Shown here: positions 1 through 57,878 of the stretch, in pieces | Layout of the letters: each line of letters starts with the position of its first letter | Numbering within the stretch: the stretch's first letter is position 1 | From: a virus | Lineage: Duplodnaviria > Caudoviricetes | IMG/VR virus record: IMGVR_UViG_3300022752_000079 | Location: 1 to 57,878 of that record | Direction: 5' to 3' (one strand) | DNA length: 57,878 nt | The notes under the pieces: model-generated | The model's input: the letters and a program-made list of their open reading frames with translations, nothing else | What the model was told of the DNA's origin: nothing | Database searches by the model: none | Program-made: the position numbers and the translations under genes

Positions 1-104
1 CGTAGTAGATCCGTTAATAAAATTGCCGTACTAGGCACTGCAGGTATTAATGCAGACCACATTGAACCTGTTGCATTTGAATATGTGTATCCCGGATCAA
101 TCAT
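1..104 (-). CDS. Partial hypothetical protein (runs off the window start)
   Basis: ATG at 102-104 overlaps the stop of the next gene; open frame MIDPGYTYSNATGSMW... continues to the edge. Confidence 0.55.
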   Translation of the reverse strand, partial: MIDPGYTYSNATGSMWSALIPAVPSTAILLTDLL

Positions 105-961
105 TTAAATATAGTTTTAAGTTCATTAGATAATTCATGAAAATGTAACAATCGAAGAATGTGATCATCATTTACTTTTTTAGAGTCAGCAATTTTATTT
201 AATAAGGTTACTGATTCATTCAATTTAATTTTCAATATGGTATCATCTACTTTCGGTAAATATTTTGCAATTACTTTCTGTAATTTTGCAACATCCGAGT
301 CTATATAAGATTTTATTGAACTGATATCACCGATGGAATTGATATACTCTCGTAATAGTTTTTTCTGACTGATAGACAGGTTGGAATATTTTGTATTGAA
401 TTTATCTACCAATAAACGATATGCTAACAATCTAACGTCTTTGTCTTGTTTTGAATATTCATTCAATACCATATTTGATTCTACTTGAGCTTGATTAGAT
501 ACAGTACTATTAGTTATATGTTCTAGCAATGTACCGGTAGTTCTAATCAACTCAGCAGGATTATCTGATGGCTTATATTCAAATATTCTATATATAGAAG
601 CCATTACCTTGTAATCTGAAACTGTCGATTTGAAGAACGTGTCCAATGAATAATGTTTCCTTATTTCACGAATCAAATTGTACTTCTCTCGATTCAATGA
701 AGATAAGTTCAATTTATTTCTGGATTCTACTACTGCCTCTATCAACTTCTCCGCAGAATCTTTAGATTTGAATCTTTCCTTAATTAAAGTTTGATACAAT
801 CCCAATTCTTTATACAATTCAGTATTTTTGTGAAAATACTTTTTGATTAATGGTATCGATTTGGACTTTGTGTTATTTAAAGTATCAGACGCAATTTGAC
901 GTACTAACATTTCAAATAAGACACTGGTATTTTTGAATTTAGAATGTTTCAGTTTCTTCAT
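101..961 (-). CDS. Conserved phage protein in the head module (helical, portal-adjacent)
   Basis: 286-aa ORF directly downstream of the portal, preceded by the late-type motif. Confidence 0.6.
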   Translation of the reverse strand: MKKLKHSKFKNTSVLFEMLVRQIASDTLNNTKSKSIPLIKKYFHKNTELYKELGLYQTLIKERFKSKDSAEKLIEAVVESRNKLNLSSLNREKYNLIREIRKHYSLDTFFKSTVSDYKVMASIYRIFEYKPSDNPAELIRTTGTLLEHITNSTVSNQAQVESNMVLNEYSKQDKDVRLLAYRLLVDKFNTKYSNLSISQKKLLREYINSIGDISSIKSYIDSDVAKLQKVIAKYLPKVDDTILKIKLNESVTLLNKIADSKKVNDDHILRLLHFHELSNELKTIFK

Positions 962-995
962 ATGATTTTCACCATGAATTTATTAATAAATATGA

Positions 996-2852
996 TTACA
1001 GATTCAAATCATTAATTAAATTGGACTCATCTAAGAAACTTTCGGTAGATTCTGTCAGTTTCTTACGTTTGTTCATTTTATTTAATCCGTATGACTCAAA
1101 TCTAGATTGGTTAGACCCACGCATAGACTCTTTACCTAAAGGATCTCTACCTAATACATATCTATTAGTTCCATATTTCACCGGTTCTTTAGGTCTTCCG
1201 GCTCCGGGCCAGCCGCCCTTAGGAACTTTCGGCTTCTTTCTTTCAAATCCTTCCTCAGTGGTAGTTTCCTTTTCTTCTCCTCCGGCTTCAGTACCTTTCT
1301 CTTCACCACCTTTTTCGCCACCTTCTTCTCCTCCAGCGAATGGATTTTCACCTCCAGGACCGCCTTCACCACCGCCCTCAGGTTTTTTTCCTACTTCACT
1401 TGCAGGATCTGTTCCATCCTGCTCTATAGAATTCATTCTAAATGCAAACTTCGCATCATCTATTAAACGATCTTTTTCAACTCGAATTTGTTCCTCAGTG
1501 AAATCCCATATATTCTGATAAATCCAATCTTTTGATTTCAATTTACCTTCAATAATTGACTTGCTCAAATCTACTTTTGAATTCCATAGAGTGATTTTCT
1601 CTTGCTCATATATAGTAGAAGGAGATGTCATTGTGATTTCAAAGTTCATCATATCTACTCCTTCAAATCCTTGAGCATATAAGTGAACTATTGCAATCTT
1701 AGTCAATTCAGAAATTATAATTCTTTGAATTCTTTCAATTGTACGAGCAAATCGAACGTCTTCGGCAGCCAAAGTACCTTTACCACTAATACCTTCTTCG
1801 TAACCTAAAAATGCTTTAGGTACTTTCAGACCGGCCATCATTTTGTTTCGTAAATACTCGACATCATCAATACCAGTAAACTCCATACCTGGTAGTGGAT
1901 CAATTTGAGTACCTGATTGACCTCCTCGTACTGGTAGGTAATAATCTTCTATCATGTTCATCAAATTGAACTTCAAGTTGTAATCACCGGTACGTTCGTC
2001 TATATACGGTACTTTCTTCATTTGGTTAGCAATACGCTGTATGTAACCGTCTACTTCATTGGGAGGAATATTACCAATATCAATTTTGAAAACTCGTTTC
2101 TCCGGAGCTCGCATTATTCGATGTATAATCATTGCATCTTCCAATAATGTAAGTTGTTTCCATACTTTACGAGCACCTTCTAACATAGACTTACCATAAG
2201 GCAAGAAATTGGAATCTGTTAACAGTCGAAAATGTGCAATTTCATAATTTTCATAAAGAGTTTTCTTTTCATTCATATTGGAAAACTGTACTAGATATGG
2301 ATTACTAGGATCATGCCCTTCATATCTAATCATTTCATAAGATGAAAGTGGAGTTACGTTAACTATACCTATTTCATCATGAATGTCCAATTTCAAATAA
2401 AAGTCACCATATTTACACACATTACGAACCCACGGCCATAAATTGAAGTTAACATTTAAGATATCAAAAAACAGGTTCTCTAAAATGGATTGAATTCTTT
2501 GATCATCTGACTTGATAGTTAATATATGACCATATTCATCTTTAAGTACAGTTTCATCAGCATAAATGTCTAGTGCAGTATTGATAATGGCATCCATATC
2601 CATACTTTCATAATCTGTATAAAGTTCTGTTTTTGAACTATAATAATTGTACTGATTGTTATAGGTTGCCAATTGACTTTTTACACCATGTAATCTGGTG
2701 AATCGATCTATATATCTTGTATAATTTAAATTGCCTGTTGATTGCAATTTATTTGAGTCCAATACTTTCAACTCATTTTTACCAATCTTTCGTACTATTA
2801 CATTCGTATTAAATAATCGTTGTAATCGAGCCGCTAATGATTTATCAGCCAT
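996..2852 (-). CDS. Portal protein (T4 gp20-like)
   Basis: Motifs LLEDAMIIHRIMRAPEKRVFKIDIGN, EDYYLPVRGG, DVEYLRNK..GLKVP; Gly/Glu-rich tail. Confidence 0.92.
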   Translation of the reverse strand: MADKSLAARLQRLFNTNVIVRKIGKNELKVLDSNKLQSTGNLNYTRYIDRFTRLHGVKSQLATYNNQYNYYSSKTELYTDYESMDMDAIINTALDIYADETVLKDEYGHILTIKSDDQRIQSILENLFFDILNVNFNLWPWVRNVCKYGDFYLKLDIHDEIGIVNVTPLSSYEMIRYEGHDPSNPYLVQFSNMNEKKTLYENYEIAHFRLLTDSNFLPYGKSMLEGARKVWKQLTLLEDAMIIHRIMRAPEKRVFKIDIGNIPPNEVDGYIQRIANQMKKVPYIDERTGDYNLKFNLMNMIEDYYLPVRGGQSGTQIDPLPGMEFTGIDDVEYLRNKMMAGLKVPKAFLGYEEGISGKGTLAAEDVRFARTIERIQRIIISELTKIAIVHLYAQGFEGVDMMNFEITMTSPSTIYEQEKITLWNSKVDLSKSIIEGKLKSKDWIYQNIWDFTEEQIRVEKDRLIDDAKFAFRMNSIEQDGTDPASEVGKKPEGGGEGGPGGENPFAGGEEGGEKGGEEKGTEAGGEEKETTTEEGFERKKPKVPKGGWPGAGRPKEPVKYGTNRYVLGRDPLGKESMRGSNQSRFESYGLNKMNKRKKLTESTESFLDESNLINDLNL

Positions 2853-2893
2853 ATAATAAATTTAAATTTATATAATAAATATATGAAATTAAC

Positions 2894-4102
2894 TTACAAC
2901 AACCAAGTTAAGTCTTCATTCTTATTTAATCCTATAGGCATGGACCATGGATTAGACTTTGAAGAGTTGGGTGTAGTTAATATCGGGTTACTTGAAGTCT
3001 TAGTGATGTGAGATAAAGCTACTTGAGTTAATTCTCTACCTCGTTCCATCAACTTAAATGCATTGTCTCGAACCCATATACCAATTGAATATGACATTAC
3101 GAGATCATCATTGTAACCATGTTGTGCTTCAGGCTTGGATCCATTCCATATAAAGACCGAAAGTTCTTCCAATAATCTGATACTATTGATTATGAGTTCT
3201 TTATGTCGAGCCATCGTTTCTAGCTTAGATATAAGAAGAGGTCTAGTCTTTGATGAAGTAGTAAACCCGGGAACTGAATTCGATGTATTCCTAACGTCTA
3301 CGCCTCGAGCCAACTGTTGATTTAAATTGATATCAGTTGTAATATCTCTGTTAGTGTGATACAAGTTACTGTATCCTCGTTCTATTATAGTCTGTATTAC
3401 AGCCCATCCAACGTTTGCATTTTCCACTACCAGTAACGCATTATTGTATTCTGTAGCGACTGTAACCAATAGATGACCAAATTCAGTGGTACCTATCATA
3501 CCTTTATATTCAGCAACCTGATTTAAAGTCTCTACATCAAATACATGTAATGTTGAATAGTCCGCTCCATTACCTCTAGACACGTCGGCTGCTACTATAT
3601 AGTTTCTATGAAAATCAGCATATTCCCATATCCATAAATTGTTATCAAAGCCTCGTTTTTCAATCGGTTCTCGAGTCATTGATCTGTAATACTGCAATAT
3701 TTCCGGGGCAATTACGGTCGCACCTGAGGAAATGAAATCTGCATCACAGTTATGTGATAATATACCGTTAACTGCATACACGTGCGATTCTCCCGAATTA
3801 ATTACATCATATAACTGTATATCAAAATCGAAACATTTTATAGAACTAACATATATTGGCTCCGAATCTAACGGTGAATCTATATAACATCCTTCATATA
3901 ATTCAATAGCATACATGGGCCTGGAGTCGACTATGAATGCATGATTTTTCGAACACTTTATACTGTCACCGTTACTTAGTTGAATTTCTATAAACTCCGG
4001 TTTAGATCGCAGCGATATGCCATCGAAATGTTCATAACCTCTATCGGTTAATATTTTGTATCGACTATTACGTTTCATATCGTACACGTTAACATGATTC
4101 AT
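2894..4102 (-). CDS. Terminase large subunit, part 3: IntC2 (3749-4102, ends SHN) + nuclease extein
   Basis: ILSHN/CDADF splice junction, followed by ADVSRG.G.DYS, VVENAN and HGYNDDLVMS terminase nuclease motifs. Confidence 0.9.
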   Translation of the reverse strand: MNHVNVYDMKRNSRYKILTDRGYEHFDGISLRSKPEFIEIQLSNGDSIKCSKNHAFIVDSRPMYAIELYEGCYIDSPLDSEPIYVSSIKCFDFDIQLYDVINSGESHVYAVNGILSHNCDADFISSGATVIAPEILQYYRSMTREPIEKRGFDNNLWIWEYADFHRNYIVAADVSRGNGADYSTLHVFDVETLNQVAEYKGMIGTTEFGHLLVTVATEYNNALLVVENANVGWAVIQTIIERGYSNLYHTNRDITTDINLNQQLARGVDVRNTSNSVPGFTTSSKTRPLLISKLETMARHKELIINSIRLLEELSVFIWNGSKPEAQHGYNDDLVMSYSIGIWVRDNAFKLMERGRELTQVALSHITKTSSNPILTTPNSSKSNPWSMPIGLNKNEDLTWLL

Positions 4103-4778
4103 CTAATTTAGTATACAAATCGGATATTTTCATATCCATTATAGAGTTTGTATACGTATCACATACTGATACTACACAATCACCATCCACACATTCCTGG
4201 GCTGCTAATCTAGGACCTAATAAATCTTCTTGATCCTGCCTCCATTTCTCAGTTCTATCCGGATGTACAGTCCAATGTAATCGAATTGGATTCCACTTTG
4301 AATTGATATTGGTAGTAGCATCAACCCAAGTTTTATGAAAGAAATTTCCGGTACCGTTAGGTGATGACAATAAAATTGCCTTACCACCCGTAGCTAACGT
4401 TTGTTGAATTGAACCCCATATCTCATCGATACCGTCAATGAAGGCGCAGTTATGACTTACTACATCGTTAGTATAATACTCACTATCATATGACACATCG
4501 ATAGCGTCATATAGTTCAAATTCACCTAGCTCATATGATACATCGCTTACTTCCTTATTACCATATAAAATATCACCGGGTAAAATATGACATGCTTCTA
4601 AAAATTCACCATTGGGAAATTTCAATAGATGTGACTCACTACATTTTATATTAGTATTATCCGTAAATTGTATCGTAAACATAATTGTTTTTATAGTCTT
4701 CGATACACCTGAGAAGTCTGACCAACCTGTTGGTGTCAATATTTCCCAATCAGTATTTTGTACTATTTCTTTTTGCAT
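4089..4778 (-). CDS. Terminase large subunit, part 2: IntC1 (4449-4778) + extein (4194-4448) + short IntN2 (4089-4193)
   Basis: VVSHN/CAFID junction; ILLSSPNG coupling motif; AAQE/CVDGD starts the second intein. Confidence 0.9.
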   Translation of the reverse strand: MQKEIVQNTDWEILTPTGWSDFSGVSKTIKTIMFTIQFTDNTNIKCSESHLLKFPNGEFLEACHILPGDILYGNKEVSDVSYELGEFELYDAIDVSYDSEYYTNDVVSHNCAFIDGIDEIWGSIQQTLATGGKAILLSSPNGTGNFFHKTWVDATTNINSKWNPIRLHWTVHPDRTEKWRQDQEDLLGPRLAAQECVDGDCVVSVCDTYTNSIMDMKISDLYTKLDESC

Positions 4779-5788
4779 ATCGATTTGATTACTTTTTCCA
4801 AATCAGGGTACTTCTCTAAGTCGAAGTTACTTTCATTATTACGATACCAGTTATCATCTATTATAACATACGTATAATCGTTCTGTGCACACCAATCCAT
4901 CGCGGCTTCATACTTCGCTACATTTCGACTATTAGCTATCAACGATAACGGCTTTATTTCATATAAAACCTTATTTACGTCATCAGTAAAATCGACTATA
5001 TACACGTGCGAAGTATTGTTAAATGTATATGAAATTCTAGTAACTTCGTACTTACAATTTAAATTTAACGAATAAAACGCGGCTTCCCACATACTTCTAA
5101 ATTTTTTTATACCGCTATTATCAATTAACGTGGCAGTCCATCGAGTCCATGAGTTTGTTATACAGGGTGTGAATTCGCCCGATGCTATTTTACGTTTCAT
5201 AGTTTCTGATATTTTCTTTCTAGAAGCGATATAAACATCTTTATACTTTTCCTTATACGATATACTGTTATGTACTAATTTATTGGAATTTCTAATTTTT
5301 TCTTTAGTAGATTCAGTATGTACATAATCACCGTTTACAGTCCAACAGTGTTGACCGCAATATCGTTTTTTTGATTGTTCACTTCTTCTGTATAGTACAC
5401 CGCAGCCACGACATATGGTGTCTATATAACGTATACGCTTATTTTTAAATTTAGTATCACCATCCCAACTATTAAGTAGTACCTTAGTTCGATGTTTTGA
5501 TATACAATTCGAATCTGTACAGGTTTTATTAAACGGGACCTGCGGTCTGCGAAACTTTAATTTATTTGTATTACAATATGTACATAATTGTACGGAAACA
5601 TACCCATTTTCTATATAAAATATTCTCTCACGAAAACTAGTGTCGTATGAATCTAGAAATGAAGTATTATTAAATATCGCTTCTCGAACATCCTGAATAC
5701 CACGCTTACTAAAAAAATTATCTTTTAATACATCATGATGTAATTTACCATTAATATATATTTTTTCTAGTATAACAGAATTGTCCAT
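4763..5788 (-). CDS. Free-standing putative homing endonuclease (Cys-rich, NUMOD3-like, C-terminal PD-(D/E)xK/TnsA-like domain)
   Basis: HTESTKEKI; FRSMWE...YE...YIVDF...LYEIKP; lies between the split-intein halves. Confidence 0.75.
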   Translation of the reverse strand: MDNSVILEKIYINGKLHHDVLKDNFFSKRGIQDVREAIFNNTSFLDSYDTSFRERIFYIENGYVSVQLCTYCNTNKLKFRRPQVPFNKTCTDSNCISKHRTKVLLNSWDGDTKFKNKRIRYIDTICRGCGVLYRRSEQSKKRYCGQHCWTVNGDYVHTESTKEKIRNSNKLVHNSISYKEKYKDVYIASRKKISETMKRKIASGEFTPCITNSWTRWTATLIDNSGIKKFRSMWEAAFYSLNLNCKYEVTRISYTFNNTSHVYIVDFTDDVNKVLYEIKPLSLIANSRNVAKYEAAMDWCAQNDYTYVIIDDNWYRNNESNFDLEKYPDLEKVIKSICKKK

Positions 5789-5822
5789 ATAACGTATATT
5801 ATGCGTATAAATATATACAATG

Positions 5823-6410
5823 TTATTTTTTATTCATATTAAATAAATCAGCAATCGTAATCTCTAAAACTTCATCGGTAGTTTTATGTTTAACCTTAAC
5901 TATAGTTCTACCGTCACAGCACTCATCCACTATTACTACCGAACACGCTTCAGATCTACCAGAGTCTGATGAAGTGGTTGTAGCTTTAATTTGCGATCCG
6001 TTTTTAAATCGTAAACTCAATTTGTTATCTTCCGTAGTAACCACTTTCAACCAAGTCGGTAAATTTTCATTCATTACTCGCACTTTAGTTACCAGATTCT
6101 TAGCTACATCCTGTTTAGTAGCCAATACCAATATGTTTTTATCTGAGTGGAATATCATGTACCATAGAGCGTATGCAGCACATAATGTAGAGATACCTAG
6201 CTGACGCGATTTTAATATGACATTGTAATCGTGATGCTGGAATGATTTCAATACATCCTGTTGATATGGATACAATTTAAATGGAATTTTCCCGCGCTGA
6301 GGATGTTGGATCACACAGTACTTTATCATAAAGTATATAGGATCGCTATAACACTTTTTAAATTCTAATTTGATTATATCTCTTAGATTAGCTTCGGCGC
6401 TCATTGTCAA
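5823..6410 (-). CDS. Terminase large subunit, part 1: ATPase extein + 32-aa IntN1 (5823-5921)
   Basis: LYPYQ, KSRQLGIST (Walker A), VIVDE (Walker B), then CCDGRT.. intein block A. Confidence 0.9.
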   Translation of the reverse strand: MTMSAEANLRDIIKLEFKKCYSDPIYFMIKYCVIQHPQRGKIPFKLYPYQQDVLKSFQHHDYNVILKSRQLGISTLCAAYALWYMIFHSDKNILVLATKQDVAKNLVTKVRVMNENLPTWLKVVTTEDNKLSLRFKNGSQIKATTTSSDSGRSEACSVVIVDECCDGRTIVKVKHKTTDEVLEITIADLFNMNKK

Positions 6411-6640
6411 ATAATTGTTGCAGGTGGACTTGGACTAGTAGTAGCACCGGGACCTACCGGAGTTGCAACAGCTTGACCTGGAGGTACTATAATTGTCATG
6501 GATCGTATATACGAATCGATTGCAATCGATAACTGTTGTGCTATCAATTTTGCCGCTGTTTCAGGCGGTATATTTTTATTGGAAAACGCAACATTTAAAG
6601 CCTGTTCAATTTGAAGCTGTAATACACTAGGAACTAACAT
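6407..6640 (-). CDS. Hypothetical protein
   Basis: ORF coupled to neighbouring genes. Confidence 0.6.
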   Translation of the reverse strand: MLVPSVLQLQIEQALNVAFSNKNIPPETAAKLIAQQLSIAIDSYIRSMTIIVPPGQAVATPVGPGATTSPSPPATII

Positions 6641-6842
6641 TATCTTTATATGGTATTGAGTACTTGTTCATTTTAGAAGTAACGATATTATAATCGTTCA
6701 ACGAATAAAATTCTATTATAGAATATCCGTTAAGTTTTTTGGACTTGGTGATATCATATAATATGTCGAAATGTTGAAGAATTGAATCTGTTTTTTTCCA
6801 ATTCTTTACATCTACTGCAATTTTTAAATCAGTTACAGACAT
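6627..6842 (-). CDS. Hypothetical protein
   Basis: Short ORF overlapping both neighbours. Confidence 0.55.
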   Translation of the reverse strand: MSVTDLKIAVDVKNWKKTDSILQHFDILYDITKSKKLNGYSIIEFYSLNDYNIVTSKMNKYSIPYKDNVSS

Positions 6843-7165
6843 TTTTTAACTTCGTTTCTAATTAACATTTTAACGTAATGTTCTTTGATAGCATGATCTA
6901 ACAAATCAATTACATCGGTTGATTCACCTTGCAATATTTTTTGAAATTGCATTTCAGCTTTATCCAATTCTGCTTTTGCTGAACGTTCCTGTTTGGTTAA
7001 CGCAATCAATTTAGGTTTCAACTTTTCCTTGATAACCGGATTGGTAGTTGAAATGAATTGCGTTTTAACTGTTTGCAATTCAATATTAATATTGGCATGT
7101 GCAGCAATTGCATCCTTTAAACGTATGGAAGCTTTTTCCAATTGTTGTGAAATTAAACTAGGCAT
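6833..7165 (-). CDS. Hypothetical coiled-coil protein
   Basis: ORF in operon. Confidence 0.6.
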   Translation of the reverse strand: MPSLISQQLEKASIRLKDAIAAHANINIELQTVKTQFISTTNPVIKEKLKPKLIALTKQERSAKAELDKAEMQFQKILQGESTDVIDLLDHAIKEHYVKMLIRNEVKKCL

Positions 7166-7794
7166 GATTCTTTAAAGTTTTTAAATTCAGACTCTGTAAT
7201 ATTGTAACGATCAAAAACTTGTTGCTTTATTGTATTGAATTGATCCAATATAGATTCTGACATTTTAATTGGATCATAATCTAAATTCCATTTATCAACT
7301 CTACCGTCTACGTGTACAAATTCCGGGGCCTTTTGTACTGCAATAGCTAATTCATTTGTTTCCTGTTCAGCATCACGTAGCCAGGATAATGCATTATGTT
7401 TCAATTTATTGGATGCATATTCTTCAAACTTACCTTCCAATCTCAATTCATGTTCCATATCAATAACGCAATCCAGACACATACCATGAATCACTTTCAT
7501 TTTCATGTCAGCTCTACCGGGATCTACGCAAGTACAAGTTTCCTTTCTACAATTTTTAAAACTATTCAATTCAGATCGAAGTTCATCAAATCTAGATACC
7601 CTGATCTTATATCCGTCTTTCTGCTCCCACTCAATTCCTTCAGCATCAGTCCATCTATCACCAATCTTTTTAGTAACGATTGATCCGGTAGGCATAAATC
7701 CAACGGTAGTTTTCGTTTGAAATTTATGCGTACCAGCTAACATTTGTTTAATGGCTTGTACGTTTTTTAATTTGGAATCTGCATTACCTTTCAT
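7153..7794 (-). CDS. Hypothetical protein (Cys-containing)
   Basis: 213-aa ORF with CTC and CLDC motifs. Confidence 0.65.
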   Translation of the reverse strand: MKGNADSKLKNVQAIKQMLAGTHKFQTKTTVGFMPTGSIVTKKIGDRWTDAEGIEWEQKDGYKIRVSRFDELRSELNSFKNCRKETCTCVDPGRADMKMKVIHGMCLDCVIDMEHELRLEGKFEEYASNKLKHNALSWLRDAEQETNELAIAVQKAPEFVHVDGRVDKWNLDYDPIKMSESILDQFNTIKQQVFDRYNITESEFKNFKESCLV

Positions 7795-7820
7795 AACTTA
7801 TTTTATAATATATATTACAA

Positions 7821-9512
7821 TCATTTTCTAAACTTTGAACTTAGACCACCTAAAATAAATTTACCTGTAATTTTAAATGGACTAGGAGAAATTTCAGAAG
7901 CTCTAATTACTATACCTTCTTGATTTTGTACACCTCCTAATGGACTATCTAGAGATTCCAAAATTACATCACCTAGTAAGATTGTAGCCATATACGTTAT
8001 GTAACCGGCAACGGCTGATTCAGCATCTTGTGAATTGGTAGTAGCTTTCGATACCTCAACACCATTATCAATATCAGTCAATACCTTTTTACTGATTGCA
8101 TACGTAGATGCCCCGTTCCAATCAATTTTAACATCAGTCGGAATTGTTAATGCACTCAACCAATTTTTCAATGATTTGGTTTCTTTTTTAGTCTTGGAAT
8201 AAACTACCGTAATAGGTTTATTCAAAGCTTTATTGAAATTGGGAGGCGTTGTATTGGAAGTAGGAATTTCATGATAAACTTTATATCCGAATTTCATTGC
8301 TTTTGCAGTAAGTGCTTGCACCAACTCATTCATTGCAGATTTGTCAAACGGTATTTCTTTTGAAACACGCCTGTTACCGACTTTCGTAACTTCCAATAAA
8401 CCGTGTATAGTAATAAAATCGTGATCATATGCCATTACGTTTGTCTGACCGGATACAAATTCAATATTAAGTAGAATATTCGGATTGTCTAACAATCCTA
8501 ATTTTTTTAAAGGTGATTTGATTGCTGATAAAGATGAGTTGAATATATTCAATACCGTTTTACCTATACCTATCATACCGTGACCGGCAGGGAATCTATC
8601 CTTTAAAGTGTCTGCAGTAACTCCTACTACGTCTAACGGTTTATTTGAACCTCTGTCCAATACAAATTGTTTTTTACCATTTACAGTAACCAATCTAATA
8701 CTAGCATTCACACCATCTATTTTCACAGAAGCTGCATTTGATTGCAACCACTTTGCTGATTTTTTGAATACATCTATCAAATCTTTACCTGTATTAACAC
8801 TGTCGAGTTCAAATGGATGTAACATATGTCCGGCAGCGCCGCCACATGTAAGTAAAATTCTAGAATCTGTTGATTTGTTTGAATCAACAATCACTTCATT
8901 GATAATTGAGTTCCACCAATTTTTAGTGAATATTGCAGATTCTTTCATTTTAAATTTGTCTTGTAGCATATTACCTATTCCTTTATTGTAAAATCCAAAA
9001 ATAGATTTCATTATCACATCAATTGGTTTACCGGATGACAGCAACTCCCTACTGTAAGTACCTGACAATTCTTTATTGTTGATCATGGTTTTGATATGCG
9101 GAGCTGTTACAATGTAACCGGCATCTTCATAACCCTTTAATGCAGCATTTGAATTGTACTTTTGAAAGTATGATGTAGGAGTAATTTTAAATCTAGGATC
9201 TACATCCATGTCTTTTGATCCTACAACAAATACTACCGCAGTATCTTTCGATTTGAAATCTCGTAAAATTTCTTCCGGTTTGTATGGAGACTTGCAATTC
9301 ACTATTTTATTTTCAGGAATTCCGTACGCTTTCATTATGAGTTTTTTCTCATTGAAATTTAACGGTGATTTAGGCGGTGATACTACATTTGAAGTGGCAA
9401 TATAAGTATTGTTTTCTCCAAATTGTTGTACTATCCATTTGTAAACTGAATAATGATGTTTACTGAACGGTTGAAATCGACCCGGATAAATTGCTATAAT
9501 TCTTTTATTCAT
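7821..9512 (-). CDS. Cytidylyltransferase-like (HxGH-type) nucleotidyltransferase fused to a second phage domain
   Basis: IYPGRFQPFSKHH at the N-terminus; C-terminal half with GGAAGHMLHPFE, VKIDG, EGIV. Confidence 0.65.
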   Translation of the reverse strand: MNKRIIAIYPGRFQPFSKHHYSVYKWIVQQFGENNTYIATSNVVSPPKSPLNFNEKKLIMKAYGIPENKIVNCKSPYKPEEILRDFKSKDTAVVFVVGSKDMDVDPRFKITPTSYFQKYNSNAALKGYEDAGYIVTAPHIKTMINNKELSGTYSRELLSSGKPIDVIMKSIFGFYNKGIGNMLQDKFKMKESAIFTKNWWNSIINEVIVDSNKSTDSRILLTCGGAAGHMLHPFELDSVNTGKDLIDVFKKSAKWLQSNAASVKIDGVNASIRLVTVNGKKQFVLDRGSNKPLDVVGVTADTLKDRFPAGHGMIGIGKTVLNIFNSSLSAIKSPLKKLGLLDNPNILLNIEFVSGQTNVMAYDHDFITIHGLLEVTKVGNRRVSKEIPFDKSAMNELVQALTAKAMKFGYKVYHEIPTSNTTPPNFNKALNKPITVVYSKTKKETKSLKNWLSALTIPTDVKIDWNGASTYAISKKVLTDIDNGVEVSKATTNSQDAESAVAGYITYMATILLGDVILESLDSPLGGVQNQEGIVIRASEISPSPFKITGKFILGGLSSKFRK

Positions 9513-9513
9513 A

Positions 9514-10578
9514 TTATGCTAAGGATGCACTCTGCCAGCCTGTTGCACCGGCACCTGTGTATAAATATATAAAACTACCGCTCCAATACATGGAACCGGA
9601 TACTGGATTTGATGGTGCTGATGGGTTTGTAGGTATTTGAATTGATGCGGAGTAATTGGAATCAATTCGAACGTCAAAAATGTCTTTTCGATTACTAACG
9701 TCTCCGGATCCCCCTCCTACTACAAACAGTGAGCTAGTATTGTTACGTGAGTTATATTGTCCTACTACAAATTGATTTGATCCGGAAGCTATTGTCAGTA
9801 GACCAAAGGCGGCTGAACCGGAACCTAATGCTTTTGAACCGGATCCGGCAGCAAATGAGGCCGGTCCTGAGGCCGTCGTACTTCTATTACAAGCAAATGC
9901 GAAATCCGCGGAAGCTTCCGTATTTCTACCAAATGCAGTAGAACCTATACCCGCAGCAGTTACAGAATATCCTGCGGCGATTGCGCCTCCCGGGTTTCCG
10001 GGTGATGCGACTGCTTCTCTACCAAACGCCGCATTGTATTCACCGGATGCCGTTACATCCAATCCTACTGCTATACAACCATTTGATCCGGCTCCATCAC
10101 CGGCTTGAGCTCTATTACCGACTGCAATAGAATTTTGAAATGATATAGAACCGGTACCTATAGCTATAGATACTCCATTAGCAGTCGATGCTAGAGAAGA
10201 AATAGAACCGGATACTATGAATGAACCGGTAACCGTTAATCCGTTTGTAAAATTACCGGAACCAGATACATCTAAATTGTAATTCGGTAAGGAATTGTTT
10301 ATACCGACTTTTGAACCGGTTACAGAAATTGGTGCTATTGGTGTGGTTAATGAAGATGTACTAGTATAATATACTTGACCGTTAATAGGATTGATAGTTA
10401 ATAGATGCGACTGCGATACTGGATTTAATGCGTTCAGTACTAATGATCCGGTTACAGTAACATGACCTAAAGTTACTGCATTTATATAAGAACCGGTACC
10501 GTCTGCAAACTTCGAACCGGATATTCGAACTATTTCCTGATAAGAACTAGAAACATATCTACCTGTAAATCCTGCCAT
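9514..10578 (-). CDS. Tail-fibre/adhesin-like protein with YadA-head-like repeats
   Basis: Repeated A.G..S.A.G units (ASGEYNAAFG, ASGPASFAAG). Confidence 0.6.
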   Translation of the reverse strand: MAGFTGRYVSSSYQEIVRISGSKFADGTGSYINAVTLGHVTVTGSLVLNALNPVSQSHLLTINPINGQVYYTSTSSLTTPIAPISVTGSKVGINNSLPNYNLDVSGSGNFTNGLTVTGSFIVSGSISSLASTANGVSIAIGTGSISFQNSIAVGNRAQAGDGAGSNGCIAVGLDVTASGEYNAAFGREAVASPGNPGGAIAAGYSVTAAGIGSTAFGRNTEASADFAFACNRSTTASGPASFAAGSGSKALGSGSAAFGLLTIASGSNQFVVGQYNSRNNTSSLFVVGGGSGDVSNRKDIFDVRIDSNYSASIQIPTNPSAPSNPVSGSMYWSGSFIYLYTGAGATGWQSASLA

Positions 10579-10613
10579 TTAATTGTATTTTATATAAATA
10601 TGAATTCATTCAA

Positions 10614-12740
10614 TTATCTTATTTGATCAATTGATACTATTATTGAAGGCGTTGCGGGTCGGGTAGGAGTTACCTGTGTAGGTAACGCTAATATTTGACC
10701 GGTTGCTGCATCGCAGGACCATAACAATTGCACCTCATCATTTGCATTCAAATTTACAATGAAATTCCATGAAGCTACAGATCTACCTGTGGTACCGGAA
10801 GCTTTCACCAGTTCTATAAATGTATTGGTATCCGGGACATTCTGGTTGTTTACTCTATACCATATAGAAAATTCAATGTTAGTATTAGCAGTATTGTACA
10901 ATTGAGCAGAAAATTGCAGGTTATAAATACCGGCATTATCAAATTTCAATATGTTAGGTAAATTGCTACCATCATTTATAACTCGTACACCTGTGTTATA
11001 TGATGATGTTGTATTAAGTTTAAACGGATATGCAGTATTTGCTGAACCGGATTGAGTTGTAGTATCGTAAAATGATCCGATATTATACAATTTATTGGAC
11101 CCTATATAATATTCGTCGGAAACTAATTTGTCGGTCTTCCATATATTGGAACTGGATACATAATAATTGTTTATGTAACTACTTACATTTGCGTTGTTTC
11201 CGTTAACATTTACATAATCAAATCGAATATCATACATTCCAGTTCTGTAAACGTGAAATGGTACTAAATATCTAATACTATCAACATTACTTTTCAATGA
11301 AATGTTACTAAGATGCCACTTACCAGATTGCATTGCAAATATAAACTGACAATTGCCGTTCTTATCCGGTGAAAATTCAATTTTATTTGCATCAAATCTA
11401 GCAGCTTTAGAGTTTGATTTGATTGATCCTATTTTCTTTAAACTATTTGTATAACCAGACACACCGGAGCCGGATACGTATACATCCAACAACACATTAT
11501 TGGAAATGTTATTGAAATCAGCATCCAATTCACCGTATGCATCAAATGTCAACGAATACGTTTCACTTGAATTCAAATAAAAACTGTTTTTAGTTCGAAT
11601 ATATGCATACATGTTTGAGGAAATCAAACTCAATTTAGATGAACTAACCGTATACATGCAATCAATTAACGGATAATTTCTATATTCAACTTGTATACTA
11701 GATGTGGGATCTACTGCATTAACCCAGCCGGACTCCCAATTAGTTGATATGTCAGTATTAGATTTAATGAACCCGATACCATTCAAATATTTCAATGAAC
11801 CGGTACCTATCAACAATTCGTTTGAAATAGAATTGATCGGTATTTCATTAATCAAATCATATGAGTCATTGGATGACCGAGCGTACATATGAATTTTATC
11901 TACAGTACCGACTACAGGTTTAAAGTTTCTAAACGTGATATCTGCATACGTGGTATTGATTGACTGCGTTACAATTGTACTAGAAGTAACGTACAATATC
12001 GAAGCGCTAGTTACAGTAGCAGCCTCAGCAAATACCGGTAAATTTTTATTGGAACTAGTATATGGATTTGATAACTTTATGAGTTTATCATTTATCACTT
12101 CAACAATCGTACCAGTATATGAATTGAAATCGGTATATCCGGCCGGTTTTGATATGGATGCAGTCGTAAATGATATGCTAGCTGATTTGAATGAACCAAT
12201 AAATTGACTGCCGGAGGTTTTTAAATATGTGTTACCATTTCTATACTCTAAACTACTAGAATTTAAAGTGAATGTAGTTAAAGTGGATCCGGAATCTAAA
12301 ATTGTCGGTAAATTGATCAAATTGATTGAAGCACTAGGAGCCGTTTCAAACAATATGATAGAAGAATCGACAGAAGAATGTATGTATGTTACTTCAAATG
12401 AATATTTTACATCCGGGATAGGTCCTATAGTAGTATTGTATTTAGATACAGCTAATATAGTGCAATATAAAATTTCATCTTTAATCAGACCGGTAACGTC
12501 GACGTTAACTGATCCTACATTATCTGATATTATAATACCTGAACTCTTTAATATGGTGTTGTTTGCAGTTCTGCACTCTACTAAAATGTTACTATTGTTT
12601 GCAATATTCGATAGACCGGATATTGCAAATGAATTTCTACCCGGTGAAAATTGAGTAGGCGATTGAACTTGAATCAAATTGTTATGATTCAATAACGGCC
12701 ATATATACAAATTTAATCTACTATCAGAAACAATATCCAT
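10614..12740 (-). CDS. Putative virion structural protein
   Basis: 708 aa, S/T/N-rich and beta-like; late-type promoter. Confidence 0.55.
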   Translation of the reverse strand: MDIVSDSRLNLYIWPLLNHNNLIQVQSPTQFSPGRNSFAISGLSNIANNSNILVECRTANNTILKSSGIIISDNVGSVNVDVTGLIKDEILYCTILAVSKYNTTIGPIPDVKYSFEVTYIHSSVDSSIILFETAPSASINLINLPTILDSGSTLTTFTLNSSSLEYRNGNTYLKTSGSQFIGSFKSASISFTTASISKPAGYTDFNSYTGTIVEVINDKLIKLSNPYTSSNKNLPVFAEAATVTSASILYVTSSTIVTQSINTTYADITFRNFKPVVGTVDKIHMYARSSNDSYDLINEIPINSISNELLIGTGSLKYLNGIGFIKSNTDISTNWESGWVNAVDPTSSIQVEYRNYPLIDCMYTVSSSKLSLISSNMYAYIRTKNSFYLNSSETYSLTFDAYGELDADFNNISNNVLLDVYVSGSGVSGYTNSLKKIGSIKSNSKAARFDANKIEFSPDKNGNCQFIFAMQSGKWHLSNISLKSNVDSIRYLVPFHVYRTGMYDIRFDYVNVNGNNANVSSYINNYYVSSSNIWKTDKLVSDEYYIGSNKLYNIGSFYDTTTQSGSANTAYPFKLNTTSSYNTGVRVINDGSNLPNILKFDNAGIYNLQFSAQLYNTANTNIEFSIWYRVNNQNVPDTNTFIELVKASGTTGRSVASWNFIVNLNANDEVQLLWSCDAATGQILALPTQVTPTRPATPSIIVSIDQIR

Positions 12741-12765
12741 AACTATAAATATGAACTCGAGTAGA

Positions 12766-15700
12766 TCATACGTATGTTATTTTGGATTTGTTATCTACCT
12801 TATGAATTTCAATAATAGAATCAACCATATCCCTTACGGTATCAATATGCGATATAACAATCACGTACATGAATTGAGTCTTCAAATAATCAAATAACAT
12901 GGCCATATTATTTAAATTGCTAGGATCTAAATTACCTAATCCTTCATCTATAACCAAAAACGGCGGTCTAGGTAAACTAGATACATTTATTAATGCAGTA
13001 CGAATTGCTATCTGAGCTACAAATTTCTCCATACCAGAACTCAATTCTAACGGCCAATATCTATCAGAATCATAAACAATATACGCGTCAATGTTTTTAC
13101 CATCGCAATTAAACGTTATTTTATAATCGGTAATCTGCGATAAAATGGTATTCACTTCCTGCTCAATATGCGGTAATGCTGTCCTAATCAATTGATACGG
13201 AATTCCATCTCTAGAAACGGCGTCCATATACAATTCATAATAATTGAATTCATTCTTTAATGTAAGTAAACGATTCAAACTCATTTTAATTGAATTCAAT
13301 TTGTCTTTACATATCTTGATACGTGAATAGACATCACGTATCTTAAGTTCTTCATCGGATAATATCTTTGATATATTTGAATGTATCTCGCGCAAATCGG
13401 CTATCTTAGAGCGAATTATATCATTTTCAATAATCGTTTGTTGATGCGTATTCAAAAGTTCCATGTACTCAATGTATTGATTTACAATCGATTGAAGTTT
13501 AGATTCTTCTATTTGCAATTGCAATTTTTCATTTGAAAGTACATGTATTTTTTTATTTATCGAATCCAATTCACGTAAGTCGATTTGCAATTGATTGTGT
13601 GCATCTACAAATTTAGATTTCAATGCAATTTCATCCAATACTGACTCAATCAATATGCTCATCTTTTCAATTTCAATTTCAGCCGTTTTCAATGATTCAG
13701 CAACATTAATTGACTTGAGTACACTTTCATTGGACATACAGAATTTGCAATTCGGATCATATTCAACGACGCCATTACGCTGTTGAACTGTAACCCAATG
13801 CAATTTTTCAGAGTTTAACAGTTTCAATTTACCATTCAATTCATCTCGATATCGAACCGCTCTATTATAAGAATCAAATTTCAATTCAATTTCTGATCGA
13901 TCCTGTAATCTGAATTCAATTTGCGTTTTCGATTCATTCAATGAATTGATAGTATTACTGGAGACAATTATTTTACTTTGAATTGCATCAAGTTTCTTTT
14001 GACTTACTGCAATTAAATCTAACAACTCATCTTTAGTATACTTTACCTCCGGATAAATTGATATGATTTTTGAATTGAGTTCATCAATTTCCGTTGAAGT
14101 TTCTTTCAATTTACTCGTTAACTTCAATTTATTTTGATCCAACTTTTCATATTCAACTTCAACCAATTCGAGTTCACTACCGTAATACGTTTGACCGGCA
14201 TCATAATCTTCTTTACTGAGTACCTTGATTTCAGTGGCCACTTCTTTAATTTCAACGGCAGCTGTCGAATACAATTTTTCAAATATTTCAGCATCCATGA
14301 ATTGAGCCAGTAAATCTTTTCGTTTACTTTGACCAATATCAATAAAGCCGGTATTGTTGTTTTGTACTGACAATGAAGTCAATACAAAGTCTTCGTAGGA
14401 TCCTAAATAACTTCTAATTATTCTATTGGTATCAGTTCTCTCTTTACCATTTAAAACTATAAGTTCTCCATTCACGTCCATTTTAGTGAAATTCACTGTA
14501 ACTCTAACGTGATCTTTCATTTTAACTCCAGTTCTAGTAATGGTATACAATTCATTGTTGATAGTAAACTTAAACTCACTTTCAAATGAATTACTTGAAT
14601 TGTTCAATACCATATCCGCTTTGGTAGTTCTATTACACTTGTCAAATATGCAATAAGCTAATGCATCAAACAATGAAGATTTACCGGAAGCGTTCGAAGC
14701 AAATATACCATACATCCCGCGCATATCATCAAATTTGATAATATTGTCATTACCGTATGAAAACATGTTTGAAAAGTTGAATGATATCGGAACCCAAATC
14801 ACATTTCTAAGTTGATCGGATGCGCCAACTATACTGTTACACTTTCTGTTAACGTGTTTTACGCCGTCTATCATTTCATCACTAACACCTTTCGCAGTCA
14901 AATAGGTACTCAACAACTTGTTCTGATATTCAATGTCTCTAACATCTCCTACATTTATTTTTGTACCGGAATTTAAATCACTTAATTGAGTATTGACTTT
15001 TTGAATGGTAGTTTCTATAATTTTACATTTCGATGAAACTTTTGATATTGTACCACTAATTTTTGATTCTGGAGTTAGTGCATTAACTTGTAACCTTAAT
15101 CTGATATTAGCCGGTAAATTTTCAGGCAATTGCAATTCAGTATCCTTAGTCAAATCAATTGTGTGATACCCGTAATCATTTTTTATACAAACAAATTCAG
15201 AGGTTTTTGATTCTACATCCCATACTAAAATACCTCGATTCAATTCAGATTCACCGAAACTTTGTTGAATCAATGAACCGGGGTATGCTATAGTTTTTGC
15301 AGCATTTAACATTTGATTCGGTACATGAATATCACCTAATAACGTTAAATCGTAACCAGAAAAAGTATGAATATTCACGTTTTTATTTTCCAATACATGT
15401 CCTGTATCTGTTACGGCAGTATCCACTGCACCGTGATGCAGTGCAATTTTAAAATTACCCTTAAATGAATCTGCTTTTATGAAGTCGGCGGGCTTATCAA
15501 ATACAGACATTACAGTGAAATGAATTCCTCCAATCTCATATACACCGGAATCAGGCAAATAAATAAAAGAGTCTGAGCCGATTGCTTTTACAATCGGAGT
15601 CAATGAATCTAACCTACTTCTATTATTTAAGTTACAATCGTGATTGCCCGGGATACAAATGGTTAAACATATTTCTGATAAACTTCTAAAAAAGTCTTGA

Positions 15701-15921
15701 ACCATATTTACTGATTCAGGACTAATATCAGTCTTCGAATGTACTATATCACCGCCTAAAAATATAACAGAATTAGGAGTTTTAGTTTTACGAATGTAAT
15801 CATATAATCTGGAAAATACTATTCGATATTCTTCATGTCGTTTCAAATTTCGAACGTGTACATCAGATATGTGATAAATCTTATCTATTTTAGATAATCC
15901 AGTTTCAATCTTAGTTATCAT
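12766..15921 (-). CDS. Fused SbcD/Mre11 nuclease - SbcC/Rad50 ATPase (gp47+gp46-like)
   Basis: SDVH, GGD, GNHD and GDIH phosphoesterase motifs; NASGKSS Walker A, coiled coil, CKFC hook, LSSGME, VIDEG. Confidence 0.9.
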   Translation of the reverse strand: MITKIETGLSKIDKIYHISDVHVRNLKRHEEYRIVFSRLYDYIRKTKTPNSVIFLGGDIVHSKTDISPESVNMVQDFFRSLSEICLTICIPGNHDCNLNNRSRLDSLTPIVKAIGSDSFIYLPDSGVYEIGGIHFTVMSVFDKPADFIKADSFKGNFKIALHHGAVDTAVTDTGHVLENKNVNIHTFSGYDLTLLGDIHVPNQMLNAAKTIAYPGSLIQQSFGESELNRGILVWDVESKTSEFVCIKNDYGYHTIDLTKDTELQLPENLPANIRLRLQVNALTPESKISGTISKVSSKCKIIETTIQKVNTQLSDLNSGTKINVGDVRDIEYQNKLLSTYLTAKGVSDEMIDGVKHVNRKCNSIVGASDQLRNVIWVPISFNFSNMFSYGNDNIIKFDDMRGMYGIFASNASGKSSLFDALAYCIFDKCNRTTKADMVLNNSSNSFESEFKFTINNELYTITRTGVKMKDHVRVTVNFTKMDVNGELIVLNGKERTDTNRIIRSYLGSYEDFVLTSLSVQNNNTGFIDIGQSKRKDLLAQFMDAEIFEKLYSTAAVEIKEVATEIKVLSKEDYDAGQTYYGSELELVEVEYEKLDQNKLKLTSKLKETSTEIDELNSKIISIYPEVKYTKDELLDLIAVSQKKLDAIQSKIIVSSNTINSLNESKTQIEFRLQDRSEIELKFDSYNRAVRYRDELNGKLKLLNSEKLHWVTVQQRNGVVEYDPNCKFCMSNESVLKSINVAESLKTAEIEIEKMSILIESVLDEIALKSKFVDAHNQLQIDLRELDSINKKIHVLSNEKLQLQIEESKLQSIVNQYIEYMELLNTHQQTIIENDIIRSKIADLREIHSNISKILSDEELKIRDVYSRIKICKDKLNSIKMSLNRLLTLKNEFNYYELYMDAVSRDGIPYQLIRTALPHIEQEVNTILSQITDYKITFNCDGKNIDAYIVYDSDRYWPLELSSGMEKFVAQIAIRTALINVSSLPRPPFLVIDEGLGNLDPSNLNNMAMLFDYLKTQFMYVIVISHIDTVRDMVDSIIEIHKVDNKSKITYV

Positions 15922-16850
15922 AACATCAATTTATATTCTACCAAGGATCTCATATCCATCGGCGTGACCGAATCTAACAATTTATACATTTCAGTGAATC
16001 CAATTGTAGACGGATCTTTATCATGTAAATCACAGAAATATACGGTTATTCCCATTCTCATGAACTGTTCAGCTTGTTTTACAGCTTGCCGTAAAGCATC
16101 CCTGTCTAAACAAATGTAAATTTCACGAACTTTGTTTTCAATTATTCTACGAGCCAAAGTATTTGATATGGTTTTACCGAATAAAGGTATTGCATTTCTT
16201 CGGACTGCCATTGCATCAAAAGCACCTTCTACCAATACAATAGGAACATTCCAATTGACCAACAATTCAAAACCAACAATATCTCTGGATATAGTAGGAT
16301 TGATATATCTAGATCCGTCATCTCTATCGTAATAGGACCTTGCAGTGAAATAATTCAATTTACCGGTTGCATCGTAACTAGGTATAATTACAGTTTTACT
16401 ATATTGACCAGTCTCACAGTAACCAATACCATATTTGATAATTTCACTCTTAGTAAGACCTCGTTTCATTACATATTTCAAAGCGTGACTGTATTCAACA
16501 GAATTGGATAGTTGCCATAACGGTTTAAATTCAATTGGAAGAGATATTGACTGTTTAACGGTCGTTTTACTTACACCTGAATATAAATTGGTTTTTGTTA
16601 TAGATCCTAATTCTATGAAATAGTTTCTAGGCAAATTCAATTTTCTAAACATTGTCGATAACGTCTTACCGGATTCGTTGCATGACCAGCAATGATAATG
16701 ATTCTCCGAATTTACAGTACTAACAATTTGAACTTCAAACTTTTTCTTGGAATGATTACAAAATGGACAATTGTATGCTCTATTGCCTCGAGCAGTACTT
16801 TTACCCGGACCTAATATTGAATCCAATAACGAAATCAGAGATTCTTCCAT
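15918..16850 (-). CDS. DNA primase (Zn finger + TOPRIM)
   Basis: CPFC..HCWSC; LVEGAFDA; CLDRD. Confidence 0.88.
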   Translation of the reverse strand: MEESLISLLDSILGPGKSTARGNRAYNCPFCNHSKKKFEVQIVSTVNSENHYHCWSCNESGKTLSTMFRKLNLPRNYFIELGSITKTNLYSGVSKTTVKQSISLPIEFKPLWQLSNSVEYSHALKYVMKRGLTKSEIIKYGIGYCETGQYSKTVIIPSYDATGKLNYFTARSYYDRDDGSRYINPTISRDIVGFELLVNWNVPIVLVEGAFDAMAVRRNAIPLFGKTISNTLARRIIENKVREIYICLDRDALRQAVKQAEQFMRMGITVYFCDLHDKDPSTIGFTEMYKLLDSVTPMDMRSLVEYKLML

Positions 16851-16885
16851 GGAAGATACGTATATTTGTACCTAATATATGGAAA

Positions 16886-17281
16886 TCAATTTAATAACCA
16901 ATCTCTAGGTATCTCTTTTTTTGAGTATTTAAATCCGTACTTGTTACACCAATCAGCGTATGTAGTTTTTGAGTTTTTAGATATCCTGTTATTAGGATCT
17001 GAAAAAACAAATCTAATATCCAATTCCGGATGTTGCTCTCTAATAAGTAAATGTTTTTTTCTGTCAGCTGCAACAAATCTACCTTTACCTTCTATATAAA
17101 GAATAGATCCATCATTTCGAACTATAGTAAAATCCGGAGTATACTTGGCCGGTCTTTCAGGTATAGTATACTTGATTTTATCTGATTCATAACTGAAATT
17201 AACTTGTTCCGACTTCAATTGATCTTGTATGATCGATTCTAAACCGGACCGAAAGTTAATTTTCTTTCTTCGTTTAAACAT
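16886..17281 (-). CDS. T7 endonuclease I-like Holliday junction resolvase
   Basis: FRSGLE, YTPDF, IEGKGRF, DRKKHLL, DIRFVF. Confidence 0.9.
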   Translation of the reverse strand: MFKRRKKINFRSGLESIIQDQLKSEQVNFSYESDKIKYTIPERPAKYTPDFTIVRNDGSILYIEGKGRFVAADRKKHLLIREQHPELDIRFVFSDPNNRISKNSKTTYADWCNKYGFKYSKKEIPRDWLLN

Positions 17282-17283
17282 AA

Positions 17284-19005
17284 TTAAATATCTAGTCTAA
17301 TTAAAAAATTCATGTCCATCGTATCAAATTTAGGTACTGGCCTTGCTAACTTTGCCACTGCTAACAATTCGTAATTATCATTATACAATCCTATTGTGGT
17401 AATATATGGATTCCACTCAGGATTAGATACGTTATCACTGTATATAGCGTTACTAGTAGATTGACATTCCCCTATTCTAGTTTGAAGTAATGATGGATTG
17501 GAACTCAAATTCAATTCAGATTTTTTAGCTCTACACAAAACCTCCATTTCATTTATTTTCAAAGTGGAATTGAAATTTAATTGAATATCCATAGCACCCG
17601 GACCTAATGAATTCCAGGATGATCCGGAATAATGAATATTTCGCATTGCAGGTCGAGTATCCGTTAATGTAATAATACCTTGTTCATAAATTACATTACC
17701 TATTATATTACTATTTACTGCATTACATTTTGAACTCAAATCACTTAAATTTAAAATTTCATCATTATCCAACGACCGATTGAAAAAGTAAACTTCATCT
17801 AGTTCACCTTTAAATCCTTGAAGACCATCGGAAGTATTACCTAATACAGTATCATAATCATTTTCATAATCTGATGAACAGTTTACATTGATCCAATCAA
17901 CTTCTACTCCATTTATATACAATTGCAATCGAGTACCTTTCTTTTGACACACGCAGTGAACCGGCGCCGATTTAACACTAATACCGGTTTGCAATGAATA
18001 AGTGTTGGTACCATCCGACCTAGTAAAATACAATGTGGTATTGGCACCTGATACTACATTAGCATTCGCTATTTTAATTTCATACGGCCATACTGGATAC
18101 GGAGTATTGGTTATTAATGGTACTACTCTACCGAAGACTGTAATTAATGAAGTGGTTTGTCTGTTCTTTGATATTACCCAGTTATAATCAGCTGCACTCG
18201 TAGCATCCAATGAGTCTAAACTAAGCCAAAATGAAATAGCAAAATCATTACTATTTCTAGGAGAAGTAATATCAGAATTCGGTATTTGAATATATGAACC
18301 GGAACCAGTAAATCGAGCAGATAAACCAATTGGCTTATTGTAATAACTATCAACTACAGCTGAATTAATTACCGATACACTCTTATAAACAATACCTTTT
18401 ACTAAATGAGTATTTTCAATTCTATTAACAGGTTTAAATAAATCAGCATCAAACCCTAAATATAAGAAGTTGTTTATATCTGATTCAACACTAGCAGAAT
18501 ACGTGGTAGTTCTAATATTACCATACGTATCATCATAAAACGTTACGGTTTCATTTGAACTAGATATACTACCATTAATTGAACCGGGCTTTATACTTCT
18601 ACCGTATAATGACTGCGGTATACTTACAATTGAAGCCGTACTATGTAATCTTCTAGTAGTTAAAGTTTCATTGAAATTACCGAAAGAATTTAATGTATAT
18701 GGATTTCGATAATATAAATGATTCAATGAATACCATGCAATACCGGAATTAACAGATTCAGATACATAAATATATGAATTAGTTTGATTATCCGGGGTGG
18801 TAATGGTTTGAAATGAACCTGTTGTAATTACTCCTCCGATATAATTATTCGGATTAGGTTTATGTGCAACTAAAAAAGTACTTCGTTGAACCGAGGATGT
18901 GTTATAAAAATCAGTTTCGCTGAGCGACCATGATTTATAGACCAGGAATTCAGTCTTTGACACATCGTTCGGCCTAATACGTTTAAATACGCCAGCTTCA
19001 ACCAT
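17284..19005 (-). CDS. LamG/concanavalin-domain virion protein
   Basis: FAISFW, LQLYING and FKGELDEVYFFNRSL LamG motifs; C-terminal YITTIGLYND.ELLAVAK. Confidence 0.75.
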   Translation of the reverse strand: MVEAGVFKRIRPNDVSKTEFLVYKSWSLSETDFYNTSSVQRSTFLVAHKPNPNNYIGGVITTGSFQTITTPDNQTNSYIYVSESVNSGIAWYSLNHLYYRNPYTLNSFGNFNETLTTRRLHSTASIVSIPQSLYGRSIKPGSINGSISSSNETVTFYDDTYGNIRTTTYSASVESDINNFLYLGFDADLFKPVNRIENTHLVKGIVYKSVSVINSAVVDSYYNKPIGLSARFTGSGSYIQIPNSDITSPRNSNDFAISFWLSLDSLDATSAADYNWVISKNRQTTSLITVFGRVVPLITNTPYPVWPYEIKIANANVVSGANTTLYFTRSDGTNTYSLQTGISVKSAPVHCVCQKKGTRLQLYINGVEVDWINVNCSSDYENDYDTVLGNTSDGLQGFKGELDEVYFFNRSLDNDEILNLSDLSSKCNAVNSNIIGNVIYEQGIITLTDTRPAMRNIHYSGSSWNSLGPGAMDIQLNFNSTLKINEMEVLCRAKKSELNLSSNPSLLQTRIGECQSTSNAIYSDNVSNPEWNPYITTIGLYNDNYELLAVAKLARPVPKFDTMDMNFLIRLDI

Positions 19006-19008
19006 TTA

Positions 19009-20304
19009 TTAGTAATCTAATCTAACACGCAATAATACTTCTTCGTCGAAATTTTTAAGAATCGGTCTAGAAATTTTAGCGATAGCTAATAACTCATTTT
19101 TATCATTATACAAACCTACACTAGTAATGTATACCTGAGGATCTGATACAAACTCCGAGTGATACAAATCACCCAGTGTACCAGATACAAATGTAGGATT
19201 GTTTGAGTAATTTAAATCGCCATTCTTAACTCTAACAAAATAGTTGCTAGAAATAACCTTTTGAGAATTTCTAGCAGTAAATCCATATGTAGAGTTGATT
19301 GCAGCAGCTCCGGAGATTGCAGTAAACAATTTAAATGCATTGTCACCGGCAATGTTACTACCTGACACTGTATTAAATGCTAGGTTAGAATTTAACGTTT
19401 TTCCGTTCAATACCACAATACCTAACTTCGGATAAACGTGACCGTAGTAAACATAGTTGCTACCTGTTGTATATAATGTAGTAGTACCATTTAATATGGA
19501 ACCACTGACGATATTATATCGTACACCTGCATCCGTTAAAGTAGCAGTATTAGTTATTGAACTATCATCTACTAAACTTACAAAAGTATTATCACCTTTA
19601 ACTTTAACATTTGACCCGGTATGTACACTATTTGCTACAGCAGAACCACTTAATGTAGCTAAGTTTAACTGCCAGTTACCAGGATCTAAAGTATCCTTTA
19701 ATCTAGCACGATTCAATGATATAACGTATATGTCATCAGAATTTTCTGTCGATGAACCGCTATTGAAAGTGAAAGTACTGTCAGCACCGCCTAATAACAG
19801 TAGTCTAAATTGACTGTACACAGCTTGAGTAGGAGTATATTCTGACGATAATGACCCGCTACCGTATTTGTTACCGTAAGCTACACCAAATTGTACCATT
19901 GAACCGGATACAGTCGGCGTATCATTATACACAGCATAATAATATGATTTTGCGGTTGATGATTGAGTACTACTAGTAAAGAAAGTACTTAAATTGGCAT
20001 TACCGGTACTCCATATAACACTAGAAACCGTTCTACCTTGATTTTCTAAAACGTCGGTAGCCGGGTTGAATCTAATTAGTGACCTACCATTCTGAGCTCC
20101 TTGCAGTGATTGTACATATTGCTGAAACAATTGATTAGCTATTGTTTGTGCTGCTGCAATCGTCGCTTGAGTGTTAGAATTAGTTCCACCGGGCTGCAAT
20201 GTGGTAGTACCTGATTGAACCGTACCCGTAAAATTTAAAGCTGCGGGACCTTGGTTTTTCAATACTAATCGATCTCGATATACGTTTTTAAATAGTTTGA
20301 TCAT
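19009..20304 (-). CDS. Virion structural protein (tail/baseplate collar-like)
   Basis: C-terminal YITSVGLYND.NELLAIAK shared with the neighbouring gene. Confidence 0.6.
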   Translation of the reverse strand: MIKLFKNVYRDRLVLKNQGPAALNFTGTVQSGTTTLQPGGTNSNTQATIAAAQTIANQLFQQYVQSLQGAQNGRSLIRFNPATDVLENQGRTVSSVIWSTGNANLSTFFTSSTQSSTAKSYYYAVYNDTPTVSGSMVQFGVAYGNKYGSGSLSSEYTPTQAVYSQFRLLLLGGADSTFTFNSGSSTENSDDIYVISLNRARLKDTLDPGNWQLNLATLSGSAVANSVHTGSNVKVKGDNTFVSLVDDSSITNTATLTDAGVRYNIVSGSILNGTTTLYTTGSNYVYYGHVYPKLGIVVLNGKTLNSNLAFNTVSGSNIAGDNAFKLFTAISGAAAINSTYGFTARNSQKVISSNYFVRVKNGDLNYSNNPTFVSGTLGDLYHSEFVSDPQVYITSVGLYNDKNELLAIAKISRPILKNFDEEVLLRVRLDY

Positions 20305-20306
20305 AT

Positions 20307-20954
20307 TTAACTAATTGATGGAATTGTAATTGGAATAGTTATTTGTCCACCCGTCTCGTTACCAATTATAGTTAATGTAGTAACTTTAGATGTTCCCGTC
20401 GTATTATTGAATACACAAGTTATACGGAAATTGAAACCAATAACACTAACGCTTTGAGCTGCTTCAGAGTCACCAATAAATCTAGGCACTGTTACATTAC
20501 TATTAACTACCGGACTTCCAGGTACCAATGAAATACTACAAAGTGAGTTGTCTGCAATTATTGCAGTATAACCTAAAGTAGCATTTGCACCAGTAATGTT
20601 AGCAACTTGCGGTGTAACATCTGAAATGGTATTTAAACCGTTTAGGGTAATTTGTGATATAGGTAATGTCAATACAGGTATTCTAGTAGTACTTCTAGGT
20701 AATGTAATCAACTTGTATCGCATTGATTGAGTTTCATCCGGGAACGCTTCCAATAACGGCATTGATTGAATTACGGCACCGTAATAATCACTACCATTTG
20801 GATGATCAGGATTCCATAAAGTGTAATCAATCTCATCGTCAGCCAATGCAAATTGAGTTATCTTGAAGTCGGCGGAACCTTTAGACAAAAGTTCTCGACC
20901 TTTTTTTGTTAATATAGCGTCAATGGTAACACTAGAATTATCTAAAAAACCCAT
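20307..20954 (-). CDS. Virion structural protein (tail/baseplate)
   Basis: ILTKKGRELL..FKITQFALAD, resembling the N-terminus of tail-fibre/collar proteins. Confidence 0.55.
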   Translation of the reverse strand: MGFLDNSSVTIDAILTKKGRELLSKGSADFKITQFALADDEIDYTLWNPDHPNGSDYYGAVIQSMPLLEAFPDETQSMRYKLITLPRSTTRIPVLTLPISQITLNGLNTISDVTPQVANITGANATLGYTAIIADNSLCSISLVPGSPVVNSNVTVPRFIGDSEAAQSVSVIGFNFRITCVFNNTTGTSKVTTLTIIGNETGGQITIPITIPSIS

Positions 20955-21007
20955 GATATATTATTTTAATTATAAATATAAGTATTTTTTATTTATTTTA
21001 CAAGTAA

Positions 21008-24000
21008 TTACAATATTTCGACAACCGGGCCGAAATCATACGTATCAGCCGATGTGCTGTTTATTGAAACACTGCTTATTTGAGTACCAGAACCATTCCA
21101 TGCCAATTCACCTATATTGTCATTATTAGTAATCACTATATTGGATAATGCACTTTGATTACCTGTAGTTGATACCGTACCATATACAGTTGTATCTCTT
21201 GCAGTGGACGTCGTTCCGGTATCTATAACACTAGAATAACTAGTAGCCACGCTAGAATTGTTATCTATCGGCACGGCAATTTGAACATCATTCGTATTAG
21301 AAACAGGTTGCCATGGCTGATCTGCCGGCGCAGAAGCAAATTGTATAATACCGCTCACGGCTGCATATGAACCTGACAAATTGATGTAATTGGTCAAATT
21401 TGATATTACTGGTAACTTTAATGTAACAGCTTTATTTCTTTCTAGAATATGCGGTTGAATTAAAATACCTGATATCAAGTTTGCTCGAGCTGGTACTAGA
21501 GTTTGAATTTGATCAAATATTGATTGATTAAATAGTGTGTATACGGACAAATAGTCATTCAAATTGTAACTTCCATTCTTAAAATAAATGTTTTGTAAAT
21601 CCAATAATGAATCATATTCAGTCGAATATTCATCGGAAGGATTTCCAATATAATCATCAATTCGAATTGCTCCTAATCTATTTAATATGTCTTGATTCAA
21701 GTATATTACCGGTGAAAAATAAATTCCTAATTTATTTGAATCTAAGGTATAGGTGTCATATGAACCTAGTACTACACTTCTATCTACACTTAAATTGCCT
21801 GATCTACTTTGTGATTCTATACGAATTTTATTTGCAGATAAATTATGACCGGTCAAAGAAGCATATGGATATCGTAAATTGATTTCAGTACCATTATAAT
21901 GCTGAGCAATAACATCATCTTTTGAATCAAATCCTGAGTATATGAGGCCAGCACTTTCTCTTTCACTGATTTGATTGGACGGTGACACCACTACAGTTGC
22001 AGGTATTGCAGGAGCATCAAGGTCAATCACATTTGTAGTTCTAGATAACGTATACCTATAAACCAAATCATAATAAGCACCCTGCGATTCATTACCCTTA
22101 TAAGTCTCCGGTGCAATTGTATGAATTCGTTTTGTGGATTCATTTAAAGAACCAAACCATTGTCTGATTTCATTGTAAGCACCGGGGGCCGATTTTCCGA
22201 ATGAACTGCTATAAGCATATCGAACCCAGCCTAGATTCGCGCCTGGCGTCCCGGTCGGAGCCCATGATGTACCATACGATGCACTTGCCGATGTAGTAAT
22301 TGCAATCGTACTAGAACCTGACTCTAATATCATGTCATCTTTAGCTCTGTACACGTACAATGAGAAGGATTGATTTGATCCGGTTACATTGTTATCAGAA
22401 TCTCGTTGTACAAATATAGTACTGTATTCATGATCAAGTAAATTTAAATTGGTAACACTACCCGTTTTATAACCTTGAGATCCGGATATGTACAATTTAA
22501 ATTCACCAGTATCAGAATCAATTACTTTCATAGTAAGAGCTACTAATGGATTGGTATCATTGAATCCAAATGACTTGGATGATGAATTGTATCCCGTTAA
22601 ATTTGAACCAGAGGCAATGCTATAAATTACATATTCAGTACCCGGTGTATATGAATAATCTGCTACAGTTCTATATCGAATTGATATGGTATCAGGATAA
22701 CTATTATACATATACCCGGAAGAATTGTATCTATCATTTTTAAGCCAGCCTGCTAATAAATAATCATTTTGATCAGTACCGTCATTCAAGTACTCATATC
22801 TATAAACGCTTCTATTATAATATTCCTCTAAATCCGGTCCACCAAATTCATCAATTGATAGAGCCGTTGACGGGATACCGTAACAGTTCATAACCGCTCG
22901 AACGCTTCGAGCAGTACCTTTAGTTTTGTAAATGTATGGTATATTGTTTAACAGTCGCTTCCAAATTTCTTTGGTAATCGTTTCACCAGATAATGGATAA
23001 ATTGAACCGGTAGGATCATATGCCTCATCATCAATATAATCAGTTAAATCTGAATTTAAATATCCATTAAATACTGGTAGGCCTAACGACTCTGCAACAC
23101 CAAAGATCAGATCCTTAGATACACCTACATCGAGTTTTTCATTTCGATCCTGCAGGTAGGTTATGTGTTTCACGTATAACCATATTTGATCGTAAAAATG
23201 ACCGATCATATCGACAAATCGAATGTATTCAGTATTTTGCGAGTCTACTGCTATATGAAATGGTACTGTTAATCGAAGCTGATTGATGTTTTTTCTATCA
23301 TACGCGTCGGCTAATTCCAACAAATTGTTGTAGAAGTTTATACCGGTAACAGAGGTAGAAGGTACTAAAGTACTATAATAATCAATTGGATCTACTTGAG
23401 TCGTACCCCCATTTTCCCATAGTACATTATATTGATCCCAGAAAGTATCAATGTCTTCCCATTTGTCTCCAATAATTTGTACTATTTCGCTTGATCCGGA
23501 CTTAGGCCATGGAGTTATACTACATGAACATGCAGTACACAATGAACCGGTGCCTTGGAAAAACATGTATCGTTCAAAAGAATCAAAGTTACTGACGACT
23601 TCATTTCTTCTATTCAATTCACGTCGAATATTTAGGTCGGTGGAACCGGATATGTCTAACAGTTGAGATATGTTTGAAGTATACTGCTCAATCAACTGTA
23701 ACTTGTAATAGAAGGTTTCAACTCGACGTCGAGCATTACTAAAATGAACAAAATTTTCAAATTCACAGTAATCAACATTTAGTCGAACCCCGGCGCTACT
23801 ACTAAAAAATCTGTCTACAATTTTTTGATTGGTCCCGTTTTCCGTACCAATCAGTGAATTATAGGAAGCGTAATTTGTAGAAGTGCTAGTATTGTATGAT
23901 ACTTCTATGTCAAAATTAGGACCACGTAAATTGTTAGCAAATTCCGGTATAAATACACTACTTACATGTACTTTATCTATAATAGGATCTACTACAAATC

Positions 24001-25129
24001 TGGAAATGTAACATAAAGTTTTTGTAGTTATAGTACTTTCTAACGGTTCTACCAATTTTATTAGCAAACTGTTGTCTGAATCTACTACAACGTTTACAAT
24101 AGTTTCAACGTTATTGAACCCTAAATTCAATTGAATTTCCGGATAATATGGATTGACTGCACCATGCCCCAATCTGACAATTGTAGATGCATTATAATAA
24201 GCAGAACCGTATACTGTATTGAAATTGGATCGTAATTGAAAGTATCTGGATAAATTTGAATTTTCAATTCTAGATGCAATTCTATTTTCAAACTCAGCAG
24301 CAATAAACGCATTCAATTCTGCAGCGAACGTTTGTATTATACCGGCAGTCAATTTTACATTTGCAGCCTTACACCAAGTAACCACCAATTCATAGGTAGG
24401 TAATAATATTGAATTGTATACAGCTAAAGCAGTATTAGTAGATGCATTGAAAACATATTGACCGGATGAAGTGTTCCAATAACTGTTAGTTAAACCGTTA
24501 TATCCGGTTACTAACTGATTGTTTATAATTCTAGTAGTGATATAAGTATCAACTGCTAAAATTATACTGTTGAACAATGCGAGACCGCCGACGAAGTTAT
24601 AATCAGGCGTACTATAGTTTTCGTAGATATTACTAACGTTATCGATTACAACATTTTTGTAGTAAAAGTAGTTAGAAATAAATCGAGCATATTGCGTTAC
24701 ATACGTTGAATTTGTTGAATCTACCGGATTCAATCTAATTTCAGTTCTAGAAGGAGAAATTTCCTTTATATAGAAAGCCGGTTCATTATCAGAACCTACT
24801 AACTTTTCTATAATATTTACAACTATAACATAATCGCCTCTACGTATTCCTAAAGTATTTCTTAAAATGTTGTTTATGTCTATAACGGCAGATCGAGATA
24901 TACCAGGTGCAGCTTGAATGGTTAACGATACAACTAAATAAGGTACATCAATAACAGATGAAATGTACGTTCCGGTAACATCATATAAATGTATATCAAC
25001 AGATTCCGAAGCATCAGATACCCCGTTAACGATTACATTTGGTATAATGGTATCATCCTGTACAGGAATTAATAGACCGACTGTCGGGTCTATTATGGTG
25101 ATATCTTCGGTATTAGTATATGGTAGCAT
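21008..25129 (-). CDS. Large baseplate/structural protein
   Basis: 1373 aa; IPYIYKTKGT motif typical of baseplate wedge (P2 gpI/T4 gp7-like) proteins. Confidence 0.6.
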   Translation of the reverse strand: MLPYTNTEDITIIDPTVGLLIPVQDDTIIPNVIVNGVSDASESVDIHLYDVTGTYISSVIDVPYLVVSLTIQAAPGISRSAVIDINNILRNTLGIRRGDYVIVVNIIEKLVGSDNEPAFYIKEISPSRTEIRLNPVDSTNSTYVTQYARFISNYFYYKNVVIDNVSNIYENYSTPDYNFVGGLALFNSIILAVDTYITTRIINNQLVTGYNGLTNSYWNTSSGQYVFNASTNTALAVYNSILLPTYELVVTWCKAANVKLTAGIIQTFAAELNAFIAAEFENRIASRIENSNLSRYFQLRSNFNTVYGSAYYNASTIVRLGHGAVNPYYPEIQLNLGFNNVETIVNVVVDSDNSLLIKLVEPLESTITTKTLCYISRFVVDPIIDKVHVSSVFIPEFANNLRGPNFDIEVSYNTSTSTNYASYNSLIGTENGTNQKIVDRFFSSSAGVRLNVDYCEFENFVHFSNARRRVETFYYKLQLIEQYTSNISQLLDISGSTDLNIRRELNRRNEVVSNFDSFERYMFFQGTGSLCTACSCSITPWPKSGSSEIVQIIGDKWEDIDTFWDQYNVLWENGGTTQVDPIDYYSTLVPSTSVTGINFYNNLLELADAYDRKNINQLRLTVPFHIAVDSQNTEYIRFVDMIGHFYDQIWLYVKHITYLQDRNEKLDVGVSKDLIFGVAESLGLPVFNGYLNSDLTDYIDDEAYDPTGSIYPLSGETITKEIWKRLLNNIPYIYKTKGTARSVRAVMNCYGIPSTALSIDEFGGPDLEEYYNRSVYRYEYLNDGTDQNDYLLAGWLKNDRYNSSGYMYNSYPDTISIRYRTVADYSYTPGTEYVIYSIASGSNLTGYNSSSKSFGFNDTNPLVALTMKVIDSDTGEFKLYISGSQGYKTGSVTNLNLLDHEYSTIFVQRDSDNNVTGSNQSFSLYVYRAKDDMILESGSSTIAITTSASASYGTSWAPTGTPGANLGWVRYAYSSSFGKSAPGAYNEIRQWFGSLNESTKRIHTIAPETYKGNESQGAYYDLVYRYTLSRTTNVIDLDAPAIPATVVVSPSNQISERESAGLIYSGFDSKDDVIAQHYNGTEINLRYPYASLTGHNLSANKIRIESQSRSGNLSVDRSVVLGSYDTYTLDSNKLGIYFSPVIYLNQDILNRLGAIRIDDYIGNPSDEYSTEYDSLLDLQNIYFKNGSYNLNDYLSVYTLFNQSIFDQIQTLVPARANLISGILIQPHILERNKAVTLKLPVISNLTNYINLSGSYAAVSGIIQFASAPADQPWQPVSNTNDVQIAVPIDNNSSVATSYSSVIDTGTTSTARDTTVYGTVSTTGNQSALSNIVITNNDNIGELAWNGSGTQISSVSINSTSADTYDFGPVVEIL

Positions 25130-25767
25130 TATATGAATGATCCTTGAACTATGTCTGAGTAAATTTCCTTTCTAGGATTTTCTATATACGTAAATATGTT
25201 TCTAGAAAATTTCCGAGCCAATGTTAAATTAGGCTGTAAGTTCATACCTTTAAACCAAGCATCAACATACGGTGCTGATGCTAAAATCACTGAACCTAAA
25301 ACAGCCGGTTGAGCATTACTTAAATAAGTATTATCAACAGCATATGTACCATTACTGGTTATGAAAATAGGATCGGTATCTGATACAATTTGTTGAAACT
25401 CAGTAACGTTTGCAGTCTCCGTAACGGGCTGTCCGGTAAATGGATCGGTAGTATCAATTGTAATACTACCTGATTGTAACAATTGTACTCGTTCCACTAT
25501 ATCATCAGCATCAATTGAACCTATAGCTCGAATTAAAAATCTCCATTGAATACCGGTACCGACCCGGTCAATTTCCCAATGATTCTTTTTGTCAGGAGCT
25601 GCAATATAGGCTCGAATTTCATCTATATTTGCTATTAAATTGTTGGCAGTAGGTTCTATATTCATCAACTTAAACCAGCCAATAATATAACCTATATTAT
25701 CATCATATGCACGTTGCCGTGCTTCATATAGTTCCTGTCCTAAAGATAAGGTTGGTAACTGCGGCAT
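25129..25767 (-). CDS. Hypothetical protein
   Basis: ORF in the structural operon. Confidence 0.6.
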   Translation of the reverse strand: MPQLPTLSLGQELYEARQRAYDDNIGYIIGWFKLMNIEPTANNLIANIDEIRAYIAAPDKKNHWEIDRVGTGIQWRFLIRAIGSIDADDIVERVQLLQSGSITIDTTDPFTGQPVTETANVTEFQQIVSDTDPIFITSNGTYAVDNTYLSNAQPAVLGSVILASAPYVDAWFKGMNLQPNLTLARKFSRNIFTYIENPRKEIYSDIVQGSFI

Positions 25768-25773
25768 AAATTA

Positions 25774-26712
25774 TTAAATTGGGTTTTGATTATATAAAAA
25801 GGCATACTGCAAATCAAAATAACTAGTAACCGTTTGATTTGGTTGATATAACAACTCATATCCCGCTATCGGCTGTCCGGAATTGATTTTAGATTGAACT
25901 CGAGCAACAATCTTTTTACATAATAATTTAAAGTCATTGAAGTTATTGGCAGTATTAGTACCATTACCTAGAATGTATGAGAATTGATTCGGAACTGTAT
26001 TGGGTATTACGGGTGATACCGCATTTCTGTAATTGGTTACATTTAAAATTAAATTTCTATAATTACCGGGAATTTGACTCAATGTCATTGCATCAATTTC
26101 AGCCGCAGTAACCGTCGTTGCCGTTTGTGCACTACGAAGTCTATCAATCACTGAAGATGCACCATTAATTATATTTGTAGTAGTAGAAGGATTCAATGAA
26201 GTTTCATATAATTGCAACGCATCAAATTCAACTTGATTCATTTCCGGCCCAAAGAAATCTCGAATCACAACAGCAATTGAGCCCCACGGAATATCAAAGA
26301 AATTGTAAATACCAAAATTCAATTGATCAATTCTAGGATATAACTTAGCAGGTCTCCATAAGTCAGTAGTATCAGCTGCTGACGCTAACAAATCTATAGT
26401 TTCGTTAGCAGCCGTTAAATCTGATTCTAGAGAAGTGACTTGAGTTTCCGCAGAATCTAATTGAGCAGTCAAATTGTCTATTAACAATTGCAATTCAGCA
26501 ACACTAGGACCGGAAGTTACAATGATCTCACTGAACTCTGTGTCTATCACTTCAACAAACTTATTGTATTCTCTGTTTTTAATAACATATGGTACAACCA
26601 TACTAGTAGACTGATCCAATTGCAATGATCGCAATGCAGTTCTATTACTATTTAATGCGGAGTATAAAGTGGATATACTACCAGTATAATTTGTTAATGT
26701 AACGTTTATCAT
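25774..26712 (-). CDS. Hypothetical protein with a coiled coil
   Basis: ORF in the structural operon. Confidence 0.6.
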   Translation of the reverse strand: MINVTLTNYTGSISTLYSALNSNRTALRSLQLDQSTSMVVPYVIKNREYNKFVEVIDTEFSEIIVTSGPSVAELQLLIDNLTAQLDSAETQVTSLESDLTAANETIDLLASAADTTDLWRPAKLYPRIDQLNFGIYNFFDIPWGSIAVVIRDFFGPEMNQVEFDALQLYETSLNPSTTTNIINGASSVIDRLRSAQTATTVTAAEIDAMTLSQIPGNYRNLILNVTNYRNAVSPVIPNTVPNQFSYILGNGTNTANNFNDFKLLCKKIVARVQSKINSGQPIAGYELLYQPNQTVTSYFDLQYAFLYNQNPI

Positions 26713-27788
26713 CTAACTACTTTAAACCTAAAGTTATCAAAAACCATGTTTATACCACCAATTTTCGTTTTTACTTCAAAATTGTAAAATCTTTCCGGAT
26801 ATAATCCATATGTACTGTAATCAAAGTATGAACCGGTGCCATCAGCTAAAATTCTAGTATATTCTGAAAAATCAGTGATGATATCGTTGGTCATTGCATC
26901 TTTAATTCTATAATAAGATTCGCTTGATAATATCATATTATCAGCAAAATTAGGTATTCTAGAATAAGTCTTTTTTGGATACTTTGCCCTACATCCCACA
27001 TACGCCCTATATACAGCATTAGGCTTGACGTATTGCTCGATATTATACATATATACTACTGGTATATCTCTTTGTGACGGTGTACTTAGCGAACCTGTAA
27101 TGTATTGTGTAGAGCCGGTCCAAGCAATTTCAACATTTGGTTGGAATACGGTGTGAGTATTGATACTGTAATACTTGAAATTAGGATATCTATCAACTAA
27201 TTGATCTGAATCGACTGATAGTTTAACGAGCAATCCGTTATTATCAATTGTACCATTCAACCATTTTTGTACGATTGAAGTGATTGGTATAACCGGGTCA
27301 GCGTCGGATGATCCATCAAATGATTTTGATACGGTACTTCCGGTGTACCATGTAGCGCCGCCGGCAAAGTATGAATATGATCCGGTACTTCCCGGTGCGT
27401 AACTGCTAGTTAACCATTTTGAATTGGAATCACCATCTCTATAAATCCACGAAACGCCTCCAGTAATTTCACTGTCAGCCAATTTACCGGTACCTGAAGT
27501 CCATGAACCTGATATAGGATCTACTACTATCGTGTATGTATACGGTACTTCGTTGAGTTCCAAAGTAAACAATCGTAAATTTACTTGAATTGATTGTGAT
27601 GGTATACTATACGTATTGAGTATAGATTGAATGTCTGCGGTAGATATGTCAAGTAAAAATCTACTTTCCAATACGTTCGTACCATCTAGAGTTCTAGAAA
27701 GTTCTAAAATTTCATCGTTACCGGTGTTTTTATACGGTAACTGCTCATATATCGTTGCAGCCCTTAAAGGGGATAAATTTACTTGCAT
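26709..27788 (-). CDS. Putative virion structural protein
   Basis: ITSIVQKWLNG..DNNGLLVK (DNRLRE-like); baseplate operon. Confidence 0.55.
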   Translation of the reverse strand: MQVNLSPLRAATIYEQLPYKNTGNDEILELSRTLDGTNVLESRFLLDISTADIQSILNTYSIPSQSIQVNLRLFTLELNEVPYTYTIVVDPISGSWTSGTGKLADSEITGGVSWIYRDGDSNSKWLTSSYAPGSTGSYSYFAGGATWYTGSTVSKSFDGSSDADPVIPITSIVQKWLNGTIDNNGLLVKLSVDSDQLVDRYPNFKYYSINTHTVFQPNVEIAWTGSTQYITGSLSTPSQRDIPVVYMYNIEQYVKPNAVYRAYVGCRAKYPKKTYSRIPNFADNMILSSESYYRIKDAMTNDIITDFSEYTRILADGTGSYFDYSTYGLYPERFYNFEVKTKIGGINMVFDNFRFKVVR

Positions 27789-27789
27789 A

Positions 27790-29649
27790 TTACATACTTA
27801 CTGTTCGACCAATAATATCGGTGTTCGGATACTTTATTTCAAATATGCTAGGATCTAGGGACGGGTAAATTACACCATTTCTAGTAGCAGTTCTAATATC
27901 ATATACGTTTCCGGAATAACCTGCATCAACATTAAACAAATTTGTAATTTTAATATCAATTACAGTTTGCACGCCTTCTACCTTATCCAATTCAGTATAT
28001 AACTTAGATATGATAATAGGTTGATTTATTTGCCATTTAGTGATATCAAAATGTCGTTTAATAGTTTCAATACACTTCAATATCACTTCGGAATTATTAT
28101 AACCCGGTGACGATACTATATCAAATTCAACGCCAATATTAATTACATATGCATCCATCAAATTGATTGCATCAGTCATTAATCGATATTGTGATAAATA
28201 CGTTCTTAAATTTTCTTTAACAGCCGCATTCAATGGAATCAAATTACTGTTACCGTCATATCCCAAACAATAAATATTTAAAGCTAACGGATTATTGACT
28301 CTAGTGTTAGTCGTAACATCAACCTGCGTATCCTGTAACAAATATGCTTTAGCTACAGAACCGTATTTTACTGGCATTGAATAACATCTAACCAAATAAT
28401 CAGGTCCAGTAACTGCTCTAAGCTGCGATGCTACGTTTGCAATTGCATTTTGTCGAACTTCATCGACCGTTTCCAAATTTTTACCTCCGGTAGCACGAGT
28501 TGGATTTGTACTAGCTAACGATTGTCTAACAAAATCAGCTAAAGCAGGATCAACCGTATCTGAGAAAGCTTCAAACTCTACAGTCAAAATATTCTTAATA
28601 TCATATGCAGGTATGTTACTGTCTAAACCACCACCGACGGTATATCGTACAGTCAATGTGGTATTGGCTGGAACCAATCCATAAGTTTTGGTAAACATGA
28701 AATTGGAAGGATCAATAGCAAAGTCAGCCGACATTTGCAATCCATCTATACCTAAGTTGTCTACATTCGGTACAATTTCTTCATCCGCTGAATCTGAAAC
28801 TCCTGATCCGAATTGTAAAATTAAATTGTTATCAGAATTGAACCTAGTAACGAATCTTCTAGGAACTTTCTTCAATTTCAATAAATACGGTACCGTATCA
28901 TTGTATTGATAATATCGATTGTTAGTCAATTCATTGTTATATACCGCATCAAATACAGTGTCTTGAGCTAACCAAGGTACTTCATACCAGGTATTGTCAT
29001 TTGAGTCTGTTACAGATTCTATTCCAATAATATTGGTATCACTTATGGTTACCTGATCAAAACGTTTCGGTGTGGTGAAAGTGAAACTCGTAGTTCGAAG
29101 ATTACCGGAAATTGCCTTAGTTCGTTTCTTAATTAAATAATATTCAGGTAAACCGGTTTGTTCATCAATTTGATATACGGTTACTTCGGTTGGTGAATAA
29201 CTGGAACTAGCTTTGAAATTTATAACTTCGGTAGTTCTAAACTCAGTTCTATTAGACTCAGCTTGAACATACATGCCTTCTTTAACCGTTAACGCATACG
29301 ACCAATCCGGTATAGTTACAGAACCGGAAACTTTGGCAGGTAATAACTGATACACTTCCAATTCAACTATACTAGGAATTCTATTTTTTGTTTTGTATCC
29401 GGAAGCGTTAGCTAGAGCATTCACATTTCCAGCCTCAGAAGCATATAATAGTAACGATTCTTTCAACTGTTTATCAGTATAGTAGGATAAAACATCACCG
29501 ACATACGATGACATTTCCATGAACATCATACCCGGATCCGCTTCATTGAAATCATTATACGTATTCGGGAAGTAATTTTTTGCAAAATCAATTAACGATT
29601 GTCGTAATGATTGAAAATCTCTATTTAAGTATAAAATATCTTTTTGCAT
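27790..29649 (-). CDS. Baseplate wedge protein (T4 gp6/J-like)
   Basis: YLNRDF, YNDFNEADPGMMF, QFGSG, GG..ET.DEVR..A, RAVT..DY. Confidence 0.85.
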   Translation of the reverse strand: MQKDILYLNRDFQSLRQSLIDFAKNYFPNTYNDFNEADPGMMFMEMSSYVGDVLSYYTDKQLKESLLLYASEAGNVNALANASGYKTKNRIPSIVELEVYQLLPAKVSGSVTIPDWSYALTVKEGMYVQAESNRTEFRTTEVINFKASSSYSPTEVTVYQIDEQTGLPEYYLIKKRTKAISGNLRTTSFTFTTPKRFDQVTISDTNIIGIESVTDSNDNTWYEVPWLAQDTVFDAVYNNELTNNRYYQYNDTVPYLLKLKKVPRRFVTRFNSDNNLILQFGSGVSDSADEEIVPNVDNLGIDGLQMSADFAIDPSNFMFTKTYGLVPANTTLTVRYTVGGGLDSNIPAYDIKNILTVEFEAFSDTVDPALADFVRQSLASTNPTRATGGKNLETVDEVRQNAIANVASQLRAVTGPDYLVRCYSMPVKYGSVAKAYLLQDTQVDVTTNTRVNNPLALNIYCLGYDGNSNLIPLNAAVKENLRTYLSQYRLMTDAINLMDAYVINIGVEFDIVSSPGYNNSEVILKCIETIKRHFDITKWQINQPIIISKLYTELDKVEGVQTVIDIKITNLFNVDAGYSGNVYDIRTATRNGVIYPSLDPSIFEIKYPNTDIIGRTVSM

Positions 29650-30077
29650 TATTGTTCTGCATTTAAATTGAAAGTAATGGTTCGCAATACACCGTTTGCA
29701 TTTAAACGATAATTGATGCTTACAAAAACAGACTGCCTATCAATATCAATTTCCACGTTAATATCGACATCCATCAAATTCGGAAACCAGAAATTTATAT
29801 CAGACAATAAAGTGTCTCGAAGTAGTACTTGCAGATCCGGTCGAATATTTTCAAAAAGCAAATCATATATAGAAGTACCAAAACTAGGCTGATACAATCG
29901 TTCACCTTTTCTAGTTAAAACCAAATTTTTCAAATTGGTAGAAATTTGATCTTCAGTACTGTACGATTGACTGAACAGTCTACCATCTTTTCTAACTATA
30001 GGCAATTTAATACCAATAGCAACATTTGGTAGTACGGTTGAATCTTCTACTTCTATTATCTGCCTTCTTCGAATCAT
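29649..30077 (-). CDS. Baseplate wedge subunit (gp25-like)
   Basis: NLKNLVLTRKGERLYQPSFGT..LLFE. Confidence 0.88.
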   Translation of the reverse strand: MIRRRQIIEVEDSTVLPNVAIGIKLPIVRKDGRLFSQSYSTEDQISTNLKNLVLTRKGERLYQPSFGTSIYDLLFENIRPDLQVLLRDTLLSDINFWFPNLMDVDINVEIDIDRQSVFVSINYRLNANGVLRTITFNLNAEQ

Positions 30078-30448
30078 TTACCTTTCTTTCTGTCTATGGC
30101 TTTCATCAATTCTGAGTAATCTCGAGTTACCGCAGAAGCAACTTCAGGAGCAACCTGCTCTAAAGTATTTACACTCATACCTGCTATTTCCATCGGAGCC
30201 ACTGATCTACTATCTCGCGCCATGGTAGGCCATTCACTGTAATCATCATGCATCGGCTGCGTGGAAGTTAAAATTTCATTTAAAAACGGATTTGATACTA
30301 TCGGTTTTTTTGGCCGAGGCGGTACAGGTTTTGATGGCGGTGCGGATCGAACTTCAGTAACTGATTCATTTTTAGGTTGTACACCTGCCATACTTAGTTC
30401 TTCGCGAACTATTTTTCTAATTTCAATTAATAGATCTGAGGCTTTCAT
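30074..30448 (-). CDS. Hypothetical protein
   Basis: ORF in operon. Confidence 0.6.
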   Translation of the reverse strand: MKASDLLIEIRKIVREELSMAGVQPKNESVTEVRSAPPSKPVPPRPKKPIVSNPFLNEILTSTQPMHDDYSEWPTMARDSRSVAPMEIAGMSVNTLEQVAPEVASAVTRDYSELMKAIDRKKGK

Positions 30449-30469
30449 AATAATAATTATTTAGTTAAC

Positions 30470-31567
30470 TTATTTTGTTCGTTTAACGAATGCTAATTTA
30501 CTTAAATTGTTATCAAATTTATTTTTCAATGCTATAATTTTCGGCCAAGCAGGGCTAGCATTTATAGGCCCGGTCGGTCCGACATTTGTAGCAACCGTTA
30601 TTTCACCAATCGCATCAATCAAATCAGACGCCCATTGTTTAAACTCATTACCTAAAATAATAGGTTCATCAGCATTCAATCCTATTTTAAATTTTGAGGT
30701 ATTGAATTCAACTGCCTTTGCCGCATCAATTGCAAATGAACCTGGTGTCGATATACCGACGCCTTTTTTGGAAAATAAAATAGTTTCCGATTCATATGAA
30801 TTTAAAACAATTCTACCGGAAGATGCAATTATCTGTCGACCTGCAAATTTATTTCCAGAATTCCAGGTATTTAAACTATTGTTATCAATGCTATCAACTT
30901 CAGTACTCGCCGCATTCAAATTGATGCCCTGCGTACTTGTCATTGTTATAGTAGAATCATCTTCAGAAAAGTTTTCAACAAACAATTGTCGTTCAGCTCT
31001 TTTACTGGTACTAATTATTGTTATAGGATCTCCGAATGTGCCTCCTGCCTTTACCCAATTGGCACTCTTCGGATAATTGTTTTTATAAGTAGTACTGAAT
31101 CTTATTGCAGAACCGTATCTAGACTCAATAATAGTATCACCTGCAAATGGCTGTAATATACCATTAGCTCTACCATGTAAATCTGAGTCCAATTTACTTT
31201 TTGTAGGTTTTGATCGACCAGTTTCATATGTTTGACTGTTACCGGAACCTACTTTAGTTACTTGAAAATTGGATACGCCGGGTAGCCCGTTATGATTTAA
31301 ATCATTCTGTGTATTTAATGGTATAGGAATGTAATACAAATCATTATTCGGAGTAATTGCATTGGCGTATGAATCTGTACTATTTAACAGTAACACTACT
31401 TCACCTATAACAGGCAATTGTTTGATAGATGAATGTAGAGGTCTTGCAGTAAAAATGTTTTCATTGAACCTAGAGTTCAATAACTTAACCGTAACAGACC
31501 ATAATGTGTCTAGTTCATATGAAACCGCGGTTACTTCACCGACTGCATACGGGTAAGGTATATTCAT
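30470..31567 (-). CDS. Baseplate hub/spike-like protein (gp5/gpV-like)
   Basis: LPVIGEVV OB-fold-like motif; GDTIIESRYGSAIRF; position upstream of gp25. Confidence 0.55.
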   Translation of the reverse strand: MNIPYPYAVGEVTAVSYELDTLWSVTVKLLNSRFNENIFTARPLHSSIKQLPVIGEVVLLLNSTDSYANAITPNNDLYYIPIPLNTQNDLNHNGLPGVSNFQVTKVGSGNSQTYETGRSKPTKSKLDSDLHGRANGILQPFAGDTIIESRYGSAIRFSTTYKNNYPKSANWVKAGGTFGDPITIISTSKRAERQLFVENFSEDDSTITMTSTQGINLNAASTEVDSIDNNSLNTWNSGNKFAGRQIIASSGRIVLNSYESETILFSKKGVGISTPGSFAIDAAKAVEFNTSKFKIGLNADEPIILGNEFKQWASDLIDAIGEITVATNVGPTGPINASPAWPKIIALKNKFDNNLSKLAFVKRTK

Positions 31568-31570
31568 ATA

Positions 31571-31966
31571 TTAAGTAGTAACAGTTTCAATGGACTTGTC
31601 AATTTCTGCACCTGTTTTCTGCAACGCTTCCACTTCTTTCAACAATTGATCTCTTTCCGCATCAGTCAATCCACCAAAGCCGGTATTATCTGATTCCATA
31701 CCTGGTTTAGTTTGAGATGCAATTGCTCTTTGAACTACGGCTGCCAATTTCACTAAAATTTCATCATTTTTTACTGACAGATCCAAATATTCTCTAATTA
31801 ATGGCACAATCATTGTAGCGTTAGCCAAGTTATTGTTGATTAACGGCTTCAATTCAGCAATCAACAAATTCAATTGCCGTTCTTTTTTGGAAGAATTTTT
31901 ATAAATATCCTGCATTAAGGTAGAAAAAGTAGTACCTTTAAATAACTCAACATTAAAATCGCTCAT
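31571..31966 (-). CDS. Hypothetical helical protein
   Basis: 131-aa ORF with late motif upstream. Confidence 0.6.
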   Translation of the reverse strand: MSDFNVELFKGTTFSTLMQDIYKNSSKKERQLNLLIAELKPLINNNLANATMIVPLIREYLDLSVKNDEILVKLAAVVQRAIASQTKPGMESDNTGFGGLTDAERDQLLKEVEALQKTGAEIDKSIETVTT

Positions 31967-31978
31967 ATATTTTCTTTA

Positions 31979-32728
31979 CTATAAATATGATGTGGTTAAT
32001 TTACCGGTCAATTCCCAGTTTCTATACAAATCAACCCATAGCTCTTTAACTTTATGAACTACTTTTGAAATTTCTTGAGTTCTTTCTATACCGGTCATTT
32101 CTCTGATCATTATATACAATGCTTTTTTATTGAACAGTTCCAAAGTATCTCTGGTTTTAAACAAAGTCAATATAGCATATACAGTGGAATATTCATCAGA
32201 CTTAAATAGTGGCTTATGTTTACTTTTACCGGTTTTATTAGAAGTTACAATAATATTAAATTTATCTATATGTAGATCAATAAAATTGATAAACAGATCA
32301 ATAAACTCCTTCTCACATTCTATTTTAGATTGGCGATTCACTTCATTTGTAACGTTCCTGTATACATCAATTGCATCAACCTCATCTTTTCTCTTCATAG
32401 CTTTATAATTGTTATTGTTGAGATTGATAAGATAATTTCTGGCAACTACTGTAAAATATGAATATGCATTACCAGACTCAGGAGTATATCTATCCATTTT
32501 TTCTATCAAATGCGAAATGGTTTCCTGTTTTGCATCTTCATAAGTGGTATCAAAATAATACAATTTGTTTACATGTATTGTATTTTCAACCAGCTTATCA
32601 AATGCTTTATGAATTCTAGTTTCATAAATTTTATTTCGTACGCGTGGATTTTCACTGACGTTATACTCCAGTATAGCTTCCTGAGTATCTGAGGTAAAGT
32701 AATATTTACTCTGCATTATTTGTAACAT
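31979..32728 (-). CDS. Late-transcription sigma factor (gp55-like)
   Basis: Region-2-like RYTPESGNAYSYFTVVARN. Confidence 0.65.
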   Translation of the reverse strand: MLQIMQSKYYFTSDTQEAILEYNVSENPRVRNKIYETRIHKAFDKLVENTIHVNKLYYFDTTYEDAKQETISHLIEKMDRYTPESGNAYSYFTVVARNYLINLNNNNYKAMKRKDEVDAIDVYRNVTNEVNRQSKIECEKEFIDLFINFIDLHIDKFNIIVTSNKTGKSKHKPLFKSDEYSTVYAILTLFKTRDTLELFNKKALYIMIREMTGIERTQEISKVVHKVKELWVDLYRNWELTGKLTTSYL

Positions 32729-33002
32729 TTAATTCATTAACAATTTCCACCAATTGTTTAAAGGCGGTACCAACCTCATCATCAGCCTCGAATAAACCTT
32801 TTGAATCGATTGTACGCATTGTATTTAAAGTTTCAGCAACTTTCGATTTTAGCCGGCTCAATTCCTCGTCTACAAATTCATATGCAGTATTAATTTCACC
32901 CACATATTCTTCTAAATTTTCAAATTTTTTGAGAAGATTCGCATTAACAAATAATGATATTAATAATGCGATCGTTACACTCGCTGCGTAAATGTAAATC
33001 AT
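32706..33002 (-). CDS. Membrane-anchored coiled-coil protein
   Basis: N-terminal hydrophobic helix. Confidence 0.55.
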   Translation of the reverse strand: MIYIYAASVTIALLISLFVNANLLKKFENLEEYVGEINTAYEFVDEELSRLKSKVAETLNTMRTIDSKGLFEADDEVGTAFKQLVEIVNELNVTNNAE

Positions 33003-33003
33003 G

Positions 33004-33630
33004 TTATAGTATTTTATCGATTAAACCGTGACGTAATGCTGATTCTGAATTCATATAATAATCTTTTCTAGCTAATTTTTGCCAATACTCAGAATCCAAA
33101 TCTCGTTTTGTATACTTATTTAATAAAGTAAATAGAACAGTATCCAATTGTTCAATATGAGCACTAGTAGAGACTAGATCAGTCGCTTTACCGTAATTAC
33201 CTGTAGAAAGTTCATGTACCATTATAATTGCATTCTTCGAAGCTACTCGAGTACCGGTACCTGCTGCCAATATAATTGCAGCCATACTACATGCTCTACC
33301 AATTACACTAGTATTTACTGGACATGGTAACGTATCGATAAAATCAATAATACCTAAACCTTCGTATACGTCACCGCCATCAGAATTGATAATTAAATTG
33401 ATCGGTGTAGTAATTGGTTGATTTCTATGTTCTAAAATCATTCCTACTTTAATCATGAAATCGAATAAACTACCCATCTCAATATCTCCTTCCAAATAAA
33501 TGTTAGAAAGTTTAATATCAAATCGATAATCTAAAGGTTTGTATATAGATCGATCTTCATCTATTAAAACATTCTGTTTATTTTGTACGAATTTACCTCT
33601 ACTAGGGTCTGAATAATCTAATTTAGACAT
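33004..33630 (-). CDS. clpP: ClpP-like protease subunit
   Basis: INSDGGDV, ACSMAA (catalytic Ser), IMVHE, DYYMNSESALRHGLID. Confidence 0.85.
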   Translation of the reverse strand: MSKLDYSDPSRGKFVQNKQNVLIDEDRSIYKPLDYRFDIKLSNIYLEGDIEMGSLFDFMIKVGMILEHRNQPITTPINLIINSDGGDVYEGLGIIDFIDTLPCPVNTSVIGRACSMAAIILAAGTGTRVASKNAIIMVHELSTGNYGKATDLVSTSAHIEQLDTVLFTLLNKYTKRDLDSEYWQKLARKDYYMNSESALRHGLIDKIL

Positions 33631-33747
33631 ACTGTATAATTTTAATGAATTTCATTATTAGAAAGCGATTTACGTGTAATCAAATAACCTGAATATCAGT
33701 AATTAACTTCAATTAAAAAGCACTTAAATGCACTCTAATAATGTCGT

Positions 33748-33927
33748 TTAATCTTGACTTTCTAACGACAATCGTTCAATCAGAAATTCCATGTTTCTAT
33801 TGATTGTATCAATTAAACGAAGTGCATCATTTTTATTGATTGTACCTGATTCAATTGATTTACTCAATGTGTTTAATAAATTAGAACTCGCTTCTAATTT
33901 ATTAATTGTTAATTCTTTAAATCTCAT
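33748..33927 (-). CDS. 59-aa hypothetical protein not in the ORF track
   Basis: MRFKELTINKLEASSN...ERLSLESQD*, translated by hand. Confidence 0.6.
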   Translation of the reverse strand: MRFKELTINKLEASSNLLNTLSKSIESGTINKNDALRLIDTINRNMEFLIERLSLESQD

Positions 33928-34028
33928 ATTTATTTATTTTAGTTATTAATAATTATTTATATTTATATATTAATTATTTATTTAATATTTAATTAATAAA
34001 ATTAAAATATATATAAATCAATTCACTT

Positions 34029-34946
34029 TTATAAGGATTCATTCAACTTTTTTCTAAATTTCAATAATGCTAAATCTTTTTGTTTAGTTTCGAGCATTAC
34101 ATCCAATCGCAATCCGTAAGAATTGATAGGACCATTAATGAAATCAGAGTGAGCTTGAGCTCTAACTTTCATATCATTTTCATGTAATCGTTTTGATTCT
34201 GAGTAATGTACAGTCGGTACTATTCCCTCAGGCCATGTTGATACTGCCAATTTCAAAGCTTCTTCCTCAGATAAACCTCCGGTTTGAAATTGATGATGGT
34301 GATAGTCAAAAACAATTGGTATTCCTACTTCAGTATGAATCATTTCATGTAAATCTACTACCGAAAACATACTAGCTTTATCATCATTTTCGATAGTAAG
34401 TCTCGATCGTACACCTTCTGAAAGTCGCTTGAAGTTAGTTACCCAAGTTTTTGCGGCTGATATCTTGTCACCGTAAGAAGCACCTACATGTATGTTGATT
34501 TTATTGTATGGAGTTCGAGATAAATTCATCAAATCGAATATCTCAGAATGCATTTCTAAATCAGCTATTGTATTTCGAATCACGTCCTCTTTCGGCGAAG
34601 CCAATAAATTGAAAGGACCTGGATGCGTTGTAATTCGTTGATTGGATTCTTTAATTAGCTTACCGCATAACTCGAACCAATAAATGATGTCAGAAGCTTG
34701 TGGCAAATGTCTGAATCCTAGTTTATTGCCCCAAGGTATAATATCAGAACTCAATCGAAACAATGTGATTCCATTGTCTCTATTCCATTCCAATATTTTG
34801 TACAAATCCATTACATTACATAATGCAATTTGGCCGATTGCTTCTTCACCGTGTTTCTTAACACCGGCCAATCGAATAGTACGATTCGTTGAAATTCCTT
34901 TCGATTTCAACGATAAATTGATACAAGGATATCCTAGATTTATCAT
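34029..34946 (-). CDS. uvsE: UV-damage endonuclease (UvsE/UVDE)
   Basis: LGYPCIN, FRLSS, HPGPF, NIHVG, IENDD, FDYHH, HYSE, AHSD, MLETK. Confidence 0.92.
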   Translation of the reverse strand: MINLGYPCINLSLKSKGISTNRTIRLAGVKKHGEEAIGQIALCNVMDLYKILEWNRDNGITLFRLSSDIIPWGNKLGFRHLPQASDIIYWFELCGKLIKESNQRITTHPGPFNLLASPKEDVIRNTIADLEMHSEIFDLMNLSRTPYNKINIHVGASYGDKISAAKTWVTNFKRLSEGVRSRLTIENDDKASMFSVVDLHEMIHTEVGIPIVFDYHHHQFQTGGLSEEEALKLAVSTWPEGIVPTVHYSESKRLHENDMKVRAQAHSDFINGPINSYGLRLDVMLETKQKDLALLKFRKKLNESL

Positions 34947-34974
34947 ATCTAGAATATAGTAAAATCAAATGAAA

Positions 34975-35352
34975 CTATGAATAGTGAATTGGAATACTTT
35001 GTCCAACTATCGAATAAACTCTACAATATTTCAATCGTTTGAATCGCTTCAATTCTTTTGCACTGAGTTTCAGTCTGGTAACTATACAACCCGTTTCATG
35101 TAAATATTTTGATACTAATCTTACGTCCTTTAAAGACGGTGAGTTGATAACTGCCATATCAACCATCATTAATAAATTCGGGGCGTCATTGTATACAATA
35201 GACTTGTCTACAATTTCTTCTATACTTAAATTGTCTACATTGAAATCTTCAGGCAATGCAACCGGAAATACAGTATCAAATAAAAACAGTATTTTATCGG
35301 TGTCATCCAATTTCCTAAACAATTTGATATCCTCAGCTGTTACCTTTAACAT
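34975..35352 (-). CDS. Hypothetical protein
   Basis: ORF in operon. Confidence 0.55.
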   Translation of the reverse strand: MLKVTAEDIKLFRKLDDTDKILFLFDTVFPVALPEDFNVDNLSIEEIVDKSIVYNDAPNLLMMVDMAVINSPSLKDVRLVSKYLHETGCIVTRLKLSAKELKRFKRLKYCRVYSIVGQSIPIHYS

Positions 35353-35911
35353 AATTATGTATTGAATTTAGGATGTTAATAGAATGTTCGTTCAATGAAA
35401 AGTCTTCGTGAATAATTCTTAATTTAATATCTTCAACTAAAACTTTCAACTTTAATTTGATAGCCGTTTCAATTTTAGACTCCTTGATCAGTTCAATCAA
35501 TTGATCCAATCTGCTAATAACGCCTTCTAACTGATTGTTATCTATATACGGCCATGGATACAATATAGAATCAATGGACCTATCCAGTTCCTCACTTACT
35601 TGAATTACCGTATTTAATTTATATTCATGGATTATAGTTAACAGTGAGTTACATTTTTCATATTCCTCTAAAGACTCGTAAAATTTCAATGCATGAGTCA
35701 AGAAGAAATGTAAGTTATTCATATCGATAGTATATACAGTGCCATCGAGCTTATGTTTAATTACCGGAATATGTCTCTTATTTTTTTCAGACTGAAGTTG
35801 TCTGATGATGATGTCAAAAATCACATCGTAAGCATCTCGACCCTGGTCAGTATATAACCATGCTATGAAATCATCATATGATTTAAATGAGTCGAGATTA
35901 ACGCTGACCAT
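35333..35911 (-). CDS. Hypothetical protein with UVR-like E.YEKC motif
   Basis: FYESLEEYEKC. Confidence 0.55.
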   Translation of the reverse strand: MVSVNLDSFKSYDDFIAWLYTDQGRDAYDVIFDIIIRQLQSEKNKRHIPVIKHKLDGTVYTIDMNNLHFFLTHALKFYESLEEYEKCNSLLTIIHEYKLNTVIQVSEELDRSIDSILYPWPYIDNNQLEGVISRLDQLIELIKESKIETAIKLKLKVLVEDIKLRIIHEDFSLNEHSINILNSIHNYVKGNS

Positions 35912-35924
35912 TTTATCATAAATA

Positions 35925-36227
35925 TCAAACTAGATTTCTTTTACGATTAATTCTATAAGATTTTTCGGTAGAATCTTCCAAAGAAAGTCTATCCGGGTGA
36001 GTTCTATCAAACAGTTGAGTCGTTCGTGCAGCCAATTCACCTAACTTGTAGGTTTGCAGTAAATTGTCAGTCTTCGGTAAAAAATATAAATCTAAAATAT
36101 CAGTACCTTCCGAGTCTACAATTGTATACACGTCATTGATAACTGTTACTTTTGCACCTGGTATAAGTCGATGCAATTTCTTTTTGGCTTTTTCAATTAG
36201 TTTCTTGTCGCACATTGTCTTCATCAT
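35925..36227 (-). CDS. Hypothetical protein
   Basis: ORF in operon. Confidence 0.55.
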   Translation of the reverse strand: MMKTMCDKKLIEKAKKKLHRLIPGAKVTVINDVYTIVDSEGTDILDLYFLPKTDNLLQTYKLGELAARTTQLFDRTHPDRLSLEDSTEKSYRINRKRNLV

Positions 36228-36402
36228 TAATATTAGTCCAGCGTTCGGAATTGTTGATACCTACTTTAGGATAAATTCTGCCGGTAGTTAGTTCCTTTAC
36301 CCAAAATGTGTTTTCACCGTAAATACCTGTAATAATTCCAGTTTTCAACAAATCTAGAAAGCGAAATGAAACAGTATCATTTACATTATAATTCAAATTC
36401 AT
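36193..36402 (-). CDS. Hypothetical SH3-like small protein
   Basis: ORF in operon. Confidence 0.5.
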   Translation of the reverse strand: MNLNYNVNDTVSFRFLDLLKTGIITGIYGENTFWVKELTTGRIYPKVGINNSERWTNINDEDNVRQETN

Positions 36403-36787
36403 TGGTAAATTTAGGTGTTATGTTTCTAGTTAAAAATAATTCGGTGACAACTTTTTCAAATTTACTGTCTAAACCTTGAATAATCACCGTACAAGGAACT
36501 TCGAGACTCGAGTTCAATCGCTGTAACACGAAGATCAAGTCTCGAAGTATGTCGTACAGTGAAGTGCTTGAACAGCAATACACAACTTTACTAAAGCGTC
36601 TATCCAACCAAGCATTCAATATGAATGAGGAATCCAAATAATAAAATTTTATTTTGTAATTCAGTTCATTCAGCAAGTCAAATTTAATTCGATCGGTCAA
36701 GAAAAATATAGCTCGATCATTACATTTATCATTGCAATGCTTGATAATCTCCAAATTTGGAGCTCCGCTAACTAGTACATTGTTCAT
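36386..36787 (-). CDS. Hypothetical protein
   Basis: ORF in operon. Confidence 0.5.
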   Translation of the reverse strand: MNNVLVSGAPNLEIIKHCNDKCNDRAIFFLTDRIKFDLLNELNYKIKFYYLDSSFILNAWLDRRFSKVVYCCSSTSLYDILRDLIFVLQRLNSSLEVPCTVIIQGLDSKFEKVVTELFLTRNITPKFTNEFEL

Positions 36788-37143
36788 TCAGTGTCCTGTT
36801 TGGTATAAGGCGCTTCAATATAAGGATCCTCAGGTAGATACGGTAAAATATCTGACTCCGGTGCAATATACTGCTTCTGTAACTGTTCAATCTCAGTATC
36901 AGTGGCAATCGTATTGATATTTTTAGCTTCGCAGAAAATTTTAGTCAATCTACTGTCAATTCGATAACTACCCAATTTCTGATTAGGTATTTTGTCATAC
37001 AATTTTCCGTCTTCTCCTAGCACATCATACAATATGCCTTTCGAAGTGGTATTCCTGGAATTGATTACCTTACCAACTCTATGCGACGAACCGGTGAAAA
37101 TGACTACAGTTTGTCCGTTCTGAAACTTCTTCGATGAAATCAT
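36784..37143 (-). CDS. Hypothetical protein
   Basis: ORF with ATGA coupling. Confidence 0.55.
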   Translation of the reverse strand: MISSKKFQNGQTVVIFTGSSHRVGKVINSRNTTSKGILYDVLGEDGKLYDKIPNQKLGSYRIDSRLTKIFCEAKNINTIATDTEIEQLQKQYIAPESDILPYLPEDPYIEAPYTKQDTE

Positions 37144-37346
37144 TTTGAATCAGAAATTACTTTCACAATCTTTGACTCAGAAGCTGAGATCACATCAAAA
37201 TCATTTGTACCGCCTTCGCTTAGTACTTTAACAACCGTAGCTTCGGCGTCTGAAATTGAAACTGCTTTTACTAGATACTGTTCATTTTTTTTCATTAGTT
37301 TTTTACCGGTATCTACGGTAAATTGAACTTTTACATTGTAAAACAT
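37140..37346 (-). CDS. DUF4494-like protein (Bacteroidota-associated family)
   Basis: EQYLVKAVSISDAEATV...ISASESKI. Confidence 0.65.
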   Translation of the reverse strand: MFYNVKVQFTVDTGKKLMKKNEQYLVKAVSISDAEATVVKVLSEGGTNDFDVISASESKIVKVISDSK

Positions 37347-37380
37347 AACCTTTATTTTTAGTTAATTAAAGATAGTAAAA

Positions 37381-38103
37381 TCAATTGAACTTATCTAGTA
37401 TTTTGTAACTATTTATGTTCAAGCACGCGTGCATACATTCGTTGATATAACTTTCTGCATTCATATGAAAGTGTCCGTAAAAATGCATTTTCAACTTGAA
37501 TTTCGAATGAATTGCATCAAATGCTTCTGTTATTTTTCTGCGTTCCGTAATCAGCTCTTCCAATAAATTGCTATCATTCGCTGCGAATGAATATACTAAA
37601 TAATTGAAACCGGTCGGATCACAGAAACTAGGAGCAGTATGAGTAACTAAAATGTCAATTGAATCGTATGAGTCAATAACGTTCTTCAGTTTGATATCAT
37701 CAAGTACAAACAATTCATTTTTCCAATACGATACATTTTCCTTTCGATGCAATCTGTCAATTGAAATTGCACCTCCTATTAGAAGGATGTTTTGCCCGGA
37801 TAAGTTCAATACAGTGTAATCTGGTACTAACTGGAAACTTTCAGAAATTTGATTGATAGGATGATTCAAATCGAAAAATGCAGGATTATCATGATTGCCT
37901 CTACAAGCAAACATTCTACAATCATTTTTATGTAAAATGGCTATACATTTTCGAATTCTAGTCATGTCCCTAGAATCGAACCCAATACCGAAATCACCAA
38001 CCTGTATGATGTCAGATCCTGGATACTTGTCGGCTAACGCTTCAATAACACTGAACGCTCCGTGAATGTCACCTAAAAATATAAGAGGTCTCATTATTTG
38101 CAA
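37381..38103 (-). CDS. Calcineurin-like metallophosphoesterase
   Basis: GDIHG, VGDFG, RGNHD, THTAP, YGHFH. Confidence 0.88.
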   Translation of the reverse strand: MQIMRPLIFLGDIHGAFSVIEALADKYPGSDIIQVGDFGIGFDSRDMTRIRKCIAILHKNDCRMFACRGNHDNPAFFDLNHPINQISESFQLVPDYTVLNLSGQNILLIGGAISIDRLHRKENVSYWKNELFVLDDIKLKNVIDSYDSIDILVTHTAPSFCDPTGFNYLVYSFAANDSNLLEELITERRKITEAFDAIHSKFKLKMHFYGHFHMNAESYINECMHACLNINSYKILDKFN

Positions 38104-38549
38104 ATTTTATCTGCTACGTATGAAGCCGATACTGCATCGGGCTTGCATCTAGGAGTAAATCCCATTGCTTCTATGTAACCCATAGCTGATCTTAATACTG
38201 TATTAGAACCCCATCTAGGATCTGGATTAAGATCCACGTCCACGAATTTAATAGGTATTGAAGATGCACTTAAATGAGCTGCTAGGTTAATTGAGTGTTC
38301 TACTTCAGTCCATAATCTAATAAACTTATCGCGAATTCGCTCAACTCTACTAGTGGCATATAGAACGTGACCACCAGCTTTATTTTTATGGAGTACAATT
38401 ACCATACCGAAGTCGGTCCATCGACCATGGACCTGCGAATCGCAACCTACATATACCTCTGTTTCCGGATTCTGTTTCAAATACTCAGAAACGTATGATA
38501 TCAAATCTACTTTACGATTATCAGATAATCGTTTGAATTGAAGTTCCAT
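38094..38549 (-). CDS. RNase H-like YkuK-family protein
   Basis: VYVGCDSQ, LWTEVEHS, VDVDLN, KPDA..ASYVAD. Confidence 0.75.
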   Translation of the reverse strand: MELQFKRLSDNRKVDLISYVSEYLKQNPETEVYVGCDSQVHGRWTDFGMVIVLHKNKAGGHVLYATSRVERIRDKFIRLWTEVEHSINLAAHLSASSIPIKFVDVDLNPDPRWGSNTVLRSAMGYIEAMGFTPRCKPDAVSASYVADKICK

Positions 38550-38563
38550 AACAAACTTTTTAG

Positions 38564-38635
38564 AGGTCGAGACAGGATTCGAACCTGTGTACGAGCTTTT
38601 GCAGAACTCTACCTAAGCCACTCAGACACTCGACC
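38564..38635 (-). tRNA. tRNA-Cys(GCA)
   Basis: Cloverleaf; anticodon loop CTGCAAA. Confidence 0.9.
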
Positions 38636-38650
38636 TTATCAATAAATATG

Positions 38651-38722
38651 TGTCCCCGGAGGGATTCGAACCCCCAACGTATGATCCGAAGTCATGAATT
38701 TTATCCATTAAACTACGGGGAC
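38651..38722 (-). tRNA. tRNA-Arg(UCG)
   Basis: Cloverleaf; loop CTTCGGA. Confidence 0.88.
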
Positions 38723-38731
38723 GATCGTTAA

Positions 38732-38968
38732 TCAATAACAGAACATAGCATAAATCAATCTCAAGACAAGTAAAAGTACACTAATCACTGTATACATACC
38801 ACTCAAATCAGTAACCATCCATGATCGAATAGAAAATGGTTCAATAAAGTGACCCCAGAACTTATCTCTAATATGATATTTTCTTTCCTCAACTCGCAAG
38901 TTGTGGTGTGAAACAACTAAAAATGTAGCACCGCATACGATAGCCAATGTTAATAATGAAGTGATCAT
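38732..38968 (-). CDS. Small membrane protein
   Basis: Two hydrophobic segments. Confidence 0.5.
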   Translation of the reverse strand: MITSLLTLAIVCGATFLVVSHHNLRVEERKYHIRDKFWGHFIEPFSIRSWMVTDLSGMYTVISVLLLVLRLIYAMFCY

Positions 38969-38983
38969 AAAGTTTTATTTAGT

Positions 38984-39565
38984 TTATTTAAATCGTTTCC
39001 AATGTTTAAACGTTTCTGCAATTTCATCTGAAATTACTGATTTCACTGTTTCATTTTTAGGTTTATATGATACGGCTACATCAGTCAATTCAGGTTCCGG
39101 TTGTTTTGACAACGCATTTACTATAGATATGAGTTTGGATCCTTGATATCTGGAAATTAATCGACTGTCAATCGACTCGCGTATCAATTTCATTGCTTTG
39201 TCTTTACCGAACAAATCATACAATTCCATAACTCGAGTACCTAATGCATCGTAAACTTTTTCATCTGCATTTGATTCAATTATTGAAGTGGTGTTGCAAT
39301 TCAATTTATGAGTACTACCTCCGGACTTACCCGGCTTCAAACCTCTAAGTGTACCGAATCCTGTTCTAGATGCAATTTTATGAAATTCAGCTGCAACTTT
39401 TGAATCTGATACAATTTGAATTTCGTTACCCGTTTTGTGATGAATTATCGGTATTGCAGAAACTTTCTCTACATCAGAGCAGTTAACGCAATGCATCGTG
39501 TTAGGAACGATTTTCAATCGATTGATAGGAATCTCAATGTTACAACTTTTGCAGTACCTTATCAT
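38984..39565 (-). CDS. DksA/TraR-type C4 zinc-finger protein
   Basis: CKSCNIEIPINRLKIVPNTMHCVNC. Confidence 0.7.
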   Translation of the reverse strand: MIRYCKSCNIEIPINRLKIVPNTMHCVNCSDVEKVSAIPIIHHKTGNEIQIVSDSKVAAEFHKIASRTGFGTLRGLKPGKSGGSTHKLNCNTTSIIESNADEKVYDALGTRVMELYDLFGKDKAMKLIRESIDSRLISRYQGSKLISIVNALSKQPEPELTDVAVSYKPKNETVKSVISDEIAETFKHWKRFK

Positions 39566-39757
39566 ATCATGAATCTAATATAATCAAATGAATCGTACAA
39601 TAAAGTTATACTAAAATGTGGATATCAATCGATTTACTTGATAATCAATAAGTTATAGAACTTATTAGATACCATCTAAGTGCTTTTTACCGCTTCCATA
39701 TAATCTTTATAAGAATCATGATATTTGAGCTAGTATAAGCACTATAAACTAGATTAG

Positions 39758-39847
39758 AGGAAGATATGGGACTCGAACCCATGAATCAATTTAAATCGAT
39801 CAACTATTTAGCAAACAGTCTCCGGTGCCATCACGGACTTATCTTCC
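39758..39847 (-). tRNA. tRNA-Ser(GCU)
   Basis: Long variable arm; loop TTGCTAA. Confidence 0.85.
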
Positions 39848-39851
39848 AAAT

Positions 39852-39928
39852 TGGTGTGTCTGGCGAGACTCGAACTCGCATTTACGGCTCCACAGACCGT
39901 CACTTTAAACCTTTAAGTTACAGACACC
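39852..39928 (-). tRNA. tRNA-His(GUG)
   Basis: Loop CTGTGGA; G-1 and CCA encoded. Confidence 0.88.
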
Positions 39929-39929
39929 G

Positions 39930-40016
39930 CGGAAGCCAAGAGACTCGAACTCTTACATCGGCTCAGCACCGACCTAGCCGTTTTCAAGACGGTGTACCAC
40001 TCCTTTGGGGACTTCC
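39930..40016 (-). tRNA. tRNA-Ser(UGA)
   Basis: Loop CTTGAAA; long variable arm; weak D-arm. Confidence 0.8.
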
Positions 40017-40021
40017 AATAG

Positions 40022-40092
40022 TTGCCTCGACACGATTCGAACGTATATCAAGGGAGTCAAAGTCCCCTATTCTGCCATTAAACTACGAGGCA
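40022..40092 (-). tRNA. tRNA-Gln(UUG)
   Basis: Loop CTTTGAC. Confidence 0.88.
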
Positions 40093-40102
40093 ATAAATGC
40101 AG

Positions 40103-40178
40103 TACCGTGAGTGAGAATCGAACTCACCACCTCTTGGATATGAATCAAGTGTTCTAAAACCTACTGAACTATCACGGT
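40103..40178 (-). tRNA. tRNA-Met or Ile2 (CAU)
   Basis: Loop TTCATAT. Confidence 0.8.
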
Positions 40179-40183
40179 ATTAG

Positions 40184-40255
40184 AGCTCATACTCAGAATT
40201 GAACTGAGATCGGTTGATTACGAAACAACAATTTTACCGATTAAACTATATGAGC
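40184..40255 (-). tRNA. tRNA-Thr(CGU)
   Basis: Loop TTCGTAA. Confidence 0.85.
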
Positions 40256-40259
40256 ATAG

Positions 40260-40331
40260 AGCAGATAACGGGTCTCGAACCCGTCCCCGAAGTTTGGAAG
40301 ACTCCCGTGCCACCAACAACACCTCATCTGC
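40260..40331 (-). tRNA. tRNA-Gly(UCC)
   Basis: Loop CTTCCAA. Confidence 0.85.
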
Positions 40332-40335
40332 AATG

Positions 40336-40408
40336 TACTCTCGAGCAGATTCGAACTGCTATAAATTCATTAGAAGTGAATTGTCCTGATCCATTGAACG
40401 ACGAGAGC
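40336..40408 (-). tRNA. tRNA-Arg(UCU)
   Basis: Loop CTTCTAA. Confidence 0.9.
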
Positions 40409-40413
40409 AAATG

Positions 40414-40490
40414 TGGAGCTTATGAGCATCGAACTCATCTGATGTCTTCATTGCAAGTGAAGTGACCACAGCCAAGCAGTCCCAAGCCCC
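40414..40490 (-). tRNA. tRNA-Ala(UGC)
   Basis: Loop CTTGCAA; G3:U70 pair. Confidence 0.88.
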
Positions 40491-40501
40491 ATATTAATTA
40501 G

Positions 40502-40580
40502 TCGATGTAATAGGACTCGAACCTATATTTGCATCCAATTACCTTAACTCCTGCATATCAGGCAGGGGGGATATACATCG
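40502..40580 (-). tRNA. Non-canonical tRNA-Ile(GAU) lacking a normally placed D-arm
   Basis: CGATGTA-TATCCCC-CCTGC CTGATAT GCAGG-23 nt-ATAGG TTCGAGT CCTAT-TACATCG. Confidence 0.7.
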
Positions 40581-41321
40581 TTCATTAGTAATTATATCTT
40601 CATAATACCATACATCTAATCTATAACCTAAATTTCTTACGGCATTCCATTTATTTATGTCATTATCATTAGAATATCCCTTTACTTCTAAATAATAGAA
40701 GTCGTCCGAATCTATATATACTTTAAAATCAATTAAATATGTACGCCGTTTATTATTTATATCAACATACGGATATCTATCGTTCGTATATTCCCAATCA
40801 TATATTTTATTCAAGTTTTTCCAATGATCCAATATATTGCATACTCTAACTTCATATGTACCTTGAACTTTAATATATCCTTTACTTGTATTCACCGTAT
40901 ACCATTTCGTAGTACCACCGGATATCTTTTTTTTGCCGGCAACGAATGCACGTTTATGTATTTTAGACCATTCCTCTGAAGTGATACTCAATGCCTTAGA
41001 TTGAAATATTCTCCAATTACTTTTTCTAGCACATGATTTTGAACAAAATATTTGTTTTACTTTTTTTGTATAGAAATCTAATGTACATTCATTACATACT
41101 TTATGTAGTAAAGTTATCGGTTTATGTATATGTTTTTGTTTGAGTGAGTTGCTTATTTTGAGCTTCGTAATATCTGTAAGAATACGTTTCTTATTATTAT
41201 ACGTGGCGCTACAACTTTGTGTACAAAATTTATTATGTCGTTTTTTAAAATCTATAATACTAATACCGCAATTTATACATTTATTCGGTGCTGCACTATA
41301 ATCGATTACCTTTATTGTCAT
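40539..41321 (-). CDS. Putative homing endonuclease inside the tRNA array (start revised to MTIKVID)
   Basis: Repeated FC...C zinc motifs, ITKLKISNSLK, C-terminal YLIDF..YLEVKG; late motif at 41326-41333. Confidence 0.75.
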   Translation of the reverse strand: MTIKVIDYSAAPNKCINCGISIIDFKKRHNKFCTQSCSATYNNKKRILTDITKLKISNSLKQKHIHKPITLLHKVCNECTLDFYTKKVKQIFCSKSCARKSNWRIFQSKALSITSEEWSKIHKRAFVAGKKKISGGTTKWYTVNTSKGYIKVQGTYEVRVCNILDHWKNLNKIYDWEYTNDRYPYVDINNKRRTYLIDFKVYIDSDDFYYLEVKGYSNDNDINKWNAVRNLGYRLDVWYYEDIITNERCISPLPDMQELR

Positions 41322-41361
41322 AAAAATAAATATAGAAAATTTAATTATATTTACATAAAAT

Positions 41362-41400
41362 AGACTACCAGGTGCCTTCAACCAATTTGGCCACGTAAGT
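41362..41400 (-). pseudogene. Truncated tRNA 5' half
   Basis: ACTTACG TG GCC AAATTGGTTGAA GGC A CCTGG, then breaks off; no matching 3' acceptor strand seen. Confidence 0.55.
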
Positions 41401-41405
41401 ATAAG

Positions 41406-41479
41406 AGCTTCTAATCGGACTCGAACCGATATCATTGCGTTACAAATGCAATATTCTAAGCCAATTGAACTATAGAAGC
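41406..41479 (-). tRNA. tRNA-Thr(UGU)
   Basis: Loop TTTGTAA. Confidence 0.88.
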
Positions 41480-41489
41480 AAATGCAGGT

Positions 41490-41590
41490 CACCGCTACCC
41501 TGCTCGGTACCTAAAGTTTCGAATTCTTTAACGTCTTGTTCTGAAAGACATTGTCGCACGCTGGTACTTTCCCTTTAACGCGGAACGGTG
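41490..41590 (-). ncRNA. Unassigned structured RNA
   Basis: Closing stem CACCGTT/AGCGGTG with internal stems. Confidence 0.5.
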
Positions 41591-41664
41591 CACCGGAGGA
41601 GTGACTCGAACACTCACTGAAATCGTTTTGGAGACGATTTGACTAACCAATTGCCGACTCCGGC
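41591..41664 (-). tRNA. tRNA-Trp(CCA)
   Basis: Loop CTCCAAA. Confidence 0.85.
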
Positions 41665-41673
41665 GTATATTAG

Positions 41674-41749
41674 TAGTTCGACCCGGACTCGAACCGGGGT
41701 TCTTCTACTTTGTAAGAGTAGTGCCATAAACCAACTAGGCGATCGAACT
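41674..41749 (-). tRNA. tRNA-Val(UAC)
   Basis: Loop CTTACAA. Confidence 0.88.
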
Positions 41750-41754
41750 GAATG

Positions 41755-41825
41755 AGCCGCGTACCATCTCGAATAGGCGTCTGTTCTATACCACAGAACT
41801 GTTTTTCCTGTTAAACTAACACGGC
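41755..41825 (-). tRNA. tRNA-Thr(GGU), imperfect T-arm
   Basis: Loop GTGGTAT. Confidence 0.72.
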
Positions 41826-41834
41826 ATTCAAAAG

Positions 41835-41918
41835 TACCCCCGGGGAGACTCGAACTCCCACACTCGTTAAAGCATCAGATCCTAAGTCTGATATGTCTAC
41901 CAATTCCAACACAGGGGC
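41835..41918 (-). tRNA. tRNA-Leu(UAG)
   Basis: Loop CTTAGGA; long variable arm. Confidence 0.9.
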
Positions 41919-41920
41919 AA

Positions 41921-42030
41921 GGCTCCGTCGGTAAACGGAGAATAGATTATTGCTTCTGATTGTCTAATGACGAGTTATGATATTTACCGATATCCGTCGT
42001 CCTCAACTCAAAGCGCGGCACTATTATCGC
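41921..42030 (-). ncRNA. Unassigned structured RNA with complementary hairpin loops
   Basis: GATAT-CGGTAA-ATATC and CTCCGT-TTACCG-ACGGAG. Confidence 0.5.
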
Positions 42031-42035
42031 TATAG

Positions 42036-42108
42036 TATAAGCGGCAGGCTTCGAACCTGCGACTTCTTGGTCCCAAACCAAGTACTCTACCAACTGAGCT
42101 ACGCCTAT
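42036..42108 (-). tRNA. tRNA-Pro(UGG)
   Basis: Loop TTTGGGA. Confidence 0.9.
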
Positions 42109-42116
42109 ATGATTAG

Positions 42117-42193
42117 TACTCCTGACGGGACTTGAACCCATATGTAACCAATTACCCTTTCTATATGGTATAAGCATAAGGGGATACAGGAGC
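42117..42193 (-). tRNA. Non-canonical tRNA-Ile(UAU) lacking a normally placed D-arm
   Basis: GCTCCTG-TATCCCC-TTATG CTTATAC CATAT-AGAAAGGGTAATTGGTTACAT-ATGGG TTCAAGT CCCGT-CAGGAGT. Confidence 0.7.
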
Positions 42194-42197
42194 AAAT

Positions 42198-42288
42198 TGG
42201 TAGCGGGTGCAGGAATCGAACCTGTCACACCTTTCGGTTAATAGCTTATGAGACTATCGAGGCATCACCACCAGCCTTCATACCCGCA
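42198..42288 (-). tRNA. Initiator-like tRNA-Met(CAU) with extra arm
   Basis: 1:72 mismatch, loop CTCATAA, CCA encoded. Confidence 0.75.
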
Positions 42289-42298
42289 ATTTAAAATG

Positions 42299-42384
42299 TA
42301 CTCGAAGTGGGAATCGAACCCACACGACCTTTTAGGGTCACGGGATTTTAAGTCCCGCGCGTATACCAGTTTCGCCATTCGAGC
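42299..42384 (-). tRNA. tRNA-Leu(UAA)
   Basis: Loop CTTAAAA; long variable arm. Confidence 0.92.
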
Positions 42385-42389
42385 AAATG

Positions 42390-42476
42390 TCCTCCATGTT
42401 AGATTCGAACTAACAACCCGCTGTGTAAAAGACAGCTGCTCTCGCCTTTCGGCTCGCCAATTAGAGCTAATGGAGG
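42390..42476 (-). tRNA. tRNA-Lys(UUU) with D-loop insertion
   Basis: Loop CTTTTAC; GCC-GAAA-GGC hairpin in the D-loop. Confidence 0.8.
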
Positions 42477-42481
42477 ATAAG

Positions 42482-42554
42482 CGGGATATACGAGAATCGA
42501 ACTCGTAGCGCGGCATAGACAGTGCCGCATGTTCAGCCATTACACCAATATCCC
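42482..42554 (-). tRNA. tRNA-Asp(GUC)
   Basis: Loop CTGTCTA. Confidence 0.85.
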
Positions 42555-42565
42555 GTAATAACGTG

Positions 42566-42639
42566 TATCGCGTACGAGACTCGAACTCGTAAGCTCCTCA
42601 GTGAAAGTGAGGTGTCCTAACCAATTAGACGAACGCGAC
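42566..42639 (-). tRNA. tRNA-Glu(UUC)
   Basis: Loop CTTTCAC. Confidence 0.9.
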
Positions 42640-42648
42640 GTATAAAGT

Positions 42649-42718
42649 ACTGACGGTGCTCGAGCCGCTCGAGTAGTGCGCCGGCGACCAGATTACCTGT
42701 ACCTGTCCCACCGTCAGT
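42649..42718 (-). ncRNA. tRNA-sized unassigned structured RNA
   Basis: Perfect 10-bp closing stem ACTGACGGTG/CACCGTCAGT. Confidence 0.45.
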
Positions 42719-42725
42719 TTTGTAG

Positions 42726-42807
42726 TTCCAGCAGAAGGACTCGAACCTCCGAACTCGTAAGAGAACTGATTTACAGTCAGCTGCAATTGCCGCTATGCGA
42801 TGCTGGA
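42726..42807 (-). tRNA. tRNA-Tyr(GUA)
   Basis: Loop CTGTAAA; long variable arm. Confidence 0.88.
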
Positions 42808-42813
42808 ATATTG

Positions 42814-42898
42814 CTGGCAGGGTGGGATTCGAACCCACGATTGAATTGAATTCGACGGCTTAACAGGCCGTTTCCATAGACCACTCGGACACCTACCA
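42814..42898 (-). tRNA. tRNA-Asn(GUU) with long variable region
   Basis: Loop CTGTTAA. Confidence 0.8.
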
Positions 42899-43122
42899 AT
42901 AGAAAAAGGTATAGCTGTTTTAAGTGTGCCCTCACATACAACAGATTCGCTAATAGCATTTTAACCTATACCTTAAGCGATGATTCACATCATCAAATTA
43001 ATTTGGCTATCAATATGTCAATGAACATCAATTAGAAGTCAATTATCATATTCTCCTAATTACTTCTTAAATCTAAGATAATTTTTTGAAACTACCAAAA
43101 TTCTAAGAAATTTTTTATTTTG

Positions 43123-43196
43123 CAGGAATACCGGGCCTTGAGTCCGAATCTCCGGATTTTCAGTCCGGCGCTTTTACCGATTTAAGCTATATTCCC
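43123..43196 (-). tRNA. tRNA-Phe(GAA), degenerate T-loop
   Basis: Loop CTGAAAA; T-loop CTCAAGG. Confidence 0.75.
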
Positions 43197-43267
43197 ATGT
43201 TTAAATTTCAATATGATAAAGCTAATATAATCAATTGAAACTTACAAATAACAACTTAATTAAATGT

Positions 43268-43295
43268 AAAAAGCCTCAACTTTCGTCGAGGCTTT
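43268..43295 (-). terminator. Intrinsic terminator (attenuator) upstream of the tRNA array
   Basis: AAAGCCTCGAC-GAAA-GTTGAGGCTTT-TT. Confidence 0.8.
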
Positions 43296-43317
43296 ATATC
43301 AATAATTGATAATAGTA

Positions 43318-43434
43318 TTAACAATAGAATATACTCAACCTCGATGTACAGGTATAATCCACGCGATTCGCTTCAAATATCGGCGAGCCGGTGCAAATTG
43401 CATTATGCCACGTACTATAGAGTTGTTTATTCAT
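43318..43434 (-). CDS. 38-aa leader peptide containing all 20 amino acids (putative attenuator leader)
   Basis: MNKQLYSTWHNAICTGSPIFEANRVDYTCTSRLSIFYC*; its 3' part is complementary to the terminator 5' arm. Confidence 0.75.
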   Translation of the reverse strand: MNKQLYSTWHNAICTGSPIFEANRVDYTCTSRLSIFYC

Positions 43435-43469
43435 ATCACTAATATATATGATTCAATTTCAATATATGC

Positions 43470-43748
43470 TCAACTTTTTCCTACTGTATAAGAAATTCCT
43501 AATCCTGGTTCAACTTCTACTCGATTCGGAGATTTCATATGAACTTCTGCAGCCAATTGTTGTTGCAGCTCCTGAACTTTTTGAAAATTGTCGTCAATCT
43601 GCTTGAATGTGGTGTCGACTGCTTTAAATGTGTTTGCAGTATTCAAATAGAATCTTGCAACCTCTTTATACAGATCTCGAAGTTTAACGTGAATGTAAAT
43701 TGCATATACAATTGCAGTCATCGCAATCAAACTACTTATTACTACCAT
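43470..43748 (-). CDS. Membrane-anchored coiled-coil protein
   Basis: N-terminal transmembrane helix. Confidence 0.55.
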   Translation of the reverse strand: MVVISSLIAMTAIVYAIYIHVKLRDLYKEVARFYLNTANTFKAVDTTFKQIDDNFQKVQELQQQLAAEVHMKSPNRVEVEPGLGISYTVGKS

Positions 43749-43901
43749 TATACTGTTTTAAAAAATCATGCAATTTATGTACAAATTCAGTGTCAGTGGT
43801 ACTTCTCGAATTGATTTCCATGATCAGCTGTTTGAGTAGTTGCTGATCTTTTTCATATTGATCTCTAGATCGTTTCACTTCATGTAGGTATTCTAAATAG
43901 C

Positions 43902-44087
43902 TCATTTGTTATCGTTTAATGATTTCATAATTTGTAACACTTCTTCAAACTCCAACACATCGTGCGAGTCAGACTCCATGTCAGCTTCGGCGCATAACAA
44001 TCGTAACATGCATCTACATGTTTCCGGGGTAACTTCCCCGAACATTCGAATGATGCAATCATTCATTGATTCGTTCAATTTTACCAT
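43902..44087 (-). CDS. Hypothetical protein
   Basis: ORF downstream of a TATCTTTA promoter box (44104-44111). Confidence 0.55.
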   Translation of the reverse strand: MVKLNESMNDCIIRMFGEVTPETCRCMLRLLCAEADMESDSHDVLEFEEVLQIMKSLNDNK

Positions 44088-44117
44088 AACTATTTATTTA
44101 ATGTAAAGATATTGTAA

Positions 44118-44666
44118 TCAATTGACACGAACAAGATGTTTCTGCAATTTATGTACATATGTACCATCTTCCGCATAAATAGATTCAAGCAATTGCAAAT
44201 ATTCATTTCTGCTCAAATTTCTACCGTACGAAGCTTGCCACATGGCATAATCCAATACAGAGTCTCTCCATGATTTGTATTTAGCATGATTCAATTCCAT
44301 ACCTGCATTGGTAGTGGGTCTAGATGTACACACTTTCATACCAAACAAATTGTTATTGTTTCTGAATATGATACTTTTAAAGTTGCCGGTCTCCAATTTA
44401 GCTTGTGCTAGCACAATATCCGGATGTTGAACTCGCAATTCACGCAAAGTATTGTACAGTCTGGCTTCAGAGAATGCCTCGCTGGTATCACTGTTCATAT
44501 GAATTATGAACGGTTCAAATATGGAATGTTCAAGATTTTTTGAAGTGAATCCTATTGATATGATAATTGCTAACAAGCTGATACCGAATACAGATACGAC
44601 TTTATTTGTTACCGGTTTAAATGTACAACTCATTTGATCGTACGAGTATAGTTCTTTCATTTGCAT
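44118..44666 (-). CDS. Glucosaminidase (GH73/FlgJ-like) cell-wall hydrolase with N-terminal TM
   Basis: AQAKLETG, NNLFGMK, YAED..Y. Confidence 0.8.
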   Translation of the reverse strand: MQMKELYSYDQMSCTFKPVTNKVVSVFGISLLAIIISIGFTSKNLEHSIFEPFIIHMNSDTSEAFSEARLYNTLRELRVQHPDIVLAQAKLETGNFKSIIFRNNNNLFGMKVCTSRPTTNAGMELNHAKYKSWRDSVLDYAMWQASYGRNLSRNEYLQLLESIYAEDGTYVHKLQKHLVRVN

Positions 44667-44689
44667 TGAGTTTAATTGCTGATTGATGT

Positions 44690-44845
44690 TTACTTATCAT
44701 CTTTTGAAAATATCATGATAAGTATAGTAATTACAGCTAACATGGCTCCTAGGAATGCACTAGTCCATGGGCCAATTTTGCCGGACTCAAACAACTTGTA
44801 GATAATAATAGCAATAATGACCCAGGCAATAATTACGTATAACAT
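44690..44845 (-). CDS. 51-aa two-TM protein not in the ORF track (possibly holin-like)
   Basis: MLYVIIAWVIIAIIIYKLFESGKIGPWTSAFLGAMLAVITILIMIFSKDDK*, next to the hydrolase. Confidence 0.5.
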   Translation of the reverse strand: MLYVIIAWVIIAIIIYKLFESGKIGPWTSAFLGAMLAVITILIMIFSKDDK

Positions 44846-44856
44846 AATTTAAGTTT

Positions 44857-45066
44857 TTAGTTTGGTATTTGTAATTTGGATAAAAAATCACATTTTTCAT
44901 AGTCTTCTTTATTTTCAAAATATTCAATCATCCATTCAATTTGTGGGTATCTATTTGTGTTCAATTCCCTACTTAAAAATGAAAAATCACCATTATTCAG
45001 TAATTCATACATTTCTTCGTAAGTTTTAAAACTATTCGCAACTTCAATTATGTCTTTTTTATTCAT
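44857..45066 (-). CDS. Hypothetical protein with UVR-like EDYEKC motif
   Basis: ORF; motif shared with 35333-35911. Confidence 0.55.
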   Translation of the reverse strand: MNKKDIIEVANSFKTYEEMYELLNNGDFSFLSRELNTNRYPQIEWMIEYFENKEDYEKCDFLSKLQIPN

Positions 45067-45103
45067 TGTAAAATGTATTTTGTATTAAGCAAACCGTACT
45101 GGT

Positions 45104-45155
45104 TATAACAAATGATAAACATGATTAAAACGATTGTTTATCATCGGACGTTATA
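45104..45155 (-). repeat. attC-like palindromic site 1
   Basis: ATATAAC...TGATAAAC..GTTTATCA...GTTATAA. Confidence 0.6.
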
Positions 45156-45171
45156 TTCAATATCAAAAATT

Positions 45172-45495
45172 TTATGAGTTTTTTAGTTTATCTAAAGTCT
45201 TTTCCAAAAGAACCAATAATTCTTCAACTGATGTATCTTCTCTTGCGATTTCAACTTCTTCTGTATTATCACCACATCCATCTTCAATTAAACTTTCAAA
45301 ACCAGAACGATGTCTATCCAATCTAAGATTAAACATATAACAACTATGTGGATATTTTTCTTCATATTTACCACCATAGTTTTCACCATAAAAAACACCC
45401 AATTCTTGTAATTTATTCATTACGCTAATAAACCTTTCTCCAATCTCTGTTGGATTCAGTTCTTTTGTTTCATTCTCGTTAATTCTTGCTTTCAT
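45172..45495 (-). CDS. Hypothetical protein (cassette-like)
   Basis: Flanked by 26-bp inverted repeats and two attC-like sites. Confidence 0.6.
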   Translation of the reverse strand: MKARINENETKELNPTEIGERFISVMNKLQELGVFYGENYGGKYEEKYPHSCYMFNLRLDRHRSGFESLIEDGCGDNTEEVEIAREDTSVEELLVLLEKTLDKLKNS

Positions 45496-45528
45496 ATTTT
45501 TGATTTGTATAAAATTTTTGATACTAAA

Positions 45529-45580
45529 TATAACAAAGAATATGTGTCATTAAAACGAACACATATTCCCAACCGTTACA
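45529..45580 (-). repeat. attC-like palindromic site 2
   Basis: GTGTAAC...GAATATGTG..CACATATTC...GTTATAT; overlaps the stop of the upstream gene. Confidence 0.6.
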
Positions 45581-45794
45581 CAATCTGCTTGTTACAAACA
45601 GAACAAACGCACTTACCGTTCATAATGGGAGTACCTCTAACAACACTACATGTACAAAAATTATTATCTGAACCCATTTGTAATTCCATAAATTTTTCTA
45701 GTGCTTTACAAAAAGCCCAATGTTCTCTTTGTAAATCTTTATCTTCTAGGCAACGATCAATTTGTCGTTCAAGCCAATTTACATAGGTGTTCAT
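45576..45794 (-). CDS. Small Cys-rich protein (start revised to MNTYVN)
   Basis: CTC..CVCSVC; the longer ORF-track start overlaps the upstream gene. Confidence 0.55.
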   Translation of the reverse strand: MNTYVNWLERQIDRCLEDKDLQREHWAFCKALEKFMELQMGSDNNFCTCSVVRGTPIMNGKCVCSVCNKQIV

Positions 45795-45795
45795 T

Positions 45796-46167
45796 TTATT
45801 GTTGTTTTGCATCTCGAACCGCACGCACATAGTAGGCGGCGTACTTATAGTTGGAGTTGGCAAGCCCAAAGTTGAAGTTGAAGGTCCACGCGAGGAGGCT
45901 GTCGTTCTCCGCACTACTCCAATATTCATTATGAATAAAACAATGATTTAAATTGCTTTCATTAATAATATACAATTCAGTAATAGTAGGTAATCTCCAA
46001 CCTTTTCCTAATTTTTTTACAACCGTAGTAGCTTCATCCCATGTCATTTTACCAAATTCTTCAGGATGAATCTCTAAATGAATTTCTCTTTTAAGAACCA
46101 ATGGTTCTTTTTTTGTTACAGGAGTTAGTTCGTACTCAACTCCGTCAATAATCATTGTTTTTTTCAT
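45796..46167 (-). CDS. DUF1566/Lcl C-type-lectin-fold protein, probable DGR target
   Basis: MTWDEA, GWRLPTITEL, YWSS..E....AW.F.F..G......YVRAVR. Confidence 0.8.
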   Translation of the reverse strand: MKKTMIIDGVEYELTPVTKKEPLVLKREIHLEIHPEEFGKMTWDEATTVVKKLGKGWRLPTITELYIINESNLNHCFIHNEYWSSAENDSLLAWTFNFNFGLANSNYKYAAYYVRAVRDAKQQ

Positions 46168-46190
46168 AGTTTTTAGTTTTAAGTTATAGC

Positions 46191-46286
46191 AGTCAGGACA
46201 GGATTCGAACCTGTTGGTGCGACTTTAACTATGATACTTTGCGCGACTTGTATCGTTTTAGCGTTTACCCCTTCCGCCACCTGACT
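46191..46286 (-). ncRNA. tRNA-like scaffold repeat, copy A
   Basis: AGTCAGGTGGCGGAA...ACAGGTTCGAATCCTGTCCTGACT, no canonical anticodon arm. Confidence 0.75.
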
Positions 46287-46289
46287 GTT

Positions 46290-46625
46290 TTATTTTTTAC
46301 TGTTCAATGTTTTGTTTCTTTCTTTCACACAAGACTTTAACATATCAGCCAATTCATTAAGGTCTGCAACATCATCAACAGGTATGATATATTCATTAAA
46401 TCTACCACTCCTAGAATCGCCATCGGGATATATATTGGAATCGTATATAGATATTGACGTAGATTCACCGCATACACCGGTTGCAATGCTTATTGTAATT
46501 TTGAACCCGGTGTTGTACAATTGTAAACTTTTTTGTACTAACCCATTCTTTTTGTGTGTGTTTGACGTGTCAATCATAAATTTTATTATCTTAGTAAATG
46601 TAGTTAAATCAAATGAATTGAACAA
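46290..46625 (-). CDS. Hypothetical protein (start probably at MIDTS)
   Basis: ORF. Confidence 0.5.
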   Translation of the reverse strand: MFNSFDLTTFTKIIKFMIDTSNTHKKNGLVQKSLQLYNTGFKITISIATGVCGESTSISIYDSNIYPDGDSRSGRFNEYIIPVDDVADLNELADMLKSCVKERNKTLNSKK

Positions 46626-46915
46626 ATTGTTTATGAAATGAATTGAATGAAGTGAGTGGCGTGAGTGGGGTCGGTTGAATTGAGTGGTGTGAGTGGAGCG
46701 ATTGAACCTTCAAGTTTTAAAATTCAAAACTTATGCTCAATAATGAAACACATATATTGCCCACCAGCTCTTCATTTAGCCCCCGATTTCATGGAAATTA
46801 TACCCTAAATTTGGGCCCTATATACCCTAACTAGGGGGCTAATAAAGATTATCTTGCCCCCTTAACTACCCCTAAATAAGACCCCTTAACTTGAGTGCAT
46901 GCATCACCCCTTAAT
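46625..46915. repeat. Non-coding region with short direct repeats
   Basis: TGAGTGG x4, TACCC(C)TAA x3, CCCCTTAA x3. Confidence 0.6.
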
Positions 46916-47111
46916 AGTACTTCATTAAGGCTGCTTTACAGGCTGCAGCATCTTTTTTAATGTCTTCGTCAGATCGACGTTTACCGTTGTGAGTCACGTC
47001 CACTGTATATCTACCAATGCGAATAAATTCATTGTGTTCATCGTCTTTAAATACAGGCAATGACATCCAGTATGTATTTGTTCTAACTGCTTTCATACAA
47101 TTACTTTTCAA
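46911..47111 (-). CDS. Hypothetical protein
   Basis: ORF. Confidence 0.5.
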   Translation of the reverse strand: MKSNCMKAVRTNTYWMSLPVFKDDEHNEFIRIGRYTVDVTHNGKRRSDEDIKKDAAACKAALMKYY

Positions 47112-47430
47112 AGGTTAACAATATAATTTCTGATGCACACAACTCGATACCGTCCGCGTTAAATACGTGAACTTTTTTGGCAACGTTCGAAGAAAATCGA
47201 ATTGACCTCATTCTCAATTCATCGTTAGGTGCAAGGCCGTTAGCAACGCATACATGATACGATTCATTGTATGGTACATGTTCTAGCATAGTAATTGCTT
47301 CATCAGCATTATGGGTTGCAAATGTATGAAAGTTACTAAAGTGATCCGGGAAGAGTTTTTCGAGTGCTGCTTTTGCTTCTGGTGAAGTGGCAGCTGCTTC
47401 CAATATCTGCTCTTTTGTTGGGTTTTTCAT
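47101..47430 (-). CDS. Hypothetical protein, paralog of 57018-57386
   Basis: EQIL.AA.TS.EA...L..LFP..F; VA.GLAP..EL; ends FEK. Confidence 0.65.
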   Translation of the reverse strand: MKNPTKEQILEAAATSPEAKAALEKLFPDHFSNFHTFATHNADEAITMLEHVPYNESYHVCVANGLAPNDELRMRSIRFSSNVAKKVHVFNADGIELCASEIILLTFEK

Positions 47431-47485
47431 TGTTTATTGTTTTTGATTAATTGATTTTTGAAGTCAGGACAGGAATTTTGTTATA

Positions 47486-47585
47486 TAGAACGCGATGGTC
47501 ATCCACCTAACCTATTGGCTGCCGCAGTGTTTACACCACGACCGCCTGGACTCGAACCAAATTTTCTTCAATGCATCGCGTTCTA
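47486..47585 (-). ncRNA. Permuted tRNA-mimic (Y-RNA/YrlA-like) candidate
   Basis: 12-bp terminal stem TAGAACGCGATG/CATCGCGTTCTA enclosing a T-arm, a hairpin and a D-like loop. Confidence 0.55.
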
Positions 47586-47587
47586 GC

Positions 47588-47757
47588 AGTCAGGACAGGA
47601 TTCGAACCTGTACACTTATAGTTTGAACTCTGTTGCTACATCGAGAGAGGTAAATCCATACTTCATCGTAGTTGTCGGTACGCCAAAGAGTTAATCTCCG
47701 AACATAGACTATAAGCCTTCTCAAACAAGAGACGGTCTACCATTCCGCCACCTGACT
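47588..47757 (-). ncRNA. tRNA-like scaffold repeat, copy B (170 nt)
   Basis: Same ends as copy A; about 100-nt structured insert closed by CTTATAGT/ACTATAAG. Confidence 0.75.
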
Positions 47758-47759
47758 AT

Positions 47760-47987
47760 TTAATATCCGTAATTAATTTTTATTGATACTGCTTCGTCTT
47801 CAGCATCTTCACCAAATCGATTCTTTAATTTTTTCATAACCTCGATAGCAATATCTGTATCAAATTGACAAATAATATCTGATAACATACTTAAATATTC
47901 ACTATTAGTTGGCAATTGCCCTTGAGCAACCTCACTATTTTCAATAGTCGAAACTATATAGTTTGTTATGGATTCTTTTGTTTTCAT
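47760..47987 (-). CDS. Hypothetical protein
   Basis: ORF sandwiched between two tRNA-like repeats. Confidence 0.6.
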   Translation of the reverse strand: MKTKESITNYIVSTIENSEVAQGQLPTNSEYLSMLSDIICQFDTDIAIEVMKKLKNRFGEDAEDEAVSIKINYGY

Positions 47988-48002
47988 AATTTTATTTTTA
48001 GT

Positions 48003-48127
48003 AGTCAGGACAGGATTCGAACCTGTATATGATACCTTTCATATTATCTACTTAACCATTTAGCTCGGGGTTTTCGAACTTTTTACTGTTAAGTAATTCA
48101 GCGTCTAACCAATTCCGCCACCTGACT
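48003..48127 (-). ncRNA. tRNA-like scaffold repeat, copy C (125 nt)
   Basis: Same ends; insert with TACTTAAC/GTTAAGTA stem. Confidence 0.75.
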
Positions 48128-48160
48128 ATATTTAAGGTTTTCAAAGAACTATATCATCTA

Positions 48161-48252
48161 ACCTTATACTTAAAGATAGAAAGAAAGATTCAAACTACCA
48201 AATTTCCGGCAACTTTTTGCAAATTTTTTCTCATTGATTATCAATAAGTTAT
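48161..48252 (-). promoter_or_regulatory. Early promoter module (TTG...TATCTTTA + upstream TTGATAATCAA box)
   Basis: Repeated at 50717, 52340, 53565, 55340, 56461, 56829, 57413. Confidence 0.7.
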
Positions 48253-48382
48253 GCAACTATGCATTAGAGCTCATCTAAGCACTTTGTTTTAAAAGTATGA
48301 ATATTGATATTTGCCCGGGTTTTTGCACTGTATATAGCTCATTTTCACTGAATTTGACTAAATTGAATGCGTTTACTGTGGT

Positions 48383-48793
48383 TCAATTATCGTAACTTAA
48401 ATAAATAGACTTTACGCATTTTTTATTTTGAAGCGCTTTAATGTATGAATTGATAAACTTGGCTTGTACTGTAGTGTAGTATCGATCAATTTCCGGTGTA
48501 TTCAATTGAAATTGATTCAACATGGATCGCCCATAAACCCAGGCCATCACTTCAATTTCAATGATTTTACATTGCATTTCAGTGGGAGTACTCACTTCAT
48601 AATTATGATTTGAAGTATGCACTACGTGATGACCGAGTTCATGAAGTATAGATATCACCGTTAACAGTTCATTTGAACCGCGTTTATAGAATATGATTTT
48701 ATTGTCAGAATCGTACCCGTAAACGTTAGACTTTTGCAGTGTAACGGCCGGGTACAATTGCTTGATATCGACTATGAGTTTATCGAGCAGCAT
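48383..48793 (-). CDS. HExxH metallopeptidase-like protein (IrrE/ImmA-like)
   Basis: ILHELGH...IEVMAW. Confidence 0.6.
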   Translation of the reverse strand: MLLDKLIVDIKQLYPAVTLQKSNVYGYDSDNKIIFYKRGSNELLTVISILHELGHHVVHTSNHNYEVSTPTEMQCKIIEIEVMAWVYGRSMLNQFQLNTPEIDRYYTTVQAKFINSYIKALQNKKCVKSIYLSYDN

Positions 48794-50711
48794 GCACTTT
48801 TTTCATCAACATGCTATTCAATTGATTTGAAATTGTAATTGCATTGAGGTCATTCATTATTACTGAGGAATTTTCACCGTACATTTTCCTGAACAAATTT
48901 AAGGTGCTATGCGATAAACCTTGACTAATCAAATAACTCATTACAGTTACACCGCAGCGTTTCATTTTATCAATATACTTTGTAGTGGAAATTACAGCCG
49001 CTTTATTGGAAGGTTCACCGTCAGATATATTGATAAAGTACACTTCATTTTTACTCAAATCACGCATCATCGGACTCATAATGGAAGGGAAACACAATCC
49101 TTCCGGAGTACCACCGCTTGGATCAAGTGAATTCAATACAGACAATCCAGTTGCAACATTTTGAGTTTTGGAGTCGTATATTAACACTGAAGTCGGCAAT
49201 TGCAAACTGTATCTAGCAGTAACGTGAACTCGATAAGATTTGAACTTACTGAAACATTGCATGATAGCAGCAGCCAAACACTTGGATTGGTCAATCTTAG
49301 GACCGTTCATTGAACCACTGAAATCGATGGAAATGAAAATGGACACCGGGTCAAAGGAAGTGATTGAAACTCGCTTAAATACCGATTCAACTCCCGTACC
49401 TAATGCAGCAGCCATTCGTCTGTCAAATTTACCGGTAAGCTGTCTGTTTGATACGTCCACTATCGTATCCTGACGCAATTTCATTCGATTAACAAGTTGA
49501 TTGCCTAAGTGAATTCCCTCTTTAATACTAGAACTCAAAGTAGCCTTCAGTACAAATTCGTCTGAGTTATGTTTTTTATTCAATCGACTGACGTATATAT
49601 CATTTCGACCGGCGTCCGAAGTAGGATCAATTATTGCAGACGATAACTCCGGCATAAATTCATTCTGAGTAATATCATAATCCATCAATGTATTGGCATC
49701 GGTATAATCATCGCGGCCGGCCGGCTCATTAGATCTTTCAACCTTACCATCAATGAAGTCTTTCAAACGTTTAATGGCCTTTTCCTCCTCGATGCGATCC
49801 TTACGTCGTTCCGCTTCTGTCTGTGGCTTAGAGGGTTTGCTTGAATTGGAACTACCATTACTTGAATCGCTTGAACTATCACTTGAATCGCTTGAACTAT
49901 CACTTGAATCGCTTGAACTATCGCTTGAATCGGTATTGTCATCACTGGAGTCTTCGCTTGAATCATTATCCGGAGAAGACTGTTTGGGTGATTTACCGGC
50001 ATTACTCTTCTCTTTACCAGCTTTCGTTTCCGGTACAATCTCAGTGGCAAGTATTTTAGCAATTTCAATTGATAGTTGAAACACCTGATTGGTATCAGTG
50101 AATCGAGTAATATTCGGCAAATCAATCATTTGATCAATCTTCGGCAGCAACTTCAATGCAGTCGGATCATACGCCGGGTTGATCATGTTGATCAAATGAA
50201 ACAAATAACTGTCAATAGACTCATCGCGAGTTGACTTCAATTTCCTCGTAATATAGTCATTGTTAAAGAATTGATTCTCCAAAGCCGTATAATACACTCG
50301 ATACCCAGGATTGTTCATTTTCATCAGTGAATCAATTCGACGATCTTCGAGTACGTTCAAAATAGTCTTCAATTGATCAGCCGAAATGCCCGTTACTGTA
50401 TGGTGAGCAATCTTGCGCAATGTCGTGAAGTCGGTATACTTGATATGCGATGCTTCATGCAATGCAATGCCCACAGTAACATCCAAGTTACCACCATGCA
50501 ATTTACCGTCAATCAATATCGACTTACCGTCAGTGCACGACATCGAGTTAATGGAATATTTGACCGGAATGTTTTCACCGGTAGCAATGTTCACGAAGTT
50601 TTTAATAGCCAACCCGTGTTTGATCAACGACTGAACGGCCGTCTCGCGTTCGCTCAATTCATGAGTCTCATCGGACCAGAATCTAGAGCCTGAATTAATA
50701 ATACTTATCAT
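48780..50711 (-). CDS. vWA-domain protein with N-terminal HExxH (CobT-like), partner of the MoxR AAA
   Basis: LHEASH, NVLEDRRI, acidic Ser linker, IDFSGSM, GGTP, ISDGEP. Confidence 0.85.
   Translation of the reverse strand: MISIINSGSRFWSDETHELSERETAVQSLIKHGLAIKNFVNIATGENIPVKYSINSMSCTDGKSILIDGKLHGGNLDVTVGIALHEASHIKYTDFTTLRKIAHHTVTGISADQLKTILNVLEDRRIDSLMKMNNPGYRVYYTALENQFFNNDYITRKLKSTRDESIDSYLFHLINMINPAYDPTALKLLPKIDQMIDLPNITRFTDTNQVFQLSIEIAKILATEIVPETKAGKEKSNAGKSPKQSSPDNDSSEDSSDDNTDSSDSSSDSSDSSSDSSDSSSDSSNGSSNSSKPSKPQTEAERRKDRIEEEKAIKRLKDFIDGKVERSNEPAGRDDYTDANTLMDYDITQNEFMPELSSAIIDPTSDAGRNDIYVSRLNKKHNSDEFVLKATLSSSIKEGIHLGNQLVNRMKLRQDTIVDVSNRQLTGKFDRRMAAALGTGVESVFKRVSITSFDPVSIFISIDFSGSMNGPKIDQSKCLAAAIMQCFSKFKSYRVHVTARYSLQLPTSVLIYDSKTQNVATGLSVLNSLDPSGGTPEGLCFPSIMSPMMRDLSKNEVYFINISDGEPSNKAAVISTTKYIDKMKRCGVTVMSYLISQGLSHSTLNLFRKMYGENSSVIMNDLNAITISNQLNSMLMKKVHAAR
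49859..49930. repeat. 21-bp coding tandem repeat (SSDSSDS linker)
   Basis: cttgaatcgcttgaactatca units. Confidence 0.85.
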
Positions 50712-50845
50712 ATACTTAAAGATAGGTAATTATCTCGTAAAAAACAAGTGTTTTTGAAATTCTTTCGCATTGATTATCAATAAGTTATAATCGATTGATT
50801 ATCAAGTAGTTATGCGAAGCTGCCGGCCCGGAGGGCCTGATGTAA
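50711..50845 (-). promoter_or_regulatory. Early promoter module with tandem operator boxes and GC-rich element
   Basis: TATCTTTA-AGTAT-ATG; TTGATTATCAA at 50770 and 50795. Confidence 0.7.
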
Positions 50846-50902
50846 GGGCCGCCAGCACACATATAGCGACCGGCGACCCATAACCAACCAACCAAATCTT
50901 TA

Positions 50903-52027
50903 TTAGAACGGAGCATTTACTGCTGCCGGGGTAACTTCCACTTCAGGAGTCTTAATCACATCCTGATGTTTTTGAACCAACTGCTTGATAAAGGTTCTTT
51001 CGGAATTGACACCACCACTCGGATCATACATTGGGAAGAAAGCAACCTCAGCAATTTCAGTCAAACTGAACCCGTCAATTGCGAGCCCGGCAGCTTCAAC
51101 CGTCATTCGAGTTGAGATAGCCGTCTGAATTTTCGGGTTGGAATTGGTCAACTCTTTTCTGGTAGAGTTGGCAATATCGGCAATCGCATCAGCAATTGAC
51201 TGATTGAGCCCGGGAGTAACCGACATCAAATATTTAGATTCCTGTGAAGCAGTCATGTATTCCATTTCCACTTCAACGAATCGATCTCGCAACGCTCTAT
51301 CCAAAGTTCTGGTAGCTACATATTCAGTACCAATGTTAGCCGTAGCAATAATACATACCCCTTTAGCGACCGGTACAGTGGGTGAATCCGGATGTTCATC
51401 CAATCGCAGATATCGTTGAGTTTCATCGAGAACCGGCATAAGAATATTGGAACCGTCATCATTGATTCGAGTAAGCTCATCCAACAAAATAACGGCATTC
51501 TCAGTTTGAATTGCACTCACAAACATGGACTGCGAAAAATAGGTCCCGGAGTCCTTTTTAAAGTGAGTGGTACCAATCAATGTGGACCTGGGATCCTGAG
51601 TAGCACCCATATTGAAGTAGTAAAACGGACGGTTAAGCATTGAAGCTACAATCTTCGCAACCTTTGTTTTACCAGTTCCGGTGGGACCGGTCATCATGAT
51701 ATTTTTACCGCGAGCTACTGCACGAACCAAATAACGCCACTTGAGATCGGAAATTACAAATTCCTTCGGTCTCTTAGTGGATCTGATCAACGATTGAACT
51801 TCAGACATTTCGACCGGAGCCTGCTTGGTGGCTGCCAAATTGATTGATTCAGTAGCAGTAGCTTGACCGGACTGCGATTGACTGTCGAAATCCCATGTAA
51901 TAACAGAATTTCGATTTTGCTGTCGAACAGGCTGCGGGATCAATTTGGTTACATCCTTGCCAGTTTCACTGCAATAAGCTTTGATAAAGCGACCTTCTTG
52001 AACGATTCTTACTTGTTTCTGTGACAT
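50903..52027 (-). CDS. MoxR-family AAA+ ATPase (CbbQ/NirQ/CobS-like)
   Basis: GPTGTGKT, ILLDELTR, ATAN, LDRALRDRF, ISTR. Confidence 0.88.
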   Translation of the reverse strand: MSQKQVRIVQEGRFIKAYCSETGKDVTKLIPQPVRQQNRNSVITWDFDSQSQSGQATATESINLAATKQAPVEMSEVQSLIRSTKRPKEFVISDLKWRYLVRAVARGKNIMMTGPTGTGKTKVAKIVASMLNRPFYYFNMGATQDPRSTLIGTTHFKKDSGTYFSQSMFVSAIQTENAVILLDELTRINDDGSNILMPVLDETQRYLRLDEHPDSPTVPVAKGVCIIATANIGTEYVATRTLDRALRDRFVEVEMEYMTASQESKYLMSVTPGLNQSIADAIADIANSTRKELTNSNPKIQTAISTRMTVEAAGLAIDGFSLTEIAEVAFFPMYDPSGGVNSERTFIKQLVQKHQDVIKTPEVEVTPAAVNAPF

Positions 52028-52056
52028 AGTGGTTGGGTTTACTTGGTTTTGGTTAA

Positions 52057-52320
52057 TTACTTGGTCAAACGATACTGATAATGCGATCCTTTGTTAACGA
52101 CATTCAGGAAAAGAGCATTTCTTTCAGTGGAAATGAACATCTTCTCAACTTTAAGTCGATTAGCCGATAGCTCCGCCTCGATACTCGACACGAGATTATT
52201 GGTATTGCCGGCTTGAACGTTGCCTCGTTCCCGGGCAATTGCATTCTCGATAATGAAATCTGCCTTTTTGGCCAGGTTTTTTGAGCTATCTGTGAAGCTC
52301 GGGGTCGGGTTGGTTGCCAT
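52057..52320 (-). CDS. Hypothetical protein
   Basis: ORF after early promoter. Confidence 0.6.
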   Translation of the reverse strand: MATNPTPSFTDSSKNLAKKADFIIENAIARERGNVQAGNTNNLVSSIEAELSANRLKVEKMFISTERNALFLNVVNKGSHYQYRLTK

Positions 52321-52332
52321 ATATCTAACTAT

Positions 52333-52440
52333 TTATACTTAAAGATAGGAAGAAAGGTTGAATAAAACAAGACCTGAATGAAATTTTTTCGCATTGATTA
52401 TCAATAAGTTATAATCGATTGATTATCAATAAGTTATGCA
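52333..52440 (-). promoter_or_regulatory. Early promoter module with tandem operator boxes
   Basis: TATCTTTA at 52340-52347; boxes at 52394 and 52419. Confidence 0.7.
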
Positions 52441-52570
52441 AAATGAGCTAATTCTTAATGCACAATGTATATGATACCCATTATAAAGATAAAGAATGCA
52501 GCCATTACTAAACAGCCGAAGAGTTCCTGTACAAATTCTTTGTCGGTCATATGATTGGTTTTAAGAGTTT

Positions 52571-53548
52571 TTATTGTTCAGTTTCTGATTCAAGTCGATA
52601 TACTACATGTAGTATGAATTTCGTATCATCCACAGACTTGAGTACCTGCGTCGCAGTAACTGCGACCCAAACGAGGTGCTCAAAGGCAACTCTACCGTGA
52701 GTCAAAGGGTTATGTATAATGTACACTTGCATATCCTTAGGCTTGCCGGAAACTGAATAAGTGAAAGTTCGACTTGGAGCATGATATGATAATGCAGGAT
52801 CCTGCATCAAAATCTCAGTAACCATAGCTTCCGGGATCCGCTTAGCATTTACTGTAGCCGGTGTATCAGGCTTTGCTTCACTTAAATCAGACTTGCCATC
52901 AAATAAAGACTTCACGTGTTTAATGATATCATGTCCATTTTTAGTGTATCGACCGAACAGTCGAACGTCATTAAGCTCCCATTCAATTTCACCTAACTGC
53001 TGGAACTTGTTAGCCAATTCCAATTTGAACCTGCTTACGTCATTCTTATCTTTCACGTACGGAATACCAGTTCTACTAGCACAAACCGGTCCAACTCCAG
53101 TAGCAATTGACCTCCAATCAGTTAATGATGATCCGCAGCAAATACACATTGACAGGTTGTCAACTCTAGGCACCAGCTTCACTGTAATTCGATTGCTATT
53201 ACTGCTTTTTTTAACTTGAATTATATTGTACGTGAATATGAGCAGCTGCTTTGTGATGCTGGCGTTTTGATATTTTGCAATAAGTACTTTAGCAGTCTTT
53301 CGATTGCAATCCAACGGAATATTGCAGTTCCATACCTTTACCGAATCAGTACTTGCCGGAGTGGTATCACCGGACTTACGAATTCTGTTGGAATTTCTGA
53401 CAAACTTGGCTACTGCTGTCCACTGTCGAGGCGTCAGTCTATTGAATTTCTGATAATATTGCAGTACACTATTGAGATACTCGTGCGAGCCTGCATTCTG
53501 TTTCAACCAATCTATTAAGCCGGATTCAGTGGATATTGCCTGATTCAT
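52571..53548 (-). CDS. DUF6011-like zinc-binding protein
   Basis: CICCGSSLTDWRSIATGVGPVCA. Confidence 0.65.
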   Translation of the reverse strand: MNQAISTESGLIDWLKQNAGSHEYLNSVLQYYQKFNRLTPRQWTAVAKFVRNSNRIRKSGDTTPASTDSVKVWNCNIPLDCNRKTAKVLIAKYQNASITKQLLIFTYNIIQVKKSSNSNRITVKLVPRVDNLSMCICCGSSLTDWRSIATGVGPVCASRTGIPYVKDKNDVSRFKLELANKFQQLGEIEWELNDVRLFGRYTKNGHDIIKHVKSLFDGKSDLSEAKPDTPATVNAKRIPEAMVTEILMQDPALSYHAPSRTFTYSVSGKPKDMQVYIIHNPLTHGRVAFEHLVWVAVTATQVLKSVDDTKFILHVVYRLESETEQ

Positions 53549-53625
53549 ATTATTAACTTATACTTAAAGATAGGAAGAAAGATTCAAACGAACAAGAACT
53601 TATGAAAATTCTTTCGAATTGATTA

Positions 53626-53952
53626 TCAAGCAGTTATAGAGCGTACGTGTTTGCAGTCTCTTCTGAACCCAAAACCTGTGCAATTACAGGACTTTATACC
53701 ATTTACTACAGTAACCGTATACATTTTTGACCCGTCACTCGATTTGACTGAATGAATCGCATCTTTGATATTGCTCTTAGGACGGCTAGGTTTTACCCAT
53801 TTTGCTCGAATTTCTTCTAGAGTTATATTGGGTTTAGCAGTATACCATTTGCCCCCTACGACCGCCCAACGCTGTCCTTTTGCATTTTCGTAATAGGTAG
53901 GCGGGTACACGTCAACTACCTGATCAATTTGATCCCATTCAAACTCACTCAT
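53626..53952 (-). CDS. SWIM zinc-finger protein
   Basis: YTV...SCNCTGF.FRRDCKH. Confidence 0.75.
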   Translation of the reverse strand: MSEFEWDQIDQVVDVYPPTYYENAKGQRWAVVGGKWYTAKPNITLEEIRAKWVKPSRPKSNIKDAIHSVKSSDGSKMYTVTVVNGIKSCNCTGFGFRRDCKHVRSITA

Positions 53953-54164
53953 TCAATAACAATTTCAAGGTCCTCACTGGCAACAATTACTGCGAGTTCC
54001 TCGCGATCTCTAAGCAATTTCATTTTCCTGTTCATTGCAAATTCCGGGGAGATGAACTTACCATACGAAGCCTGTTTCTCGCGAAGCTCATACAGAGTTT
54101 TACCGTTAACTGTAACCGGGATAATGGAAAATGAATCTTTCACTTTGGTTTTGATAGGCTTCAT
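53949..54164 (-). CDS. Hypothetical protein (start revised to MKPIKT)
   Basis: ORF. Confidence 0.5.
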   Translation of the reverse strand: MKPIKTKVKDSFSIIPVTVNGKTLYELREKQASYGKFISPEFAMNRKMKLLRDREELAVIVASEDLEIVIE

Positions 54165-54251
54165 TGTAAAATGTATATTAAAATTGAAATAAAAACGATT
54201 GAGGTGATCAGTACCACACAATGCATCAGGATCGTATGCAACACATCTCTT

Positions 54252-54428
54252 TTAGTCATTACCTAACAACTTAAGAAATTGATCACACTCTTCAGGAGTC
54301 ATAGCATCAACCAGCTCCATGAGTTCTAGCATATCAGTTATATTGCAATGACCATGCATTTCAATCTGCTTGTTACATTCATTCTGCAACTCAGCCGCTC
54401 TACGAGCTCTTTTGCTTATCTTGTCCAT
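54252..54428 (-). CDS. Hypothetical protein (start probably MDKISK)
   Basis: ORF. Confidence 0.5.
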   Translation of the reverse strand: MDKISKRARRAAELQNECNKQIEMHGHCNITDMLELMELVDAMTPEECDQFLKLLGND

Positions 54429-54429
54429 G

Positions 54430-54609
54430 TTATTTGGATTTATTGACTTCTTGCCGGCCAGACTCGAGAGATTCAATTGCAGTCTTGATAGTGCCCTCCA
54501 AATAACCTACAATAAAAGCACGGTCTTTGCCTTCAGCCCAATACGCATTTGCGAAATCTAAGTGTTTTTTGAGCATACTAATTATATACTCGCGTTCAAA
54601 ATCATTCAT
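54430..54609 (-). CDS. Hypothetical protein (start probably MNDFER)
   Basis: ORF. Confidence 0.5.
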   Translation of the reverse strand: MNDFEREYIISMLKKHLDFANAYWAEGKDRAFIVGYLEGTIKTAIESLESGRQEVNKSK

Positions 54610-54659
54610 ATTGATTTGGTTTGGTTTTAAAATTTTATAAAAATTCAACAATTACCCGA

Positions 54660-55334
54660 TTAAAACTTTTGAACTGAAAACCAGCTTGAGTCATTTGCAA
54701 AAGGTTCTTTTTTGCAACTTCTGATCTTAACACCCTTAAGCAATGTTACGTCGATGAATTCAGATGCCTTTTCAGCAGATACTTGTTTTGGGAAAGACAC
54801 TAAAGGCACTTCTACATTGAACTGACTTGTGATTGAATCAATTTGCTTTTGAAACTCTTCAATAGTCGCTCTTCTATAATTGCTCTTTTTACTATCATAA
54901 ATGTTAGTATTTGGATAATAAAAAGGAACATATACTACCTTATATTCATCAAGCGAATTCAAGCAAGCGATCAACTTTTGATTTGACCCGCCGGATTTTA
55001 TCAATTCGCGAATAGCATCGCGATCTACCACAAAATCAGTTACAGTGACCATTGCATCCGATGCTTCCGGCTTAGGAGCATCTTCGGCAGTTTTTCCGGC
55101 TGTATTTAGAACTTTTCCAACATCAAATTTTGCATTGCGAGACTTTGCATTAAAGTCATTCAGATGATTTTTAATGATCCAAGTCGGGATGCCGGAATTT
55201 TTGCTCAATACACTTTTAGGAATCCACATCTTTAAGGTTTTCGTCGCATACGCATAAGGGATATGCACGAACGAAGCCTTTTCTGTTTCTTTTTCAATCG
55301 AAAAATTGACTATGATATCTAACTGCTTATCCAT
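54660..55334 (-). CDS. Hypothetical protein (start revised to MDKQLD; leaderless)
   Basis: ATG lies 5 nt after the TATCTTTA box. Confidence 0.6.
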   Translation of the reverse strand: MDKQLDIIVNFSIEKETEKASFVHIPYAYATKTLKMWIPKSVLSKNSGIPTWIIKNHLNDFNAKSRNAKFDVGKVLNTAGKTAEDAPKPEASDAMVTVTDFVVDRDAIRELIKSGGSNQKLIACLNSLDEYKVVYVPFYYPNTNIYDSKKSNYRRATIEEFQKQIDSITSQFNVEVPLVSFPKQVSAEKASEFIDVTLLKGVKIRSCKKEPFANDSSWFSVQKF

Positions 55335-55476
55335 ATACTTAAAGATAGGAAGAATGATTGAAAAAAACAAGCAGTTTGATAACTTTTTTTCAAAAAAACG
55401 TGTAAAAACTTAACTAATTGATTATCAATAAGTTATGCGAGGCTGCCGGCCCGGCCGGCCCGGAGGGCCTGATGTG
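55335..55476 (-). promoter_or_regulatory. Early promoter module with operator box and GC-rich element
   Basis: Same architecture as 50711-50845. Confidence 0.7.
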
Positions 55477-55489
55477 CAAGTTAATGTAG

Positions 55490-55515
55490 AAAAGGGCCGA
55501 GTTGCCTCGCGCCCT
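55490..55515 (-). terminator. Probable intrinsic terminator
   Basis: GC hairpin followed by a U-run on the minus strand. Confidence 0.5.
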
Positions 55516-55539
55516 GTACTCGATTAAATCGAGCCGTAA

Positions 55540-55770
55540 TTACCAAACTTTAGCTCGAATTGGCTCAAAAGTATTCATTCGAATCTTAGGATCATACCCG
55601 GCTCGTTCCACTGCCTGACGATGCGACAGTTTGAGTTTTGCCAATTCGAACTTTTCGAGTTCACTTTTCTTCCAACGTTCTGCTGACGGTCTCGGGTTTA
55701 GAACCTGAGCGTTAATTTCTTTTTGAATCTCCCGACGGAGTTGATCGTAATTACCAGATTTAATTTTCAT
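55540..55770 (-). CDS. Hypothetical protein
   Basis: ORF. Confidence 0.55.
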   Translation of the reverse strand: MKIKSGNYDQLRREIQKEINAQVLNPRPSAERWKKSELEKFELAKLKLSHRQAVERAGYDPKIRMNTFEPIRAKVW

Positions 55771-56015
55771 ACAAACTTGATTTCGTTTTCGAGAGTTACA
55801 GTGCCTTGATACAATTTAAATGGATTTTCCGGATTAAATAAATGGAACTTATCAGAATAATACACGCATCCAGTTAAATTGACTACTTTATACCTATCTT
55901 TAAAAACTGACGGACCCAATACCAATACTATGCAGGAATCATCAGTCATAAGCACCGGGTAGTTCATCATTTCCGGTATTGAATTTACATTATTAGATTT
56001 GGTTACTTTTATCAT
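55767..56015 (-). CDS. Hypothetical protein
   Basis: ORF. Confidence 0.55.
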   Translation of the reverse strand: MIKVTKSNNVNSIPEMMNYPVLMTDDSCIVLVLGPSVFKDRYKVVNLTGCVYYSDKFHLFNPENPFKLYQGTVTLENEIKFV

Positions 56016-56035
56016 TGATTTGATTTGAGATATTG

Positions 56036-56068
56036 AAAAAAGGGAAGCCGGCCGGCAAGCCGACTTCT
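56036..56068 (-). terminator. Probable intrinsic terminator
   Basis: GAAGTCGGC...GCCGGCTTC-CC-TTTTTT. Confidence 0.55.
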
Positions 56069-56088
56069 AAATATAATACCCGTACTGA

Positions 56089-56439
56089 CTACGCAGTGAC
56101 AACGGCGGGTTCGGTACCTGCTTCAATTGTGGCACCGGTATCTGGATCAACAATATTCATTTGCTCAAGCATCCATTCTGCAAACTCGCGATACACTCGA
56201 CGAGTCAAGATAACTTCACCTGACTTTGAAAGGAACTCGCAGGTCAATCGACGGCCGGTCTTATTCTCAGCCGTTATTCGAAATCCGGTCGTATCATTAA
56301 CGGCCCATTTGTTTTTCTCAGTAGGCCTAGTATATAGAGTCATCGGTGTCTCAACACCAAACTGCATACCTACTTTCAAATCATACCCCTCGAATTTACC
56401 GAATCGAGTCATTCGTCGTGTTACTGGTTTACTTGCCAT
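56089..56439 (-). CDS. Hypothetical protein
   Basis: ORF with its own promoter and terminator. Confidence 0.65.
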   Translation of the reverse strand: MASKPVTRRMTRFGKFEGYDLKVGMQFGVETPMTLYTRPTEKNKWAVNDTTGFRITAENKTGRRLTCEFLSKSGEVILTRRVYREFAEWMLEQMNIVDPDTGATIEAGTEPAVVTA

Positions 56440-56493
56440 TTGTCAATTTTTATTTATAATTAAAGATAAGAAAAATACTTGAAAGAAACAAGA

Positions 56494-56802
56494 TTATTTG
56501 CAGGAAAATTTCAATGCAGTATCACCCCATGACATCGACTCCAGGTTCACTGAATAGGTCTTCCTACCAACTTTAATTGCCGGATTTTTTGCAACATACG
56601 ACTTCATCGATTTCAACTGAGATTCAGTGAAAGATTCGAGCCAAAACTTGCTTCGTGCACCGTAAGTTCTTTGCTCTGTATATACAGTCGCATAATACGG
56701 CTTCTGATTAACGGTTGCCGATTTCAACATTGCATTGCGGTACTCCGCGATAACCGGTACGAGCTTCGTATACTCGGTCTTTGTAATTGGGTTGGTTTTC
56801 AT
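56494..56802 (-). CDS. Hypothetical protein
   Basis: ORF after early promoter. Confidence 0.6.
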   Translation of the reverse strand: MKTNPITKTEYTKLVPVIAEYRNAMLKSATVNQKPYYATVYTEQRTYGARSKFWLESFTESQLKSMKSYVAKNPAIKVGRKTYSVNLESMSWGDTALKFSCK

Positions 56803-56918
56803 AAATGCTTTTTAATTAACCTTATACTTAAAGATAGATAAAATACTTGAAATAAACAAGCAGTTTGATAACTTTTTTTACAAAAAACTTAATTCATTGA
56901 TTATCAATAAGTTATAGC

Positions 56919-57005
56919 AGTCAGGACAGGATTCGAACCTGTTAGGAGTTATTGACTATTACCTCCGCCGCTCACTCGGTGCGTCTACCATTCCGCCACC
57001 TGACT
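56919..57005 (-). ncRNA. tRNA-like scaffold repeat, copy D (87 nt)
   Basis: Same ends; anticodon arm reduced to CCG-AGTGAG-CGG. Confidence 0.75.
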
Positions 57006-57017
57006 ATGTCGGTTGCA

Positions 57018-57386
57018 TTACTTTTCAAATGCAACGAAAATTTTGTTACCGGCATACACCTCATTGCCGTCTTCATCAAAAACGCATACTGATTTACGAG
57101 GTCCGTCACCAGATAGGTAAATACTGTTACCTTTAAGTTCTTCAGTCGGTGCAAGTCCGTAAGCTACTAATGAATTGACAAAGTAATTGTCTGATTTACG
57201 TAAGGCCTCTAATGCAAGTCCGGCAGAATGGCAACCGAATTTAGTATCAAACTGGCTGAGATCAATGAAACGAGATTGAGGTTCAAACAGTTCCGGGAAC
57301 AATGTTTGTAATACTTGACGTGCTTCATCTGAGGTAGAAGCTGCTTGAAGAATTTGCTCTTCGGTTAGGATGTTAATGGTTTTCAT
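57018..57386 (-). CDS. Hypothetical protein, paralog of 47101-47430
   Basis: Shared motifs with 47101-47430. Confidence 0.65.
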   Translation of the reverse strand: MKTINILTEEQILQAASTSDEARQVLQTLFPELFEPQSRFIDLSQFDTKFGCHSAGLALEALRKSDNYFVNSLVAYGLAPTEELKGNSIYLSGDGPRKSVCVFDEDGNEVYAGNKIFVAFEK

Positions 57387-57498
57387 AATTGCTTTTTAAT
57401 TAACCTTATACTTAAAGATAGTAAGAATAGTTCAAATAAACAAGTAATTGCCGGAATTTTTTCGGGTTGACTATCAATTACTTATACATTTCATTAAA

Positions 57499-57864
57499 TT
57501 AATGTAAGTACTTGCCTACCCAAACGATTTGACCGTTTGAGTTTGTTGTTGTTTTGGGTTTTACTATGTCTCCATTTATAGAGTGCATATAAACTTCTAT
57601 CTCACATTCAAAAGCAATAGGATATTTTGGCTGTTGGAGAGATTGTATAAAATCTTCAAAGAATAAAGGCTTGTATGTTTCTTCGTCTATTGCAAGCGCA
57701 TCAATATAAGCAGCATTCCATACCTTCCTCAAATCCTGCTCTGTGTACTTGTACTTCTCTTTGGCTTTGTCATACCCACGCATGAAATCAAATGCAGATG
57801 TGCCTGCTTTGTCCCCAATGCTAATCCCATATTTTTTAGCCAATTCAATAAAATCATCTTCCAA
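57499..57864 (-). CDS. Hypothetical protein (probably extends beyond the window)
   Basis: KYTEQDLRK motif; frame is open toward the edge. Confidence 0.55.
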   Translation of the reverse strand: MEDDFIELAKKYGISIGDKAGTSAFDFMRGYDKAKEKYKYTEQDLRKVWNAAYIDALAIDEETYKPLFFEDFIQSLQQPKYPIAFECEIEVYMHSINGDIVKPKTTTNSNGQIVWVGKYLH

Positions 57865-57878
57865 TGGTGGTAATAAAT

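What the first reader, a model, noticed from the sequence alone, without database searches (positions are those of the whole stretch)
43268..43450. Pan-amino-acid leader peptide plus terminator/antiterminator in front of a complete phage tRNA array
Seen in sequence: an unannotated minus-strand ORF at 43434-43318 encodes MNKQLYSTWHNAICTGSPIFEANRVDYTCTSRLSIFYC. All 20 amino acids occur in its first 26 codons. Repeated residues mostly use different codons that mirror the isoacceptors in the downstream array: Thr ACG/ACC/ACA vs tRNA CGU/GGU/UGU, Ser AGT/TCG vs GCU/UGA, Ile ATT/ATA vs GAU/UAU, Arg CGC/AGG vs UCG/UCU, Leu CTC/TTG vs UAG/UAA. Codons 31-33 contain TCGAGGTT (43337-43344), which pairs with AGCCTCGA, the 5' arm of the terminator AAAGCCTCGAC-GAAA-GTTGAGGCTTTTT that begins about 22 nt after the stop. 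Established: this is the logic of ribosome-mediated attenuation (trp/his-type leaders), which normally senses one or a few amino acids. Inference: full translation covers the antiterminator and transcription stops. Stalling at any codon (starvation, or tRNA cleavage by host anticodon nucleases) frees it and allows read-through into the 27 tRNAs, making a universal tRNA-depletion sensor. Caveat: promoter-like TTTG-N17-TATATTAG/TATCTTAG sites at about 43222-43248 and 43073-43100 lie downstream of the terminator, so this may be a booster rather than the only input.
Basis: partly seen in the sequence, partly recalled or inferred. Interest (0 to 1): 0.95.

Follow-up and report, generated by a model that had tools for sequence, protein, structure and literature searches.

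The report
Leader-peptide attenuator heading phage tRNA arrays
A tiny gene that uses nearly every kind of codon, followed by a switchable stop signal, sits in front of the tRNA gene cluster of this phage and its relatives, and probably lets the phage make more tRNAs when translation runs short of them.

Summary
The minus-strand ORF 43434-43318 has all 20 amino acids in its first 26 codons. Its 3' end can pair with the 5' arm of the terminator at 43295-43270. The tRNA count of 27 and three of the named isoacceptors were not confirmed.

Relatives settle the question. In 11 phage lineages, a 33-54 codon ORF plus an intrinsic terminator sits at the head of the tRNA array. The peptide sequence is barely conserved, but the frame stays open in every lineage. 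The ORF tail is always complementary to that lineage's own terminator 5' arm, although the stem sequence differs between lineages. This is the anatomy of a leader-peptide attenuator.

Nine of the 11 leaders cover 21-24 of 24 decoding classes; the shuffle mean is about 19. The two exceptions are informative. One array holds only Pro, Ala, Arg, Val, Gly and Thr tRNAs, and its leader spends 23 of 32 codons on exactly those six amino acids.

Most likely, leader codons mirror the array's tRNA set, so slow decoding causes read-through into the array. In this window a promoter-like site lies after the terminator, so read-through would only add to basal transcription.

No expression data were available. 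Five literature searches found no precedent. I rate it a new variant of a known kind, of high interest.

The parts
43439..43446 (-). promoter-like -7 box ending 4 nt before the leader start codon (short or no 5' UTR)
   Evidence: The same box type lies 3-25 nt before many long ORFs of this phage, for example at 55347 and 50724. No transcription start data.
43318..43434 (-). leader ORF: 38 codons plus stop, 20 of 20 amino acids, 24 of 24 decoding classes
   Evidence: Counterparts in 10 other lineages. No differences from the window listed in the contig pieces of three DNA runs, which cover all (X2), all (X3) or nearly all (X4, to 43431) of the ORF.
43408..43442 (-). candidate region 1 (start region that can pair with the ORF tail; anti-antiterminator)
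   Evidence: The duplex is -14.1 kcal/mol but P = 0.11 against random window pairs, so evidence in this window is weak. It is clearer in L038, L039, L043, L063 and L188.
43337..43344 (-). region 2: antiterminator strand inside codons 31-33
   Evidence: best duplex of the whole leader with the terminator 5' arm, -12.3 kcal/mol. P = 0.0055 against 2000 random windows; pairs with region 3 in the nascent-transcript fold.
43297..43311 (-). small A+T hairpin in the spacer that brings regions 2 and 3 together
   Evidence: The only difference in close strains across the whole element (43304) falls in its loop.
43285..43295 (-). region 3: terminator 5' arm, shared by antiterminator and terminator
43268..43280 (-). 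region 4: terminator 3' arm and T run
   Evidence: 11 pairs, 5 G-C, 4-nt loop; forms in the fold of the full transcript.
43222..43248 (-). promoter-like site downstream of the terminator (basal input to the array)
   Evidence: resembles the phage's recurrent promoter-like family.
43123..43196 (-). tRNA-Phe, first tRNA after the attenuator
   Evidence: Rfam RF00005, 54.9 bits. Missed by ARAGORN.
43073..43099 (-). second promoter-like site
38563..42898 (-). rest of the tRNA array (about 23 tRNAs, with ORFs interspersed)

Best explanation
This is a ribosome-dependent transcription attenuator placed at the head of a phage tRNA gene array.

A short leader ORF is transcribed from a promoter just upstream; in several relatives it is transcribed together with a first tRNA. 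Its last codons carry a segment (region 2) that can pair with the 5' arm (region 3) of the intrinsic terminator 22-42 nt downstream.

If the ribosome runs through the leader and reaches the stop codon while RNA polymerase makes the terminator, it occupies or sterically blocks region 2. The terminator then forms and transcription ends. If the ribosome lags or stalls on any hungry codon, region 2 pairs with region 3. The terminator cannot form, and polymerase reads through into the tRNA genes.

The leader's codons are chosen to represent the tRNAs that the array supplies. That means nearly every decoding class where the array is near-complete, as in this window, and only the matching amino acids where the array is partial. 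The circuit is therefore a negative feedback on tRNA supply: a shortage of a decodable tRNA raises transcription of the array. The shortage could come from a mismatch with the host pool, decay of host tRNAs during infection, or cleavage by tRNA-targeting defences.

Shown here: the sequence anatomy, its conservation and covariation, the maintained open frame, and the codon statistics.

Inferred: that the ORF is translated, that stalling changes read-through, and the physiological trigger.

In this window and most relatives, a promoter-like site after the terminator would give basal expression, with the attenuator adding to it. In L038 and L019 the next tRNA starts 8 and at most 31 nt after the T run, so read-through would be the only input there.
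For: 1. Anatomy in the window. The ORF, region 2, the terminator and the spacing are as described. In nascent-transcript folds, region 2 moves to the terminator 5' arm once that arm is made. In the full transcript, the terminator forms.

2. Conservation by position. A scan blind to amino-acid diversity was run over 13 array regions (11 clade loci plus L059 and L063). In 11 of 11 clade loci, and in L063, an intrinsic terminator at the array head lies just after a 33-54 codon ORF. It is the only terminator found outside tRNAs in W, L038, L039, L043 and L063. L059 had none; its array begins 51 bases from the contig end. L063 is described, L188, L087 and L180.

3. Antiterminator pairing.
- The best duplex between each terminator 5' arm and its leader falls in the ORF's last part in 11 of 11 loci.
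- The last 36 nt against the locus's own arm gives -8.7 to -13.9 kcal/mol. P is 0.0005-0.026 per locus against 2000 random windows. Fisher over 8 lineages gives 6e-12, uncorrected for phylogeny.
- The stems differ between lineages (several unrelated stem sequences), and region 2 changes with them. L063 has 11 pairs at -18.6 kcal/mol and L180 has 9 pairs.
- The nascent fold switches to the antiterminator in 9 of 11 loci and 4 of 4 loci.

4. An ORF kept open without a conserved peptide.
- Stop-free fractions of composition-matched shuffles are 2-21% per locus; the product over 11 lineages is 1.7e-14.
- In 13 aligned leaders only Met1 is invariant and His7 nearly so. Mean column identity is 25%.

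5. Codon coverage.
- Leaders cover 21-24 of 24 decoding classes in 9 of 11 lineages. The window, L019 and L087 reach 24 of 24.
- For the window, 0 of 28,669 gene windows reach 24, and 0.08% of shuffles do.
- Fisher over 11 lineages against shuffles gives 7e-7, or 3.6e-5 without the window.
- Two further L087-type variants keep 20 of 20 amino acids.

6. The leader mirrors its array.
- L063's array holds only Pro, Ala, Arg x2, Val x2, Gly x2 and Thr x2. Its leader has 23 of 32 codons in these six amino acids: P = 1e-4 against shuffles and 2.5e-8 against the locus's proteins. All 10 tRNAs have a cognate codon.
- L188 shows the same trend.
- In L180, 17 of 45 codons fall in the four amino acids of the five tRNAs seen: P = 0.02 and 0.002.
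- Downstream tRNAs with a cognate leader codon exceed the shuffle mean in 15 of 15 loci. Fisher gives 7e-4, or 2.6e-3 without the window.

7. No room for a promoter after the terminator in L038 (8 nt) and L019 (at most 31 nt).

8. A missing Shine-Dalgarno sequence is normal for this phage. Only 2 of 43 long ORFs in the window have one, and 5-13% across five loci.
Against: - No expression evidence. The one RNA run holds only a contig at 42798-42971.
- Two of 11 lineages (L063 type, L180) are not pan-amino-acid. Most relatives lack a Cys codon although their arrays carry tRNA-Cys.
- The region 1:2 pairing of the classical four-region model is only weakly supported: Fisher 0.03, and P = 0.11 in the window.
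- In the window, region 2 ends 15 nt before the stop codon, and in L019 23 nt before it. A ribosome parked on the stop would cover it only marginally, so the blocking step relies on a steric argument.
- Terminators are stronger than antiterminators in all but L180.
- Promoter-like sites follow the terminator in the window and most relatives, so the regulatory weight may be small.
- The 24-class statistic and the array-mirror test were devised after seeing the data. The Fisher combinations treat related lineages as independent.
- Leader codon usage is atypical: low adaptation in 9 of 11 loci. This also fits an untranslated structured RNA.
- The test 'leader codons readable by the array' is weak (Fisher 0.009) and goes the wrong way in several loci.
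Confidence: 0.55

Rival explanations
1. It is a leader-peptide attenuator, but it senses overall coupling of translation to transcription (ribosome availability, global elongation rate) and not individual tRNAs. The broad codon coverage would be a by-product of a compositionally balanced, structured leader.
For: The anatomy is equally compatible. Two lineages have ordinary or low diversity. Cys is missing from most leaders. Part of the diversity is explained by base composition: the shuffle mean of about 19 classes exceeds the gene-window mean of about 17.
Against: Coverage exceeds composition-matched shuffles across lineages: Fisher 7e-7, or 3.6e-5 without the window. Leaders before partial arrays are enriched in exactly the amino acids of the tRNAs that follow. 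A generic coupling sensor has no reason to do that.
Confidence: 0.2
2. It is an independent small-protein gene with its own promoter and terminator. The peptide acts in trans, and the terminator simply ends its transcript.
For: A promoter-like box lies directly upstream. The terminator is strong. The N-terminal residues are similar in many lineages, with His7 nearly invariant. One database copy is annotated 'hypothetical protein'.
Against: The rest of the peptide is not conserved: mean column identity is 25%. By eye, a pair of related leaders shows many amino-acid changes and few silent ones, and the conserved codons are identical at all three positions (sequences). The conserved complementarity of the ORF tail to each terminator arm is unexplained. 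In L038 and L019 the next tRNA has no promoter of its own. The composition tracks the array's content.
Confidence: 0.12
3. It is a small structured non-coding RNA, or a plain terminator module, and the open reading frame is incidental.
For: The region folds better than shuffles: z = -2.1, -7.2 and -2.8 in three loci. Conservation is at the nucleotide level in blocks. Codon usage is atypical. tRNA-like sequence can give diverse ORFs by chance, as two false hits showed.
Against: An ATG-initiated frame spanning from region 1 to just past region 2 is kept in 11 lineages despite heavy divergence and in-frame length changes. No Rfam family matches the leader. The amino-acid content mirrors the array.
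Confidence: 0.08

Closest known systems
Leader-peptide attenuators of amino-acid biosynthesis operons (trp, his, thr, ilv, leu, phe leaders); recalled textbook knowledge, with search listings
   Same: A short ORF, an intrinsic terminator, and an antiterminator that shares the terminator's 5' arm and lies at the end of the ORF. The terminator is more stable than the antiterminator. Regulatory codons match what the operon supplies. The L063 leader, with four consecutive Thr codons, looks like a classical one.
   Different: The regulated genes are tRNAs, not biosynthetic enzymes. The element is phage-encoded. In most lineages the leader has no run of one amino acid and instead covers nearly every decoding class once or twice. 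Its start codon lies a few nucleotides after a promoter-like box, in a phage whose genes largely lack Shine-Dalgarno sequences.
   Same: A leader-peptide attenuator that controls a component of the translation apparatus rather than a biosynthetic pathway.
   Different: It senses one amino acid and controls a protein-coding operon of the cell.
T-box riboswitches
   Same: A terminator/antiterminator switch that reports on tRNA status.
   Different: A T-box binds an uncharged tRNA directly and needs no ORF. No T-box model matched here. T-boxes control synthetase and amino-acid genes, one tRNA each.
pyrBI (pyrL) type coupling attenuator; recalled
   Same: A leader with no amino-acid bias whose ribosome position relative to polymerase decides termination.
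   Different: There the ORF runs into the terminator, and the ribosome prevents the hairpin. Here the stop lies 22-42 nt before the terminator arm, so the logic is inverted.
Phage tRNA arrays as compensation for host tRNA loss or tRNA-targeting defences (PMC10264068, PMC11555353, PMC11464382: only search listings and the start of abstracts were seen)
   Same: The same class of genes, and a plausible reason for wanting them induced on tRNA shortage.
   Different: As far as the listings show, those works concern what the tRNAs do, not a cis-acting sensor that regulates their transcription.

Membership tests
Ribosome-mediated (leader-peptide) transcription attenuator | Short ORF upstream of, and on the same strand as, the regulated genes | tested here: met
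   A 33-54 codon ORF sits at the array head in 11 lineages. The frame is maintained: the product of stop-free fractions is 1.7e-14. Translation itself is not shown.
Ribosome-mediated (leader-peptide) transcription attenuator | Intrinsic terminator between leader and regulated genes | tested here: met
   for the window. for relatives: -10 to -18 kcal/mol, T runs of 5-9.
Ribosome-mediated (leader-peptide) transcription attenuator | Alternative antiterminator helix that uses the terminator's 5' arm and a segment at the end of the ORF | tested here: met
   (P = 0.0005-0.026 per locus). (forms in 13 of 15 nascent folds). The segment changes with the stem across lineages.
Ribosome-mediated (leader-peptide) transcription attenuator | Anti-antiterminator (region 1:2) helix | tested here: inconclusive
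   The head-tail duplex is significant only in L038, L039 and L043. Fisher is 0.03 and the window gives P = 0.11. It is clear in the folds of L063 and L188.
Ribosome-mediated (leader-peptide) transcription attenuator | Leader codons correspond to what the regulated genes supply | tested here: met
   Met in an altered form: near-complete coverage before near-complete arrays, and matching enrichment before partial arrays.
Ribosome-mediated (leader-peptide) transcription attenuator | Read-through responds to supply of charged tRNA and depends on leader translation | not testable with these tools
   Needs reporter, Term-seq or Ribo-seq data. The only RNA run does not cover the leader.
T-box riboswitch | Specifier loop and conserved T-box sequence recognised by the Rfam model | tested here: not met
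   No T-box hit at E up to 1 in 38000-44000, nor at gathering score in the window.
pyrBI-type coupling attenuator | Leader ORF extends into the terminator so the ribosome blocks the hairpin | tested here: not met
   The stop codon lies 22-42 nt upstream of the terminator 5' arm in 11 of 11 loci.
Conserved small-protein gene | Amino-acid sequence conserved among homologues | tested here: not met
   Only Met1 is invariant and His7 nearly so. Mean column identity is 25% in 13 leaders.

The most novel reading that the evidence does not exclude
Phages of this group run a self-contained tRNA homeostat. A leader peptide whose codon repertoire is a miniature copy of the array's tRNA repertoire converts a shortage of any of those tRNAs into read-through transcription of the array. 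In phages with a near-complete array, it acts as an all-codon sensor of translation. This would also make the array inducible by host defences that cleave tRNAs.
Probability: 0.45. Interest if true: 0.9.

Novelty: new variant of a known kind. Interest (0 to 1): 0.85.

Why it matters
Phage tRNA genes have been known for decades, and recent work links them to escape from tRNA-cleaving defences. As far as five literature searches show, no sensor that regulates them has been described.

If this reading is right, it would matter in three ways:
- **A new target and breadth for attenuation.** It would extend the oldest paradigm of RNA-based regulation to tRNA genes themselves. It would be the first leader that reports on many or all decoding classes rather than one amino acid.
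- **A readable specificity.** The sensor's specificity could be read from sequence, because leader codon content matches the array's tRNA content. The idea can therefore be tested by comparative genomics alone.
- **A practical use.** It would provide a compact natural part that reports global decoding capacity.

Tried and rejected
**Searches for relatives that failed**
- A DNA search of 901 bases around the leader against 50,697 phage records found no match.
- The leader peptide was too short as a query for related loci.
- The neighbouring 92-aa and 283-aa proteins gave no relatives.
- Relatives of the nearby glucosaminidase-domain protein (L002-L014) are not syntenic. Eleven of the 12 scanned have no tRNA and one (L006) has a single tRNA.

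**Family matches**
- Rfam has no family for the leader region, at E up to 1 or at gathering score.

**Tests of the pairing that were not decisive**
- The swap test pairs each leader with every lineage's terminator arm. It did not decide anything, because many arms share a core and the whole leader was searched. I replaced it with the tail-window test.
- MAFFT alignments A3 and A4 did not put region 2 in register across lineages. I therefore ran no count of structure pairs, no covariance model and no formal covariation score. The covariation statement rests on per-locus duplexes.
- Head-tail (region 1:2) pairing is weak.
- The 'leader codons readable by the array' test is weak.

**Breadth outside the clade**
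- Four cultured phages with tRNA arrays were scanned: Leptolyngbya Lbo-JY46, Pseudomonas Milchi, Vibrio EniLVp02 and Xanthomonas BUDD. None (0 of 4) has a short high-coverage ORF with a terminator and tail complementarity at an array head.
- The EniLVp02 locus begins inside its array, so its array head was not examined.
- L059 has no such element, but its array begins 51 bases from the contig end.

**Expression**
- I laid one RNA run and three DNA runs on the region. The RNA run's only contig lies at 42798-42971, so nothing can be said about expression of the leader.
- The DNA runs show the leader and terminator unchanged in close strains. The expected number of differences there was only about 2, so this is not significant.

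**Protein database**
- A profile search of the 5.8-billion-protein collection gave only 7 short proteins. Gene callers rarely call this ORF.

**Other limits**
- Supplementary files of papers were not consulted. Papers were seen only as search listings and the start of abstracts.
Full report
**What is in the window**

The window is a 57.9-kb viral contig estimated 31% complete. It carries a portal, baseplate-wedge and SbcCD-like genes of a large tailed phage.

On the minus strand an array of tRNA genes runs from about 43196 down to 38563. ARAGORN finds 21 tRNAs there, and Leu-GAG far upstream at 56917-57005. Rfam adds a Phe tRNA at 43196-43123. Relaxed ARAGORN adds two more. The gaps in the array contain tRNA-like or structured pieces.

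Directly upstream of the Phe tRNA lie, in order:
- a promoter-like site at 43248-43222;
- an intrinsic terminator at 43295-43270, with 11 pairs and a 4-nt loop;
- a 22-nt spacer with a small hairpin;
- the 38-codon ORF at 43434-43318.

**The observation**

No other stretch in any of the six frames of the window achieves this in fewer than 31 codons.

The chance is about 1e-5 given the start Met. For the less cherry-picked statistic, 20 kinds in the whole 38 codons, it is 0.2% of same-length windows from long ORFs and about 1% of composition-matched, stop-free shuffles.

The segment at 43344-43337 is the best partner of the terminator's 5' arm anywhere in the leader, at -12.3 kcal/mol. Taken alone, the window is suggestive and no more. 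The decision had to come from relatives.

**Finding relatives**

DNA searches and the immediate neighbours gave nothing. The RNase H-like gene (PF04308) at the 3' end of the array did give relatives. It found four viral contigs and 47 metagenome loci.

Sixteen loci, counting the window, have 10 or more tRNAs. Three are duplicates of others. One (L059) starts 51 bases before its first tRNA. One (L063) is very distant.

**A conserved element at array heads**

Every one of the 11 distinct loci of the clade that includes the array head has an ORF of 37-54 codons followed by an intrinsic terminator. It sits either before the first tRNA or just after a first tRNA-Met.

I repeated the identification without using amino-acid diversity. 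I listed all strong terminators in each array region and the ORF ending within 70 nt upstream. The leader is recovered in 11 of 11 clade loci. In W, L038, L039 and L043 its terminator is the only one outside tRNAs.

The same scan uncovered the element in distant L063. A relative of L063, L188, has it too.

I also ran a pattern scan for the shared 5' end of the ORF in viral contigs. It was capped at 117 matches:
- 34 matches start ORFs of 20-70 codons.
- Only 6 of these are followed by a terminator.
- All 6 have tail complementarity.
- Three are leaders already known. Two represent new lineages, L087 and L180, both at array heads.

In all I count 11 lineages.

**Evidence that it is an attenuator**

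- *Position of the pairing.* The best duplex between each terminator 5' arm and its leader lies in the last part of the ORF in 11 of 11 loci. It ends 2-23 nt before the stop, and in L040 it overlaps the stop.
- *Strength of the pairing.* The last 36 nt pair with the locus's own arm far better than random 36-nt windows of the same locus. P is 0.0005-0.026 in each of 11 loci. Fisher over 8 lineages gives 6e-12, without correction for shared ancestry.
- *Covariation.* The terminator stems are not the same sequence. At least six clearly different stems occur, and in each lineage the ORF segment matches its own stem. Examples are an 11-pair match in L063 and a 9-pair match in L180.
- *Behaviour of nascent folds.* When transcripts are folded as they would emerge, region 2 is first paired with the start of the ORF. 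It then moves to the terminator 5' arm once that arm exists, in 9 of 11 loci and 4 of 4 loci. In full-length folds the terminator forms. L180 is the exception: there the antiterminator remains the minimum-energy structure.
- *Region 1:2.* This helix is statistically weak overall: Fisher 0.03, and P = 0.11 in the window.

**Evidence that the frame matters and the peptide does not**

Composition-matched shuffles of each leader are free of stops only 2-21% of the time. The product over 11 lineages is 1.7e-14. Yet all lineages keep an ATG-initiated frame running from the start region to just past region 2, despite length changes.

In an alignment of 13 leaders only Met1 is invariant and His7 nearly so. 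Mean column identity is 25%. The shared N-terminal codons coincide with the RNA segment that pairs with the ORF tail. This offers an RNA-level reason for their conservation.

The phage's own long ORFs rarely have a Shine-Dalgarno motif: 2 of 43 in the window. Several start 3-4 nt after a recurrent promoter-like box. The leader has the same arrangement.

**Evidence on what it senses**

I counted 24 decoding classes: the 20 amino acids, with Leu, Ser and Arg each split into their two codon boxes and the Ile codon ATA counted separately.

- The window's leader covers 24 of 24 classes in 38 codons. None of 28,669 gene windows does so, and 0.08% of shuffles do.
- L019 and L087 also reach 24. L017, L018 and L043 reach 23.
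- Nine of 11 lineages reach 21 or more, against a shuffle mean near 19.
- Fisher over 11 lineages gives 7e-7, or 3.6e-5 leaving out the window, which was picked for this property. I defined this statistic after seeing two leaders.

The two low-diversity lineages turned out to be the most telling.

- *L063.* Its array encodes only Pro, Ala, two Arg, two Val, two Gly and two Thr tRNAs, plus one odd call. Its leader has Thr 7, Val 5, Gly 4, Arg 3, Pro 2 and Ala 2. That is 23 of 32 codons in exactly these six amino acids: P = 1e-4 against shuffles and 2.5e-8 against the locus's proteins. Each of the ten tRNAs has a cognate codon, including both Arg boxes and both Gly isoacceptors.
- *L188.* Its array is a subset of L063's, and it shows the same bias.
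- *L180.* Its array is cut by the contig end after Cys, Ile, Phe and two Ser tRNAs. Its leader has 17 of 45 codons in those four amino acids: P = 0.02 and 0.002.
- *All loci.* The number of downstream tRNAs with a cognate codon in the leader exceeds the shuffle mean in 15 of 15 loci. Fisher gives 7e-4, or 2.6e-3 without the window.

**How much the switch controls**

In L038 the next tRNA begins 8 nt after the T run. In L019 it begins at most 31 nt after. Neither gap leaves room for a promoter, so read-through would be the only way into those tRNAs.

In the window (73 nt) and most other loci (67-224 nt), a promoter-like site follows the terminator.

**What argues against this reading**

- There is no expression evidence of any kind.
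- Cys codons are absent from most leaders, although their arrays carry tRNA-Cys.
- Region 2 lies 15 nt (window) and 23 nt (L019) before the stop, so the blocking step needs a steric argument.
- Leader codon usage is poorly adapted in 9 of 11 loci. This fits a sensor built from slow codons, but also fits an untranslated RNA.
- The combined P values ignore shared ancestry.
- Four cultured phages with arrays from other groups lack the element. It is a feature of one group of uncultured freshwater phages, not of phage tRNA arrays in general.

**Comparison with known systems**

The element works like the classical leader-peptide attenuators, and the L063 version looks like one. It meets their structural criteria. 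The response to tRNA supply could not be tested.

It is not a T-box: no model hit. It is not a pyrBI-type attenuator, because the stop lies well before the terminator.

Five full-text searches found no report of a leader-peptide attenuator in front of tRNA genes, or of a leader covering all amino acids. I saw only listings and the start of abstracts, and subscription journals are not covered.

**Verdict**

I put about 0.8 on 'leader-peptide attenuator of the tRNA array'. I put 0.55 on the specific reading that its codons mirror the array's tRNAs so that it senses their supply.

Noticed in passing
L017 8463-8882; L018 8357-8780; L043 4909-5330: GOLLD RNA (RF02032, 254-267 bits) lies next to the tRNA arrays of three related phages. 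None was found in the window itself.
   Followed up: no
L039 298-676; L040 4719-5079; L043 3421-3803; L019 12572-12935: Phage-encoded tmRNA genes (RF00023, 55-73 bits) lie close to the arrays in four relatives.
   Followed up: no
window 57420, 56836, 56468, 55347, 53572, 52347, 50724, 37374 (minus strand): A recurrent, nearly identical promoter-like module (an upstream T-rich box plus a -7-type box) precedes many genes. In two cases it ends only 3-4 nt before the ATG, which suggests leaderless or very short-leader mRNAs.
   Followed up: partly
window 38094-38549 (-): An RNase H-like (PF04308/DUF458) gene ends the array. Relatives occur in 79 cultured phage records. In the records inspected it lies in or within a few kb of tRNA genes, including Vibrio, Pseudomonas, Xanthomonas and cyanophages. 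It may be linked to tRNA handling.
   Followed up: partly
window 42640-42724, 42109-42197, 41919-42034, 41750-41833, 41480-41589 (-): Gaps between called tRNAs hold structured or tRNA-like sequences: a long perfect hairpin, and a piece with an acceptor and a T arm. Neither ARAGORN nor Rfam calls them. They may be non-canonical tRNAs or other small RNAs.
   Followed up: no
window 48002-48127 (-): A weak Rfam tRNA hit of 126 nt (36 bits) lies outside the array. It may be a tRNA with an insertion.
   Followed up: no
window 38984-39565 (-) and 40539-41492 (-): Protein-coding ORFs lie inside the array. One has a DksA/TraR-type zinc finger (E = 4e-5, just below the Pfam cut-off). One of 317 aa has no family match.
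   Followed up: no
L043 8419-8571: A 50-codon ORF with 20 of 20 amino acids lies inside the array, directly after a tRNA-Leu, and is followed by a hairpin. I did not examine whether it is a second sensor or chance.
   Followed up: no
L017 4350-4560; L018 4150-4340: A tRNA-like sequence with a long insert and a conserved about 60-nt element precede the promoter of the first tRNA-Met. They are nearly identical in the two loci.
   Followed up: no
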